In this document: positions 1 through 64,000 of the stretch, piece after piece | How positions within the stretch are numbered: position 1 is the first letter of the stretch | Layout of the letters: every line of letters starts with the position of its first letter | NCBI GenBank assembly: GCA_029717555.1 | Contig: JAMDHS010000002.1 | Coordinates: 124,001 to 188,000 of the forward strand | Direction: 5' to 3' | Length of the DNA stretch: 64,000 bases | DNA from: Peribolospora baueri | Taxonomy: Eukaryota | Notes under the pieces: generated by a model | Seen by the model: the letters and a program-made list of their open reading frames with translations, nothing else | The model's database searches: none | What the model was told of the DNA's origin: nothing | Made by a program: the position numbers and the translations under genes

Positions 1-850
1 TCCCATGGCCGCCGCCAGCGACATCGACGTCAAGCGCATCCGCAGCTTTAGCAGCCCAGAGCCCCACGCCGAGCCCCGCGTCGAGCCCGGCTCACCGGGC
101 GGTTACCCTTTCTATTCGCCTCCTTCGCCCGCTGTGTCGCTCCTATCGCCTTTGACCAACGGCACTACTGCTCCGACGGCCAGCCCCGGTCCTCGCTCGC
201 CTCCTCCTGCCCACGGCTCGTTCCCATCGCCTCAGCGCGCTCCTCATCCGGCCTACTACCACCCGCAGTCGGCTTCCCTCGCTCCTCCCTCGCCCGGTCA
301 CTCGATCCATCACCGTTCCCATCACTCTCACTCGCGTAGCCAGCCCTGCTCGCCGGCGTACCAGGACGGCCACCACCCCCATCAGCACCAACACCACCAC
401 CACCAGCACAGCGGCAGCGTCGATGGCTATCCCGACCTCCCGCCGCCGCCAGGCTCCGTGCTCCCGCCGTTGCGTGTCCCTTCACCGCGCCACTACGAGT
501 ACGCGCCGTCCTCGGCCATTCCTGAATTGGCCGCCGCCAACCACGACGACCAGCGTCATCATCATCATCACCATTATCCGCACCACCACCACCTCGCCCC
601 CGTACCAGCCACGTCGACGTGGCGAGCCGCCATCCCATCGCTCCCTCTGCCACTCCCTGCCACCTCTCCCACCGCCAGCGACCTCTCGAACCCGGTCCCC
701 TCGGCAGCAGCGGCGGGGCACGGAGCTCGAGTCGAGCCTGGCTACGCGAACGCACACGGGCACATCCATGGACATGGACATGAACATGGGCTCGGCACGG
801 CGCAGCTGCCGCCTCTCATGGGCTACCTTCGCGAGGAGAAGTCGATTTGA
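1..850 (+). CDS. 3' end of a Pro/Ser/His-rich low-complexity protein (possibly a transcription regulator); probably truncated by the window start
   Basis: Open frame to TGA at 848-850, with poly-His tracts and LPPL motifs, followed by a T-rich 3'UTR-like stretch. No recognisable domain in this part. Confidence 0.6.
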   Translation, partial: PMAAASDIDVKRIRSFSSPEPHAEPRVEPGSPGGYPFYSPPSPAVSLLSPLTNGTTAPTASPGPRSPPPAHGSFPSPQRAPHPAYYHPQSASLAPPSPGHSIHHRSHHSHSRSQPCSPAYQDGHHPHQHQHHHHQHSGSVDGYPDLPPPPGSVLPPLRVPSPRHYEYAPSSAIPELAAANHDDQRHHHHHHYPHHHHLAPVPATSTWRAAIPSLPLPLPATSPTASDLSNPVPSAAAAGHGARVEPGYANAHGHIHGHGHEHGLGTAQLPPLMGYLREEKSI

Positions 851-1287
851 CTTGGACTGGACCACTCGCTTCTTTCGTTATCGTTCGTCGCCCTCGTTTG
901 CTTATTTCTTTTTTCGTCAGTCGGTCGCGATACGTATGGACGCTTTCTCGTGATTTTTTCGTCGCACTCCTCTCTCTTCTTTTGATCGGGTTTTGGTTCG
1001 GGTTTGTAACTGTCACCTCCACATCCCTTTTCTTCTTCTTTTTTTTTTTTGTCGTTTGCCGCGAGTCTCCCTCGCCATTCCACCAAGCTGAGTGAGGTTA
1101 TTTGTAAAGTAAAAAACACAACACAAACACGGCTCTCTTCCTTCCCTCTTATTACTAGTTCGTCTGTCTGTCTGTCCGTCGGTCAGTCCGTCGGTGAGCG
1201 GTTGGTTTGACAAACTTGGAACACTTCCGCGACGTCGTACACACACTGGTGTTTCGTGCATGCGTGCGTCCGCTGAGATGACCTCCC

Positions 1288-1326
<39 letters not shown>

Positions 1327-1356
1327 GAAAGAGAGAGAGAGAGAGAGAGTGTGTGT
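1288..1356. repeat. Compound microsatellite (TA)n-(GA)n-(GT)n
   Basis: Visible runs of TA, then GA, then GT between two convergent 3' ends. Confidence 0.95.
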
Positions 1357-1766
1357 GGAGGTTCGAGCAGTCCCAAAGACCCCAATGGTCTTGGATTTCC
1401 CTCCTCCTTCAGCGCTTTCTCCCCCCTCGCCTCGTGTCGTGTCGTGTCGTCAGTCGAAACAATTCCTTCTCTGGACGGCCCATGTGAATGGCCGTATAGC
1501 CGTAGACGGAAGGAAGTGAGGGACGGCGGCGTGGGCGAGTTAGTTCGTCGGACCGACCAGACTCGATCGATCATGCTGTTCTGTTCACCCAACCTAACCC
1601 CCGTCCCATCCTTTCGTTTACGACAGATTCACTTTTGTGGACGACACCCGAGGACGCGGTCATGTTCCAATAGGGTTTCATCCATCTCAGATGTCCGTCT
1701 CGGACGGCGCGGTATAAGTACATCACATCGTATCTCATCGTCACCACACATCGACCCACCCCCCCT

Positions 1767-4700
1767 TCACTCGGGCACCACGCTCTCCTCGTGGAACGCG
1801 CCAAGCGCCTTGAGCGCGTCGGCCAACCGCCGATAATCGGCCAGCAGCCGAGCCACCTCGCCCAGACGGAGCTCCTCCTCGGAACATTCGAGGAAGCGCT
1901 GGATGGGCGGCGCGAACGTCGTGCTGCCGCCGGCGGACAAGGCGGACGTCGACGGCACCGGCAGTGGGACGGTGGACACGCCGGGAGACGAGGAAGACCT
2001 GTCCGACTTGATCGACGCCGACGAGCCCAGCAGCGAGGCGCGCTTTGCATTGAAGGAGAAGAACGGAGTGCCGGACTGAAAACCAGACGGCGCGTTCAGC
2101 ATGTCGTCTCAACCAACACGACCTTCCCCGGCGACCCACCTTGCTCGAACCCACGCTCCCGCCCGCGCCCGCTTGTCCCGATGCCGGCGGAGACACGCCG
2201 AGGTTGAGTACAGAGGCCACCAGCTCTCGACCCCTCTCTTTATCCCTGCTCTCCTTGTCGCCCAAGCTGAACCTCGAAAGCACGGGCAAAGCGGCCAGCC
2301 TGCCGCCGATGGACAACTTCTCTGCCGAGCGCTGCTCCTCCTTCCTCTCTCCCTCCTTCCCGCTCACACCAGAAAGGATCGAAGTCAACGACCGAACGCT
2401 CCTCGCGTCGCTCTCGTCTGCCCCGCCTCCGCCGTCCCTCTCCGACGCCACCTCCTGTAGCTCCCGATGCGCTCTCTCTTCCTCCTCCTCCTCTGCCCTG
2501 CTTTTCGATGTGATGCTCAAGCCGCCAAAGCTGGTCCTCCGCATGAGCGAAGACGGAGCGAGCCGCGATGCCCCGCCCGAGAGGACATTCCTGACGTCCT
2601 CGATCGTCCGAGGCTGTTCCACCGCCTCGTCCGCGTTGGACGAGCCGAGGAAGCGACCAAACGCGCTCACGCTCGACGCCATCACTCCGGACAAGACGCG
2701 GTTCGAGTAGTCCGCCAGATCGCCGATCTCTTGTGTGACCCGGCCGCGGATTCTCTCCGGCATCGACGCGGTGATCACGTCCGCTCCAGCCAGGTTGAAG
2801 TTGACAGAGGTGGAATGCCGGGTCACCACGGGCGACTTGTCCTGAAAGCTGTCGGTGAACCCACGTGTCTCACTCCTTCCGTCAGCATTGGTCGTCTTCC
2901 CGGACAAAAACCGGGGCGCTTTTCCCGTTGGTCCGCGACGACTTACCTCAACACCCGGTCAGAAGACAATCCCAGCGTCGGCATGTCCACCTTTTCGAGG
3001 AACTCGACGACCGCCTGCGTATTCACCAGACAGAAAGACGTTTCTCCGCGGACGAGACTCTCGCAGCGAAAGCGCTGGATGAAGAGCAGGTTGGACGCCA
3101 GCTGGTGCGGGTTCGACGTCACTACCGAGAAGATGAGGACGGGCAGGATGAGGTCTGCGCTTGACGTCGCCGTTTTCCTCTCCGCCGGCGCCTCGGATTG
3201 GGCTACCTGCTTGGGTGGTGACGAGGCATCTTCCTCCGGAATGGCCCCCGCCGACGGCGCAGGTGTCCGGGACTCTCGCGCCTTCGTCTCCGCGAAACTT
3301 TGCACCCGGGGCGTCTCCTCTCCGTCTTCTTCTGCTGCCGGCACCTGGAGCAGATTGTCTTCATTTGATCGTGTAGCAGCGCTGACTTCATTCTCGTTGA
3401 GCTCCACCTCGGCGTCCCTTGGAAGGTGAATCGATGGCGTCTCGTCCACCTCGTCATCCGTGGGCCTGTTCTTCGCGTCGTCTTGTCGCAGCTCGACGTT
3501 CGGTATTTCGGACAGGCCATCTTTGGGAAACACAGAAAGGAGGGGGAGGTCAGGCGACCTATGCCGACGGGACGCCCACAGAATGATACCCGGCGCACGC
3601 TCACCGACGATGACCCGGTGCGCCGCGACGAGGACGGAGAGCTTATCGGCTGGCGAACGGCATCTTGGCTCCTGTAGTCGTTGTAGCTCTGTCGCAGCGG
3701 CGGAAGCAAAGACCTGATGAGCGCAAACGGGGACTGACGACCGACTTCGGTAACGCTCACCTTCCCCACAAGCAGAAACGAGCTTGGCGAGTTTATCGGC
3801 GGTGTCGCGTCCCTCCTCCGTATCGCCTTCAGGCACGACGACGCCTAGGTGAGACAGCGCAAGGCCGAGGACATTGAACGCTGCGATGCGCGAGGCGAGC
3901 GCGTCGTCGTGGAAGGCGTCGCGGGAGGTGAACGGACAGAACAACCTACGGCGCCCGGGGACGAGACATTGAATTAGCTTCAGTCGATGGCGTCGTCGGT
4001 CCGCCCGTTCAGTGGATTTGCTCAAACTCACCGATCGTAGACCTCTGAACAGACAACGCTCTCGATCTTTTCGACCGCCGCGTCGACCAAAACCTCGAAC
4101 TCATCATCATCGCATAGTTCGTGGCTCGATCCCGTGGCGGCCCAGACGACGGGCAGGTCGTCCTCCAGGCAAGCCCTCACGTCAGACAGGAAATCCTGCA
4201 GCCCGCCAGAAAGATCTTCAGGCACCGACTGGTACAGCGGCGGCCCTAACAGATGGACATTGCCAAAAGAGGATGGGGTGATTGTCGCCGTCGATGCTGT
4301 CAGATCCTCCGCCGCGTCCGCGTTGGCAGCAGCGGGGGGCCGTCTCCACGTGCTCCGGATGGGAAAGAAACGCGATAGGAACCTGAGGCATGTGGGAAGG
4401 CATGTCAGCCTCTACAATGCGGCTCGCAACACCAAAGGACGCGCGCATGCGGAGAGAAAAGGAGGGAAAGCTCACTGGCGAGCCCGCACGATAGCTCCCT
4501 CGGGCAATCCTTCGAGACGCCTCTCCACTCTAGTACCGACGGCCGCGCCGAGATCCTCGAGCACCTTGGCCTTGCGCAACATTCGGTCGCACACCCATAC
4601 CGAAATCTTGGTTTCCTGACCGCCCTCGCTGTGATGCTCAGCCGATCGCTCGGACCAGGGCGTGGCGCTGCCTGAGTTGCTCACGTACAGATCCCCTCCG

Positions 4701-5986
4701 CTGGTCGTACTTTCTGTACCCAACTGTGCGCCTTGATCCGGTGACGCAAGCGAGCGCGTTCTACCTTTTCCGGTTCCGGCGAAAAGGGTCGCAAGGGACG
4801 GCGAGCGAGAGGAAGAGGGCGCTCGTGACAGATCTGGCCGTGGTGGGAGGGGTGGGGGTCGAGGTGCAGGCGGAAGGGCGAAATCATCCTTGAAGGACGC
4901 GAGTCGGAACTTGGGGAAGAAGGAGTTGGAGCTCGGGAGGGGAGCCAAAGCGTCGAGGACGGTGCTGAGACGGAGTCGGAGGACGCCGCTCGTCAGTCGA
5001 CTTCATGAGAGCCTGAGGGAATTGGCGTGCTTACCTCCTCGAGGAAGGATCGCGCAGCTCGCTAACGAAGATCAAATCCTCTCTCGGAACGAAACTCTTG
5101 ATCGTAAGCTGATTTCTAAGGAGGAAGGGAATAGGCTTGTTCAGCACCTACTCGTCTTTGTGCTCTCCATTTGCTTGGTGAGCCTCACTCATCTATTGTC
5201 CCTCGCAATCCCGACAACGATACAATCGAAAGAGAGGAAGAACCAGATGGCGGCTTAATGGCCTCGGCGGATAGCAGGATGTGATCATATGGAACGGAAA
5301 GGGCCAAATCCGGGGAACCGAGTGGCTCTTGGGGCAGTAGAAGCGTTGCCTGATGTTGGCAATCGGTAGAGGCGTGAGCACATGTTAAGCGAGCATGACC
5401 GATAAGAACAAGCCATGTGTGCGTACGATGTCAAAGGTCCTTCGCGCTAACTCACCCGTCCAGAGCTTACCAGCTCCGCTAGCTCGGCCCATTCGCCGTC
5501 CACGGCAGCCTGGAGCCTCTCCAGCATCATCCACCCAGCACTATCCAAGCCGAGCCCAAGCTCTTGGGCCGAACCCTTGAGCTGCTGAAGATGCAGCTTG
5601 ACCGTAGAGTTGCTCCCTGGCGCCAGGGGCGCATGCGATGACAGTGCGGCATCTGCTGACGTCGACAGCGTCGGTCCAGCGTGCAGGGCAGAGGTGGCCT
5701 GCGCCGACGACGGTCCGGACGAAGTGGCAGAAGCTGCTGCTGCTGCTGTTGCTGCTGCAATTTGGGAAGCATGAGATTGAAATGGTCGAGAGGGAGCGTG
5801 ACGAGGAGTATAGGAGACGGTATACGTCTTGGAACCGGCCGCACTGCCTTCCACGGTCTGAGCGTGCCCAGCTTTGGCGTTAGGGTCGGCGGCGACGGGT
5901 TCGGCGCCCAAGAGCGGGTGCCCGCTCGCCTCGGCGCTGCGGGACGAATTGAGGCGCTTGCCGGCAGAGCGGCCGAGCGAGCTCAT
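1767..5986 (-). CDS. VPS9-domain protein (Rab5-family GEF), multi-exon
   Basis: VPS9 motifs ELQRL..RSPADKLSVLVAAHRVIV and SSADLILPVLIFSVVTSNPHQLASNLLFIQRFR...GETSFCLVNTQAVVEFL. C-terminus RFLECSEEELRLGEVARLLADYRRLA ends at 1767. Upstream exons (ATLLLPQEP..., NQLTIKSF...) join in frame through GT-AG introns to MSSLGRSAGK at 5986. Confidence 0.85.
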
Positions 5987-6544
5987 GAGGGGCAATGTAG
6001 AAGGGAGAAGGCGGCGAAGATGAGGGAAGGAGGTGAAGAGGGAAGGGCCAAGATAAATATCGACATGGATGGGCGGCCCATGCACGACACCACGTTCTTG
6101 CCGCAGTGCCCATCACGTGAGAACGGACGATGGAGTCGATCGTTGTATGCGTCCGACGTCGACGACGACGATCGAGCTCATCGTGGGGGCTTGCGACAAC
6201 TCGGTGTACCTCGTCGACTGACACATTTGCTCACGTTGCCTGCGTTGCACTCGTCAGCCGGAAGCAATCAGAGCCGAGGGCAGATTGTCGCCCAACTAAC
6301 CTCCGCCCCCGCCCCCCCTCCGAATTGCCCGCCTCGCCCCCTTCATTTCTGTGACCTGACAAAGCACGTCGCCTCGAAAGCAAAATGAGCAACGAGACAC
6401 GCATTAGTAACAGAGATATCCCTCTTACGGGCTGTGATTCCCCGTGAGCCGAAGTAATGACAGTCTCTTTTGCCCAACATGTCGTTTGCATTGCTTTCGA
6501 GACGATGACGAGCTTGCGAGGTCATGGAATAACAAGATGGGGGC

Positions 6545-6551
6545 TATATAA
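6545..6551 (+). promoter_or_regulatory. Putative TATA box
   Basis: TATATAA about 125 bp upstream of the ATG at 6671, followed by a pyrimidine-rich leader. Confidence 0.4.
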
Positions 6552-6670
6552 CCCTGGCCCTCCCTGTGCTCGCCGTCTCTTATAGGCCCATCCTACGCCT
6601 TCCTACTCGTCTCCTTTCCAGCCAGTCCCACCTCCTTATTATTTCCTGCTCTCCCCAGCCCTTGTTCACC

Positions 6671-8300
6671 ATGGCTCTCTATAGCCAGGACACTGAAAAG
6701 GTTCGGTTGCTCACCGAGCAGAGCCCGACGATCAGTATTTTCCTCCGGCCCATCGCACCTCCCGCTGCTCTCGGCCTTGCTGGGTTAGCCTGACAATTTT
6801 TCGACAGAGGGAGTGAAAACCTGTATCAGCAGGAGGGGACGGTGACTCGCACTGGTGGATGCTGATCATCACGCCTGGATTCTTGGCCCGTCGCACACAG
6901 TCTTGCGGGCTCTACTTGGATTGCAGCTACTTGGATCGCGGGATGGTGGGGAACCGGCAGCGTGAGTCGTCCTTCCTTGGGGTATCGCTTTGAAAGTTCA
7001 CCCAAGGGGACCACTGACGGCAGACTCGACGCTCATCCTTGTTTTCCTTTCACCGTTCCCGCAGTCGCCCAATGTTTTCTTTCCCTTCGTCGCTTGTGAG
7101 CTTCGCGTCTCTTCGGTATGAGCGCGGAGTTCCTTTGCTCTGTCCATGTCCCGTCTGACAGCCATTTCGTTTTCCTACCTCGTGCGCGACCGCCAGTCTG
7201 GGGCGGCCTGGGACAGTTTATAGCCGGCCTGTACGGCTTCCCTGCCCGTGACACTCTCATCACAGTAAATTAGCGTTTATTCCCTCGCGCTCCATCCCCA
7301 ATCCTAGCTTACAAGTTCCTCATACCCTCTCTCCGCATATCGCAGGTGATGCACTGCCTATGGGGCTCCTTCTGGATGAGCATCGGCTTCGTCTATCTCC
7401 TCACCGCTACAGGCGCTTTGCCTCCCCACGCCATCCACGAGCACTTTGTCGAGCTGGCCACTTGGATAACAGTCAACGCTGGTAAGTATTTCCTTCGCTA
7501 GAGGCTGCTTCACCGCGAATGCAAAAGGGTCATCGCTGAACAGGTATTTCGGTCGTCCCCCTCACCTGCTCGCCTTATTCTCTGTAGCATTTACTTGGGT
7601 GGGCGCCATCGCCGCCTTGGCTCGCGACCTAACACTCTTCCTAGTGCTCTTTTTCCTCGCTACGGGTTCCACGGTCGCCATGGCGTGCGTTTCTGTGTCG
7701 TCCAGCGTTTCTTCTCTTCCTCAAGCACTGTGACGTCGCTAAATGCCTTTCTCGCTCTCGGCTCCTCGTACCTTCTCTTCGATTGGCCTATTCGCTTTCG
7801 GATTGCATAGCGGCTGGTACCAGAACTCCGAAGCCGCGATCAGGGCGGCCGCTTATTTCTGGATATTTGCTTCCATTGCGGCTTGGTGGAGGTGGGTAGA
7901 CAACAACGGTCTCTGCTCTTCGCTTTGCCCCGGCTTGCTCGGTACGATTCATGTCCTTGCCTTCGTCGCCACTCACGAGCTCCTGCACTTCTGTCGTCCT
8001 CGCAAACTCCTACAGAGTCACCGTCTACCTCTTGGAAGAGGCGTTCGGCTCTCCCGATACGGAATCAAGCCCTCGATTCTCTAAATTCTACCCCGGTGAG
8101 TCGCATGCTTTAGTTGGCGCCTTCAGCAGCAGTCATGACATGGGCGACCTTAGAATTTCCTCGTGGTGCACGTGCTGACCGCCCTTCGCTTCGTGCTCCT
8201 GTCGAAAGTCTTCCGCATGAATCGTGAAAGGGCGCGCCCGCTGGTTGCCCCGGGCCTCGGAGAGCCAGGCGTCAAGCGCGGCATGCCTGGCGCTGTCTGA
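6671..8300 (+). CDS. GPR1/FUN34/YaaH-family (acetate/ammonia transporter-like) membrane protein, multi-exon
   Basis: Spliced product includes IAPPAALGLAGLAGSTWI, FWGGLGQFIAGLYGFPARD, WGSFWMSIG and AAYFWIFASIAAWW, and ends GEPGVKRGMPGAV-stop. Several hydrophobic helices and canonical introns. Confidence 0.85.
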
Positions 8301-8775
8301 GGCAATCTGGGTCGAGACGAGCCCGCCCTCTTCGACGTCGGCTATGCGGTGGTATAAAGCCTCTGGTGTCTTTGTACGTCGTGTCAGCATTCGTCCCCAC
8401 TATGCCACGATCGTCCGCCCGGACGACAAACGTCCCTTACGTAGGAGCGGTAGCGGATTTCGGTCGCGTCCAGTTTGGTTACATCGTCCACTTGCCTCCT
8501 CTGGCACCCAATTTGAGAAGCGGGAAGTCCCGCCGATTTTGTATTCCTCGCTCACAAATCGCTCCCTTCTCTCGGCATCCTTATCTTTCAGCTTCGCCCG
8601 GCAGAGACGAGTCTTGGTCAGTCAGAGGGGGAGGGATGGCGAAAAAAGAAGCCAAAGACGCCTTCCGTCTAGCTATATGTTCACGATGGTGAGATTTCGT
8701 AAGAATGCTTTCGATGACCACCAAATAAGCGTGTAGACAACCTCTCGATGCCATTTCATACCGCACGGTCCAATC

Positions 8776-10252
8776 TCAAGGACGGTCACCTTGAACGAGC
8801 CACAAAGATTCGCCATCCTCGACCGCGTCCCCGAGGCGAGCGGCGGTAGGCAAAATCGAGAAGGGCAGAAATGGTTCGCGAGAATCATTCTCGCTTTGGC
8901 CTTGGTCGGAAGTGTGCTTGACTAGGTGTAGGACCTAAGTGAAGAAAGACGGGGGAAAGGAATGGAGAATTTTTAAGAATGACTAGCGCACTCGGCTGCA
9001 TGAGCACGCCTGTATGGCATACCCGGCGCAAGCCAGACATCCACGCGGAAGGACATAAAGTAAGCCATGCCTCACTTCTTCAGGGCCGCTGGCAGTGTTG
9101 TTCCGGTTTGTGACCTTGAGATGGTCTGCGATGCAATCTAGTGCTCGCCCAACGACAACGTCCTATAGACATATATGAACAAAAGGGGTAGACAGTGTGG
9201 TGTACATAGTACACAGTGAGCGATGCGTGCAGGGACTGGAAGGATGAGGTAAAAAAAAATTCCAGATCGCTCACCTTGTTGAAGAACAATGCCTTTCCAC
9301 CTGCCGCCTCAGGCTTGCCAACTCCGGCTCTTGCACTCGTACGCGCAATGGATTCAGGGACCTCTCCGACTTCCTTCCATTCCAAGTCCTTCCTCACAAC
9401 TACGTGCACCCTCTGTCCCATTAGCACATTCCCCTTACTTCCCGATGCACGTGGGTCACCTTGCTCTGCCTTGTGACGGAGCTTGACAAGCTCGATCTGG
9501 CGGAGCTTCTCGAGCCGTTGGCGATCCCTATCGTTGAGGTGCGGGGCTGACTTTGAGGTAGCCAGGGTCGTTGAGATCGGAGAAGTGGAAGGAGAGCTAG
9601 AGGTACTTTGCAACACCTCAGTTTCTGCAGAGGGAGCTGGCTTCGCTGCCAAGTTGGCGGCCGCTTGGCCGTGCGGAAAATGCTTGGCGAGCACCGCCTG
9701 AGCGGCTGCTCTTCTCTCCAGGGCCTTGGCTTGTGCTTCCTCTTGCTCCGAAGGCACCGGACAGTGATGAGACGGAGGATGGCGATGTCTGACCACCACA
9801 AGGTTCAAAAAAGCAAACACGAGCAATCCTCATTCAGACCAGTTGTTCGAAAAGACGTTCGCAATCCTCATTCAGACCAGTTGTTCGAAAAGACGTTCGC
9901 ATAAGCACGATTCATCTACTCACTCAGGACAGAACAAGCCCCTACACCGCGGGCACGACAGCTTCGTCGTCACCGCCCCATCCAGCGCCTCCACTCCTTG
10001 CGGCCCAAACTTCACGCTAGTGGAAGCGATGGAAGCCTTTTTGCACCCTTTCACCTGACATGGCAAGCCGCTCTGTTCCGCTTTCGGCCCAGGTTCGATT
10101 GAAGATGGAACGGAGGCGCCAGGACACGAATCATGCTGCCAGGGGAGGAAGTGCTGCTGGCAGAAAGGTCTGGAGCATGAAGGGCACTTGATGGGGAGGA
10201 AGTCGAGCGTAGAACATGAAGAGAGGGAGCAATGGGTTCCTACGTGCAGCAT
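8776..10252 (-). CDS. AN1-type zinc-finger protein (ZFAND1/Cuz1-like; two AN1 fingers plus a C-terminal ubiquitin-like region)
   Basis: MLHVGTHCSLSSCSTLDFLPIKCPSCSRPFCQQH, a second finger CPRCRGLFCPE.HRHPPSHHC, then KLRHKAEQGDP and VVGRALDCIADHLKVTNRNN. Last exon ends GDRP-stop at 8776. Confidence 0.85.
9823..9898. repeat. Perfect 38-bp tandem duplication (2 copies) in an intron
   Basis: GCAATCCTCATTCAGACCAGTTGTTCGAAAAGACGTTC at 9823-9860 and 9861-9898, followed by GCA. Confidence 0.95.
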
Positions 10253-10504
10253 GGTCGAGCACTATTGGAGTAAGAGGACGAACGAGAAGGCGGTTTGCGG
10301 AGTCCTCACGTGCTCATCTGTTTGGAGCACGGGCCAACACGCCATCGGCCAGCCTAATTCGGCAGGCCCTTTGCAGGCCTCCTTCGATTCCCAGGGCTGA
10401 TATCACGTCAAGTTTCACTCTGTTGGACAACGTTTCAACAGTGCAGATGTGCCATCCACGAATGAAAAACGAAGATACTAGAGTACAGGGAGGTGAGAAC
10501 GATG

Positions 10505-13500
10505 TCATGATCCTTTGGGAGTAGAAACCGCCGGCGTGGAATCGCGCGACGAAGTGGAAGGCTGAACGGGAGTAGCAGGCGTGGCCGCCAAACCCTCGTT
10601 TTGGTCAGAGCCGCTGCCGTCGCTGAGAATCTCCATGTACGCGGCTAACTTGGTGCGGTTGGCCCCTTGCTTTCGGAGGAGGTACTCGCGCAACGGCTTC
10701 TTGAGCGCTGGCTGCTTCTCCACCACATCCTGCAGCTGCGTCTTCTGCAGCTGACACAGGGCCGCAAAGCTTTGAGGGGCCGTCTGCTTGGCGCAGAGGA
10801 TGAAGCCATCCCAGAGAGTGGGGTTGTTCCAGACTCTTTTGGTGATGAGACGAGTAAGCAAATTCGTCGAGACATAGCCAGCCAGGGACTTGTATGCTGA
10901 GACGGCCATGATCACCTACGGGAAAAAAAAAAAGTAGTTTCAGTCACGGCGGTCGGTAGAGGAAACGAATCGGGTTAAGACAAGCCCGCTCACCGTTCGC
11001 ATGAATAGCAGAGGCAGCTCAGACTCATCCACGAGTTGCTGCAAGACGGCCGCGAGCACTTCTGCTCGGTACACGTCAGTCATGGAGAAGCAGATGGTGA
11101 TGGCCATCACGGTCGCCTTGAGGCCAATCTCCTTCTCTCGCTCGTGCAAGAGCACCATGAGCTCTGTCGGCGTGAGCAGTTCGCTCTGTCGCACACGCGG
11201 AACATTGGTCGACGCTGTGCCGAAGTTGGCCGGTGGAGTGGTGACGATGGAGGAGAAGACGGACCTGACGAGGGCCTCGTCTTCAGGCTTTTTGCTGTTG
11301 AGCACCGTGATGACTCGCGGAACGTGTTTCATGATCTCCTCCTACACAAAAGGCGAGCAGATGAATAATTACCCTTGCGAGTACCACACCGCGAGCGATT
11401 TGAGAACCTACCTTGTTCAAATCGGGCATGATTGGCATCAAGAACCTCGGATCGACCTCCCTCTGACTGACGAGACCCTTTACGAGTGCAACTATTGCCG
11501 GCGTACGGCCCTTCTCAGTGAGGACGTTAAGGATACGGAGTGCGAGCGAGTCGGCACCAGGAGGGAAGTTGCGGAGGAGGGTGAGCAGCTTGGAGTTGCT
11601 TGGACCGAGGGATCGAACGAGAGCAGAGATGTGCTTCTGGACCGCCTCCTGGACATGAGGTTGCATCGACGGGTAAAGGTCCATCACCCTAGCACGAGCA
11701 GTGATGAAGACATAACATTAGTAATGGTCTCCAATCAAACAAGCTTGATCCGCCTTCGCTCGCTTCGACTTACTCATTCAAAAGCTCCGGCGCCTTGACG
11801 GACAGGACAAACGGCAGTTCCACGTGTCTGAGCACGTCTGCCTCCGTGTCCAGCGGGGGAAGCTCGAAGGATTCGGATCCCACATACTCGTCGATGATCG
11901 AGCCATCTGGACGATCCAACTCGCTTTTGGCCTCTGCTGGCGTGCCGTTAGCGGAATCGCCATTTATAACTGCACCTCCCGCCAAGTCCATCTCCGACGC
12001 GGACGGTTTCCCTTCGGGAGGTTGCGTCAGTCGCCGCAGCAGGAACGACGCGTACTGGCGGACGACCGTGTCTAAAGCCTTGGTGTCCGGAACCCATCGG
12101 CGAACGGTATTAATGGCAGCGAGGCGAATGATTTTTTCTACGATGGCAGATAAAGAAGAACGGGGGAGTGAACAAGAATGAAGACGAACAAGAACACTAG
12201 ACAACAAGGAAGGGCCAGGAGGACGACTGGACATACCCGCATGTGTAGTGAGACCCAGCAGCGCATTGAGAGTTTCCTTGCGACTTGTTGGTCGCGAAGT
12301 CGCGATCTCACGAAGAGTGGTGAATGCAGCTGTATTGCTGCAAAACGCCGCCCATACTTAGGTCAGTTAAAGAAATTGGCGCAATGAAGTCGTTCGACAA
12401 AGTGCAAATATGGCACTCACCGATCTCGATCCGGATTGAGACAAAGATTGCGCAATTTATGAATGATGTCGGAAGGAATGGAAGGCAGGTCGAGGAGGAA
12501 GTTCACGAGCGACTTGGTGTTACCGTCTACGGCGCCGATGAGCTCGTCGAACAGTCGTCGGAGCCACGTCGTGTAGTGGCGCGGAGCCTGCAGTATGAGC
12601 ATGTGAGAGAGGTGGGTGAGAAGACGCAACACAATGCCAGGTGCGCCGAAATAAAGCGTGCAATCCACTCACCTTGTCGTTGACCTTCAGCACGAGCCGG
12701 TCGTTGTGCCACTCTTCGTTCATCCACAACGTCGCAAACCCAACTCTGTCACGAAGGGACGAGTGTGGGGAGGAAGAGAAGGAGGAGCTTTTTCAACGAC
12801 TGACTGTATAGACGTAGCTACTGCCAAAGACGGAACTTGAGGCACAAGAGATACTAACCTCGACTTAAAGTCGGCGAGAACGAAGTCGAACATCATCTGG
12901 CGAACTGTGTCCGCCTTCGTTTGGAGTCCTCGAGCCGCTGCTTTGCCGCCCTTGCCTTCCGCCACGACCCTTCCTTCCATTTCGCCCACTCCCTCTTCTG
13001 CTCCACCCTCCACTTCCATCGCGTCTTCCATGCCCTCTCTCGCTTCTGCTAAGCCCCTCGTGGCGAGTCTCGCCAACAAAAGCATCCAGATTTCCTCCGC
13101 GCTTCCCGTCGCCATCGAAACCCGCGTGGGACTTTCCTTTTTCGCGCCGTCTGTCGACGAAGACACGGCGACCCCACCTTGCTGGCCACCGAGGGCAAGG
13201 CCAAAGTCGCATATTCGTGCTATCGAGTCACGCACCAAGGCGATGCGAGTCGCTTGAGGGAGCGGCTCTGGTGGAGGCAAGGCGAAATTCTCCAAGCGGA
13301 GAAGCGTGCCCGCGGACCTTGATGACGTACTTGGCTCTTGCATTCCGTCCTGCGACAGACCGACGCGACACAAAGTGCTTGAGATCACAAACGATGGCGC
13401 CCGATCCGGCCGCCGCAGAGGAGAGAGCTTACCTGCATGGCCGCATTGAGCCTATCGGGCTCGAACTCCTCGAGCTCTTCGTCCATGTCGATCTTGAGCG

Positions 13501-15473
13501 GGTCAAGGGGCTCCATTTTGACCAGCACTTCGTCCGCGGCTTCCGCCCCAGCCGTCGGAGTTTCCCTCTGCTCACCCCAGGCTGCGGGTTGGGCAGGCGG
13601 GGGCTGGGTCGCAGGCGCGTTCAAAGCGTCGCGTACGCGCTGTATTTGGCAACAGGAACTCAGCGTGAGAGGGGCTTGACGGATTCGGCACACAAACAGC
13701 ACGAGGCGCTCTCACCTGAACGGCGGCTTGCAAAGGTCCCTCCGGAACAGCTTGCAGAGTGGCGATCAGCAGCTCTATGGTGATGTTGATCGGTAAGGTA
13801 GTGACGTCGAACTGAGCGAGCGGATTCCTCTCCACCTCCGGGCCCATCGCTCTCCTGAGCGCGACAGCGCCCTCCACACCCCCAACGTCTCCTGGAAGAG
13901 AGCCAGAAGGACCGGCGACCGCGGTGGTGGTGGAGCGGTAAGCGTTCTTAGGCTCTAGCCGTTGCCGCTTCACCGCTCGGTCCGAGAGCTCGTCAGTGAT
14001 CATTTCTCGTTTCCGCGTCGCTTCCGCTTCGCGCTTCTGTCGGTGCTCTCGCGCTGCTTGATCCATTCGCTGTTTCTGACGTTCCAACGCTTCCTGGGCT
14101 TGTAGCGCTGAGTCGCCTGCGGCGCCGTTGCTGTTCGACGATGACACGTGGACAGAATCAGATTAGACTTAGCGCCAGCACGTGGGCAAAAGAGGGAATG
14201 TTCGCAAGCTCACCGAAGGAGGTGAGTGAGAAGAAGGCGCGCTGTGTTCTCCACGTTTCGAACGCGCCAAAATGACTGTCCTTGTAGCGCCGCCGGCGTC
14301 CACGCGATCAGAGATTGCACTACGATGGCCCCAACTCTTGGTCGTGACTTCGCCAAGCTGCCGAGCGAGTTGATCGCCGCCATGACGAGATCCGGCATTC
14401 TGATACAACAAGGAAGCGCGACGGAATCTCATCAGTCTAAGGATGCACTTCTCTCAGCGCCTGTTTACGGAATCCAGTCCGCTCACGAGTTGGTGAAGAG
14501 GAAAGTGACGAGCTTCTCCAAAAGCATGTTTCCCTCCTGTTGGAGTAGCTCCACATCGAGAAAAGGGTGATCGGGTGGGATGTGACTGAGGTTGGGATCT
14601 CCACGGTCGCGAAGCTACACGAAACGGAAGAGGGGCGTTTCGAGGGATGAACAAGTTCAGCGTTATACCAATACACCACGGTGTTACTAGGAGATGGGAA
14701 CTCACTCTAGGGTCGGCCGGTCCTTTCGTCTGAACTTGGATCATCCGAGCGAAGCACTTCATCGCCGCCAGCTGCACACCCCTCCCGCCTTTCTCGTTGA
14801 GGTTTAGAACGTGGGTCTTGGCGGACACCACTTGGTCCCATATATCTCGCCGAGAGCGGTTTAGACACCTGTAAGGACAAAAAAGGGCCCACGACAAGTG
14901 CAGCGGGACAGAACGAGTGAGCAGGCCAGCGAATAGGCTTCCATCAGTGCCCGTGAAGAGAAACAACCGAAGACATACAAGAAACGAATAAGAGATGGGT
15001 ATATGCTCGCTAAGCACTGGACCGCCGTCTTGACGAGGGACGGGTTACCCTCCTTAAAGATGCCGAGGATGGCGGTGAGGGACTGAGGCGCGACTGGAGC
15101 GTGAAAGAAGAGGGTTCAATAGAGCGGGTCAGTGTCCAGCCTTGACGTCTTTTGCAAGTCCGCGCGTCCGCAGTCCGTTCAAACACTCTCCCATTTTAGA
15201 CAATATCGGACACTCACGATTCGATTTTGCCTCGGAAGACAGGGCAGGCCTACAGAGTGCGAGCTCCATGATCTCTACGATCCATCGCCTGAGCACCGAG
15301 TTGGCACCGGTCAGCATCTGCATGAACGTCTGGTACAAGATCGGGATGGTGCCCGGCTGCGCCTCGAGCGCCACGCGCAGCTTGGAGAGCTGCTGGGACT
15401 GGTTGGTGGGGTCATGGGAGGAGGCGAGGGCGGCGCTGAGGAGGTTTAGAGCGTCGCTGCCGCCCGACGCCAT
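10505..15473 (-). CDS. PTA1: Symplekin/Pta1-like pre-mRNA 3'-end processing scaffold, multi-exon
   Basis: N-terminal HEAT-like exons (GVQLAAMKCFARMIQVQT; LVMAAINSLGSLAKSRP). Symplekin C-terminal motifs DPRFLMPIMPDLNK, LLTPTELMVLLH, LPLLFMRTV and LITKRVWNNPTLWDGFILCA...PQSF. Confidence 0.9.
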
Positions 15474-15911
15474 GGCTCGTGTTCGGTGGGGGATGGAAGG
15501 GAGGCAAGGGAGGGAGCGCGGAGACTGAAGGCGGCTGGCTGGTTCCCCTCACCCGACGAGGGTGGAGATGGGGCGGCGGCAAGGTCGGTTCCGACGTCGA
15601 ATGAGGGAAGCTGGCTGTGCGTGATGTGATGATGATGGATCGCAGACCCGTGTTCGCAACACGGCATCGACGAAAGACAGGGCAGTGGGATGGATGGAGA
15701 TTCGAGCGACGCTGCCGCAGCTCCGGTGATCGACGGCCTTGGGCGGGCCGGGCGCCATCGAGTGCCCCCAGCCCCTGGCCGACGCTGACAGCCGACGTTC
15801 CATCTGGCTTTCACCCACATCCTACATACAAGGCTGCCTGCGATAGGCCACCATCCTAGTTGCTGACACTCTTAACCTCGCCTTCTTCTTATCTGCGGTC
15901 CTTTGCACGGC

Positions 15912-16600
15912 ATGGTGAGTCTGGTGGGAGAGGCGCAGGCGGAGGCCGAACCGTGGAGCTGATTGGGGCGCCCCCCGCGTCGCACCGTCATCCCTCACAG
16001 GCGGCTTCGAACTCCCAAGGCATTCAGACGCTTCTCGAGGCGGAGAAGGAGGCGGCGAAGATTGTGCAGAAGGCCAGGGCTTGTTCGTATTTTCTTCTCC
16101 TCTCGTCGCTGTTCCAGACACGAAGTAGCAGCGGGCGTTTGAACGTTTCGCTAACGGGAGCTTGCCGCTATCCGCCATCGTGGCGACTCTGCCCGCCCCT
16201 GTCTCGAACAATGCAGATCGAACTCAAAAGTTGAAGGACGCACGGACAGAAGCGGCTAAGGAGATCGAAGCTATCAAGGCCCAGAAGGAGAAGGAGTTTG
16301 CTATCTTTGAGAAGGAGGTGTGTCCGCCATCTCATCGACTCCACTCCCTTCACTGTTTTCGGGACACGTCGAGATCGTCTTATACTCATTTTTCTGGTCT
16401 ATTTTTGTGTAATCGTGGGATATAAGCACGCTGGCTCTACGACCTCTTCGCAATCTGCGGTGGACGAAGAGACGAAGGAGAAGCTTGCCGAGCTGGACAA
16501 GTCGTTCGAGAAGAACAGGGAAAAGGTGGTGCAAAAGCTTCTTGATCGGGTCGTCAAAGTCGAGCCCAAGTTGCATCGCAACCTCGTCAAGGTGGAGTAG
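15912..16600 (+). CDS. VMA10: V-type H+-ATPase subunit G
   Basis: ATG-only first coding exon, then AASNSQGIQTLLEAEKEAAKIVQKARAYRTQKLKDARTEAAKEIE...VVQKLLDRVVKVEPKLHRN. Three introns. Confidence 0.95.
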
Positions 16601-17261
16601 AACGGGGGAGTGGCAAGGGGCTGGAAAGCAGGTGAAAGCTGGGGCAGAAGCTTTTCGATCGGGACATCGGGTGGAGCCCAGCATCATAAGGGTCGACGAG
16701 GTTGCGATGCCACCCGGGCTCAAGGCGCGGTGGAAGTGTGGACGAGAGGCTGGAGAGGTGGTGGAGTAGGCTAGGGCTCGCGTACATGACTCGGGTGCCC
16801 GCGGCTTGTGCAGCCGGCATTTATTGTTATCCACAATTCCGATGAACGTGGTTCACCTAGAGCTGAGTCTCGGCTAGGTCGGTAAAAGCCTCGAGCTCAC
16901 CGGCGTGAGTGTCTCGAGTCCAAACGACGCTCCCCTTTCGCGTCGCAACTTGAGCTCCCCGTTCGCGTCGTACACATCCCTCACGCTCGCTACGGCCATC
17001 GTGTACACACCGGCCGGCACCGAAGCACTGGACAGCCCGATCGAGCATGCCGTCGGTTCGGTGATCTGTGGTGTAGCTATGCCAGTTTACTCTCGCAGCC
17101 ATGGGAACTCGTTGTGGGTGATTGGATCTTCGTTGAGGCTAACGAAACCCACCTCAGTTTCTTCTGGCACATGGACGATCTTTTCCGCGAGAGAATCTGC
17201 AGGTCGTCCTTCATCCTTTTTACACGGTAGGGAAAGAAAAGAGGACGTGCGCTCGCACGTC

Positions 17262-18343
17262 TCAAATGTCGACCTCCTCTCCATCGAGCCACGCTTTACA
17301 CTGTGCGTACAACCGATCGTGTTCGGGGCCTCTTGCACCGGGCATGTCGAGCTTAACAGAGACACCCATCGTGAGTTCCTGTGAGCAAAGGATGGAGGCC
17401 GGATCAGCGGAGACGCCCACAAATGGGACCGGTAAGCCGAGGCGAACTTCGGCGTCCTGGGAAATTCGCACAGTCGAGCCTGTCGAGAGACTCGCCTGAA
17501 AGTAAGCGAGGTAGCGGTAGCCAGCGGGGTACCGCCGAAGCTTGTCCCCGTCGATCCGTGGCACCGTCACTCCGTCCACGGGGATCACCTTGTCCTTCTC
17601 ATACCAGAGGCGCACGAAGCGAGCCCCCCAACGCCCGTCTAGCTTCTCGAAGAAAAAGCAGAAACGACAGTCGCATTCACAGTCCACTTCCACCACGTCC
17701 TCCTCCGATGCGCCCACCGAGCCGCCTTCGGACCCGGCCCTGGGGACGCTGAAACGCTGGGAGATGGTCGCCTTGAGTTTGCACACCGCGCGCGCGCCGT
17801 CGGGAGTGATATCCACGGTGGCTGTCATACATGCACGCAAGCGCCAGCGAAGGTTGGGTCAGACGGCTCTGGCAACGACCATGAGGCCCGCGAACACGCT
17901 CGATTTCGCTTGCGCGGAGCCTCACTTCCTCACTCATCACTTACCACCGTGGCACCGATGCATGATCTGCGCCCCTCGGTCCATCCCCGCTTGTGAGGCC
18001 TTGATGAAGTCATCTACGTGCACGCGCCCGCTCCAGGTGGTGTAAACGTACGCGTCCTGGCGGAAGATGGAGCGGAAATTGGCCCATTCGCGGGCGTCGC
18101 TATGGGAGCGGGTTCCATCAAGCCGGCCCAAAGAAGACGAACCCGAACGATACGGTGGAATCAGGTTAGCCGCACTGCCAGCTGGGGTAACGGGGTACGG
18201 GCGTTCGGACTCAACCGATATGCAGGCCACCCCTCAGCGAGCTCCCTGATTTTGAACCGCTCTAGGGCGAGGACGTCGGGCCCGTTGTTCCGGATGGCGT
18301 TCTCCGGGCGCGTGCCCTCTGGGAGGGAGTGGAGGTCGGGCAT
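17262..18343 (-). CDS. PEP2-like (pea pathogenicity protein 2) / SnoaL-NTF2-fold protein
   Basis: [105 protein letters not shown] recall these motifs from fungal PEP2/SnoaL_4-like proteins; not searched. Confidence 0.75.
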
Positions 18344-19106
18344 GGTAATGGCGAGTGAGAGTCGGTACGAGCGTCGGTAGCGTTGTCAATGGGCAGGAGG
18401 TGACCGAACGAGCGCCTTGGCGAGTCGGTACGCGATGTGTGGGCCTTGTTATGGCCTCCGGACGAGGTCGGCCTCCTCGTGCTTACCCCGCAACTTTGCG
18501 CCGGTAAAACTTTTAGCCACGTCGCCGCCCGGTAGAAGTATGTAGGCGCCGGGTGTGAGTTGTCCAGGGAGATCATGATTGAGGGAGGGGGAAATCAGAT
18601 TCACTATATACAGAGCGCAACGAGCGGGCGGTTTGCCCGATCGCTCGTGGAAGCGATGAATAAGCGAGGAGAAGGAAAGCGATGACGAACGGAGCGACTG
18701 ACAGAGCGTGTCCGAGAGGAAGGAGTGCTGCGGGCGCGTGGACCGCCGGTTCTCACCAAGCTTCGCGATCACCCTCGCTTCTCGTCATCCTAGTGTGCCG
18801 TGTCGAATATTAGAAAACTTGTATGACATGGCAAAAGACGCCTCGACATTCGAGTGACCGCTCGTGTATCTTATTTTTAACACACGCGTTCTTTGCCCAG
18901 CAGCGAGGACGGACCGCACAAGCGGGATTGGCAGACGAGTATGCGGTATGGAAGAGGAAAATCTCGTTGATTATATTGGTACAGCACTGTACGAGTACTA
19001 GTGCTGCAACGTCGTCCTTGCAAACAAAGGTCTTGTCGGAGCTTTTCCACCAGCAGAATGCAAACGACGGATATATGCACAGCAGCCGACCGGATCAGAC
19101 TGCTCT

Positions 19107-21661
19107 CTAGGTAAATATTTCCACCTTCGCCCGCTGCAACAAGTCCTCCGGCGTGAGATTGTAGAGCTCGTCGATCAGGGCGGAAAGGAACGTGCCCGAA
19201 CCCTTGACGTCCGGGCGAGCTGCCGCAATCTCTGCTGCGATGCAGATGGAGAGGACGCTGTGGAGGATCGCAGGGTGGCCGAGCGGAGCGGTAGGATTGA
19301 CAAGGTCGGTCAGTCGGTCGTGGAGGAAGAAGAGAACAAGAGAGCGCGGACAGCTCACCCGCCAATAGCAGCGGCGAACATGTCCCCGTCGACGAGAGCG
19401 CCTTCCAGTTCTCCCTCCTTCTCGGCAGCGGCGAAGCAAGCGATGGCTGAACCCGTGGCGCAACCGGAACCGGTGATGGACCCCAGGAAGGCGTGGCCGT
19501 TGGACAGTTTCGCGACCCGATAGCCGTCGGAGATGTAGTCTTCTGCGCCTGTGAGGGCGACGATGCAGCCTAGGTTAAGGGGGGACCGACCGACGACGGT
19601 GGCATGATGAGGATGAGAGAAGAGATTGAAGCCGTATTCAGGGATGAGCTCGCTGTGGAGCATACAGTGGATGGCCGAGCCGAGGAAGAGTACTCACGCT
19701 CTCGTCTGGCTAAGTTCCTTACGACGTGAACGGGGTCCGTAAAACCGCTTCCTGCACTGTCCACGCCTCTGCTCTGGACCTGAATTATGCCAATAATGGA
19801 GATAATTGAGAAAGATGAAGGATGACGACTCATGATGGAGCGTCCAACGACGCGGATGGGTCCACTCACCTCAGCCGAACCTACGAGAGAACCCAGTTCC
19901 CCGGCGTTTCCTTTGATGACCGTCGCTTGCCAATGATTGAGCAGGGCTGGAAGGCGAGAACGAGCGACAGGGTCTGTCAGTCCACAGAGACACTTCCAGC
20001 AGGCCGCTTCATCCTAGCGGCCAAGCCGGCTCGCGTGGCTGGTGCTGTGATGCTGATGGCAATGAACAAGAGCAGTGAGAGAGATGCGGTTGAAAGAGCT
20101 CACCTTTGGTGGTTTCCTTCCTTACCTGCGTAGCCCCCGCTCCGACGGGATCGAACACGATGGGTTTGCGATTCATGTTTGCCAAACGGCCCGCAACACG
20201 CATAGCTTCGATTTGGTCCGCGCCAAGGGTGCCAAGATTGATGAGCAGAGCGCCGAGCACGGGGCTGAGGTCCGCTGCCTCAGCGGCCAGGCTAGACATG
20301 ATAGGCGAGGCGCCAAGGGCGAGCGTAACATTGGCCGAGCCGTTCTGGAGAAGACAATAGGTAGTGGAGGGAGGGGTTAGCGAGCGCATAAGATGAGAAG
20401 GGTAGGGCTGAGCGGCCGGGCGGGAGACTTAAGAAGCATATGCACCTGAACGACAGTGTTAGTGATCTGATGAATCAAGGCTTTCCCTTTCTTCACCTCG
20501 GCCAAGCACTTCGCCGCCTTCGCCACATATCCTTCCTTATAGCTCAAAGAAGGTGCTATAGAAAACACGCTTTGAGTATTGATCGCCTGAGCAAGGCGAT
20601 GCTTGAAAGCTCGAACGATCGAGGCGGTCTCGGATGCAGAATCGCGCACGGACGAGGCGGCCACGATGTCAGAGATGATCGCGAGGCCATCAACAGCGCG
20701 CAGAGAGCTGGAGGTAGAGACAACCGAGTTGGAGGGAGCGGTACCGGGAATGAAAACGGAACCGTGGAGGACTCGGGGGGCATTCTCGCGTTTGATACCA
20801 CCTGGTATTCACAACGGGAAAGATGACGGGAAAGATTAAGCATCGCGTTGTTTTCCCGCTGCCCATCCCGTCTCTTTCGCGCAGGATCTCACCGATCGTG
20901 ACGGCCTTGACGCTGTGGGGCAACACCTCCAAAATCTCAGCCACGCCCCTCGGTCCCAAGCACTCATAGATCAACGTCTTAGAGTTGGTCGGGTAACAAG
21001 GTCCGACGCCGACGTAGTCCGCCCCTTGTTCGACAGCTTGGCGCGCTTGTTCGACGCTGTGGACGGACACACCTATAATGGCGTCTGGGCCCAGGAGTCG
21101 GCGGGCAAGGGGGAGATCCATGTCTTCTTGGCCTACGTGCACTCCTGAGGCGTTTACGGCGAGGGCGATGTCGACTCGATCATTGATTAGCATGGGTACG
21201 TTGTACTGCGATCGAGACCGATGGGCAATGAAAGGGAGCACAGGGTCGGGAAACCGGGCGATATACGTTATGCGAGGGCGAGGTCAGCGAGAGCGGGTAA
21301 GAGACTGCCCTTCACCGCTTCGCCGTGCTCCTCACCGACCTTGTCACAGACCTCCTTGCTCCTCCTGGCGACCTCGAGGAACTCCCTCGTGTTTACATCC
21401 TTCTCTCTGCACGAGATCAAGATTCGGCCGGATGCTCCAACGTCAACATCGGTTCCCGTCCTCCCTCCACCGAAGCTAATCGCGGATCTGACGTCTGCGC
21501 CTCATCGTGAAGGAATGCTTCGGTCGTGCTCACCGAATCTGAACGAGCGTGACCCCTCCGAGGATGGCGTCTTCGAGGCATTTGAACGCGTCTCGTCCCG
21601 GGGGCATGACATGGCGCCCGGTGACGAGATACAGAGAGTAATCGACGCTGGGCTTGGGCAT
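19107..21661 (-). CDS. THI6: Bifunctional thiamine-phosphate synthase / hydroxyethylthiazole kinase
   Basis: MPKPSVDYSLYLVTGR, GGVTLVQIREKD, PMLINDRVDIALA..GVHVGQEDM and GADYVGVGP. Kinase half: HQITNTVVQN.SANVTLALGASPIMS, PIVFDPVGAGAT, IKGNAGE, ITGSGCATG and GSGTFLSALIDEL. Confidence 0.95.
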
Positions 21662-22327
21662 GGCGTGAGTCTTGGGGCGTTTGATTGCCTCGCTGTCTTT
21701 TCTGTCTCGCCGACGACGGTACGGTGAAACTCACTCACACTCATGTCGGCGACTCACTTTGCCCTTCGCCTTCGAGTGCTGCGGCGGGCGGACCGGGAAG
21801 AAGGCAAACGGCGATCGATCACTGACGATGACGCCGATGCCGAGAAGCGCTGGCGGGCTCGCCCCAGTGTGCGGTTTGAGCGGGAAGTGCCACAGCTATA
21901 TGGGCATTTCCATCGAGACGAAGGCGAGTTGCTGCTTCGCAGAGCATGCACGATCGTCTGAGGAGCGAATCCCGTTTACGAGATGGAGCCCACCGGGGTG
22001 GCGCTGCCAAGGCCCGAGACTCGGCCGAAGCGTGCGCGACGCGTAAGAAAGCCGCAAGATCTTATCACCTCCACTTGCAACTTGCTCCGACCCGCCTGCC
22101 GGCGCTTGCCGCACCCTCGCACACATCGTCCACCAGTCAGGACAAGACAGGTCAAGACAGGACGTGTTGTCTGACCTCGACAGGACTTCCTTCTTGCCTC
22201 TTCCTCTTCATCCACCCGTTGCTCTTCTCTGCCTGCTTTGCCCCGCTCCACGCTTTCCTGCTCTCTCTTCTTAGGCACCACCTTCCACCCTCGCTCGGCC
22301 TCGCCAGCCACTTCGCCCACCTCCAAC

Positions 22328-24614
22328 ATGACACCCGCCACTGGCTCTCCTCCGGCTCCTCCAGTTCGACCGCCGGCCCATCCCGAGCAGGCACCCTTTC
22401 GCACGCTCCTCCTTCACACTCACAACGTCATCCGAGCTCTCCAGCCCTTCTTCTCCCCGCCCGTCTCCAAAACTTCCTCCTCCGACAATCTCCGCGCCAA
22501 CGGTAACGGCCTCGCCGGCACAGGCGTCCCCTCCTCCTCCGATTCCTCCTCCGCTTCCTCCACCTCTGTTTCGGCGCCAGCGCCCGCGACGAGCGGGTCT
22601 CGGTATGGCACGGGCGAGCTGCCCAATGCCGTGCACGAGACGTTGCACCTCGCCCTGGATGGCGACTTTCGGGAAGAGGTGGCGAGGCGCAGGATGGACC
22701 TGGAGGGCAAGTGTTCCGATGACACGGGCAACAAAGGTCCTACGGACGGGCTTCCGCTTGGCGTGAACGGTGTGCAGCCCAACGGAAATGGAGAGGGCGA
22801 AAAGGAAGCTGGCGAGCAAGAGGCCGGACCATCGATCTCGTACCACTTCCATCCGCCGACGTCGACGCTCAGCATCCCCCATCCTGCCAGTATCCCCAAC
22901 CCCATTGCTCTGGACCCCTGCTGTCCTGAGCCGAGAGAGGCATATGATGTCACCGTCAAGTTTTTCTACCTCTCGTCGTCTGCCCCCGCTGAGGCGGACG
23001 GCCAAGGCGAGGGGAGGGGCGAGTACGGCGGAAAAGAGACCGAGAAGCGAGATCGCTTTCCCGCAGAGTGGGCCCTGCAAGGATTGGAGCGGTTGACGAG
23101 GACGACGGGCCTCATCACCGTCGACACCTTCATCCTGCGTTTTCCGGACGACGAGTTGGAGAAGGACGCCAGCACGGGCTTCGAGGGTGTGAGGAGCGTC
23201 TGGGCGGTGAGTGAAGCTGTACCGCTCTCCGTCTTCCTCGTCTGTCGTTCATGTCGCTTGGCAATTCCTTCGGTCCTTATCTGTCTTCTCTCGTTCTCCC
23301 TCGCAGACCCTCTCCCCGCAACCTTCTTTGCTTTCCCTAGGCGTAGCGGACTTCACTCTCCAACAGCTCCAATCGTTCATGTCCTCCCTCTCCCTACCTC
23401 CTCCTTCCCGGCCAAGTGACGAAGACAGGGAGCAAGGTCCCACCGTCCCGAGCCTTGCGCCCATACCGAACCCCAATCCGAGCACCAAAGCAGCTACGGC
23501 CTCCGTCCCTTCCTCCGACCCGCAACCGGTGGCCGGCCCGGGCACGCTGCCTTACCAAGCACCCCTCTCCGCATCGACGGGCACTACTAACGGTACAAAC
23601 AAGGACGTCTCTCCCGCACGCTTTTCTACCCTTAGCCGCACCTTCTCCAACGTCGTCTTCTCCACGCCGAGCGCGACACGCCGACTTAGAGTCAACCAGG
23701 TGAATCTACGCGATCTCAGCAATGGACCAACAGCTGGTTCCGGCTCCGGTTCGAAGGCTGGAAGCCCAGGAGCGCGCGCGCCTGAGCTGGAGGCATTGAG
23801 CAGCTGGTGCAATGAGAATGGGGTGGGTCTGAGCGCTCATGGCGATCCGAGAGGTAAGCTGAATTCTCGATCTCAGTTTTCTTCTTTGCCTCCGCTCCCC
23901 CCATTTTTTCTTCTTTCGTTTTCTTGTTGTCCCGCGCTTTCCTTCCCCGTCACTCTGCACGTTTGATCGCTACGTCGCTTGGCCATTTCGCCTTTCTGAT
24001 AATCCTCTAGCTCGCTTATTGACCGACGGTCCCTTGGCCTCCCTTCTTTTATTCTCTTCGTCTCTCTTCTTTCCATCAGACATTCTCCCACCACAAACCC
24101 TTCCTTTCCTCCTCTCCGAGTTTCTCCCCGCCCTACCTCATCCATTGCCTCCTCGCGCTGACGCCTCGCTCCGCCGCGTGCGAGAGCGGGCCTGGCCTTC
24201 GACCAACGGCAACAACGTCGGCGCCGATGCCAATGGTGCACCTCCCGTGCTGGGCAAGGTAGACGGTGTGAGGCCTCTCTGGGCTCTCAAGTACACCGTC
24301 ATCATTCGCGACCGTGGCGTCGTCGCTGACAAGGGGTAAGTCTCTTGCGTGGCGTAAGCCAAAGTCGACGCGCCCGTTTTAAGGGTTGTAACCTTGGCGG
24401 TTTTTATGTTGCGGAGAGTCTCAAAGTTGTCTGCGGACGAGAAAGGAGACGAACGGCACTCGACTGACGAGCACTCTTTTTCCTTTTCCTCGCTAACCCC
24501 CTACCGCCTCTACGCATCTCTGCTTCGAACGAACGACCCACTTTACTCTATGTCGCTCTCTCTCTGCGATTCGTCGTCGCGCCCAGCTACATCCTCTGTG
24601 CCGAGCTCGACTGA
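22328..24614 (+). CDS. Glutamate-cysteine ligase modifier (regulatory) subunit-like protein, aldo-keto-reductase fold, with low-complexity inserts
   Basis: REAYDVTVKFF, LGVADFTLQQL, VNQVNL, L.AHGDP.DILP and C-terminal PLWALKYTVIIRDRGVVADKGYILCAELD-stop (spliced). Matches the GCLM-type signature. Confidence 0.8.
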
Positions 24615-24971
24615 TACTATAGACCTTGTAGACCGTGTTTGCGCCCAGACAAAAAGAGGCGTTTTCTCAGAAGGCGCCTTCAAAGAACGGCCATTTGGAA
24701 TGATCGTGATTTGTTGGGTTGGACAGATAAGATAGCACACAGAAAAGATGTAACTCGGGCAGTGGAGCGCCCGTCTGTTTTAGTTCGAGGGCGCCGGCGA
24801 TGTGCGAAGGCCTAGCAGCGACTCTTCCCTGGGCGTGGTGATCTTCCGGCAAGATCGGGACGTCACCCAGAAAAAAAACGAAGGATCGGCCGCAGCAAAA
24901 ATTCCATGAGATGAACAAACAGGTCGCTCTCACTTCGCGAATAGGCGATTACGTCTTGCAGACCTCCTACT

Positions 24972-27275
24972 ATGTTCTGCCGCCGGGCGTTCTCGTGCTC
25001 CTCGCGAGCTAGCTCTCGGGCATCGGACGGAGCGGCTTTCTTCTCCTTCCAGCCTGCGACACGTTTTCACTCTGGGCCGTCTCGTCGCGCACAAGGGCGT
25101 CCGTTCGTGGCGGCGGACACCGGGCCACGACCAGGTCCTTCTCGTTCTCGGACATCGTCATGGAAAGAGAGCCAGGAACCATCGACGTCTTCATTCGATC
25201 GCGGAAGATCCTGGAAAAGGGGCGACAAAGCTCGATCGTCGCGTTCAATTGAACAAGGACCATCCCGCAGGACGACGAGGGACGATGGTATAGACGCACG
25301 GTCGACGGAGCGGCCAGGGACTCGCAAGCCCATGGGGAAAACGATGGGTCCACGGAAGGTGGAGAACGGCTACGGACCCGACGGAAGATGGTACGGATCG
25401 GACCCGTACAAACTGTCGGACGAGGTGAAGCGGATCGTGGCGCGCGGGGGACCAACGAAGCTTCTTCGCGCCGTCGAGGTCGTCTCGAACGCGAGCAGGA
25501 CGGCTCAGAGCACGGTGGTGTGGAACCAACTCATTTCGGAGGCGTCGAAAGAAGGAGACTATAAACTGGTGTGGTCGTTGTATAATGATGTGAGCCGGCC
25601 TCTCATCGCTCGCCCTGAGCTTTCTGTCCGTGGACGCTGAACGGGTTCCGCTTGGCTTTGATGACTTGTTCTTGGCGCAGATGAAGAAGAGGGGATTCCA
25701 ACCGTCGAACAAGACCTTTTCGACCATGTTTTCCCTTTCTTCCAAGGTCCGCACCCTACCAGATGCCTTCATCACTCGCGCGACCTCAGTGTACCGAGTC
25801 GCCATGTCCTCCGAGCGGACACCTGAGGACAGTCGCGACGCTACCAAGACGGACGTTACGAACGCATTCCTTTTTCTCCTGGGGAGCATGAGGCGCATGG
25901 ATCAAATGATGGACGTCTTTGCCTCGATGCCCAACAGGGGACCTAATGCGCCTAACGTCAAGACGTACGGAACTGTACTGGCCGGTCTATCTCAGAGCGC
26001 TTATGCTTCGAGACAGCCTGTCAGCGACTCCGGCGCCATTGAAAGGGCCAAGCTGGTGTGGAGACAATGGGTTCAGGCAGCGCAGAGGGATAACGTACCC
26101 GTCGACGCGAACGGCCTCACTCACTTGTTATCGCTCCTGAAGAAGGTACGCTATCTCGTCAGCGGGCATTCTTGTCTTCGAGTCGAACTGACTCGTGTCC
26201 CTCGCATTTCCTTCTCCGTCTCCTTTAGGCCAAGCGTTTCGACGACAGAGTGTCTGCGCTACCGATCATTCGCGATTGGTTCGGTCTCCGTGCGCCAGAA
26301 GAAGAGCCGTTGTCCAGATCGTTCGCTCCAAGTGCTTCCTCGGCGTCGACGACAGAGCCGAAGCGGATACCTATGGACGAGCAGGCCTTCACCGCTGTTC
26401 TCAAGCTCCCTCTCTCCATACAGCGCTATAGACTCACGTTGGCATACTTTGATCAAGTGCTCTCCCCTGATTTTACCCTACCCATCAGTCTACAGCACTG
26501 CAAGCTGGCTCTGTTGGGTTGCGCCGGAGTTCAGGACAGCATCCGGGCGTTAGAAATCGTGCGAGGGATGATGAGACTCGAGGACGGCGCCGAGGGCTTA
26601 CGCGACAGGATAGAGGACTTTTCGCCGGACCTGGACGCGATGCAGATCGCCATGAAAGCGTGCTGGGGTGCGGGGGACTGGATGCGCGCCAAGGAGCTAT
26701 TCGACATCTATCTCTCCCAGATCATCCGACGAGGCGCTCGCAAACGCGATTTGCACAACGTCCTCCTGGACACGGTTCGGAGCGGAGACATGGCCACCTT
26801 CACCACACACGCTCAGCTCCTCTCCTCTTTTGCCCGCGCGGCCGGTTCGCGGAGCCACACACCGAACATCCTCGAGTGTCTGCGACTGCTTGACGAGCAC
26901 ACCGACTCGTTCGATAACAAAGCTCTCTTTCCTTCCCTATCTTCTTTGTCATCGGAAGGAGGGAAGTCGACGACGACGTCCTCTCCTTCTCAACGCCATG
27001 ATGTCGCCACCGTGAGAGAAGGAGGCTCGCGCAAAGATCTCTTCTGGCAGGCGAAGCTGGCCGCAAGCCTCGAGTATGTGGCGATCAAGCTGGTTGACGC
27101 GGTGAAGACCGAAGAGGCGGTCGCGAGCGGGCTGATGTTGTACGAGAAGGACGTGAAGAGGTGGGAAAGGCTGGGCAACGTTTGGGGCGCTACGAGGGGC
27201 TCGCTAGAGGCGGAGCTGAAGAGGCGGGGATCGTCTAGGGAAGAGGAGGAAATCGATGCACGGGCGGAGGCGTAG
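24972..27275 (+). CDS. Mitochondrial pentatricopeptide-repeat (PPR) protein
   Basis: Arg/Ser-rich presequence and PPR motifs TVVWNQLISEASKEGDYKLVWSLYNDMKKRGFQPSNKTFSTMF and PNVKTYGTVLAGL. Two introns. Confidence 0.85.
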
Positions 27276-27715
27276 AGGGCAGTCGTACATATGTGACCAC
27301 CCTCTGCGTTATGATCGCCATTCATCTGTTCCATCAATATGCTAGGGACTTTAGCTGCGAATGGAAATCGCTAGCAAAGCCTGACAGGCAGTGACGTATA
27401 AACTCGAGTTCCTGGCACTATCGGTTGAAGGATGGCCGCGATAGATGAAGGGCGAAGCGCATAGAGCGAACGACACGCAAACAAAGGGGAGTGGGCGGAT
27501 AACAATAAATGGGACCGTTCCAGCATGGAGCAAGAAACAGGTCTCCTCGAAGTAGGGTAACCAGCGGTCGCTCCTCGTTCGGTCTGCCTGCGCTCCAGAA
27601 TGACTTGGCGCCCCGAGGCGGCCACGATCAACGCGCGGCAAAAGGGGTATAACAAATGGCAGCGCGCGTCGAAGGGCCATCTCGCGCGACCTCTTTTACT
27701 TCCGGCGGCCAACCC

Positions 27716-30700
27716 TCACCCTCCCCTCGCCCTCCTCTCCTCCTCTTCCACCTCTTCCCGTTCCTTCTCCTCCCTTTCCTGCCTCCCTTCCTCCTCCTCC
27801 GCCGTCCTCTCGTCCCAAGTCCAGCTTCGCAGCACCGCGTCGTCCCCGCAACTGACGAGCAAGTTCTGCTGTTTGTTCCATACTGCCCCGTACGCCGTAC
27901 CAGTGTGACCACGGAGCGTCTGCAGGACCTCGGACGACTCTTGATCCCACAGATACACTGTTCCATCCTCGGACCCGCCAACGAGGAGCGACGTGTGAGC
28001 GAAGGAGGAGCGGATGAAGTTCTTGGACGTGTTTTGATGGCCTTTGAATCGGCGGAGCGGGCGGAGCTGCCAACGAGGACGGACGACGGAAGATTACGTA
28101 GAAGGATAAGCAAAGGAAGGAAACGGTTGACGAATCAGAATCGTTCCATAAGATATCTATCCCCGCTCTGCTCTACCTACTCCAGCCGGGCGCGATCTGA
28201 ACTGCTAACTCACCATTCTGACGTCCCACAACCGATTTGAGTTGTCCTTTGAGCTACTGATGAGCATCGTCCCGCTTTCGTTCATCTCCACCGACGTCAC
28301 TTCGCCCAGATGGGAGGTGATAGTGCGAATGCAGAGGCCCGAGACGGCGTCCCAGAAGCGGATGGTTGTGTCTTTGGAGCTGGACAAATAAAGAGCGCAA
28401 AGGAAGAAGAAATTGGCTCGGCATAAGCTCTATATCTAGGCGGTCATGGCTGCCACGTTCCCTGTCTTACCCGGTGACGATGAGATTCCCAAGCGGATTG
28501 AAGATGGTGCTCGACACGCCCAGCTGATGCCCCGTGAACGTCTTGATGACCGTGCCCGTGTGGAGGTCGTACATGCGCACAAGCTTGTCGTACCCGCCGG
28601 CCACTGCGTGGGGCTGCAATAGTGGGTGCGTTTGTAGCGAGGGCGGAGGAAGGCGTAAAGAAGCTATTGTTAGAGCTTTTCGAACATGTGATCGGCTGCA
28701 CCGTGCATCCTCATTGGTCAAAAGAAATGGAGACGAGCGGCTCCGCGCCCTCTTCGCTCACCTTTGATGGATGAAACCTCACGCTATACATGTCCCCCTT
28801 GCTTCCGCCCAAGCTCTCTCTCAACACCCGTTTTTGAGCGTCCCAGATTTTGACCGTGCCGTCCGCACTGGCGGAAGCCAGGAGCGAGCCAGAACGGGTG
28901 GCGTCGACGTCCCACACTCGAGAGGTATGGCCTTCAAGAATGGATAGGCAGCGCGACGTCGAGGTGTCCCAGAGGCGGACGGTATTGTCGCTGCGCGCGG
29001 CAGAGAAGAGAGGGAGAAAGCACGGACGACGTGATTTGAGTGAGTTGAGGTACAAGGCACGCTCCCCTCGGCTCTAATCGCAAGTAACTGAAGCGAGCGA
29101 CTGACCTTGACCCGCTAACGATCTGCCTCCCCTCATCCCCGACAAAGCGCACGCATTTCACGTTCTTCCTGTGCCCTTTCATGACTGAGTGCACGGCATT
29201 GGGAACGATGAAGCTCGCATAATCTTCCAGTAGTCTGTTCCATCGGTGCGCCACAAGACGCGCAAGACGCGATGGGGTAGTAAGACAAGAAGCAAGCGCA
29301 TAATGACCACCGTCTGTCCAGCATGGGACGAGCAGACAAAAACGACGGCTCACGTGTTCACTTTAGGCGCCTTCTTGGGATGGTACCTCGAAAACTCAAT
29401 CTGGTAGGCCACGGCTTGGTTGAGCAGCGTGACGAGACGATGCGGCGGAACGTAGACCGATCCTGTTGGACAGCGTGAACGGCGGGAAGGAGGAAGAGAA
29501 ACAGATGATATGAACGACGAAACCCCGACTAACTGTCCACGACCGTACGACACACAGATCACTCACCCTCTCTCTCCAACCGATCAATCTCAAGCATGTC
29601 CCGGAACTGCTCGACCAGTTTCTCCCTTGCCGGTCCGATTCCCTCCCAGTTACTGAATGAGGGAGCGTCGGTAACAGTCTTTGCGGAGAGAAGGTAACAG
29701 AGATCTCTGAACTCGTTCGGAGTGGGCTGATAATGTTCTAGCGGTTTGAGGCGTTTGTTCAGGAAGGTGAAGGCCTACGGGGAGGAGGGCGAAGAAGAGA
29801 AATGCTTTCTCAGTGGCGAGATGTGCGTCATGCGACGTATCTTTTGCACCTCTCGACGCACATACCTTCTGAAATTCCCTATGCTCGACGTGCTCGAGGA
29901 ACTGTTGCTTGTATACGGCGTACAGGAACGCCTTGTGGTTCTTTACGAGCGGACGAGAGCACAGCTTGTCCACTTCTGCCCAATCGCCGTCTAGCGCAGT
30001 GCATCGGCGGAAGCGATGGCGCCAAGTTATGAGTGGAGGTGAATGAGCGAACGACCACCAAACAAGCAAGTCGTTGGACCACTTGGCTTACCCAATATCG
30101 CCTTCTTGAGCTTCTTTCCTTCGCTCACCCTCTCGTCCCTCTCCGTATTCTTGACATTCGCCTCCTCCTCAAGCATCGAGGAAGTTTGAGTGAACCCTTC
30201 GTCGGCGAGGTATTGTGAAATGATGCGCATGATGTCCTGTCGTACGTAGGTAATCGGATGCAATGAGAAGTGAAGCACGTATGGTTGAGGGAATGAGTGT
30301 GAGTCAGTTCCGGTGAAAGCACTCGAACGAGAACGGCCGCCAGGGGGAAACTGGAGGATGTAAGCGAAGAACAAAGGATCTGCCCACAAGACAGCGCTGT
30401 GAACATGAAACGCACATCTCTAAGCTTCGGATCGTTCCTCTGCAACAGTCCCTCTGAAGGCCTGATTCCGTGCAGCTGCAGACCAACGTATTCGTGCTCG
30501 CGAACCTGGTCCAGGAGCCTGCAGAGTGCGGTGAGCAAAAAGGAGAGGACGAGAAGATATGGGTGGCATGTGCAACTCCTTGTCAAACAAAAAAGCGTAA
30601 AGAGATTCCGCCAACAATGAGGCAGATGCAAGGAGAAACGTACATTTGTCTCCTCCTCTTCCAAGCCTCATTGGTGCTTCTACTCGCCGCCCCGCTCGTC

Positions 30701-31362
30701 CGCACCATCATGGCCATCCCTTCTGCTTCTTGTTCGGGTACGAGGGTCAGCGGTGGCGGGCTGTTCCCGTCCATGCCACTGGCAGCAACATTACTGACAT
30801 TATTCGGACGCGAATGAGGAGCAGGTGCAACCTGTGGCACCGACTGGGCGATCGCGTTGGCACCGCCTCTCCAGGCTAATGCATCGTGAGGAAGGGGTCC
30901 GCTGTCTACGTCTGTTCCGTTTGAAGTGGCCGGTCGAGACGTTGCGTCTGAGGAAAAGAGTAGAGATGTAGACGTGGGCGCGGTGCTAGTGGTGCGCGGG
31001 TGGGACAGGTAGAGCGGTGCGCTGTCCTCTGGGGCGAAGGTGGTCGCCGAGGAGGAGGTAGGCAAGGAAGCAGGTGCCGAAGCGGAGGTGGGCAGGGGAC
31101 GGTAACTCATCGAGGTTGAGGACAAGGGAAAAGGATGAGTATAAGAGTGGGTGCTTGTTGAGGGAGCCGAAGAGACGTAGGAAGAGGTGGCTCGTGCTGA
31201 AGGCGCTGACGTCGATGCCGGTGGCAGCGCAGGACCGTCCAGGCCAAAGGAGCGCGAGAGCTGGGGCTGGGGTGTGTGAGCTTCCGAGGAAGAGCCAGGC
31301 GACGCGGGTAATATAGGAGAGGCGGGGACCTCGTTGGAAGGCGGCATGGAAGAGGAGCTCAT
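27716..31362 (-). CDS. LisH-CTLH-WD40 repeat protein
   Basis: LisH DIMRIISQYLADEGFTQT; CTLH LKKAILDGDWAEVDKLC..FLYAVYKQQFLE; VPPHRLVTLLNQAV; then multiple GH...WD repeats. Disordered Ser/Pro-rich N-terminus. Confidence 0.88.
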
Positions 31363-31678
31363 CTTTGCAGCGGCCGCCGGAAGGAGCGAGGAGGGGAGGA
31401 AGAGAGGATTGCCGACAGACCTTCGATGGTGGATATCCGTGCGGCGAATGCGAGCCTCGATCACATCGCCCACTTGATCAGTTCTTGAAGTCACGTGCAG
31501 GACCAGAAGATTTGGGTCCACCAGGGTTGCTTGGCCTCCACACTCGGTCCTTAGGACTACGTGGCTTCATACGAGCATCTCCATTCGTGTCCTCAATCTC
31601 AGAGCGCTCCTCGACGGCGTGGACTCTCTTTCTCCACCTCTTTTAATTGTTCTCGTTGCGCAAAAGCGATTAACAGCC

Positions 31679-32923
31679 ATGTTCACAGGACTTGGTGAGC
31701 GTGATCTTTGAGAAACGCGGACGTTGTGCACGCTGGAGCTGACCAACGCATCGCCTGGCCCTTCTGTCACTACGTCCCTGCCCTCACGTTTGCCATTACA
31801 CGCAGTGGAACACATGGGCACGATCACGAAGATCGAGCCGCTGGACGAGTCGACGTCCGGCGGAGGAGGATGGAGTATGACGATCGGCGACTCGGCGCCG
31901 GTGCTGGACGACTGTCACATCGGCGATTCCATTTGCACAAACGGTTCGTTGCCCGTCATCCGTCATAGTTGGTCCGAGGATTATTAGGGGGGTCTAGGAT
32001 TGTGCTTTAGTAGGCGGACCAGTTCGACTGAGCCAGCTGTTCTTCGTTCCTTTCAGGCGCGTGCCTTACGGTGACCGAGTTCGACAAGGACAGCTTCAAG
32101 GTAGGCATCGCTCCAGAGACGCTCACTAAGACCAACCTCGGTGAGCATTTGTGGAAGAAGCGTTCTGTTGTGTTCCCATTGCTTTTTCTCCTTGCTCGAT
32201 CGGTCAATTGATAGATATGGCCTTCTTCTTATGCTTGCCCACCACCGGCAACGTGCGAACGGACAGGCGATTTGAAAGTCGGCGAAAAGGTCAACTTGGA
32301 GCGAGCAATGGCGGCACATGTGCGCTTTGGCGGGCACATGGTGCAGGTGCGTTCTCATTTCCTTATAGCCCGGCTTTGCCATGTTATGCGAAGCATGTCT
32401 TCTGTCTAAAATTCTTCCTTTTGTTCTTACGCTCATTCACCCCTTCTGCGTCCTACCACTTCGTCCTCTCCCTCAGGGCCATGTCGAAACGACTGCCGAA
32501 CTTGTCTCGGCTACACCTACCGGTAATGCCGTCACTCTTGGTCTCCGACTACAGTCCCGACCGGGCCTCCCCGCGCCAGCATCTCTCTCGCCGTATCTCA
32601 TTCCCAAGGGCTACATCACCCTCGACGGCGCCTCTCTCACCCTCATCGACGTCTCTCCGCCCGTTTCCTCCGACAACCAAGCGGCTCAGGTGGAGTTTAC
32701 CGTTATGCTCATCGCTCACACGCAAGCGCACATCACGCTCGCAAGCAAGAAGCCCGGCGACCGGGTCAACGTCGAGCTGGACATGGTCGGCAAGTACGCC
32801 TATCGCGCCATTGCTGGAGCTGCGGCGGGAGAGGGGAAGGGGAAAGAAGGCGTGGAAGATGCGCTGGAAAGGATGGTAGAGCGAGTTTTGGAGAGGGTGC
32901 TGGCGAGAAGAGGTCTCCCATGA
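31679..32923 (+). CDS. RIB5: Riboflavin synthase
   Basis: Spliced N-terminus MFTGLVEHMG, GDSICTNGACLTV, GIAPETLTKTNLG, VNLERAM..RFGGHMVQGHV, YLIPKGYITLDGASLT, MLIAHTQ and VNVELDMVGKY. Confidence 0.95.
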
Positions 32924-34699
32924 GATCGGCAGGTCGACATCGGTTTGGAATCGGAGTCACTTGGTTTAAAAAAGGGAATGGTCGCTCCGGCGCAGTGCTG
33001 CGCAAGCTTGGATGTGACCACCTTACGGTCCCAATTTGTAAACGATGACAGCCGGCATAGGCTTTTCCAGGGGTTTCCTTGTTACGATCCAAGATCACGG
33101 GTGCTGTAGTGATGGAACGCACGCCTTCATTGGAAGGACCGTGGATGGAGGGCCATCATGGGGTGTTTGTCGTCTGAAGCAAACCAATGCGGACGTCGGA
33201 GGACTCATGACCGACCGAATGCTCACCGTGCCTGTTGAAGTGCGCTCGCCCTGTTGACGACCTGAATGGTCGGAACGCCGAGCTTCCTGTTGTTCACAGA
33301 CTGCGCGGTCGTCGTCCCACTTTCGGCGCCAACTTAGTTCTGCGTCTCGTCGAGGATGTCGAGTTGGTTGAGGTCTGCGTCAGTCAGGCCGGACGTCTCG
33401 GAGATGTCGGCAAAGGTCGAGGCCATCATCCGCCCCTCCTATTCTCGTTGATGACAGGCCCGCGAACAGCCCAGCCGGGCGCCGATCTTTGCGCTCCCCG
33501 GCCGTGGCCCTCTCGTCCAAGTCCCTTGAAAGGAACCAGTCCCCTCATGCCGCCTCGCGTCAGGTTACTGAGAATCGAGGGCACCTCGTCTGGCAGCTCG
33601 ACTCCTCCGTGGAGTTCGGCTTTTATAATCTACAGGAGAACCGGCTCGGGCATTGTACCAGAGCCCGTACACGGCAGCCGATTTCGTTCGTGAGGATTAC
33701 GATCGTCTTTTGCGCGCCGCGAGCGACAAGGCGGACCGTATTTCTATTTCATCTTCCTCGTCTTTATGAAATCCACTGTGCTCCGCATGCGCAGTTTCGA
33801 ACCTGCGCCCACAAATTGTCCTTCCCCTCGTCCGGGCACAACGATGAAAAATGCGTTCGGAACAGGGTAGGAGCGGAGGTGGATAAGAGGGCGCTAGATG
33901 GGCTCGGCAGATCAGTACGGTAAAGCGCGGATGGGAGCGGCTCGTTTTGCCGCGAAGGAGTTGAGCTGAAGACGGAGGAGGGAGAGCGGGAAAGAAAGGA
34001 AAAGGAAGAAAAGAGAGCGAACGACTCGAAAAAAGAAGAAACCATGCTGCCTGACGTAAGTCGTCCCCGTTCCGACCTGCACGATGGCGTCTTTCGCTTC
34101 CGCGCCTGTCTCATTGACGTCCGGCGGCCCGACACGTGCGAACGTGACGAGGGTAGGAGCTTCAGGAAGACGGGCAACTGGCTGCAGCAAAGCGGTGTTG
34201 GCGCTGACGGCGAGCGGAGACAGCTGGTACAAGCAACAGATCGATGAGGCACGAATTGCCTGATTAGGAAAGTCGAACGAGATGTCCATTCCGATGCGCC
34301 GGCCTTGAATGCGCCTCGCCGCCTTCTTGAAGCATGTCCTTCTCGATGACGCACGTCTCTGCTACTCTTCACTCTTCATTCACTACCACCACCACCACCA
34401 CCACCACAAACGCCTCTCCTCGCTGCTTACGACAGGCACATACCTCAGGTAGGCACAGCGCGAGGACGCGCGGGCCGTATGGCTTGCTCAACCCTCTCAT
34501 AGTTGCACTGACGTGGCCCGCACCCGCTGCTCTTCCTTCCTGTAACCCGCCGATCACGTGCACGCGGACGGCTCACTTGCCTGCATGCGCACGATCTTCC
34601 AGTCATCACCCAATCTCGTGTAGAGCAGACACTGTCTCCTTCCTCCCTGCCGCGCCACTTCGCTCTTCCTTCCTCGCTAGACGACCAGCGTTTCGCGAA

Positions 34700-36435
34700 A
34701 TGGCTGTTCCGCTCAAGTATGCCGATGCCAAGGTGAGTGCGATGAAGAGGTGGCGGAGGACGGGTTGCTCTCCGTCCGAATGGATTGGATAGGATCCCAT
34801 CTTCGCCTCCTGCCTGCTCTTCGTGCGGACGGATGGACGGACGGACGGACGGGCGGGCGGGCGCTAAATTTCAGCTTGGATGGTCCGTCCTGGGTCGGTG
34901 CGAGGGGGGGAGAGCAGGGCCATTGCGCTTGAAGCGAGGCTCGATTCCTGCCACTTGCGACGTTCCCTCAAGGATCAGCTGATGACCCGAATGCGCTTAA
35001 TTTTGTTATCTTCTCGCTTTGAATAGTACGTCTTCCTGACGGACTTCGATGGTGAGCACAGACCAGCTTCTAGTCGGCTCGTCTATTCATTTTCCACCGC
35101 TTTTCGGGCGCTAACGGTGTTGCTATGCTCTCGTCACTTCACAGGCACCATCACCACCGAGGTGCGAAATGCCGTCTTCGCTCCTGATACCGATAGCCTC
35201 TGGTCTTCGTTGCAGTTGCCTGCACGACGACTTGATCGACAAAGAAGTTTGATGCTTACTCATTTGCTCTCTGCTTCGGCCCTGCCAGGACTCGAACGAC
35301 CACATGGTCGACACCCTCGGCATGGGCTACACTGAGCGTCGCAAGCTCAACGAAAAGATCATTGACGGCAGCCTCAATTTCCGCGAAGGCTTCCGCCAGA
35401 TGCTCGAGTCGGTCGATCGGCCTTTCCCGGAGTTGAAGGAGATCGTTAGGAAGAGTGAGCTAGAGGATGCGCTTGTGCCGTGGAAAGGGAACCCTCTTCG
35501 CCTCGTTCCTTCTCTCCACCCCTGGTTCTCACGTTTCTCCATCTCTTTGTGTCCATTTCCGGATTCCGTCTCTCTCCCCTTTTTCAAGACATTAAGCTCG
35601 ACCCTGGTTTCAAGGAGTTCTACGAGTGGGCCAAGTCTGTCGGCATCCCCGTTATCGTCGTCTCCAGGTGAGCTCAATTTTTGTTCGTCCGCTGTCTCTC
35701 TACCAACCTGTTCAGTCTTCTCTTTCCAGGCCAATTTTTGCTCACCTTCCGCTCGTTTTCACGCTTGCTCGCTCGATCGCTCCGCAGCGGCATGACGCCC
35801 ATCATCCGTGCCATCTTCTCCAACCTCATCGGCGAAGAGGAAGCGAATCAGATCGAGATCATCTCCAACGACGTCAAGTACCACGACGAGAAGGGCGACA
35901 AGTGGGAGATTGTATACCGCCATCCTGAGACGTGCGTACTCTCTTTCGTCTTTTAATCCACGCACACCCTCTGTGTGCCGCTGTGTTTCGCGTTGTAAGG
36001 AGCCTCTTCGACGCTTAGGCTGACATGTCATCCCACGGACGGATGGGCTTTCGGTCGCTTGGCTCTGCTCCTTTGTAGCTCCTTCGGTCACGACAAGTCC
36101 ATGTCCATCGCCCCTTACCGCCAGCTCGCTCAGCGACCCACCCTCTTCTTTGCCGGCGACGGAATGTGAGTGCAGTCAGCTGGCCAACAGAAGGGCCGTA
36201 AGGCTCTTCCTAACATCCTTATCTTTCTTTCTCTCGCAGCTCGGACATGTCCGCGGCTCGCCACGCGGACGTTTTGTTCGTCAAGAACAAGCAGGACAAC
36301 GACCTGGCGACTTATTGCCGCAATGAGAAGATCCCTTTCGTCCTCTTCGACTCCTTCTCCAACGTTAAGAACACCGTCGATAAAATCATGAAGGGCGAGA
36401 TCAAGAAGGAGGAAGTCTCCAAGATTCACGTGTGA
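34700..36435 (+). CDS. HAD-superfamily phosphatase (MtnX-like / yeast Pyp1-type polyol-phosphate phosphatase)
   Basis: Motif I FLTDFDGTITTEDSND (split over short exons), IKLDPGFKEFY, VVSSGMTPII, FGHDKS and FAGDGISDMSAARHADVLF. Confidence 0.9.
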
Positions 36436-37090
36436 GTCGTGTGGGTCGTAGGTCGTGAGCCTGGAGCGGACCCGGGACTTGTCTCTTCGGGCTGGCCCTG
36501 CAAGAGGGGCAGGCGAGCGGAAGATACGACGTCGTAGGGAGCGAGGTGAGCGGCGGGTCGTAGATAGACAGAAAGGGTTAGGGTTAGGGGCACTTTTAGA
36601 GCCCGTGGGATGTGTCGGCGCCTTTGAATCCCTTGTTCGTTCAGCATTGCATGCAACGCAATAGTAGTAGACATATGCACAGGTCACCGCTGGCTGGATA
36701 CTTCCTGCGACCTACCGGGGCCGTTCGAGGTATCCTTGTCCACGTGTTCCACAAGCCCGTTTGCTTTTAGACGTCCACCCTGCTCCTGCTCTTTCTTCAC
36801 GGATATGACCTCTATTCTAAACGTCGACTATCGAGCGCGCGGCTCGCATGCTTTGACCATCGTCCGTTGAAGATACAGTACAGTCAGTAGACACCGACGG
36901 GAGGGAGACAAGCGAGATTTGAGGATAATGCATCGCCGTTCCCGACCTGGGAGTGCTCAGTTACCGCAGCAATTATGATCCTTCCGCTCCCTGATAATCG
37001 GCGAGGCAGAATGAGGCAAATGCGCATCGAATGCGGCCGCAACCATTCGTCGACGCTGCCAGCCTCACAGATCAGACATAGATCTCTACC

Positions 37091-38717
37091 ATGCTCCTCG
37101 CTCGCTCCCTTTGCGCTCCCTCTTCCTTCACATGTGGTTCAGCTGCGGGTGTCTGGCGCGCTATGAACCGGCGCCAGGGCCTGCAAACGTCTGTCTCCCG
37201 ACCGGCGTCGGTCTGCTCCGCGTGGACTGAGGTCGTGAATCCTCTGCGACGTGAGCAGCCTCGGCCAGGCGAACAGGTACAGCAAGCGGCTAGCAGCGAG
37301 ATAGAGGGAGGAGATGGGCAGTCAGGCACAGCGACCAAGTCGCTGGCGGAGCGGAGGATGGAGGTGGAACGCAAGTACGCCGAGGCGTTGAGAAGGAAAA
37401 TGGTGGAGTGAGTGTGGATGTGAACTGGCGAGGCCTGTATGACCCCGAGGGGCTATCGGAATCTTTGGTGGCTGCGACGTCTAGAAGATGGAGGACAGGA
37501 TGAACAAATCGCTTCTCTTTTCTCTTCCCATGCGTTTCATCTCCCCAGGGAGGGCGTCTCCAGCCTGGACGAGCTGCGCGAAAAGGTCAGTAAGGCGCGC
37601 GCGTCTGCCTCGGAGGGCACTACCGCTTCTCCGCTCCCTTCTGCCAGCGTCACGGAGAAGGCGGCACGGCTAGAGGAGCAGATCTTGGCCAGAGCGAGGG
37701 AGGAGATGCGCAGAAGGAAGGAGAGCGGTACGGGCGAGGGTGAAGGTGGCAAGAAGGCCACAGGACCGGTTAAGGTGAGTCTTCCAAGTGGACGTGTCCC
37801 TCGTTCGTTTCCTCTTGCTTTGCTCATTTGGCTTCCAACCCGTTATCTTTCTTCCTTTCTTCCACTCGCGCTCCCAGCCTCTGACGTCTATCATCAACCT
37901 CTCCAAGTTGATGTCGGAGGATCCAAAGACTATCAGCGAGCTCTGGACGTCCTACCACACGCTCAAGAACAAACTCTCCGCCGTCATCCCCGCCGACACC
38001 TACCGGGAGATGATGACCCTTGCCCGGCGCTATCCGAAGTTCATCTTGCCTCTCCCGCGCGAAGTGACGGTGTCTGACGAAGCCTCTTCCGACAATGGCG
38101 CTGGAGAAGGAGAGGCGGAGAAGGAGAAGAAGCAAGGCTACGAGATGCAGTACATGGAGTGGGCCTTCCTCCCTCCCTCGCCACAGCAATCCCAGGCGAC
38201 CATCTCGGCCGCCGCCGCCGCCGGTGCCACCTCCCCCTCGTCCCCCGCCACGCCTTTGGACCCCGCCCGACCGCGACCCGAGTCTCACCCATCGACGGTG
38301 CTGTTCACCCCCTTGGCCGAGTATAAGCTGCGGCAAGAGTTTGCGCAGCCATTCCTCGTCCTCACGCATTACACCGATTTGATAGACTCGAAAGGCCTTG
38401 TCCTCATGAGGGGCGAGATCACGGGCGTAGAGGAGGAAGTGGAAGTGCCGGCTGGCGAGGGGGGCGAGGAGACGACGCGAGGCGAGGGTGAGGCGGACGC
38501 TGGGGCGAAGACGAGGACGGAGGTGCGAAGCAAAGGCCGCATGGAGCAAAGGGACGCCCGGCTGCTCGTCATGGGCCTCCAGCGATTCTACCTCGCCGAC
38601 AAGCAGGCCGGCGCCGAGAAGGCGGCGGAGGAGAGGGGAAAGCTGCTCCGAGACTTCCACGAGCGGCCGCACGAGTTCGATCTGCAGAAGCTCATCAGCA
38701 CTGCGTTCGTATTGTAG
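37091..38717 (+). CDS. ATP11: Mitochondrial F1-ATPase assembly factor
   Basis: Presequence, then ISELWTSYH..LSAVIP..YPKFILPLPR, LFTPLAEYKLRQEFAQP.LVLTHYTDL..KGLVLMRGEI, LQRFY and LLRDFHERPHEFD. Confidence 0.92.
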
Positions 38718-39253
38718 ACGCCCAGCAGGTCCGAGCCAGCCTTGGGCGGCGCCTGCAGCGGTAGACGTAAATAGACGGATGACGAGCACACGCACAAGAG
38801 CAGGCTGAGGAAGGGAGAAGGCGCCTCTCTGGCGCATTCTGCTCTGTGCTCGTTTTATCGCTGGAGGAAGATGACTCTAGCGTCGATGTCGTCCAAGGCG
38901 AAGACTACAAATACAGTGAAGTGATGGGTAAAGGTTGGAAGAGCGCAAAATTCAAGCTTGTTCAAGGCAACAGCCTCGGACCGCCTTCGTGCGTGGAGAC
39001 GCCAGCGGAAGGACTCGACTGAATGGAAGAAGAGATTTGGGAGAAGACCCGACTGGGTACACAGGCGACTTGAGCCATCACGACTTCCTGCCGTCAAGCT
39101 ACGGTGGAAACCATAAGGCAGCCTGAGGTGCTGCTGGTGGAAATCATGAAGCGCCCGTTGATCGAGCTTTGGATCGAGCGACCATCCATATCGGAGCGAT
39201 CTGCGCCAAAAACGAGAACCGTGGACAGACAACCGTTTCCGTCTTTACGTTCA

Positions 39254-39773
39254 TCACTGCTCTATGCCTGTCATCTCCACGGCGCCGGAAGTAACCGAGG
39301 TCGAAGCTCCCGGACCTCGCTGTCGGGTGTCCGTACCGGACAAGCCAGCGGCCTGAAAATGGGAAGACATGGGAATGACGGGATAGTTACAATTGGAAAG
39401 AGTAAGCAGGGGTTCAGATGAGGCTCACTCGTGTGCGAACGACCGCGCTCACCTTGTCCGCTTCTTCCTGAGTGTAAGCCGGCTCCTGGAGCTTCTTGAC
39501 TCTTCGCTTATGAAGCTTGCTTCTTCGGTGCCTCTCCCTCGCCTCCTCCCCATCGAAATGCCGGTCGCATTCCACGCAGTAGAACTTTCCCAAGCCGGGC
39601 TTGTCGATGTCCGCCTCGGCGGGCTCGAGCAGCGCTTGCTTCTTCTTGGGGTCGTTCAGGTTGCCCTGGATTTGATCCATATCGAGCTTGGAGGCGCTGG
39701 AGCGCGTCCGCATCGAGCGGGCGACATCTCGGACGCCGTGATGACGACGAGAACGCTTCTGAACTCTGCCCAT
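39254..39773 (-). CDS. BUD20: C2H2 zinc-finger 60S biogenesis factor (ZNF593/Bud20)
   Basis: MGRVQKRSR..DMDQI..PGLGKFYCVECDRHF..HRRSKLHKRRVKKLQEPAYTQEEA; second exon AAGL...IEQ-stop. Confidence 0.92.
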
Positions 39774-40141
39774 GTTTGGCGACACCTGGCGAGGGATGGT
39801 TGGTGCTGTAGTAGGAGAGCGGACGGACGGCTTCACGGGTCGACTAGGGGGAAGATCGAAAATGCTGCGGCAAGCCGTCTCGCCAAAGGTCCGTGCGCCA
39901 ACGACGCGCCCCGCTCTAACACCGTCTGTATGCCTTGACGGCACGTCGCTCCACTCTACACCTGTGGTCCTTTCCTGAAGACGAAGGCGCCGCCGCAAGT
40001 GAGCGAGAGTACACGTTTGCATATATTCTACTCAGTACATACGGGGGGAGATGCTTCTAAAGACAAGTGAGAACACAAGACGTCGCGTACCCGGTACAGT
40101 AGTCCCCCCCTCACCCCCTTACCCAGGAAATGCACCGTTCC

Positions 40142-42370
40142 TCACTCGCCTCGTTGCGCAAAGGGGTGCAATGCAATCTGGTCGGTGACATAGTCCGAGT
40201 CAACATAGCCGAGGATTTTCTCGATGTGGTAACTGGGCGGTCATAGGTGGGCGGGCCGCGGAAAGGGATGGGAGGGGTGTTGGCTGAGCTTCTGGCAGCG
40301 ATGAAACGACTTCGCGATGGAGAGACGCCCTCCCCGTCAGTCCGCGGAGGTGCCACTCACCTCTTCATACCCTTGATTCTATCGATCTCCACGCTGTTAT
40401 AGTTCGCAAGCCCGCGTGCCACTTCCAGCAACTCCCAGCCATCGTTGAGCCAGTCCCTTTCGTGAGACGTCGAGTCGTGGTGATCATCGTCGAGAGCCGA
40501 CATGGAGATTGAAGGTGAGGGACCTGATGTGGCGACGGAAGAGACCACAACTTCTGCTCGGTCAAAAGAGGGAGTAGATAATGGCGATGGGGACGTTTCA
40601 GAAGCGCCCCTGTCGCTGCCCGGACCAGATCCCGATCTCGGTCTTCGTCGCACGACAATCCTGACCGCCTGACCGCTCTCCCAGCTACCCTTCACGCCGA
40701 CGACACCTGCAGGAAGTAACCTCCCTCCGCCTCCTCTCGAGCTGGACACGAACGGGCCTTGCCGCGGCGTGTTCGTCCCGTCCGAGGTGATCTCTCCCTT
40801 TCCTGCGCCAGCGGCGGCAACGGCAGCAGCAGAAGAGCTGGTTGGCGCCCTGCCTGACGGAGAAGGTCTGTTCCGTCTGGCGATGGCGTAGTACGCGCCC
40901 TCATCAATGTAAACCGTCCCGGCCGCAGGAAGACCGTGAAGGATGGACCATTTCCTCGAGGGAAGAGGGTGCGCAGAAGGGAGGAAGAGGGTGTGGGGCG
41001 GGTCGAGCTCCAGCTCCGACGCCAACTCCGGCAGTTGCTCCGACTTTGACGACGACAATGGCCCATTCGCCGTGATAGCTTCCGCACCATTCGGCGTCGA
41101 GTCGACGGGAGCGGAGTGCATGGAAGCGGCAAGGGCGGGCGTGCCTCGCTCAACAATATCGATGATGTTCTGCGGCGTGGCGGCATTGGCGATCACTGTC
41201 GCTACTCCTGCCGCTGTGGCCAGTTCGGCTGCGATGAGTTTGGTTTGCATGCCGCCGGTTCCGAGGGAGGAGCCTGGTGTGGACACGGAGACTAGTGACA
41301 TGGGAGCGGCACAGGGGGAAGGGGAGAAACGGGAAAGCCGTGCAGAATGGAAGATTGTGAGCAGATAGGGCGAATCGCCGCGAGGACACGTGTACTTGAA
41401 ACGACGCTCACCCTGCTTTCTGAGCTTCTCCAGGTCCCTCACGATCCCGATCTTCTTCGGCAACCCCCAGCTCCCGTCGCTCCTCTGCACCTTGACGCGC
41501 GGGTTGCTAGTATAGAGCCCGTCAACATCGGTCATGAGCACCAGATAATCCGCCTCAACCATGCCGGCCGTGATGGCGGAAAGCGTGTCGTTGTCGCCAA
41601 AGCGCAGCTCGGACACGGACACGGTGTCGTTCTCGTTCACGATCGGAACAACAGACATGTCGAGGAGCTCGGAGAAGGTTCTTCGTGCGTTGAGGTAGCG
41701 TGTTCGCTAAATGGGGACCATGGTGGGCGGAGATGGAATTTCAACGAATGCGATCTTACCACAGCGTGACCAACGGCGATCTGCTCTTCTCTCTGCATCG
41801 TCCTTTAACCTCGATTCCATGCGAGGAAAAAGATGCAGTGGCTCACATCAGAAATATCGCCTCGGGTGAGTAGGACCTGAGCGATCGGCTGCTCTAGCTG
41901 GCCGAAGAGGTTATCCCAGAGCGCGATCAGGCGACCTTGTCCGATGGCCGCCAAGGCCTAAAGAAGCGTTTAAGCAGAAGCAAGAAGAGATAATCATGCT
42001 TCAGCGCAACATTTAATTGATGGAAAAGACGCCCTTCTTCCCTCGTTCCCTCGTGTTGCCGGTACCTACCTGCTTGGCACTAAGTTTGCTGGGCTTGCTC
42101 TCCATGTTCATCCTCTTCAACCCTACCCCGACGGCGCCGGAGCTGACAATGACGACCCGGTATCCCTTATTCCGAAGCCTGCATACCGTCTCTACTATTC
42201 CAGATAGGATAGATATCCGGGGTTGATGCGTTTGCTCGTCACAGATAGAAGAAGTGCCTGAGGGAAGTCAGCTCGGGCCAATGTGTTCAACCGGCGAAGA
42301 TATACGTGGGCTCACCGAGCTTGATGACTATAGTGAGCGGGTGGGCGGCCTTGCCGGCCGGTGTGTGCAT
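40142..42370 (-). CDS. PRO1: Glutamate 5-kinase with PUA domain
   Basis: [77 protein letters not shown] and [15 protein letters not shown] part [28 protein letters not shown]; last exon [13 protein letters not shown]. Confidence 0.95.
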
Positions 42371-42883
42371 TGTGGGATGGCTCCTAGGTTAGGTCTTCGT
42401 TGTTGTCGTCGTCACGATGTCCGGCATTCCGTCCCTCAGTCTGCCACTAGTTAATCGTCGCAGAAGTTGATGACGATCGACTCATCGATGGTCATTGCAC
42501 GTGACCACACGGGATTTAATCTTCTTTGCATCGATCGTACCCGCGATGTCTCTATAACTGGCAGACGTTTACATCGGCGCTGTAATCTGAACACCATATC
42601 TTTTCCCGACACTACACTTCCTTACTGGGCATTTCTAAAGCTTGGGCCACGTTTTGTCATTCTTCCGGCCTCCCTTCGCAAGAGCCAGCGAGTGTACGCA
42701 TCTCGGAGGAGAACGAGAGGCGGCGTCGCATGTCGATTCTCACTTCTGATTCGGCATAGACTCTTCTATGGGACCTGACATCTGACGCAACCTCACTATT
42801 CCTGAACGACGATGCTATCGCTAGCAGGTTTGCGTCTTTGTCACCCGACGAGGCAGCTTTTTCTCTCCAGCTGGCAGCTACGC

Positions 42884-44676
42884 TCACTTCCACATGTCGA
42901 GGACCACGCGTCCCGCCAGTTTGCCCGCGTTCATTTCCTGTTAAGCAGAGAGCGAACGCGACAATGAGTAGAGGGGGGACCAGACAGATGCACACATCTG
43001 CAACCCAGCCGCTCATGCTCACCTCATACACCTGCTGGAGCTTGTCAAGAGGCTCTACCTTGAAGTGGGTCATCACCTTACCAGTGCCTGACGGACAAGA
43101 TTGAACTCGTCAGCGAACTTGCCTCACAAAATCTACAATTTGGAACGTCGATACCATCATAAAGGCGGTATGAGAACGAGATAACTGCGTACTAGGGATC
43201 TGGATCGCTTCGACTGCGTCCTGGCGGTTGCCGACGTACGATCCCTTGACCCTCAATGACCTGGTGACGGTGGAAAACACGTCTGGGTGGCCAAGACAGC
43301 CGACACGAGCGCAAAGGATACAATTAAAGTGAGCTCTTATGCCGGTGAAAGTGATAAAAGGCGCACCGGCCTTGACCTGGGCACCTCGAGGCAGGCCGAT
43401 CGCGACGAGGGTGCCGTGAGGGCGAAGGTAGTCCAGAGCCTGCTCGTACGCTGTGGGGTTGGCAGCTGACACGACAGCCCCGTGCGGGCCTATTCCATCA
43501 GCAGCATGCCTGACCTCAGCAACGACGTCCTTGCTCTCCATAAAATCGACAAACGCCTCTGCGCCCAGATCGTCTTTGACGAGCTTGCGTTTATCTTCAC
43601 CCGTATCGATGCCGACCACCTTTAGAGAAGAGCAATAATGCATGTTCAGTCTTTCTTCCTAGCCTCTCCACCCATGTCCAGCTGGCAAATCCTAGCTTGG
43701 AGACTCACGCGCAATCCAATGTAGTGAGCATACTGTGAGGGGAAATGGCGATTGAGTGAGATCCTGCAGTGCCGGACTGGATGACAAGTGGCAGAAGGAA
43801 CTCGCCTGCACGCCTAAATGCCCCAGACCGCCGCCCGCTCCGAGGATGACAATCCAGTCGTGAGGCTTGAGGTTACACTCTTTGATGCCCTTGTAGATCG
43901 TCAATCCACCACAAAGATAAGGGGCACAGGCGTCGAGAGCCAATGTCTTCGGGATCGGCGTGACGTGATTGGCATAGGAGACACAGAACTAACCGAGTGT
44001 GGAATTTCATCCAAGTCAGAATCCACTTGGAGAAGTGTTCTCCCGGACACCAATGTCTAACCTAAACCCCTCTCACCTGTTGAAATGCTCCATCAACAGT
44101 GTATCCATGATTGAGAGCCTTTGGACAGACAGGTTCATAGCCCTCACGGCAAAATTCACACTGGAGGCAGGAGTTGGCTAGCCACTTGCAGCCGATCCTC
44201 TGACCTATCTCCAGATCGGTCAACGTGTCTTTCCCAATGGCAACCACAATACCTGCGCCTTCATGTCCGCCGATGAGTGGCATCTTGGGTGGCACAGGCC
44301 AATCACCCCTGCGTGAGAGGGAAGCAAAAATAAGAGTGGATGCTCGTGGCAGCTCCCCCAAGTTGACAAAGCAAATGAGAAATGCCCTCACAGCATTGCA
44401 TGGAGGTCGGTATGGCACACTGGGCACGGCAAACGGCAACGCGGCACACAAGCTCTAGGTCAAATGGCATTCAACCCAGCTCAATTGACGGACGTTGCAC
44501 TCACCGCCACAATAGATGATCTTTAGAAGTACCTCTCCAGGCTTGAGCTCGTCAGGTTGCTTCACCTTCACCTCCTTTATCTGTACCGGGCCGCCTAGCT
44601 TTTCAACGACGGCGGCCTTCTGCGTCTTTGGAATATCGAACGTGAGCTCTTGTGGATGCGGCTGAATCTTGGTCAT
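42884..44676 (-). CDS. Zinc-dependent (MDR) alcohol dehydrogenase, ADH1-like, multi-exon
   Basis: [24 protein letters not shown], structural Zn [40 protein letters not shown] and GSYVGNRQD. Ends [17 protein letters not shown]. Confidence 0.93.
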
Positions 44677-45004
44677 CTTGGAAGTCAGCGTACGTCGTAA
44701 TCGTTCAAGAACGAGGCACACGTAACCGGCACGGCGCGGCGAGCCTTTTTAACGGCAACCTCGTCGAGAAACGGATTTGGCCTGGCCTGACTCGCGCTGA
44801 GTGAGCAAGTGTAAGCAAGTGTCCAAGCAATCGTACGAGCTAGTACGTCTTCGTCAGCACGTTCGAAGAATGTGAAAATCGCCGGTCGCGAATGGAAATG
44901 CTCTTTTAACTCCACCTCGGACAATACGTCGCATTTCATAGAGTTTTCGCGTTCTTTACAGGTTCGTACCTTCGCCCTCGTCCTCCCTCTTGTCCGCACC
45001 TTTG

Positions 45005-47122
45005 TCAGTGAGACTTGATAAAGTCGAGTGTGAACTTGTCTGTCTCCTTCGGGTGACTTGCTGAGAGGAAATGCTGCCCATCCTGTTGGGATCGTTGGTA
45101 GTATAGAGTTGGTATCAGTGATGGAAGCGATACAGTTGCCGCCGAAGTTGAAGAGCGACTCACTTGGATAATCTGTTCCAACCGCGCACGAACAAAAGCG
45201 CATAGTCATAAGCTGCAGCTGAAGAACGGACACTCACGATGACAGGATACTGACCTCCATCTTCACGTCCCGCGCGTTCTTGAACATTGAAACCCAGGTT
45301 TTGGTGCATGCCACCGAGTACACGGCGTCCTTAGTGCCTTGTAATCGACGGTATGCCCCAAAAGATTTTCGGAAAGACGGTCAGATGTGAAATTACGACC
45401 GAGGTCAAGGTACGAAAAGGCTCACTCACCATGCAGGACGAGGACGGGAACGGTGATCTTCTGGATTTCATGTTCAAGACCTTCCCTCTCAAACAGGCAG
45501 CGCGTGGCCATCAGGAGCCTGTGGGCATTCGTATTCATGAACAGAACAAAGAACACCGCATGAGCTTTGTTGAGCCAGTCACACGGTAAAAGACAGCGAT
45601 CTGTGGGCGCGACGTCGAGTATCCATAGATGCGCTCACCTCTTTCTCCCTTCTTCATGAGCGTAAATGAAGGTATGCTCCTTGCGCCAGTACGAACGCGT
45701 CTCGGGTTTGAGCGTCTCCCCTAAGCCGACATGGAGGACGTCGTCGGTGAGCTATTATGCCGGGAATGGAAGACGGGAAGTAGAAGATTAGTTTCATCGA
45801 GTCGACACAATCTGGCACTCCTCGCTCAACCGATCTCAAATGGACATGGACGCGCAAGTGCACATGTAGATATGTGAACGAAGAGACGAGAGACGCACCT
45901 TCTCAGGGCACACCCAATCGGGCGTCGGCTTATCGGAGATGAGGATATGAGACCATTCCTTCCACACTTTGCGGACCTGACGGTCAGTCGAACAGAGGAC
46001 GGATAGGGTCATACGCAGGGGGATGATCAGCGCCATTTGCCTCGCCGCTCTTCTGACACTGTCAACGTCTGAGCGCAGCACAAGTCTACGCCACGACTCA
46101 CGTCCCAGCAGCCGAGCTCACGCGTCTCTTCTACCTCAGGGAACATCGAAGTGCTTTCGGAGGCGTGGGCGAACGAAAGCAAAGCAGTGCAATTTACAAG
46201 GTAAGCTTACCTTGACGAGATATTGCCAGCCACACGACAACCGGGACCAATTCATTTGGCTTTCTCGTTCCCCTTCCTTCCCTTGTTCGTTTCACCGACT
46301 CACCCGAGCAAAATGATCCCATTCAGCCTATCCGGCTCGAGGATGGCCATGCGAGCGGCAATGAAGCCGCCCTGGGAGGTCCCGAGGACGTAACATTTGC
46401 GAATGGCAAGGTCATTCTGTTGCGGTCAAAGGACCAAAAATCACGAATTTGCCGATTACTGGCTGCCGATGAGTCTTTCAAACTACCGGTGGCCTTCATC
46501 GCTCGGCTCACGATGACATCTGTCGCCGGCCAATGCGATAAAGAAATGACGCCGGTGCGGTAGGGGGTAAGGGGAGCGCATGAGCAGCGGCGGTAAAGAC
46601 CGGACCAAACGACAAGACATGCTTCCTGCGCTTTGGGCCACGCCAGGGTCCCAACAATCTCACCTAGGCACATCTTTGCCGTGTCTTTCTCACGAAGGAG
46701 GAGGAAGGACAATGAGAATAAACTAGATGAAAGACGGGAGCGGCACGGGAGGGCGACACCGCGCTCGACCTCAGCTTACCCCAGAACGTGAAGACTTCGG
46801 GCCCCCTCGTGTACCCGTGCCCAAGCTGTGTCGTGTTGTGAGAGAATGAAGGACCGCCAAATGTCGATCGGCTCGTCCATGCACATCCTTGAAATCGACC
46901 ACAGACAAAAAATGAGAACAAACGACGAACCTCATCAATGGCCAACAGGTTCACCGCCGCTGTCAGCTCGGGGTCCTTCTGCTGATCGAGGTACAGCGCG
47001 CCGTGCAAGGTGAACGAGTGGAGCAAGACCAAAGTGGGTTTGGCAGGGTCGATGACGTCTGGGAACGTGCGGTAGGCGACCTTGATGTCCCCGGGAAGAA
47101 GCAGCGTTTTGACTTGGTCCAT
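45005..47122 (-). CDS. Intracellular alpha/beta-fold hydrolase, intron-rich
   Basis: Reconstructed in frame: LVLLHSF, AIDELGHGYT..FTFWD, nucleophile elbow VLGTSQGGFIAARMA, LGTSM..RELGCWD, VLVLHGTKDAVY and DGQHFLSASHP (Ser-Asp-His triad). Confidence 0.85.
46197..46214. repeat. Perfect 18-bp palindrome CAAGGTAAGCTTACCTTG in an intron
   Basis: The sequence equals its own reverse complement and carries AAG|GTAAGC on both strands. Confidence 0.95.
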
Positions 47123-47881
47123 GTTTTCTTCTTTTTTGCTCCCTGTGTTCCTTCGTGCGATCGCTTTGTAGGCTCGCGGCGAGGTGGAGTCCAGTCAGTC
47201 CCGCGAAACGAGGAGAAGCGCTGTCTTATTCCTCATCCTCGAGTCCGCCTTTCGCCTCTCCATCGGCGACACGCATGGGATCGGCGATGCGATGAGTAAT
47301 GTCGGACGAGTCCCGTGGCGTAATTGGATCGAGGTGAGCTGCACGTGAATGAGGAGGGGCACTCTTTTGAGATCGTCAACGCACATGGTCAGATTTTATC
47401 AGGCAATGCGCACCGCCTGCACGACCGAGCTCACCTCTCGCAGCGCCGACCAACACCGACGTTGCAAGTTGAGGAGCAGATGTTTAATTAGATTAGGGAT
47501 TTCGGACCGGAGGCCGTACAAGGCCGTCGCTGCCGCACGAAGCTTCCGCGCCAGGTTATATTTGCGGGGACGAGCCGTCGACGCAAATCTCGCCGGCCCG
47601 CTGATCACCTCCGCCGGCAGCGACGTAAGGGCGCTTGCGGCCAGGGTCCGGGCTCCTCATCCATTGCTGGGCCCAGTGCTGCAGTTGGACTGACCATGCT
47701 CACGCCCGCCAAGATCTCCGAACCTATGGCCCCACATGCGGCGCACGATCCGCCTTACGCTTCGGGTCAGGAGCATGTCCACTGCTAGTCAGGCCAAACA
47801 GAAGTCGCTCCAGTGCGAGTACAAAAGGAACTCCTTATTCTTCTCTCTCTTCTTCTTCTTTCGCAGGCCCATCGCACAAAG

Positions 47882-50800
47882 ATGAGTTACAAACCCAAAT
47901 TGCTGAACACTTTCCTACTTCTTCTTGCCGGACTGGGCGTACAGCTCGGCCGAGCTCTTCCCAGCCCGAACCAGCTCGAAGAGATCAGACCTGCCGCATT
48001 CTTTGATCCTCGCGCCCACCTTCCCACGAACAATATCGCCAACACGACCTCTTCTCCCCAGCTCCAATTGACGCTCGTCAATTCGACGACGAAATGGCAA
48101 ACTGTCGACGGTAAGGACGCCCAACAGATCCTCGTCTGGATCAACAACACCTTCCCAAGCGTCGCCAGCGATGGATCCGATTCCAGCGGCTGGATCACTG
48201 AGCCGTACACTGTATGGATCGAATCGGATGCCGTCACGACGGTGCAAGCTCCAACGATTCAGCGGTTGCGACCGGGTGATCAAGTACGTCGGTCTCGCAG
48301 TCTCGAGGTACACACGAGCGGAATTGGCGACGACAGCTCTCACGTTTTCGCTTTTTCTGCTCTTTGTCCTGCCCACCGAATGGCAGGCCCGCGTCCAAGT
48401 CGGCGTTACGAACAAGCTGAATGTGATCCCCGGAACCCTGACCAACGGCACCGTGACGGTCAAGGACCCCCTCGGCAAAGTCGTCTTCTCCAACTCCACC
48501 AGTCTCATCGCCGGCATTCCCGAGTACAAGGACACAAACTCCAGCCTCTCTACTCACCAGGCTCCTGATTGGGTGAGTCCTCGAGTGCTGCCACCTGCAA
48601 ATAACAGGATGCAAATACATGGAACGACGTGTCATCGATATGTTTCGACGTTTTCGCTTGTCGCAGTGGGACGGTGCAAAGCTAGGCATCTTCGTACACT
48701 GGGGAGTCTACTGTGAGCGCTCTATTACGACCGCTCGTTCTCCTCCCTCATTGCTAACAAGTCCCTCCCCCTTTAGCCGTTCCTGCATGGTCGCCGTCCG
48801 GGAAGCAGGTATGTAGCGTTGCTTCGTTGACGTCTTTGGAGAAACGAGTTTCACAGTTGCCTTGTTCGGTCTCTTATAACAGTATGCCGAATGGTATGTG
48901 TCAGGGATTTTGCGCACACTTTTGAAGAGGTCTAAATGGGTTTCAGTTCGACCTTACCGGCCCTTCCCTGACGCAGGTGTAAGTCCTCAGTCGAAGTTGA
49001 GATGCACACAGGCGCCGCTAATCTCTTCACTCAATCTTGCCCAAATTCTTAGATTGGGTGAGTGAGAGCTCGTACACAATTTCAAGTACCGTGGGAACCC
49101 ATCTGTTAACACATGATATTGGCTTGGTTTTGAAATAGTACCAACAACATGTACCCAGGTAAGCAGTGACCGACCTTTCCGGTAGACGTTAAGTCTGACG
49201 TCCGAATGCCTAACCCGACGCACCGTACAGCAATGCTTCTTCATGGACCTGGACTTACCATAAAGAGACGGTGAGCATGTTCTACCGTACGAGGCCGTTT
49301 CGGAGCAGCTTCTGTGCGCTGACCTGGCTTCCATGACGAAAATGAAATAGTACGGTGAGCTGTCTCCTTGCAGGTTTCCTCTCAACCGATGAGAACGTGG
49401 CCTGAATCCTCTCATGTTCCATCTTTTTGATCAAGGCGAGAACTTTACGTACGACGACTTCATACCTCAATGGAACACCGACACCTTCAACGCCAGCGAG
49501 CTCCTCAGCACTATCGCGGGATCGGGTTCCAAATACTTTGTCATCGTGACGGTACGCACAAGTTTGTTGGCCTCGGCGTTTTGCCGGTTTTATGCTCGTC
49601 ATCCGTTTCCTGACGTGAGCCTCTTTCCCTTGCTTTGCTGGACTGCTTTAAGAAACACCATGACGGCTTCGCTCTGTTCGACACCAAGAATTCGAGCAAC
49701 AGGAACTCGCTCAAATATGGCCCCAAGTGCGTCCATTCACCCCTTCTCCTCTTCTCTACCCGTCTATCTTCTTTTCCTGCCTTTGCCCCGCTTCCATATT
49801 GACCTCCTGGTCCCTCTACTGCCGGCAATTGTTTTGTTTGCAGGAGGGATCTGGTCGCGGAGATCTTTGCCGCGGCACAGAAGGAGTATCCGGAACTGCA
49901 TCGAGGAGTATGTCGCTTTTTTTTTTTCAGGAACTTTGTCGAAACACCGGAGGCAAGGTCGATCTCACCTTTTCGTCGTGTAACCCTTGCAGACCTACTA
50001 CTCTCTCCCTGAGTGGTGAGAGCGCTCGCCAAGCACAGACTTTGCCGTCGCACCCGTCTCAGCTCACGCTCTCGTTCTTCTCTTTCAGGTACTCTCCCGC
50101 CTACAAGCCTTACGGCTTTATTAGCGAACCGGTGCACACCATCGCCCCCGGTCTCATGAGCGGTTCCGGCTGGCCGGGCGGATATGCTCCTCATGCCTAC
50201 TTCCCAAATCAAACAGAGGGGTATCTTGGTGAGTCAATCTGCCCAGTGCGCTACCCAACTGTATTGTGGAAAACCGCCTCATCATCCGTTCCTTGAACTC
50301 TCAATTTCCGACATCTCTCCTGCAGGCTATGTGGAGGTTGACGACTACTTGACCGATATTATGAAGCCGCACATGGAAACGCTCATGTATGACGAGCGGT
50401 ACCAGACGGAGGTCTTGTGGTGAGCTGGCCAGCGCGAAAATTCAGCGAATGAACTTTCTCAGCGATGACCTCACACCTCGCTTTCACTGTCATCTGTCGC
50501 CCGTCCTTCAGGTGCGACATCGGAGGCGCTACGATCTACGGAGACATTGCTGCCGATTGGTACAACTGGGCCAAAAACCAGTCGAGAGCGGTCACGGTAA
50601 ACAACCGATGTGGCGTTCCCTACAGCGACTACAAGTTGAGTTGATATTCGGCTCGATTTGCCCTGCCTGGCGTTCTAGCGCACGATGAACCTTATACTTG
50701 CACCTTCCCTGCCTTCTCTGCTTGACTACTCAGCACGCCAGAGTACGAGACGCTTAGCTATACCCAGCCGACGCCCTGGGAGAGCACCGAGGGCGCTGAT

Positions 50801-51795
50801 CCTTTCTCTTTTGGATACAATCGGTGCGCTGTTGAGGCAGGTCCTCCATCCGTTCGAGCTTTTGCTCACACAAGCTACTTGTTGCATGATGTAGGAACAC
50901 AACACCTTCCGGCTATCAGAATGCTTCGGTCATCATCCCCAAATTTGTAGAGTGCGTATGATGACCTGCTGTCCCGTCGTGAGCTCTCACCATGCTGACT
51001 CCATGACAAATCGTTGGCCATTTTGGTGAATAGCATCGTGTCCAAGAGTGGGTCTTCTTTATCATCACAACCATAGAACGTTTCGTCTAGTGCCTCGCTT
51101 CCTCCTCATTTGGTTTGCCGTTCTTGTTGCCCTTCATTCCTTTCCGACTATGTTTGCCTGCAGATGGCAACTATCTGCTAGATATTGGTGAGCAGTTTTG
51201 GCTCTCTCTCTATTCTTTTTTTGTAAAAGTGCCGGCTGGCGATTAATTTATCCTCTGCTTTCTTACGCCCTGCCCAACCAGGCCCTCACGCAAATGGCAC
51301 GGTTGTCGCTGAAGAAGTGACCCTCCTCCGTGACCTCGGCACATGGCTCTCCCACTCCGGTGAAGCCATCTACAACTCCTCCTACTGGGGTCCGACGTCT
51401 GAGGACGCGAACCTGCGCTTCACCACCCAGCCAGACGCGTTTTACATCACCTCGCTCGTTCAGCCAGGAGCAACTTTGACCACGAGCATGCCGGTGAGCG
51501 GGGCCGGCGATGGATGCTTCATCGATCAGCTCCGGATCGTGTGGTCCCTTGTTACGTGACGCTGTCATTGACCGCTTCATTGCTTCCAATTCGTACCTCC
51601 TCTGTACCAACACTTACCATCCGATGGAACTAGATCCCCATCCTCAAGGGCGACAAAGTGACCATGCTCGGCGGCACGGGCAAGCCACTGGACTGGTCCA
51701 TGAACGGTGGCAACCTCACCATCTCGGTCGATGTAGAAGAGGTGAAGAAAGTCCAGTGGGCTTGGACTTTCAAGGTCGCTTACGCCCAGGCGTAG
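47882..51795 (+). CDS. Secreted GH29 alpha-L-fucosidase (about 22 introns by manual count)
   Basis: Signal peptide, [52 protein letters not shown], nucleophile LWCDIG, VNNRCG, WESTEG.DPFSFGYN, IVSKNGNYLLDIGP and WLSHSGEAIY. Confidence 0.93.
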
Positions 51796-52039
51796 TAGCG
51801 CGGCCAAGATCTGCCTGCGATCATGGTTTGTGCGTATTCGAGCGAGCACCGATGGCCGTGAGCGTGATAGACGTTCACGTCTAGTTCAGTGGCATGGAGA
51901 TTTGCGCAAGCATTACACATTCCAAGACAAGTGCAAGCAGAGATACAGGAAAAGGAAGACCAGACATGTAGCGGAAGACAACACGTCATGCGCCTACGGC
52001 GGTATGACAAGGATGACATCGATCCCTTATGTATCGCGG

Positions 52040-54666
52040 CTATTCTTCCTCCACGTAGTTCCTGAATATGACACGACGATGAAAAGCAAAACAGCAATGG
52101 GGGGTGGGGGGGGGGGGAGATGAAGGGAGCAAAGGGGGAAAATTCGAGACGATCAATACCAATTCTCAGAAAAAAGTTTTGGCGGGCGGGCGGTCAACAA
52201 GAACCGAGACGCACCCAGGAAAAACGCCCTGCGCGCCATTGATCTTGCCAGTCCACCAATCCTCAGAGCTCGGCGTACGCTCGACGAGCTCTATCCGATC
52301 TCCAGCCCTAAAGCTCAAATCGCCTTCTGCCTGTGCTGTGAAGTCGTACAGCGCCTTGACGTACTTGATCCGAGGCGCCGCGCCTGGCTTGGGCTTAAGA
52401 GGGGGAGGTGGGGGAGGTGCTCGTTTCCCTGACACGCTCGAGGCCGTACGAGAAACTCCAGCGCCGGCACTGTACGGAGGTGGAGAAGTGGCCGAGGACG
52501 CGGAGGCGCTAGCGCCGGAGCTGTTCGAGTTTTTCTTTTTGAGAAGGGCGGCTGATGGCGGAAAAGGGGGAGGTAAGGCATTGCCACGACAAAGTGAGTG
52601 AACGTGCGTCATCGTCTGTGAGTCACACGATGAGGTCTCATCCAGACCGAATAGCCGCTCACAAGGCGGCAACCTCTTTTGAATTGTAAGCGCCTCGAGC
52701 TGACTGATAGTATCTCCAAGCTGAGCAGCGTAATTATCCTCCACGGTGCCCGATTGGAGATCGATCTTTCCTTCTGCGAAGACCTGAACTTTTTCCAGCA
52801 CGAGGTAGTAGACATTGAGCCTGGAGAGAGAGATGTAAGGGTGAGCGAGACGGCTGGAGCAAGCAATCACCACTTCCACCATGTCGACATGTTAAGTGCC
52901 ACTCACTGCACGTAGTAAAAGGAGTAGAACAGGGGCGTGATGAACTGCGTGGCGAGGTCGAAAAAGCGCGGGAGCTCTTCTTTCATGATGCCGTTGTAAT
53001 GCTCGTACTCGCTGGCTGCTGCTTCAAAGTCTTGCTCAAGCTAAAATCACGCATGCCATCGAGCAAGGCACACATACGTCCCGAAAAAGAGTAAAATGGA
53101 AAGTGAAGGCAGGTCAATGGTAAGAAAATTGAAGGATCAAAACTGATCGGCGATGTACCTTGAACAAGTTCTGCTCGTCTTTGAGGGATTTCTCCTTTTT
53201 ATCCCGCAGCTTGGTGTACGAGTTGTTGTACCTGTCGTAGTCGATGAGCTAAGATAAAGGTTGACACGAAATGAAGAGAAAGTTAGCGTGAGACCCTTTA
53301 AGCAAGCAGACAACCGAGGCCATGGCCGAGTTCCACGTGGAGCTCCAGATGTTGTCTCCTTCCGAACCATCCACGCACCTTGTGGTCCCTCTTCGTGATC
53401 GTCTTCCGGACCTTCTTCAAAATCTCCTGGAATTCCTTAACAGGTGCCACAATCCTGCTGTCGATCAACTCGATCTCCGGGAGGAGAGTCTCGCGAAGCT
53501 CCTCCATGTGGGTTTGGTATTGCGAGATGTTGACAATGGTATCGGCTGACGAGGGATGCTTCTTCTCCAAACCGTATTCGGAGCCGTGCGGCTGGCTAAA
53601 AATGGGGAGAAGACACGTCGGACTTAGAGGTGCACACCCAGGATTCCGAATAGAAAACCGCATGTACCTTAGCAGGCGCACTCACAAGACCTCGTAGAAA
53701 ACTCGACCGAATTCGGCTCCGGCAGTAAGCATGGCTGGGAATCAAGAGAAGTCGGTGTTGCGTCACGAAAGCGTAAAGGATCAGCCCATAACCTTCGCAC
53801 GACCAATTCGACAACAATCCCAGCTCCACCGCTAATGCTCACAAGAGACATTATCCCGGAAGACGACGGAGTCCTTGAGCAGCTTCTGTGCGTACTGCTC
53901 GATAGCCCCAAACTTGCGGTTGTACTCGTCAAACTCGGCGTCACTGGACTCTGGAGGGCGGGAGAAGACCAGACGAACGTTCGTCAACGGGAAATTCCAA
54001 CCGTTGGTGGATGACAGCAAGGTCATTGCATCCTCCTGATTCGGATCTCCTGCGCACGTGCTGGGTATAGCCGGAAGGCAGTCGCAGATTCAAGACTGGC
54101 CAGCACTCGGCCTCTCGTTCATGCTCCATGATCGTTCCGCACCAAGCTGGGATGCAGTCCAAATCTGACCAGGCCAATCTACTCACTTTGTGACATGCCC
54201 ACCTTGGAGGTGAATATATGCGGCGTCCTGCGGAAGGGAGAAGGCAAATGCCGAAAAGTGTATGCAATAGACACGGTCAAATCCGTCATTCTGCAAGTTC
54301 CACGCAATCCTACGGCTTAGAAGGGGCAACAAGAGGAACCTAAGAGTGCCTATGTCCTCCCAAAGCTCAACCACCACGTTCCCGCATCCTTGTCCAGCCG
54401 CCTCCTTATCGGCACCAACGAATAGCACTCTCAGCCACGTCTTGACCTGACTTCTCATGGCTAACACTTTCCGGGCCACTATCAAGCTCGCGACCGCCTC
54501 TGTGGTAATTCCCTCTTGGAGCCAGAGGCTCGCATGCCCACGACCCTACCATGAGACCGGCTGGTCGCCCTGGTAATCCTTCGACGGTCTCCCGGGGCAG
54601 GATGTAAATACTGAAACATCTGACTACGTCTACGCACCGCTTCATAGCCTTGAGTGTTCCCTTCAT
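52040..54666 (-). CDS. RVS167: BAR-SH3 amphiphysin (Rvs167/Hob1)
   Basis: N-BAR MKGTLKAMKRTPHIF, KTITKRDHKLIDYDRYNNSYTKLRDKKEKSLKDEQNLFK and MKEELPRFF. SH3 YVKALYDFTAQAEGDLSFRAGDRIE..WWTGKINGAQGVFPGNYV. Confidence 0.93.
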
Positions 54667-55465
54667 CTTGACTTCTTTTTGCTGACTTGCTCAAATGACG
54701 GTGGAACTGCGAGCCGACGATCCAAGTGACGTCGTGGGCGAGGTCGGGGCTAGGCCTTGCCTTGGGGGTCGACCGTAGAGGCGACTTTGCGCGAGGAGGG
54801 TGCGGCTCTTCTCAGCCTTACCTGGCTTGCCGGTCTGGCCTGCTGGATTGGTTTCCGAGTGAGAGGTGGGTAAGAGAGAAGGATGGCGAGAGGATAAGAA
54901 GTGTCGGCCCATCTCCGCCTCGCCTCCGGTTCGGCGGTCGCTCTCGGCTGTGCCCAAGCCTCCGATCGGACTGGGTCACGTGGAGAGCCGCGGTTAGGGT
55001 TACTCGAGCTGGGCCTGTTCGCCGCTCGCCGAGCCCAACTGGATGCTCCACTGTGCTGGCGGCAGCCAGGGGGAAGCGAGTGAATACGCGAGTAGATAAA
55101 ACTGGCGGATTTGTTTCTCAGAGCCATGAGGTAGAGGACATTGGAGATTGTGAACTTGACGATCAATGAGGTGTAGCCTGGAGCACACAGCGAGGCAAGG
55201 TTGCCAGCGTGCGTCGACGCGCCGGCGAGTGGAGGATTTCATCTTGCCGACCGATCACAGCGACAACGGAACCGCTTCGCCGCTCACCACCAAGCCAGCT
55301 CATCGGCGCACATACGCACACATACCTCTTTCTCCCTTCCGCCTTGCTCATCTCTCTCACTGCGGGTCACGAGAACGACGAAGCACACACTCCTTCTTCC
55401 CTTCGCTCTTTCATACCCTCGCTCATCACCGCCATCCAAGGCGGCCACCTCTCGCAACGCGTACC

Positions 55466-56724
55466 ATGGCGCTCGACCTCACTCACGAGATCCTCCTCGG
55501 CCTCTGCTTCTGCCTTGGCCTTGCCCTCTACCTTAAGTCGTACCTTCCCAGCCCATCAGCGGCGGCAGGGGGCGCGGCGGCCGACTCGGATTCCTTGAAG
55601 AGCACAAAGGCGGGCGGCGGAGGTGCAAAGAAGAAGAAAAAAGGCAAGGGGAAGAAGGCGACGTCTGACACGGCGGATGTGGGAGGCGAGCGGGAGGCGC
55701 CTGCGCCCCAGCCGGTCCCGGCGGAGGTACCGGTAGGAAAGAAGAAAAAGGGCAAGAAGTCGGCGACAGGTTCAAAAGCTGGCAATGCCAGCACGGATGA
55801 GGCATCGCAATCGACGCCGGCAGCAGCAGCAGCAGCAGCACAGTCTCCTTCTCCTTCTCCGCCTCCCTCGTTTGCAGCGGCGGCAGCGAAAGCGGCGCCG
55901 CCTTCCGCTTCTGAAGAGCGCACCCAGCAACAGCAGCAGCAGCAACAACAGCATGAACCGCAGCGTCTGTGGCGCCCACAAGAACCAGACCGGGATGCCA
56001 TGGACGACATGATCGACCGAGAGGTGGAGCCCGAGACGAGATGGGCTCGTGTCGTGCGCGTGACGAGGGAAGATGACGACAACTCGGTTGGAAAGGGCGT
56101 TCCTTTGAGTCAGGAGGACAGGGACGCGGGGTGGGAGAGCGTGGGGATTGGGCGGGCGAGTGAGTACGACCGGGCGGCGCGCGGTTCGGCGGCCGTCGTC
56201 AGCCTCTTCTGCTGACGTTTCCCCTTCTCTTTCCCCTTTGTTTCTTCTGCTGCCCCCGCCCGTATCTCGCAAATACAGAATCTCGAACTCAGGTTGCCTC
56301 TAGCCTGAGCGACGCCAAGCCAACCACATCCGCCTATACCTCTCCCAACCCCTTCACCTCCCTCTCCACCAGCACTTCCTCCTCCTCTTCCTCCCCGTCC
56401 CCCTCCCCAGCCCCATCCCAGGCCGCCCGCGCGTCCACAGCTGCGCCGCCGACCAAGAAGCAACGCCAAAACGCGGCACGAGCGGCGCAGAAGAAGGCGG
56501 AGAAGGAGGCTGAGGAGAAGGACAGGCTCGCCAGGCTCGCTGCATATCGGAGGCAGCAGGAACAGGAGAGGATGGCTGCGTCTTATAAGAAAGGTGGTGG
56601 TGGGGCTGCCGGTGCCGGTGGGGCCGGAAAGTGGAGCAGTCGTGGTGAAGGCAGTGGCGGTGGTGGTGGCGGTGGTGGAAGCAGGACCAGCGTTAATCCA
56701 AATGGGGCGTTGGTGTGGGATTGA
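55466..56724 (+). CDS. Uncharacterised protein with an N-terminal TM helix, Lys-rich low-complexity region and C-terminal coiled coil
   Basis: MALDLTHEILLGLCFCLGLALYL. One intron (56160-56278) joins in frame to ...NPF...TKKQRQNAARAAQKKAEKEAEEKDRLARL...NGALVWD-stop. Confidence 0.75.
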
Positions 56725-57180
56725 CAGCCCTTCATCAGAGGACGGATTCTGGGAAATGCCAGGAGAGAACCTGGATGCATAGGGATGCCGCGTGGAGCCC
56801 AGAGGGCGGGTGGCGCGGCGTGGGAGAAATGCATGCATGCCGGCGGAGGCCATGCGAGTACTCTCTACTCTCTAGGGCAAGTAGCCACTTCATCCTGCAG
56901 ACTGTGTGACCTCGGTAGCCGATTCAACCTCATTCTCAATACCACAATGAGTTTGGTCTGTCTTCGATCGCACGTGTCCCCGTCGGTTCTCCTAATCCAT
57001 CACGAGGACGCACGACGATCGACTCGAGAATGAAGTGACGATGCGGTCTTCCCGTCCTCGTTCTATTCCATTCACCGATCTAAAAGAAGCACGCTAGCCA
57101 AGGAGATAGATGCCTTCTACTTTCCAGAAATCCTATCGATCTGACGGCACCCGGAAAACGCGGCGTAAGCGAAATCTAAA

Positions 57181-58901
57181 TCAACTCGCCAAGAAGCGGC
57201 CGACGACGTCCATAAATTCGTTCGGCTTCTCGCTCTGCACCCAATGCCCCGTGTCTAGCGTTTCTAGGCGCATGTTTGGGAAAAGGCTTTGGGCGATGGG
57301 GATGTTTTTCCGGTTAAGGTATCTGCGAACGCCGTGGGGGAAGACAGGACGGTGTCAGTCGGCGTTAAGCCGAGGGATCGCATTGCGGCCCGGACGAGCC
57401 CTCGGGGTAAGGAATAAGACACGGCGAGGAAAGACGACTTACTTGCTCCTCTCTCCCTTGAGGAACAGCGTCTTTCCATCCCACGTCTTCGTGACCCCAT
57501 CGTTCCCCTCCTTTCCTTCCGCAGACGCCGGCGGTAGGTATGGAAAGCTGCCGATCTCGGCAAACCCACGGCTGATGATATCGATGGGGATACGCCACGA
57601 GAAGTGCTCGGAGCCGAGCGAGCGCTGGAGGTTTGTCAAGAGGAATTGGCGAACGGAGAGCTCCTGTTGGGGGCGGAAGGAAGGCAAGGCAGAAGCCGGG
57701 TCAGAAAGCAAAACGCGATGCCATGCCGTGAGAGATGGAACCCAGATGGGCGGGTTAAGAAATATACAAGACATTGACAACACCCACACTCTCGTAAGGC
57801 TGAAGACGACGATCCGCCTCCACCCTCGTAGAAACAGGGCGGTCCTGCAAATCGAGCATGCCCTTTACTAACCCCTCGAACTCTGGGGTCAGGCGTCCTC
57901 GAGCAGGGGACATGTCGACCGCGATGAGGTGCGACAACTTTACGCCGGACGTCTCTAACTCTGGTGAAAGGGCCAAGGTGAGAACCGTCTTGCCGCCCCT
58001 GTCCAATCAATTCGTGGAGTCCGTAGATCCCATATGAGTGCTCTGCTCGAGGAAAGCCAGTTTCGCGTACCGACGAACGACAGAAGTGCGAAACCCACAT
58101 CGAGTGTCCCATCAAAGCCACTTCCCTGAGCTCCTTCTCTTTGACGAACCGGAGCACGTCTCGCGCCATGTCAGCGTAGTGCATTCCTTCGATATGCGGC
58201 GAAGTGCCATGGTTTCGGAGGTCCTGTGCGGAGCAGGGAGGAGACGTGCACGCGAAAGTGAGAAAGGGAAAGATTTGTTGAAGCCACTGTGACGGGTGAG
58301 GGAAATGCTTGGGGGAAGCCAAACTGGATCGCTTACGAGCGTGTATACCGGCATGCCGTAATTTGCGGCCATTGCCTTTCCCAGTGACCGCCAATTCTGT
58401 TTGGAGCCACTGTGTGGCGGACGGCATGGACGTCCGAAAGGAACGTACTGTCAGACGCTAGCTGGTCCCCCTTCACACGAACAGCACCAAACTGAGACGG
58501 GAAGGACGCTCACAAAAGACCATGGCAGACTACCAAACTCCCATCCGTATTCACCGTCCTCTTCGCCCCTGCCGGAGGTTGGTAGTGGTCATATGCTAGC
58601 TCCACAGTCTTGCCGGTCGGCGAGGGTGCTTCAGGAGACGCTCCTCCGGTCGTGACAAAGCGGGTCAGAGGCAAGGCTGAAGTTGCAGACACTGAAGGAG
58701 GGAGCTTCGCCCTTGCCGAAGTGCGGGTGCTGTTTGGAAGCCCTGTGGTTCGAGGTGTGGGCGATGGTACGACAATCGACCGGGCGGGACGATGGCATCA
58801 GAGAAACATACGTCGGTCACTCAGAACCGTTCCAAAAACTTGTTGGTCCCAGACTGACCTCTTACGAGCAGACCCTGTCGGGCGACGCCAAGAGCTGCCA
58901 T
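57181..58901 (-). CDS. Mitochondrial ABHD11/Imo32-like alpha/beta hydrolase
   Basis: Presequence MAALGVARQGLL, LVVCHGLFGSKQNW, DLRNHGTSPH, GHSMGGKT, VDMSPA, VRQFLLTNL and LDTGHWVQSEKPNEF. Confidence 0.88.
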
Positions 58902-59071
58902 GTCCGCTGATGCAAGTGACGAACAATTGTTGAAGACGAGTGGAGCGACCTCTCGAGTCCGATTGGCATATAGGCGGCTGCGGAAACGCGGATCGGCGAC
59001 CCCGCACCCAACAGATCGGCGTCCCAGCCGGAGACCACCATCGGCCGGCCCTTCTCGCCGTCACCACCACC

Positions 59072-60185
59072 ATGATCCGCTTCATCCTCGTACAGGTGAG
59101 CCATATCTGACTCCAGGCGGAAGCGTTGCTTTTGCTCATATACGCCAGGCGAGGCCAAGCTCGGCAGCGTGCGCATCGACTTGCTCCAGGCTCCGTAGCT
59201 AAATCCAGTCGTCTTGCGTCTCCGACCTTTTAGAACCGTCAAGGGAAGACGCGGATGGCCAAATACTATGTCCCCTTTGACGACGACGAGAAAGCTCGCC
59301 TACGAGGGGAGGTGCACAGGCTCATCGCGCCCAGGGATCAGAAGTATCAGAGCAACTTCGTCGAGGTGAACGCCTGGAGCCCACAGAAAGACCGGAGCCG
59401 AGGAGTTCTCGTAGATGCAGCTCTGACCTTCAGTTTGGTGTCGCACGCCGGCAGTACCGAAACTACAAGATCGTCTATCGACGCTACGCGGGCCTGTTCT
59501 TCTGCGTGTGCGTCGATGCGAACGACAACGAGCTCGCATACCTTGAGGCCATTCATTTGTTCGTGGAGGTGCTTGGTGAGTCCTTGGCTATGAGAGCTGC
59601 TTCATCCTCTCAAACGTTCTGGCAGTCCTTTAGCCCTGGTGGCTGGCGGGCTGATTGAACGTTAGTCAACCATGGCGTACCGCGAGGTACTGACGTCCAT
59701 CGTTCACGTTTCTTTTCTCTCTCGCCATTCAGACGCCTTCTTCGGGAACGTCTGCGAGCTCGATCTCGTCTTCAATTTCTACAAGGTGAGTTTGGAACGG
59801 CAGTTAAGGACAGCACTGGACATAGGCGGGTTCGTCGCCGCTCGTCGACTACACTCGAACGAGCGTGTCGTAGCGAGTACGCTCCTTTCTTCGATCGTTC
59901 TGACCGAATCTGACCAATGTGCCTTCTACACTCTCGACTCCACCATGTCGCTGCAGGTATACGCCATCCTCGACGAGGTCTTCCTTGCAGGAGAAATTGA
60001 GGAGACGAGCAAAAACGTGGTGCTCAACCGGCTAGACTATCGTGAGTGTCCGTGACACGTCGGGCGAGCGTGCATCTCGCCGTGCCGCGTACACCGAGGC
60101 TAACTAAAGCTATGCGTGTGCTTTGCAATCCGTCTCTTCGCACCCGTCTCTTCCCTTGGCCACTGTAGTGGAACGGTTGGAATGA
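59072..60185 (+). CDS. APS2: AP-2 adaptor complex sigma subunit
   Basis: [101 protein letters not shown]. Confidence 0.96.
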
Positions 60186-60297
60186 AGTAGCCCCCATTTA
60201 CAACTTTTAGAGTCGCTCGTACTATTTCGTGGAGAGATAATGCCTCTCAAACTCCTTCCCGCTCACGCATCCTTTCATGAACATGCCCAGTCTTCAT

Positions 60298-63190
60298 TCA
60301 AGCAAAGGCGCCTACTAATGGAGGCGCCGCTCGAGTCGCATTAACGGTCCTCACCACGCCCAACTGGAGGCTGAACCCCCGGGTACCCATTTCGAACGCC
60401 TCGGCGAGGTCGTCCATGTTCACATGAGGCCCAAACGTCCCCACGTCTTTCCACTCGTAGATGAACTCCCCTTCTCCATCTCGCTTCGATGCCTCCCCTT
60501 CGTCCGGCAGTTGAACGTGCCGGCCCAGCCTCGCGCGGGCGTACGAGGGCGTCAGAAGCAGGACTATGGGGGCGCTATGAGGAGTTGAAAGAGCCTCGGC
60601 GAGCGTGTCAAGCACTCTGGCGGGGCTCGCGCCTGCGAGGTCCGTAAGGACTGTTGTCGAGACTGAGCGTACAGGCCCAAAGAAGCACGGCGAGGCGGAG
60701 AGGTTCGTGAGCATTCGATGAGAAAGGTAGCGGAGTTGAAAAGGTGGGACTTCCTCACCATTCCCCTCCCTTCCCACCGGAACGACTAAATGAGTCGGCG
60801 TCATGAACGTCTTCCAAGTGATCAAATGGACTCGGTTCCGTCGTCCAAGGCAGAGGTCGTCGTCAAACGGCAGATCAGACATCGTCGTCACCGTCGAAGT
60901 GGAGGAAATGGCGGTCGTGTTGGGATCGGAGAGGAGGAGGGCGTTGAGATGAAGAAGGGAGGGGACGATGCCACCTTGGTGGAGAAGACCGAAAAAAAGG
61001 GCTAGGAGGGCCTGTTGTAAGAAGTGGGATGCCAGGGCCTGTTGTAAGAAGTGGGATGCCAGCTAGTCGATACGAAGAAGGAAGTGGGAGGATCCCACTG
61101 GTGAGCACAGGCCGACCTCCCTCCACATGCACGCATTTTCTGCTTCGCGCTCGAATTCATTCGCCTCGCCGTCCACAAAGCTACCCCATGCCCACGCCAC
61201 GCACCCACGCTCTTCTCCTTTTAATCATTTTCCTCGTATAGGCCGCAGATGGCCTATGCAATGACCTAGCGAAGAGGAAAGAGGCTGGAAGGACGAGCGG
61301 GAGGAGGAAGCGAGGTTCCTGGTGTGGCTGGGTGGAGAGAAGGCCGATGCCGACGAAGATGGTGCTGAGGCAGACTGGGGAGTACGAGGAGAAGGAAGGA
61401 GGTACATCGTCGGTGAAAGGGATCGGTTGGATGAATAGCACCCAACCCGGGATCGGAGATGGATGGAATGGGAACAAATCGTCTCACTTTTGGATATAAA
61501 CGCCTCCTCTCCCTCCGCCCTGGACCCAGCTTTCGACTTCGGTTCTCTCCCAGTGGCAGCCCCACCCTTCGTCCCTGCCACGACCTCTCTGACGATCGTC
61601 CACCCCTCGAACAGCACCGTTACCCACACCGCAACACCACAGACCAATGGCATATTGACGACGCCGTGCAACCACTGCGGGTGCAAGCCGTGCTGCGCCA
61701 GGTTCTCAACACGGGAGTTGTACAGTAACGAGTTGAGGGGGGTGAGTGTGATGTGGCTCGAGATGTGGGATAAGAGTCGGAAAGGGGAATAGAGGTTATG
61801 GGAGGGTGGAGGGTGAAAGTAGAGTGTGTCGAAGGCAGAGAGGAGCAAGGACATTAGGAAGAAGGAGAGGATTGCTGGTATGAGGCTGTTAAGCATCTTT
61901 AGAAGGCGAGTGCTGCATACCGGAAAAGGCAAAAATATTCTCTGAGTACATACGCGCGGAGGACAAGGCTCGATGCGAAATCGAGAACGCCGGGGCACAA
62001 AGACGTCTCTTACCTCCGGCGCTCTTGTGCTCCATGGACTATACCAAGTTGCGAATACCGATGAGCCAATCCAAGCAGGGCAATTGCGCTGGGGAGAGCA
62101 AAGGCGAGGAAGGTGATGCGATTGAAAATTCCAAGGGCGCACAGGATACCAAAACCTGTAGTCAGAAGAGTCCATGATGTTCGTCGGTGGTTAAGGGAGC
62201 GAGATGGATTCTGCGAGGGTGAGAAGGGGTCAGACTAGATTTTTACGAGCATGTTGGAGCGACAGGACGTGGCACGCTCATTCTCGCTCCCGCCCACACC
62301 CTCCGCAATCCTCACCTCCTTGATCTCTTGCACGGCGACCGGCTCCGCGGTTGCAGTTTTGAGCTCTTGTAAAAGAAGAAGCAAGCTAGCGAGCAAGACG
62401 GCCTCTAAAGAATTGGAGAACGGTCGGAGCTGGTACGTAAGGAGAACGTGTGAGGAGGCCAGGATTGTGAGTCGTTGAAAGATTGCTTTCTGGGAGGGGG
62501 CGGAGAAGGGGAGTCTCCAGAGGGCGAAGTCTGTGCAGGCGGAGTACTGGCGTGAGCCAAAGGAGCATTGTGAATCACTGGGGAAGAGATAACCGCTCAC
62601 CGAGAGCAAATGATAGCACAAGAAAAGACACCCTCTCAGCAAGGAAGATAAGGGCGGCAGGTGGGCCTGTCCAAGTGCGGCACCCAGAGTCCAAAGCCAA
62701 CGTCGCGTGCCACGCCAACCGGAGTATGTCAGCTTCAGCGGTACGACAACTCCACACCTGTCTTTCCTCCAGTGAAATGATAGTCTAGCCGGACTCGCCT
62801 CTATCGTGCCCGAAAGCCATCCAACCGGCCGTGAGTAACCACAAAGGGAGACCCGTGGTCAAGTAGAGAGGGACGATGGAACGACAGGGGAAGGTCGGGT
62901 CAAACTCCCACGTCCTATGAGCGTCAATGCCAAGCACGTCGCCTGTTCAATGGACCCACGTACCGTCCAACGTCAGTCTGGCGGCATCTCTCTCAAGCAG
63001 TCCGTCGGAATCAAGGGTCCACGCTGACAGACCGGCGCCGACGGAGGGACTCACCGGCTACGACCTCAGGGTTCTGAAAGAACTCGTCCGGGTGGATGTA
63101 CGAAGTGCCGAAGACGGCCGCCACAAGCCGTAGAGCAACGACGCAGAAGTAGACCGTGCGCCATGTCGTCGCCGCCGCTGCCGGGCTCAT
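60298..63190 (-). CDS. SMP3: GPI mannosyltransferase 4 (Alg9-like family, PIG-Z)
   Basis: [82 protein letters not shown] and PHVNMDD. Confidence 0.92.
61007..61060. repeat. Perfect 27-bp tandem duplication within SMP3 coding sequence
   Basis: AGGGCCTGTTGTAAGAAGTGGGATGCC at 61007-61033 and 61034-61060. Confidence 0.95.
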
Positions 63191-63465
63191 TGTGGTCAGC
63201 AAGACCGGACGAGGGTGCGGACATGGACCTCTTTTACAAATACCGAAGCAATAGAAGCAGCTCGGACGAGTGACTGCGGCAACCGCATGACGTTGCGTCG
63301 ATCACGTTGGGGTGACCAGGCACGCGCTTTCCTCGCCTCGTCGCCTGCCGAGGTTGTCTCGAGGCCGCGTCGTCATCGGTCTCCTTGCTCGTCACCACCA
63401 CCCATCCTCCGTCCCATCTTCCATCTCCTCCTCGCACGCTCGTCTCTGGCGGGCATCCTCCCACG

Positions 63466-64000
63466 ATGCCCCCTCAACCACGAAGGACCCCCGTCTCGGC
63501 TCGCCGGTCCACGCCAGGCTCTGCCTTCGACGAGTCGCTCATTCCCACCCCGCCGATCAGGTTCGATGACGATGAACCCCGCAGCGCCACAAAGGCCAAG
63601 GCTGATATTCGAAATAGCGCTAAGGTGCGTATCATCCTATTTTTGCCTAGGATGTCAACTCCAGTCGGCGAAGCAAGTGTATAGTCTGCTCGGCTTCGTT
63701 GGCTCATGACAGACGTCGTCGTTGCTCGCTCTTCGAAGGCCAAGCGCAAGTCTGGCGGTGGATTCATGTCCTTTCTAGTTGGCTTTGCTGCCCGGGTCGC
63801 GCTTTTCTATGTTCTGATAGGGTGAGCATTTCCTCTATTCTGACGGCTTCGCTGAAGCTCGCTATCCTCTAGACTTACCTTCTCTCTCTCGCACAGCGCA
63901 TTATACATCTGTCCGAAAGAGACGGACTACCTCGGCACGTCTGCCTCCCGACCTCTTTGTCGATCTCTCAACGCCGTGGAGACCCGCCTCGAGCCTCTTG
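63466..64000 (+). CDS. 5' part of a membrane-anchored protein, truncated by the window end; start codon and first intron uncertain
   Basis: MPPQPRRTP..., then hydrophobic FMSFLVGFAARVALFYVLIG|ALYICPKE..PLCRSLN across a GT-AG intron. Confidence 0.55.

Follow-up and report, generated by a model that had tools for sequence, protein, structure and literature searches.

Very small internal exons have been described in several fungal genomes, the closest comparison for the locus reported here being Coprinopsis cinerea, where long reads identified 57 two-base internal exons, distributed over 50 genes, and 13 one-base exons in as many genes, and where 1,165 gene models contain an exon of 15 nt or less, the omission of which mostly leads to a premature stop (PMC12230235). 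In ascomycetes, a 1-nt exon of the Fusarium CYP621A P450 genes was traced in 20 orthologues and in 18 SRA reads (PMC12940212). Exons of 1–3 nt are already in print for basidiomycetes and ascomycetes alike, and the known minimum exon size is unchanged by the present case. Among intron-dense enzyme genes, bglA of Rhodotorula minuta consists of 22 exons, 10 of them under 30 bp, as verified by cDNA, in a report that calls small exons common in basidiomycetous yeast genes (PMC9142197), and Phanerochaete P450 genes contain exons down to 6 bp (PMC1184071). Outside fungi, 1-nt exons of the Arabidopsis genes APC11 and VPS55 were validated by RT-PCR and reporter constructs and are conserved across species (PMC4674806, PMC8831610). 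A related arrangement is the stwintron, defined by an internal intron that interrupts a splice signal of an external intron, with an inside-out order of removal (PMC6616335). Two further sources (PMC3990503, PMC4856993) bear, in the sections drawn on here, on side points only.

The gene analyzed here lies in a 64,000-nt stretch of contig JAMDHS010000002.1 of Peribolospora baueri (hereafter, the window; all coordinates are window positions on the plus strand). The source assembly comprises 22.7 Mb in 668 contigs. An ATP11 reading frame in the window is closest to a cluster in which Basidiomycota is the most frequent phylum. With a probability of about 0.9, judging from homology and splice signals in the genomic sequence, we consider the locus to hold a real constitutive microexon chain, spliced by intron definition, in an intact, single-copy, probably secreted basidiomycete gene for a glycoside hydrolase of family GH29. 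The gene model spans 47882..51795 and consists of 23 exons encoding a protein of 646 aa: the six exons of the chain and 17 further exons join into a single open frame that comprises 646 codons and a terminal stop, with no internal stop, and all 22 introns are GT-AG introns of 64–140 nt. Exons 1 to 12 measure 402, 186, 46, 32, 11, 2, 5, 20, 40, 4, 116, and 74 nt, and exons 13 to 23 measure 64, 23, 140, 94, 123, 90, 57, 14, 24, 212, and 162 nt. Thus, 8 of the 21 internal exons are 24 nt or shorter, including, outside the chain, exon 14 (49993..50015, 23 nt), exon 20 (51034..51047, 14 nt), and exon 21 (51164..51187, 24 nt).

The gene had been taken for a GH29 fucosidase in the original prediction, and the domain matches agree: by homology, the predicted product is a GH29 alpha-L-fucosidase. 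When exons were scanned singly, three of nine matched a fucosidase family, with single-exon E-values of 2.5e-08 for the catalytic domain PF01120 (exon 11, 49436..49551, 116 nt, covering domain positions 78–115) and 6.5e-06 for the C-terminal domain PF16757. A profile hidden Markov model (HMM) of 121 homologues matched the whole model with 613 bits. The closest homologues are basidiomycete GH29 proteins, to which the model protein is about 50% identical; four of these, from Agaricomycetes and Atractiella (P0145, P0144, P0146, and P0148), show 46–50% identity over approximately 600 residues and share with the model both the YAEWYWY motif and the order of domains. The first domain of the 790-aa GH29 forms is missing from the model, as it is from homologues of 590–650 aa. 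The fucose-binding His, Glu-Trp, His-His, and Tyr as well as the nucleophile Asp are present (from alignments of the model with P0145 and of P0145 with the Thermotoga sequence 1hl8, and, for the roles, PMC11796335, Table 10); the acid/base Glu was assigned by likeness only. The protein contains 17 N-glycosylation sequons and, judged by eye, probably bears a signal peptide.

Decay or mis-splicing of this gene, with the chain as a leftover, could be suggested by an atypical donor outside the chain (GTTGAG at 50635, score −0.8), but the 646 codons contain neither a stop nor a frameshift, the HWG, KHHDGF, WCD, and PEY motifs are intact and align with those of the homologues, and G is kept at donor position +5 in 21 of the 22 introns. 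Moreover, the gene is single-copy, given that all nine matches of P0145 and the sole DNA match fall on the same locus. We consider such decay extremely unlikely.

The original prediction placed in this gene six consecutive exons of 11, 2, 5, 20, 40, and 4 nt, spaced by regular introns of about 70–85 nt with consensus donors. All six are present, each preceded by AG and followed by GT. Intron 4 (48809..48882, 74 nt, donor GTATGT) leads to exon 5 (48883..48893, 11 nt), which encodes Y-A-E and two bases of a Trp codon. It is followed by intron 5 (48894..48976, 83 nt, donor GTATGT, with CTGAC 6 nt before its end) and by the 2-nt exon 6 (48977..48978), the two bases of which, GT, complete the Trp codon and open that of the Tyr that follows. 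Beyond intron 6 (48979..49052, 74 nt, donor GTAAGT, with a branch-like CTAAT 32 nt before its end and a 39-nt AG-free zone), the 5-nt exon 7 (49053..49057) finishes the Tyr codon and encodes a second Trp. The chain continues with intron 7 (49058..49138, 81 nt, donor GTGAGT), exon 8 (49139..49158, 20 nt), intron 8 (49159..49230, 72 nt, donor GTAAGC), exon 9 (49231..49270, 40 nt), and intron 9 (49271..49350, 80 nt, donor GTGAGC), and closes with exon 10 (49351..49354, 4 nt), which encodes Tyr and the first base of the Gly codon of the YG motif, and intron 10 (49355..49435, 81 nt, donor GTGAGC). Accordingly, the five introns between the chain exons and the two outer flanks measure 72–83 nt, inside the 64–140 nt range of the other 15 introns of the gene. 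The three smallest exons (2, 4, and 5 nt) are packed inside 380 bp, and the four that do not exceed 11 nt inside 472 bp. With its AG-GT-GTAAGT context and flanking introns of 83 and 74 nt, exon 6 has the sequence anatomy of an ultra-short internal coding microexon (3 nt or less). In regard to the origin of the introns, eight families of short direct repeats of 10–13 nt were present, and no duplication that would explain that origin was found.

The chain encodes a stretch of the active site. The Glu and Trp of exon 5 align with Glu66 and Trp67 of the Thermotoga enzyme (numbering from the 1hl8 sequence, in which YAEWY occupies residues 64–68), where Glu66 bonds fucose O3, and Trp67 bonds O2 and O3 (PMC11796335, Table 10). 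The prediction that the chain restores conserved motifs is borne out by the 30 closest homologues, among which the exact YAEWYWY sequence is found in 19, and the 27-residue spacing of the model to the YDDF motif in 25; the alignment of the chain region to P0145 is gap-free. The 2-nt exon is needed both for the reading frame and for the conserved motif. Skipping of the 2-, 4-, or 5-nt exon had been predicted to shift the frame, and indeed, omission of any single one of the six exons ends the frame at 225–285 aa; when the 2-nt exon is omitted, the junction itself is a stop codon, and the frame ends after 225 aa. Similarly, retention of any one of the seven chain introns ends the frame at 235–314 aa, and the six exons can be combined in frame in 13 further ways, each of which deletes conserved residues. 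A regulated, switch-type alternative microexon was rejected, given that each single skip truncates the protein and yields no second usable one. Constitutive inclusion would follow from the same observation, any single skip or retention being expected to truncate the enzyme ahead of catalytic residues.

Splice signals were scored with matrices built from the 15 other introns of the gene, which themselves come from the unvalidated gene model. On this scale, all seven chain donors rank ninth or better among 76 GT/GC sites, with that of intron 7 at the top; among the acceptors, four of the seven are within the best 14 of 35 and three are outside, but every one is the first AG past an AG-free zone of 24–50 nt. 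A YTRAY motif is located 18–33 nt before the acceptor in introns 6 to 9. In intron 5, the branch-like motif CTGAC lies only 6 nt from the end, and the branch site is uncertain.

The main competitors for the six-exon chain are paths that dispense with the 2-nt exon by prolonging exon 5 to 48897 and using the donor GTGTCA at 48898. Path B, which the original prediction had named as the alternative, runs from this donor directly to 49139 and yields a protein one residue shorter; path C runs from it to a 3-nt exon (49069–49071) and replaces the second Trp with Leu. Both paths are in frame and stop-free and leave the Glu and Trp that bind fucose in place. Scored with an HMM built from the 60 closest homologues, the model obtained 850.2 bits, path C 847.7, a further path D (donor 48900) 843.3, and path B 841.1, the homologues having been ranked against the model, which biases the comparison toward it. 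Path B is therefore 9.1 bits below the model, and its 26-residue spacing occurs in none of the 30 closest homologues. For path C, the difference amounts to 2.5 bits, and the second Trp is variable, being present in 157 of 223 homologues (and in 119 of 121 in an initial set made up mainly of ascomycete proteins), so that protein comparison alone would separate the model from path C only thinly. It is the splice signals, as predicted from the matrices, that decide between the model and these paths: the donors at 48898 (score −1.9, rank 36 of 76) and 49072 (score 0.1, rank 25 of 76) compare with 6.4, 5.5, and 9.7 for the model donors that would be bypassed, and the first introns of paths B and C, at 241 and 171 nt, exceed the 64–140 nt range of the gene. 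We regard the weak-donor paths as very unlikely.

The six-exon chain also ranked first in a count of in-frame, stop-free GT-AG paths from donor 48809 to acceptor 49436 with introns of at least 45 nt. Among 1,103,177 such paths, it scored 79.7, followed by paths at 72.0 and 69.9, with a profile of 63 homologous segments that were picked for the spacing of the model and hence favour it; the ranking below the first place was pruned and approximate, and path B, which is missing there, was scored apart. The runner-up at 72.0 also contains the 2-nt exon. A metagenome scan for intron positions in orthologues, with a 16-protein alignment as the query, gave 80 loci; all of them matched in a few long pieces, 78 in one or two, and none showed an intron-like break-up or yielded intron positions.

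A separate difficulty arises from the sequence around the 2-nt exon. The first four bases of intron 5 (GTAT) recur in the mRNA directly after the exon 5 junction, and an identical mRNA would result from the removal of a single 157-nt intron, be it 48896–49052 (AT..AG), 48897–49053 (TG..GA), or 48898–49054 (GT..AT). Such equivalence to one non-canonical intron was found for one of the eight small exons tested. Because the product is identical, mature cDNA, and with it the RT-PCR check put forward in the original prediction, cannot prove the 2-nt exon. A single non-canonical intron (AT..AG or GT..AT), with the inner AG-GT-GTAAGT present by chance, would draw some support from the existence of both classes in the annotation of Ganoderma, but there they are represented by 21 AT-AG and 18 GT-AT introns next to 89,855 GT-AG introns, that is, about 0.02% each (PMC11590231, Table 1). 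Furthermore, 157 nt is longer than every one of the 22 introns of the model, both halves of the stretch resemble complete introns, and an acceptor followed by exactly GT and a consensus donor arose in the usable part of this stretch in only 47 of 200,000 Markov resamples. The chance of a single non-canonical intron accordingly appears slim in the extreme. The original prediction held that automated annotation would almost certainly miss the chain; for the 2-nt exon this stands, but not for the protein, which annotation based on RNA could presumably get right. If the 2-nt exon is real, it carries a warning: an exon consisting of GT only, after an intron that starts with GTAT, cannot be recognized in mature RNA and may be annotated as a false non-canonical intron. 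Some of the rare annotated non-canonical introns of fungi may be putative two-base exons hidden in this way.

Regarding the mechanism, the original prediction offered splicing by intron definition or ordered, recursive removal via a donor recreated by the GT exon; intron definition provides the best fit, and the recursive variant is not supported. Each of the seven chain introns would be a complete short U2-type intron, with a consensus donor, an AG-free 3' zone and, mostly, a branch-like motif, so that with recognition across each intron, exon length should hardly matter. That short introns imply intron definition has been argued for ascomycete fungi (PMC6616335), and for the constitutive 1-nt exon of Arabidopsis, too small for exon definition, sequential intron definition is likewise favoured (PMC4674806). 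Introns 5 and 6 would be removed sequentially, in either order, the first removal fusing the GT either to exon 5 (13 nt in total) or to exon 7 (7 nt in total). We infer that the gene is transcribed and spliced as modelled, with sequential removal and constitutive inclusion. Enumeration of canonical excision routes over 48883–49057 gave 77 one-step, 969 two-step, and 2,098 three-step routes, of which only 2 of 3,144 yield the mRNA; both remove 48894–48976 and 48979–49052, differ only in the order, and retain 48977–48978.

None of the 3,144 routes reaches the mRNA through a rebuilt splice signal, which weighs against recursive or stwintron-like splicing, that is, a donor recreated at the GT or one intron interrupting the signal of another. 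The recreated junction, ATG/GTGTAA, scores 2.4 compared to 5.5 for the donor two bases downstream and lacks the +5 G found in 21 of the 22 donors of the gene, and use of the recreated donor deletes the GT and leads to the stop after 225 aa. On these grounds, a recursive splice site (ratchet point) was rejected. The chain resembles fungal stwintrons (PMC6616335) in that adjoining short introns cannot be removed simultaneously, but differs from them in that no signal is interrupted or rebuilt, the two independent introns can be removed in either order, and two exonic bases are kept; this class was rejected as well. We hold a recursive or stwintron-like origin of the mRNA to be barely credible, and splicing from the recreated donor would be, at most, a minor error route.

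Most likely, the GH29 chain represents a gene layout known from mushroom-type fungi, here in a dense form, and involves no new mode of splicing. The basis differs: the Coprinopsis exons come from long-read cDNA, whereas the GH29 chain is known from homology and splice signals alone, and Figure S2 of the Coprinopsis report may list chains like this one (PMC12230235). In CYP621A, as in the GH29 gene, the tiny exon lies in a conserved motif, was revealed by mismatched phases and an apparent intron of excessive length, and was checked by comparison with a fixed-length homologue, but it is a single, isolated base rather than two bases in a chain (PMC12940212). The Rhodotorula bglA and Phanerochaete P450 genes are intron-dense enzyme genes like the GH29 gene, but belong to the GH1 and P450 families, and their smallest exons measure 5–6 bp as against 2 nt (PMC9142197, PMC1184071). 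If correct, the chain, in which a single active-site stretch depends on the 2-, 4-, and 5-nt exons together, would offer a compact natural test piece for the packing limits of the fungal spliceosome and for the order in which neighbouring introns are removed.

A possible determinant of this order is an RNA hairpin predicted at 49022..49067 (−19.9 kcal/mol; z −3.6, 1 of 200 shuffles being as stable, in a sequence window picked after the stem was seen), in which one strand is the spacer that follows the branch-like site in intron 6, and the other comprises the acceptor of that intron, exon 7 (5 nt), and the donor of intron 7. In a scan of 130 windows along the gene, the one with the hairpin had the lowest z (−4.7), with 4 of the 130 reaching −2.5, and it was also the lowest among 22 acceptor windows. 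A strong hairpin was found at one of the eight exons of 24 nt or less, the other seven being without such a stem. A pyrimidine tract beside a GTGAG donor is complementary to it by composition. Predicted folding of the whole 241-nt stretch was ordinary (z −0.89), as was pairing of the two intron 5 termini (z −0.66). Removal of intron 7 weakens the predicted fold from −19.9 to −5.3 kcal/mol. If formed, the hairpin would mask exon 7 together with both of its flanking splice sites while the branch adenosines bulge out at its base; as it would be lost upon removal of intron 7, it might dictate the sequence in which the introns leave or render enzyme output temperature-dependent. A role of the hairpin in splicing is a candidate and a lead only. 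That it gates the order of removal and, additionally, that part of the non-canonical introns of fungi hide two-base exons is a combined proposal that we put forward as a long shot, doubtful but not far-fetched.

Two pattern scans of the genome yielded no excess of 2-nt exons (51 matches compared to 110 in the control, and 50 to 87), the control being a poor one. The second pair of numbers belongs to the pattern YAG-GT-GTRAGY and its reversed-pattern control; alone, this pattern is common enough to mislead, and the case for the GH29 exon therefore rests jointly on frame, motif, and intron lengths. Among 20 of the 50 matches to this pattern that were inspected, none was assigned either as an exon or as false. 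Inspection of 20 of the 51 matches of the other scan gave three that were false by eye, 16 that were neither, and one that looked real. The false ones were L082, where the site is coding, L092, which is a 12-nt exon, and L095, which is a 23-nt exon; we take these genes to be members of the MSH2, PTR2, and SNF2 families, respectively. The real-looking match, L093, lies in a zinc-finger gene, the first exon of which matches PF15801 with an E-value of 0.0015, weaker than the cut-off, and is probably a second 2-nt exon in the same genome.

Besides the GT exon of the fucosidase gene (exon 6, window positions 48977-48978), the genome probably contains another exon of only 2 nt (AC), located in a gene that carries a zf-C6H2 zinc finger (locus L093, minus strand, G000:C132:190-284; PF15801 match on the first exon, E = 0.0015, below the cut-off), which we take to resemble methionine aminopeptidase 1. 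Inclusion of the AC exon preserves the spacing to the last His, and when it is omitted, a stop codon is read at the junction; a second, near-identical copy of the locus lies on a 634-nt contig (G000:C293:390-484). Three further candidate 2-nt exons, with the open frame kept on either side, were found at G000:C11:320333-320429 (plus strand), G000:C572:117393-117493 (minus strand) and G000:C85:3050-3132 (plus strand). Inspection by eye additionally pointed to a probable 12-nt exon in a presumably peptide-transporter-like gene (G000:C55:17132-17231, minus strand) and a probable 23-nt exon in a gene that we assume to be SNF2-like (G000:C659:51027-51125, minus strand).

The mRNA sequence around the 2-nt exon of the fucosidase gene (region 48894-49054, plus strand) is fitted equally well by a single 157-nt non-canonical intron; more generally, false AT-AG and GT-AT introns may arise from ambiguity of this kind. 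A predicted hairpin (49022-49067, plus strand) spans the intron 6 acceptor, the 5-nt exon and the intron 7 donor; its z value is the lowest in the gene (130 windows), and branch-like adenosines are bulged out at its foot. Two short repeats were detected: exons 8 and 10 have acceptor regions that are identical over 11 bases spanning the intron-exon junction (49131-49141 and 49343-49353, plus strand), and 48567-48578 matches 49052-49063 over 12 bases; both are probably due to chance combined with the splice consensus.

The donor of intron 17 of the fucosidase model (GTTGAG, 50635-50640, plus strand) is atypical, without G at +5 and with a score of -0.8, and a shift by one base satisfies the consensus (GT-T-GAGT). 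In this it resembles human donor sites for which shifted or bulged U1 registers are described (PMC4856993); alternatively, GTTGAG might reflect an assembly insertion.

A Pfam scan of 107 frames (window 2946-62190) found no sugar-use cluster around the fucosidase gene; the neighbours thus identified are housekeeping genes: VPS9, symplekin, thiamine-phosphate synthase/kinase, PPR, riboflavin synthase, ATP11, C2H2 finger, amino-acid kinase with PUA, zinc alcohol dehydrogenase, BAR-SH3, TFIIA, clathrin adaptor and Alg9-like transferase. The fucosidase model is matched at 42-46% by bacterial-type GH29 proteins (P0001 and L002-L004) that have the same domain at the N-terminus; ascomycete GH29 proteins are about as close to it.
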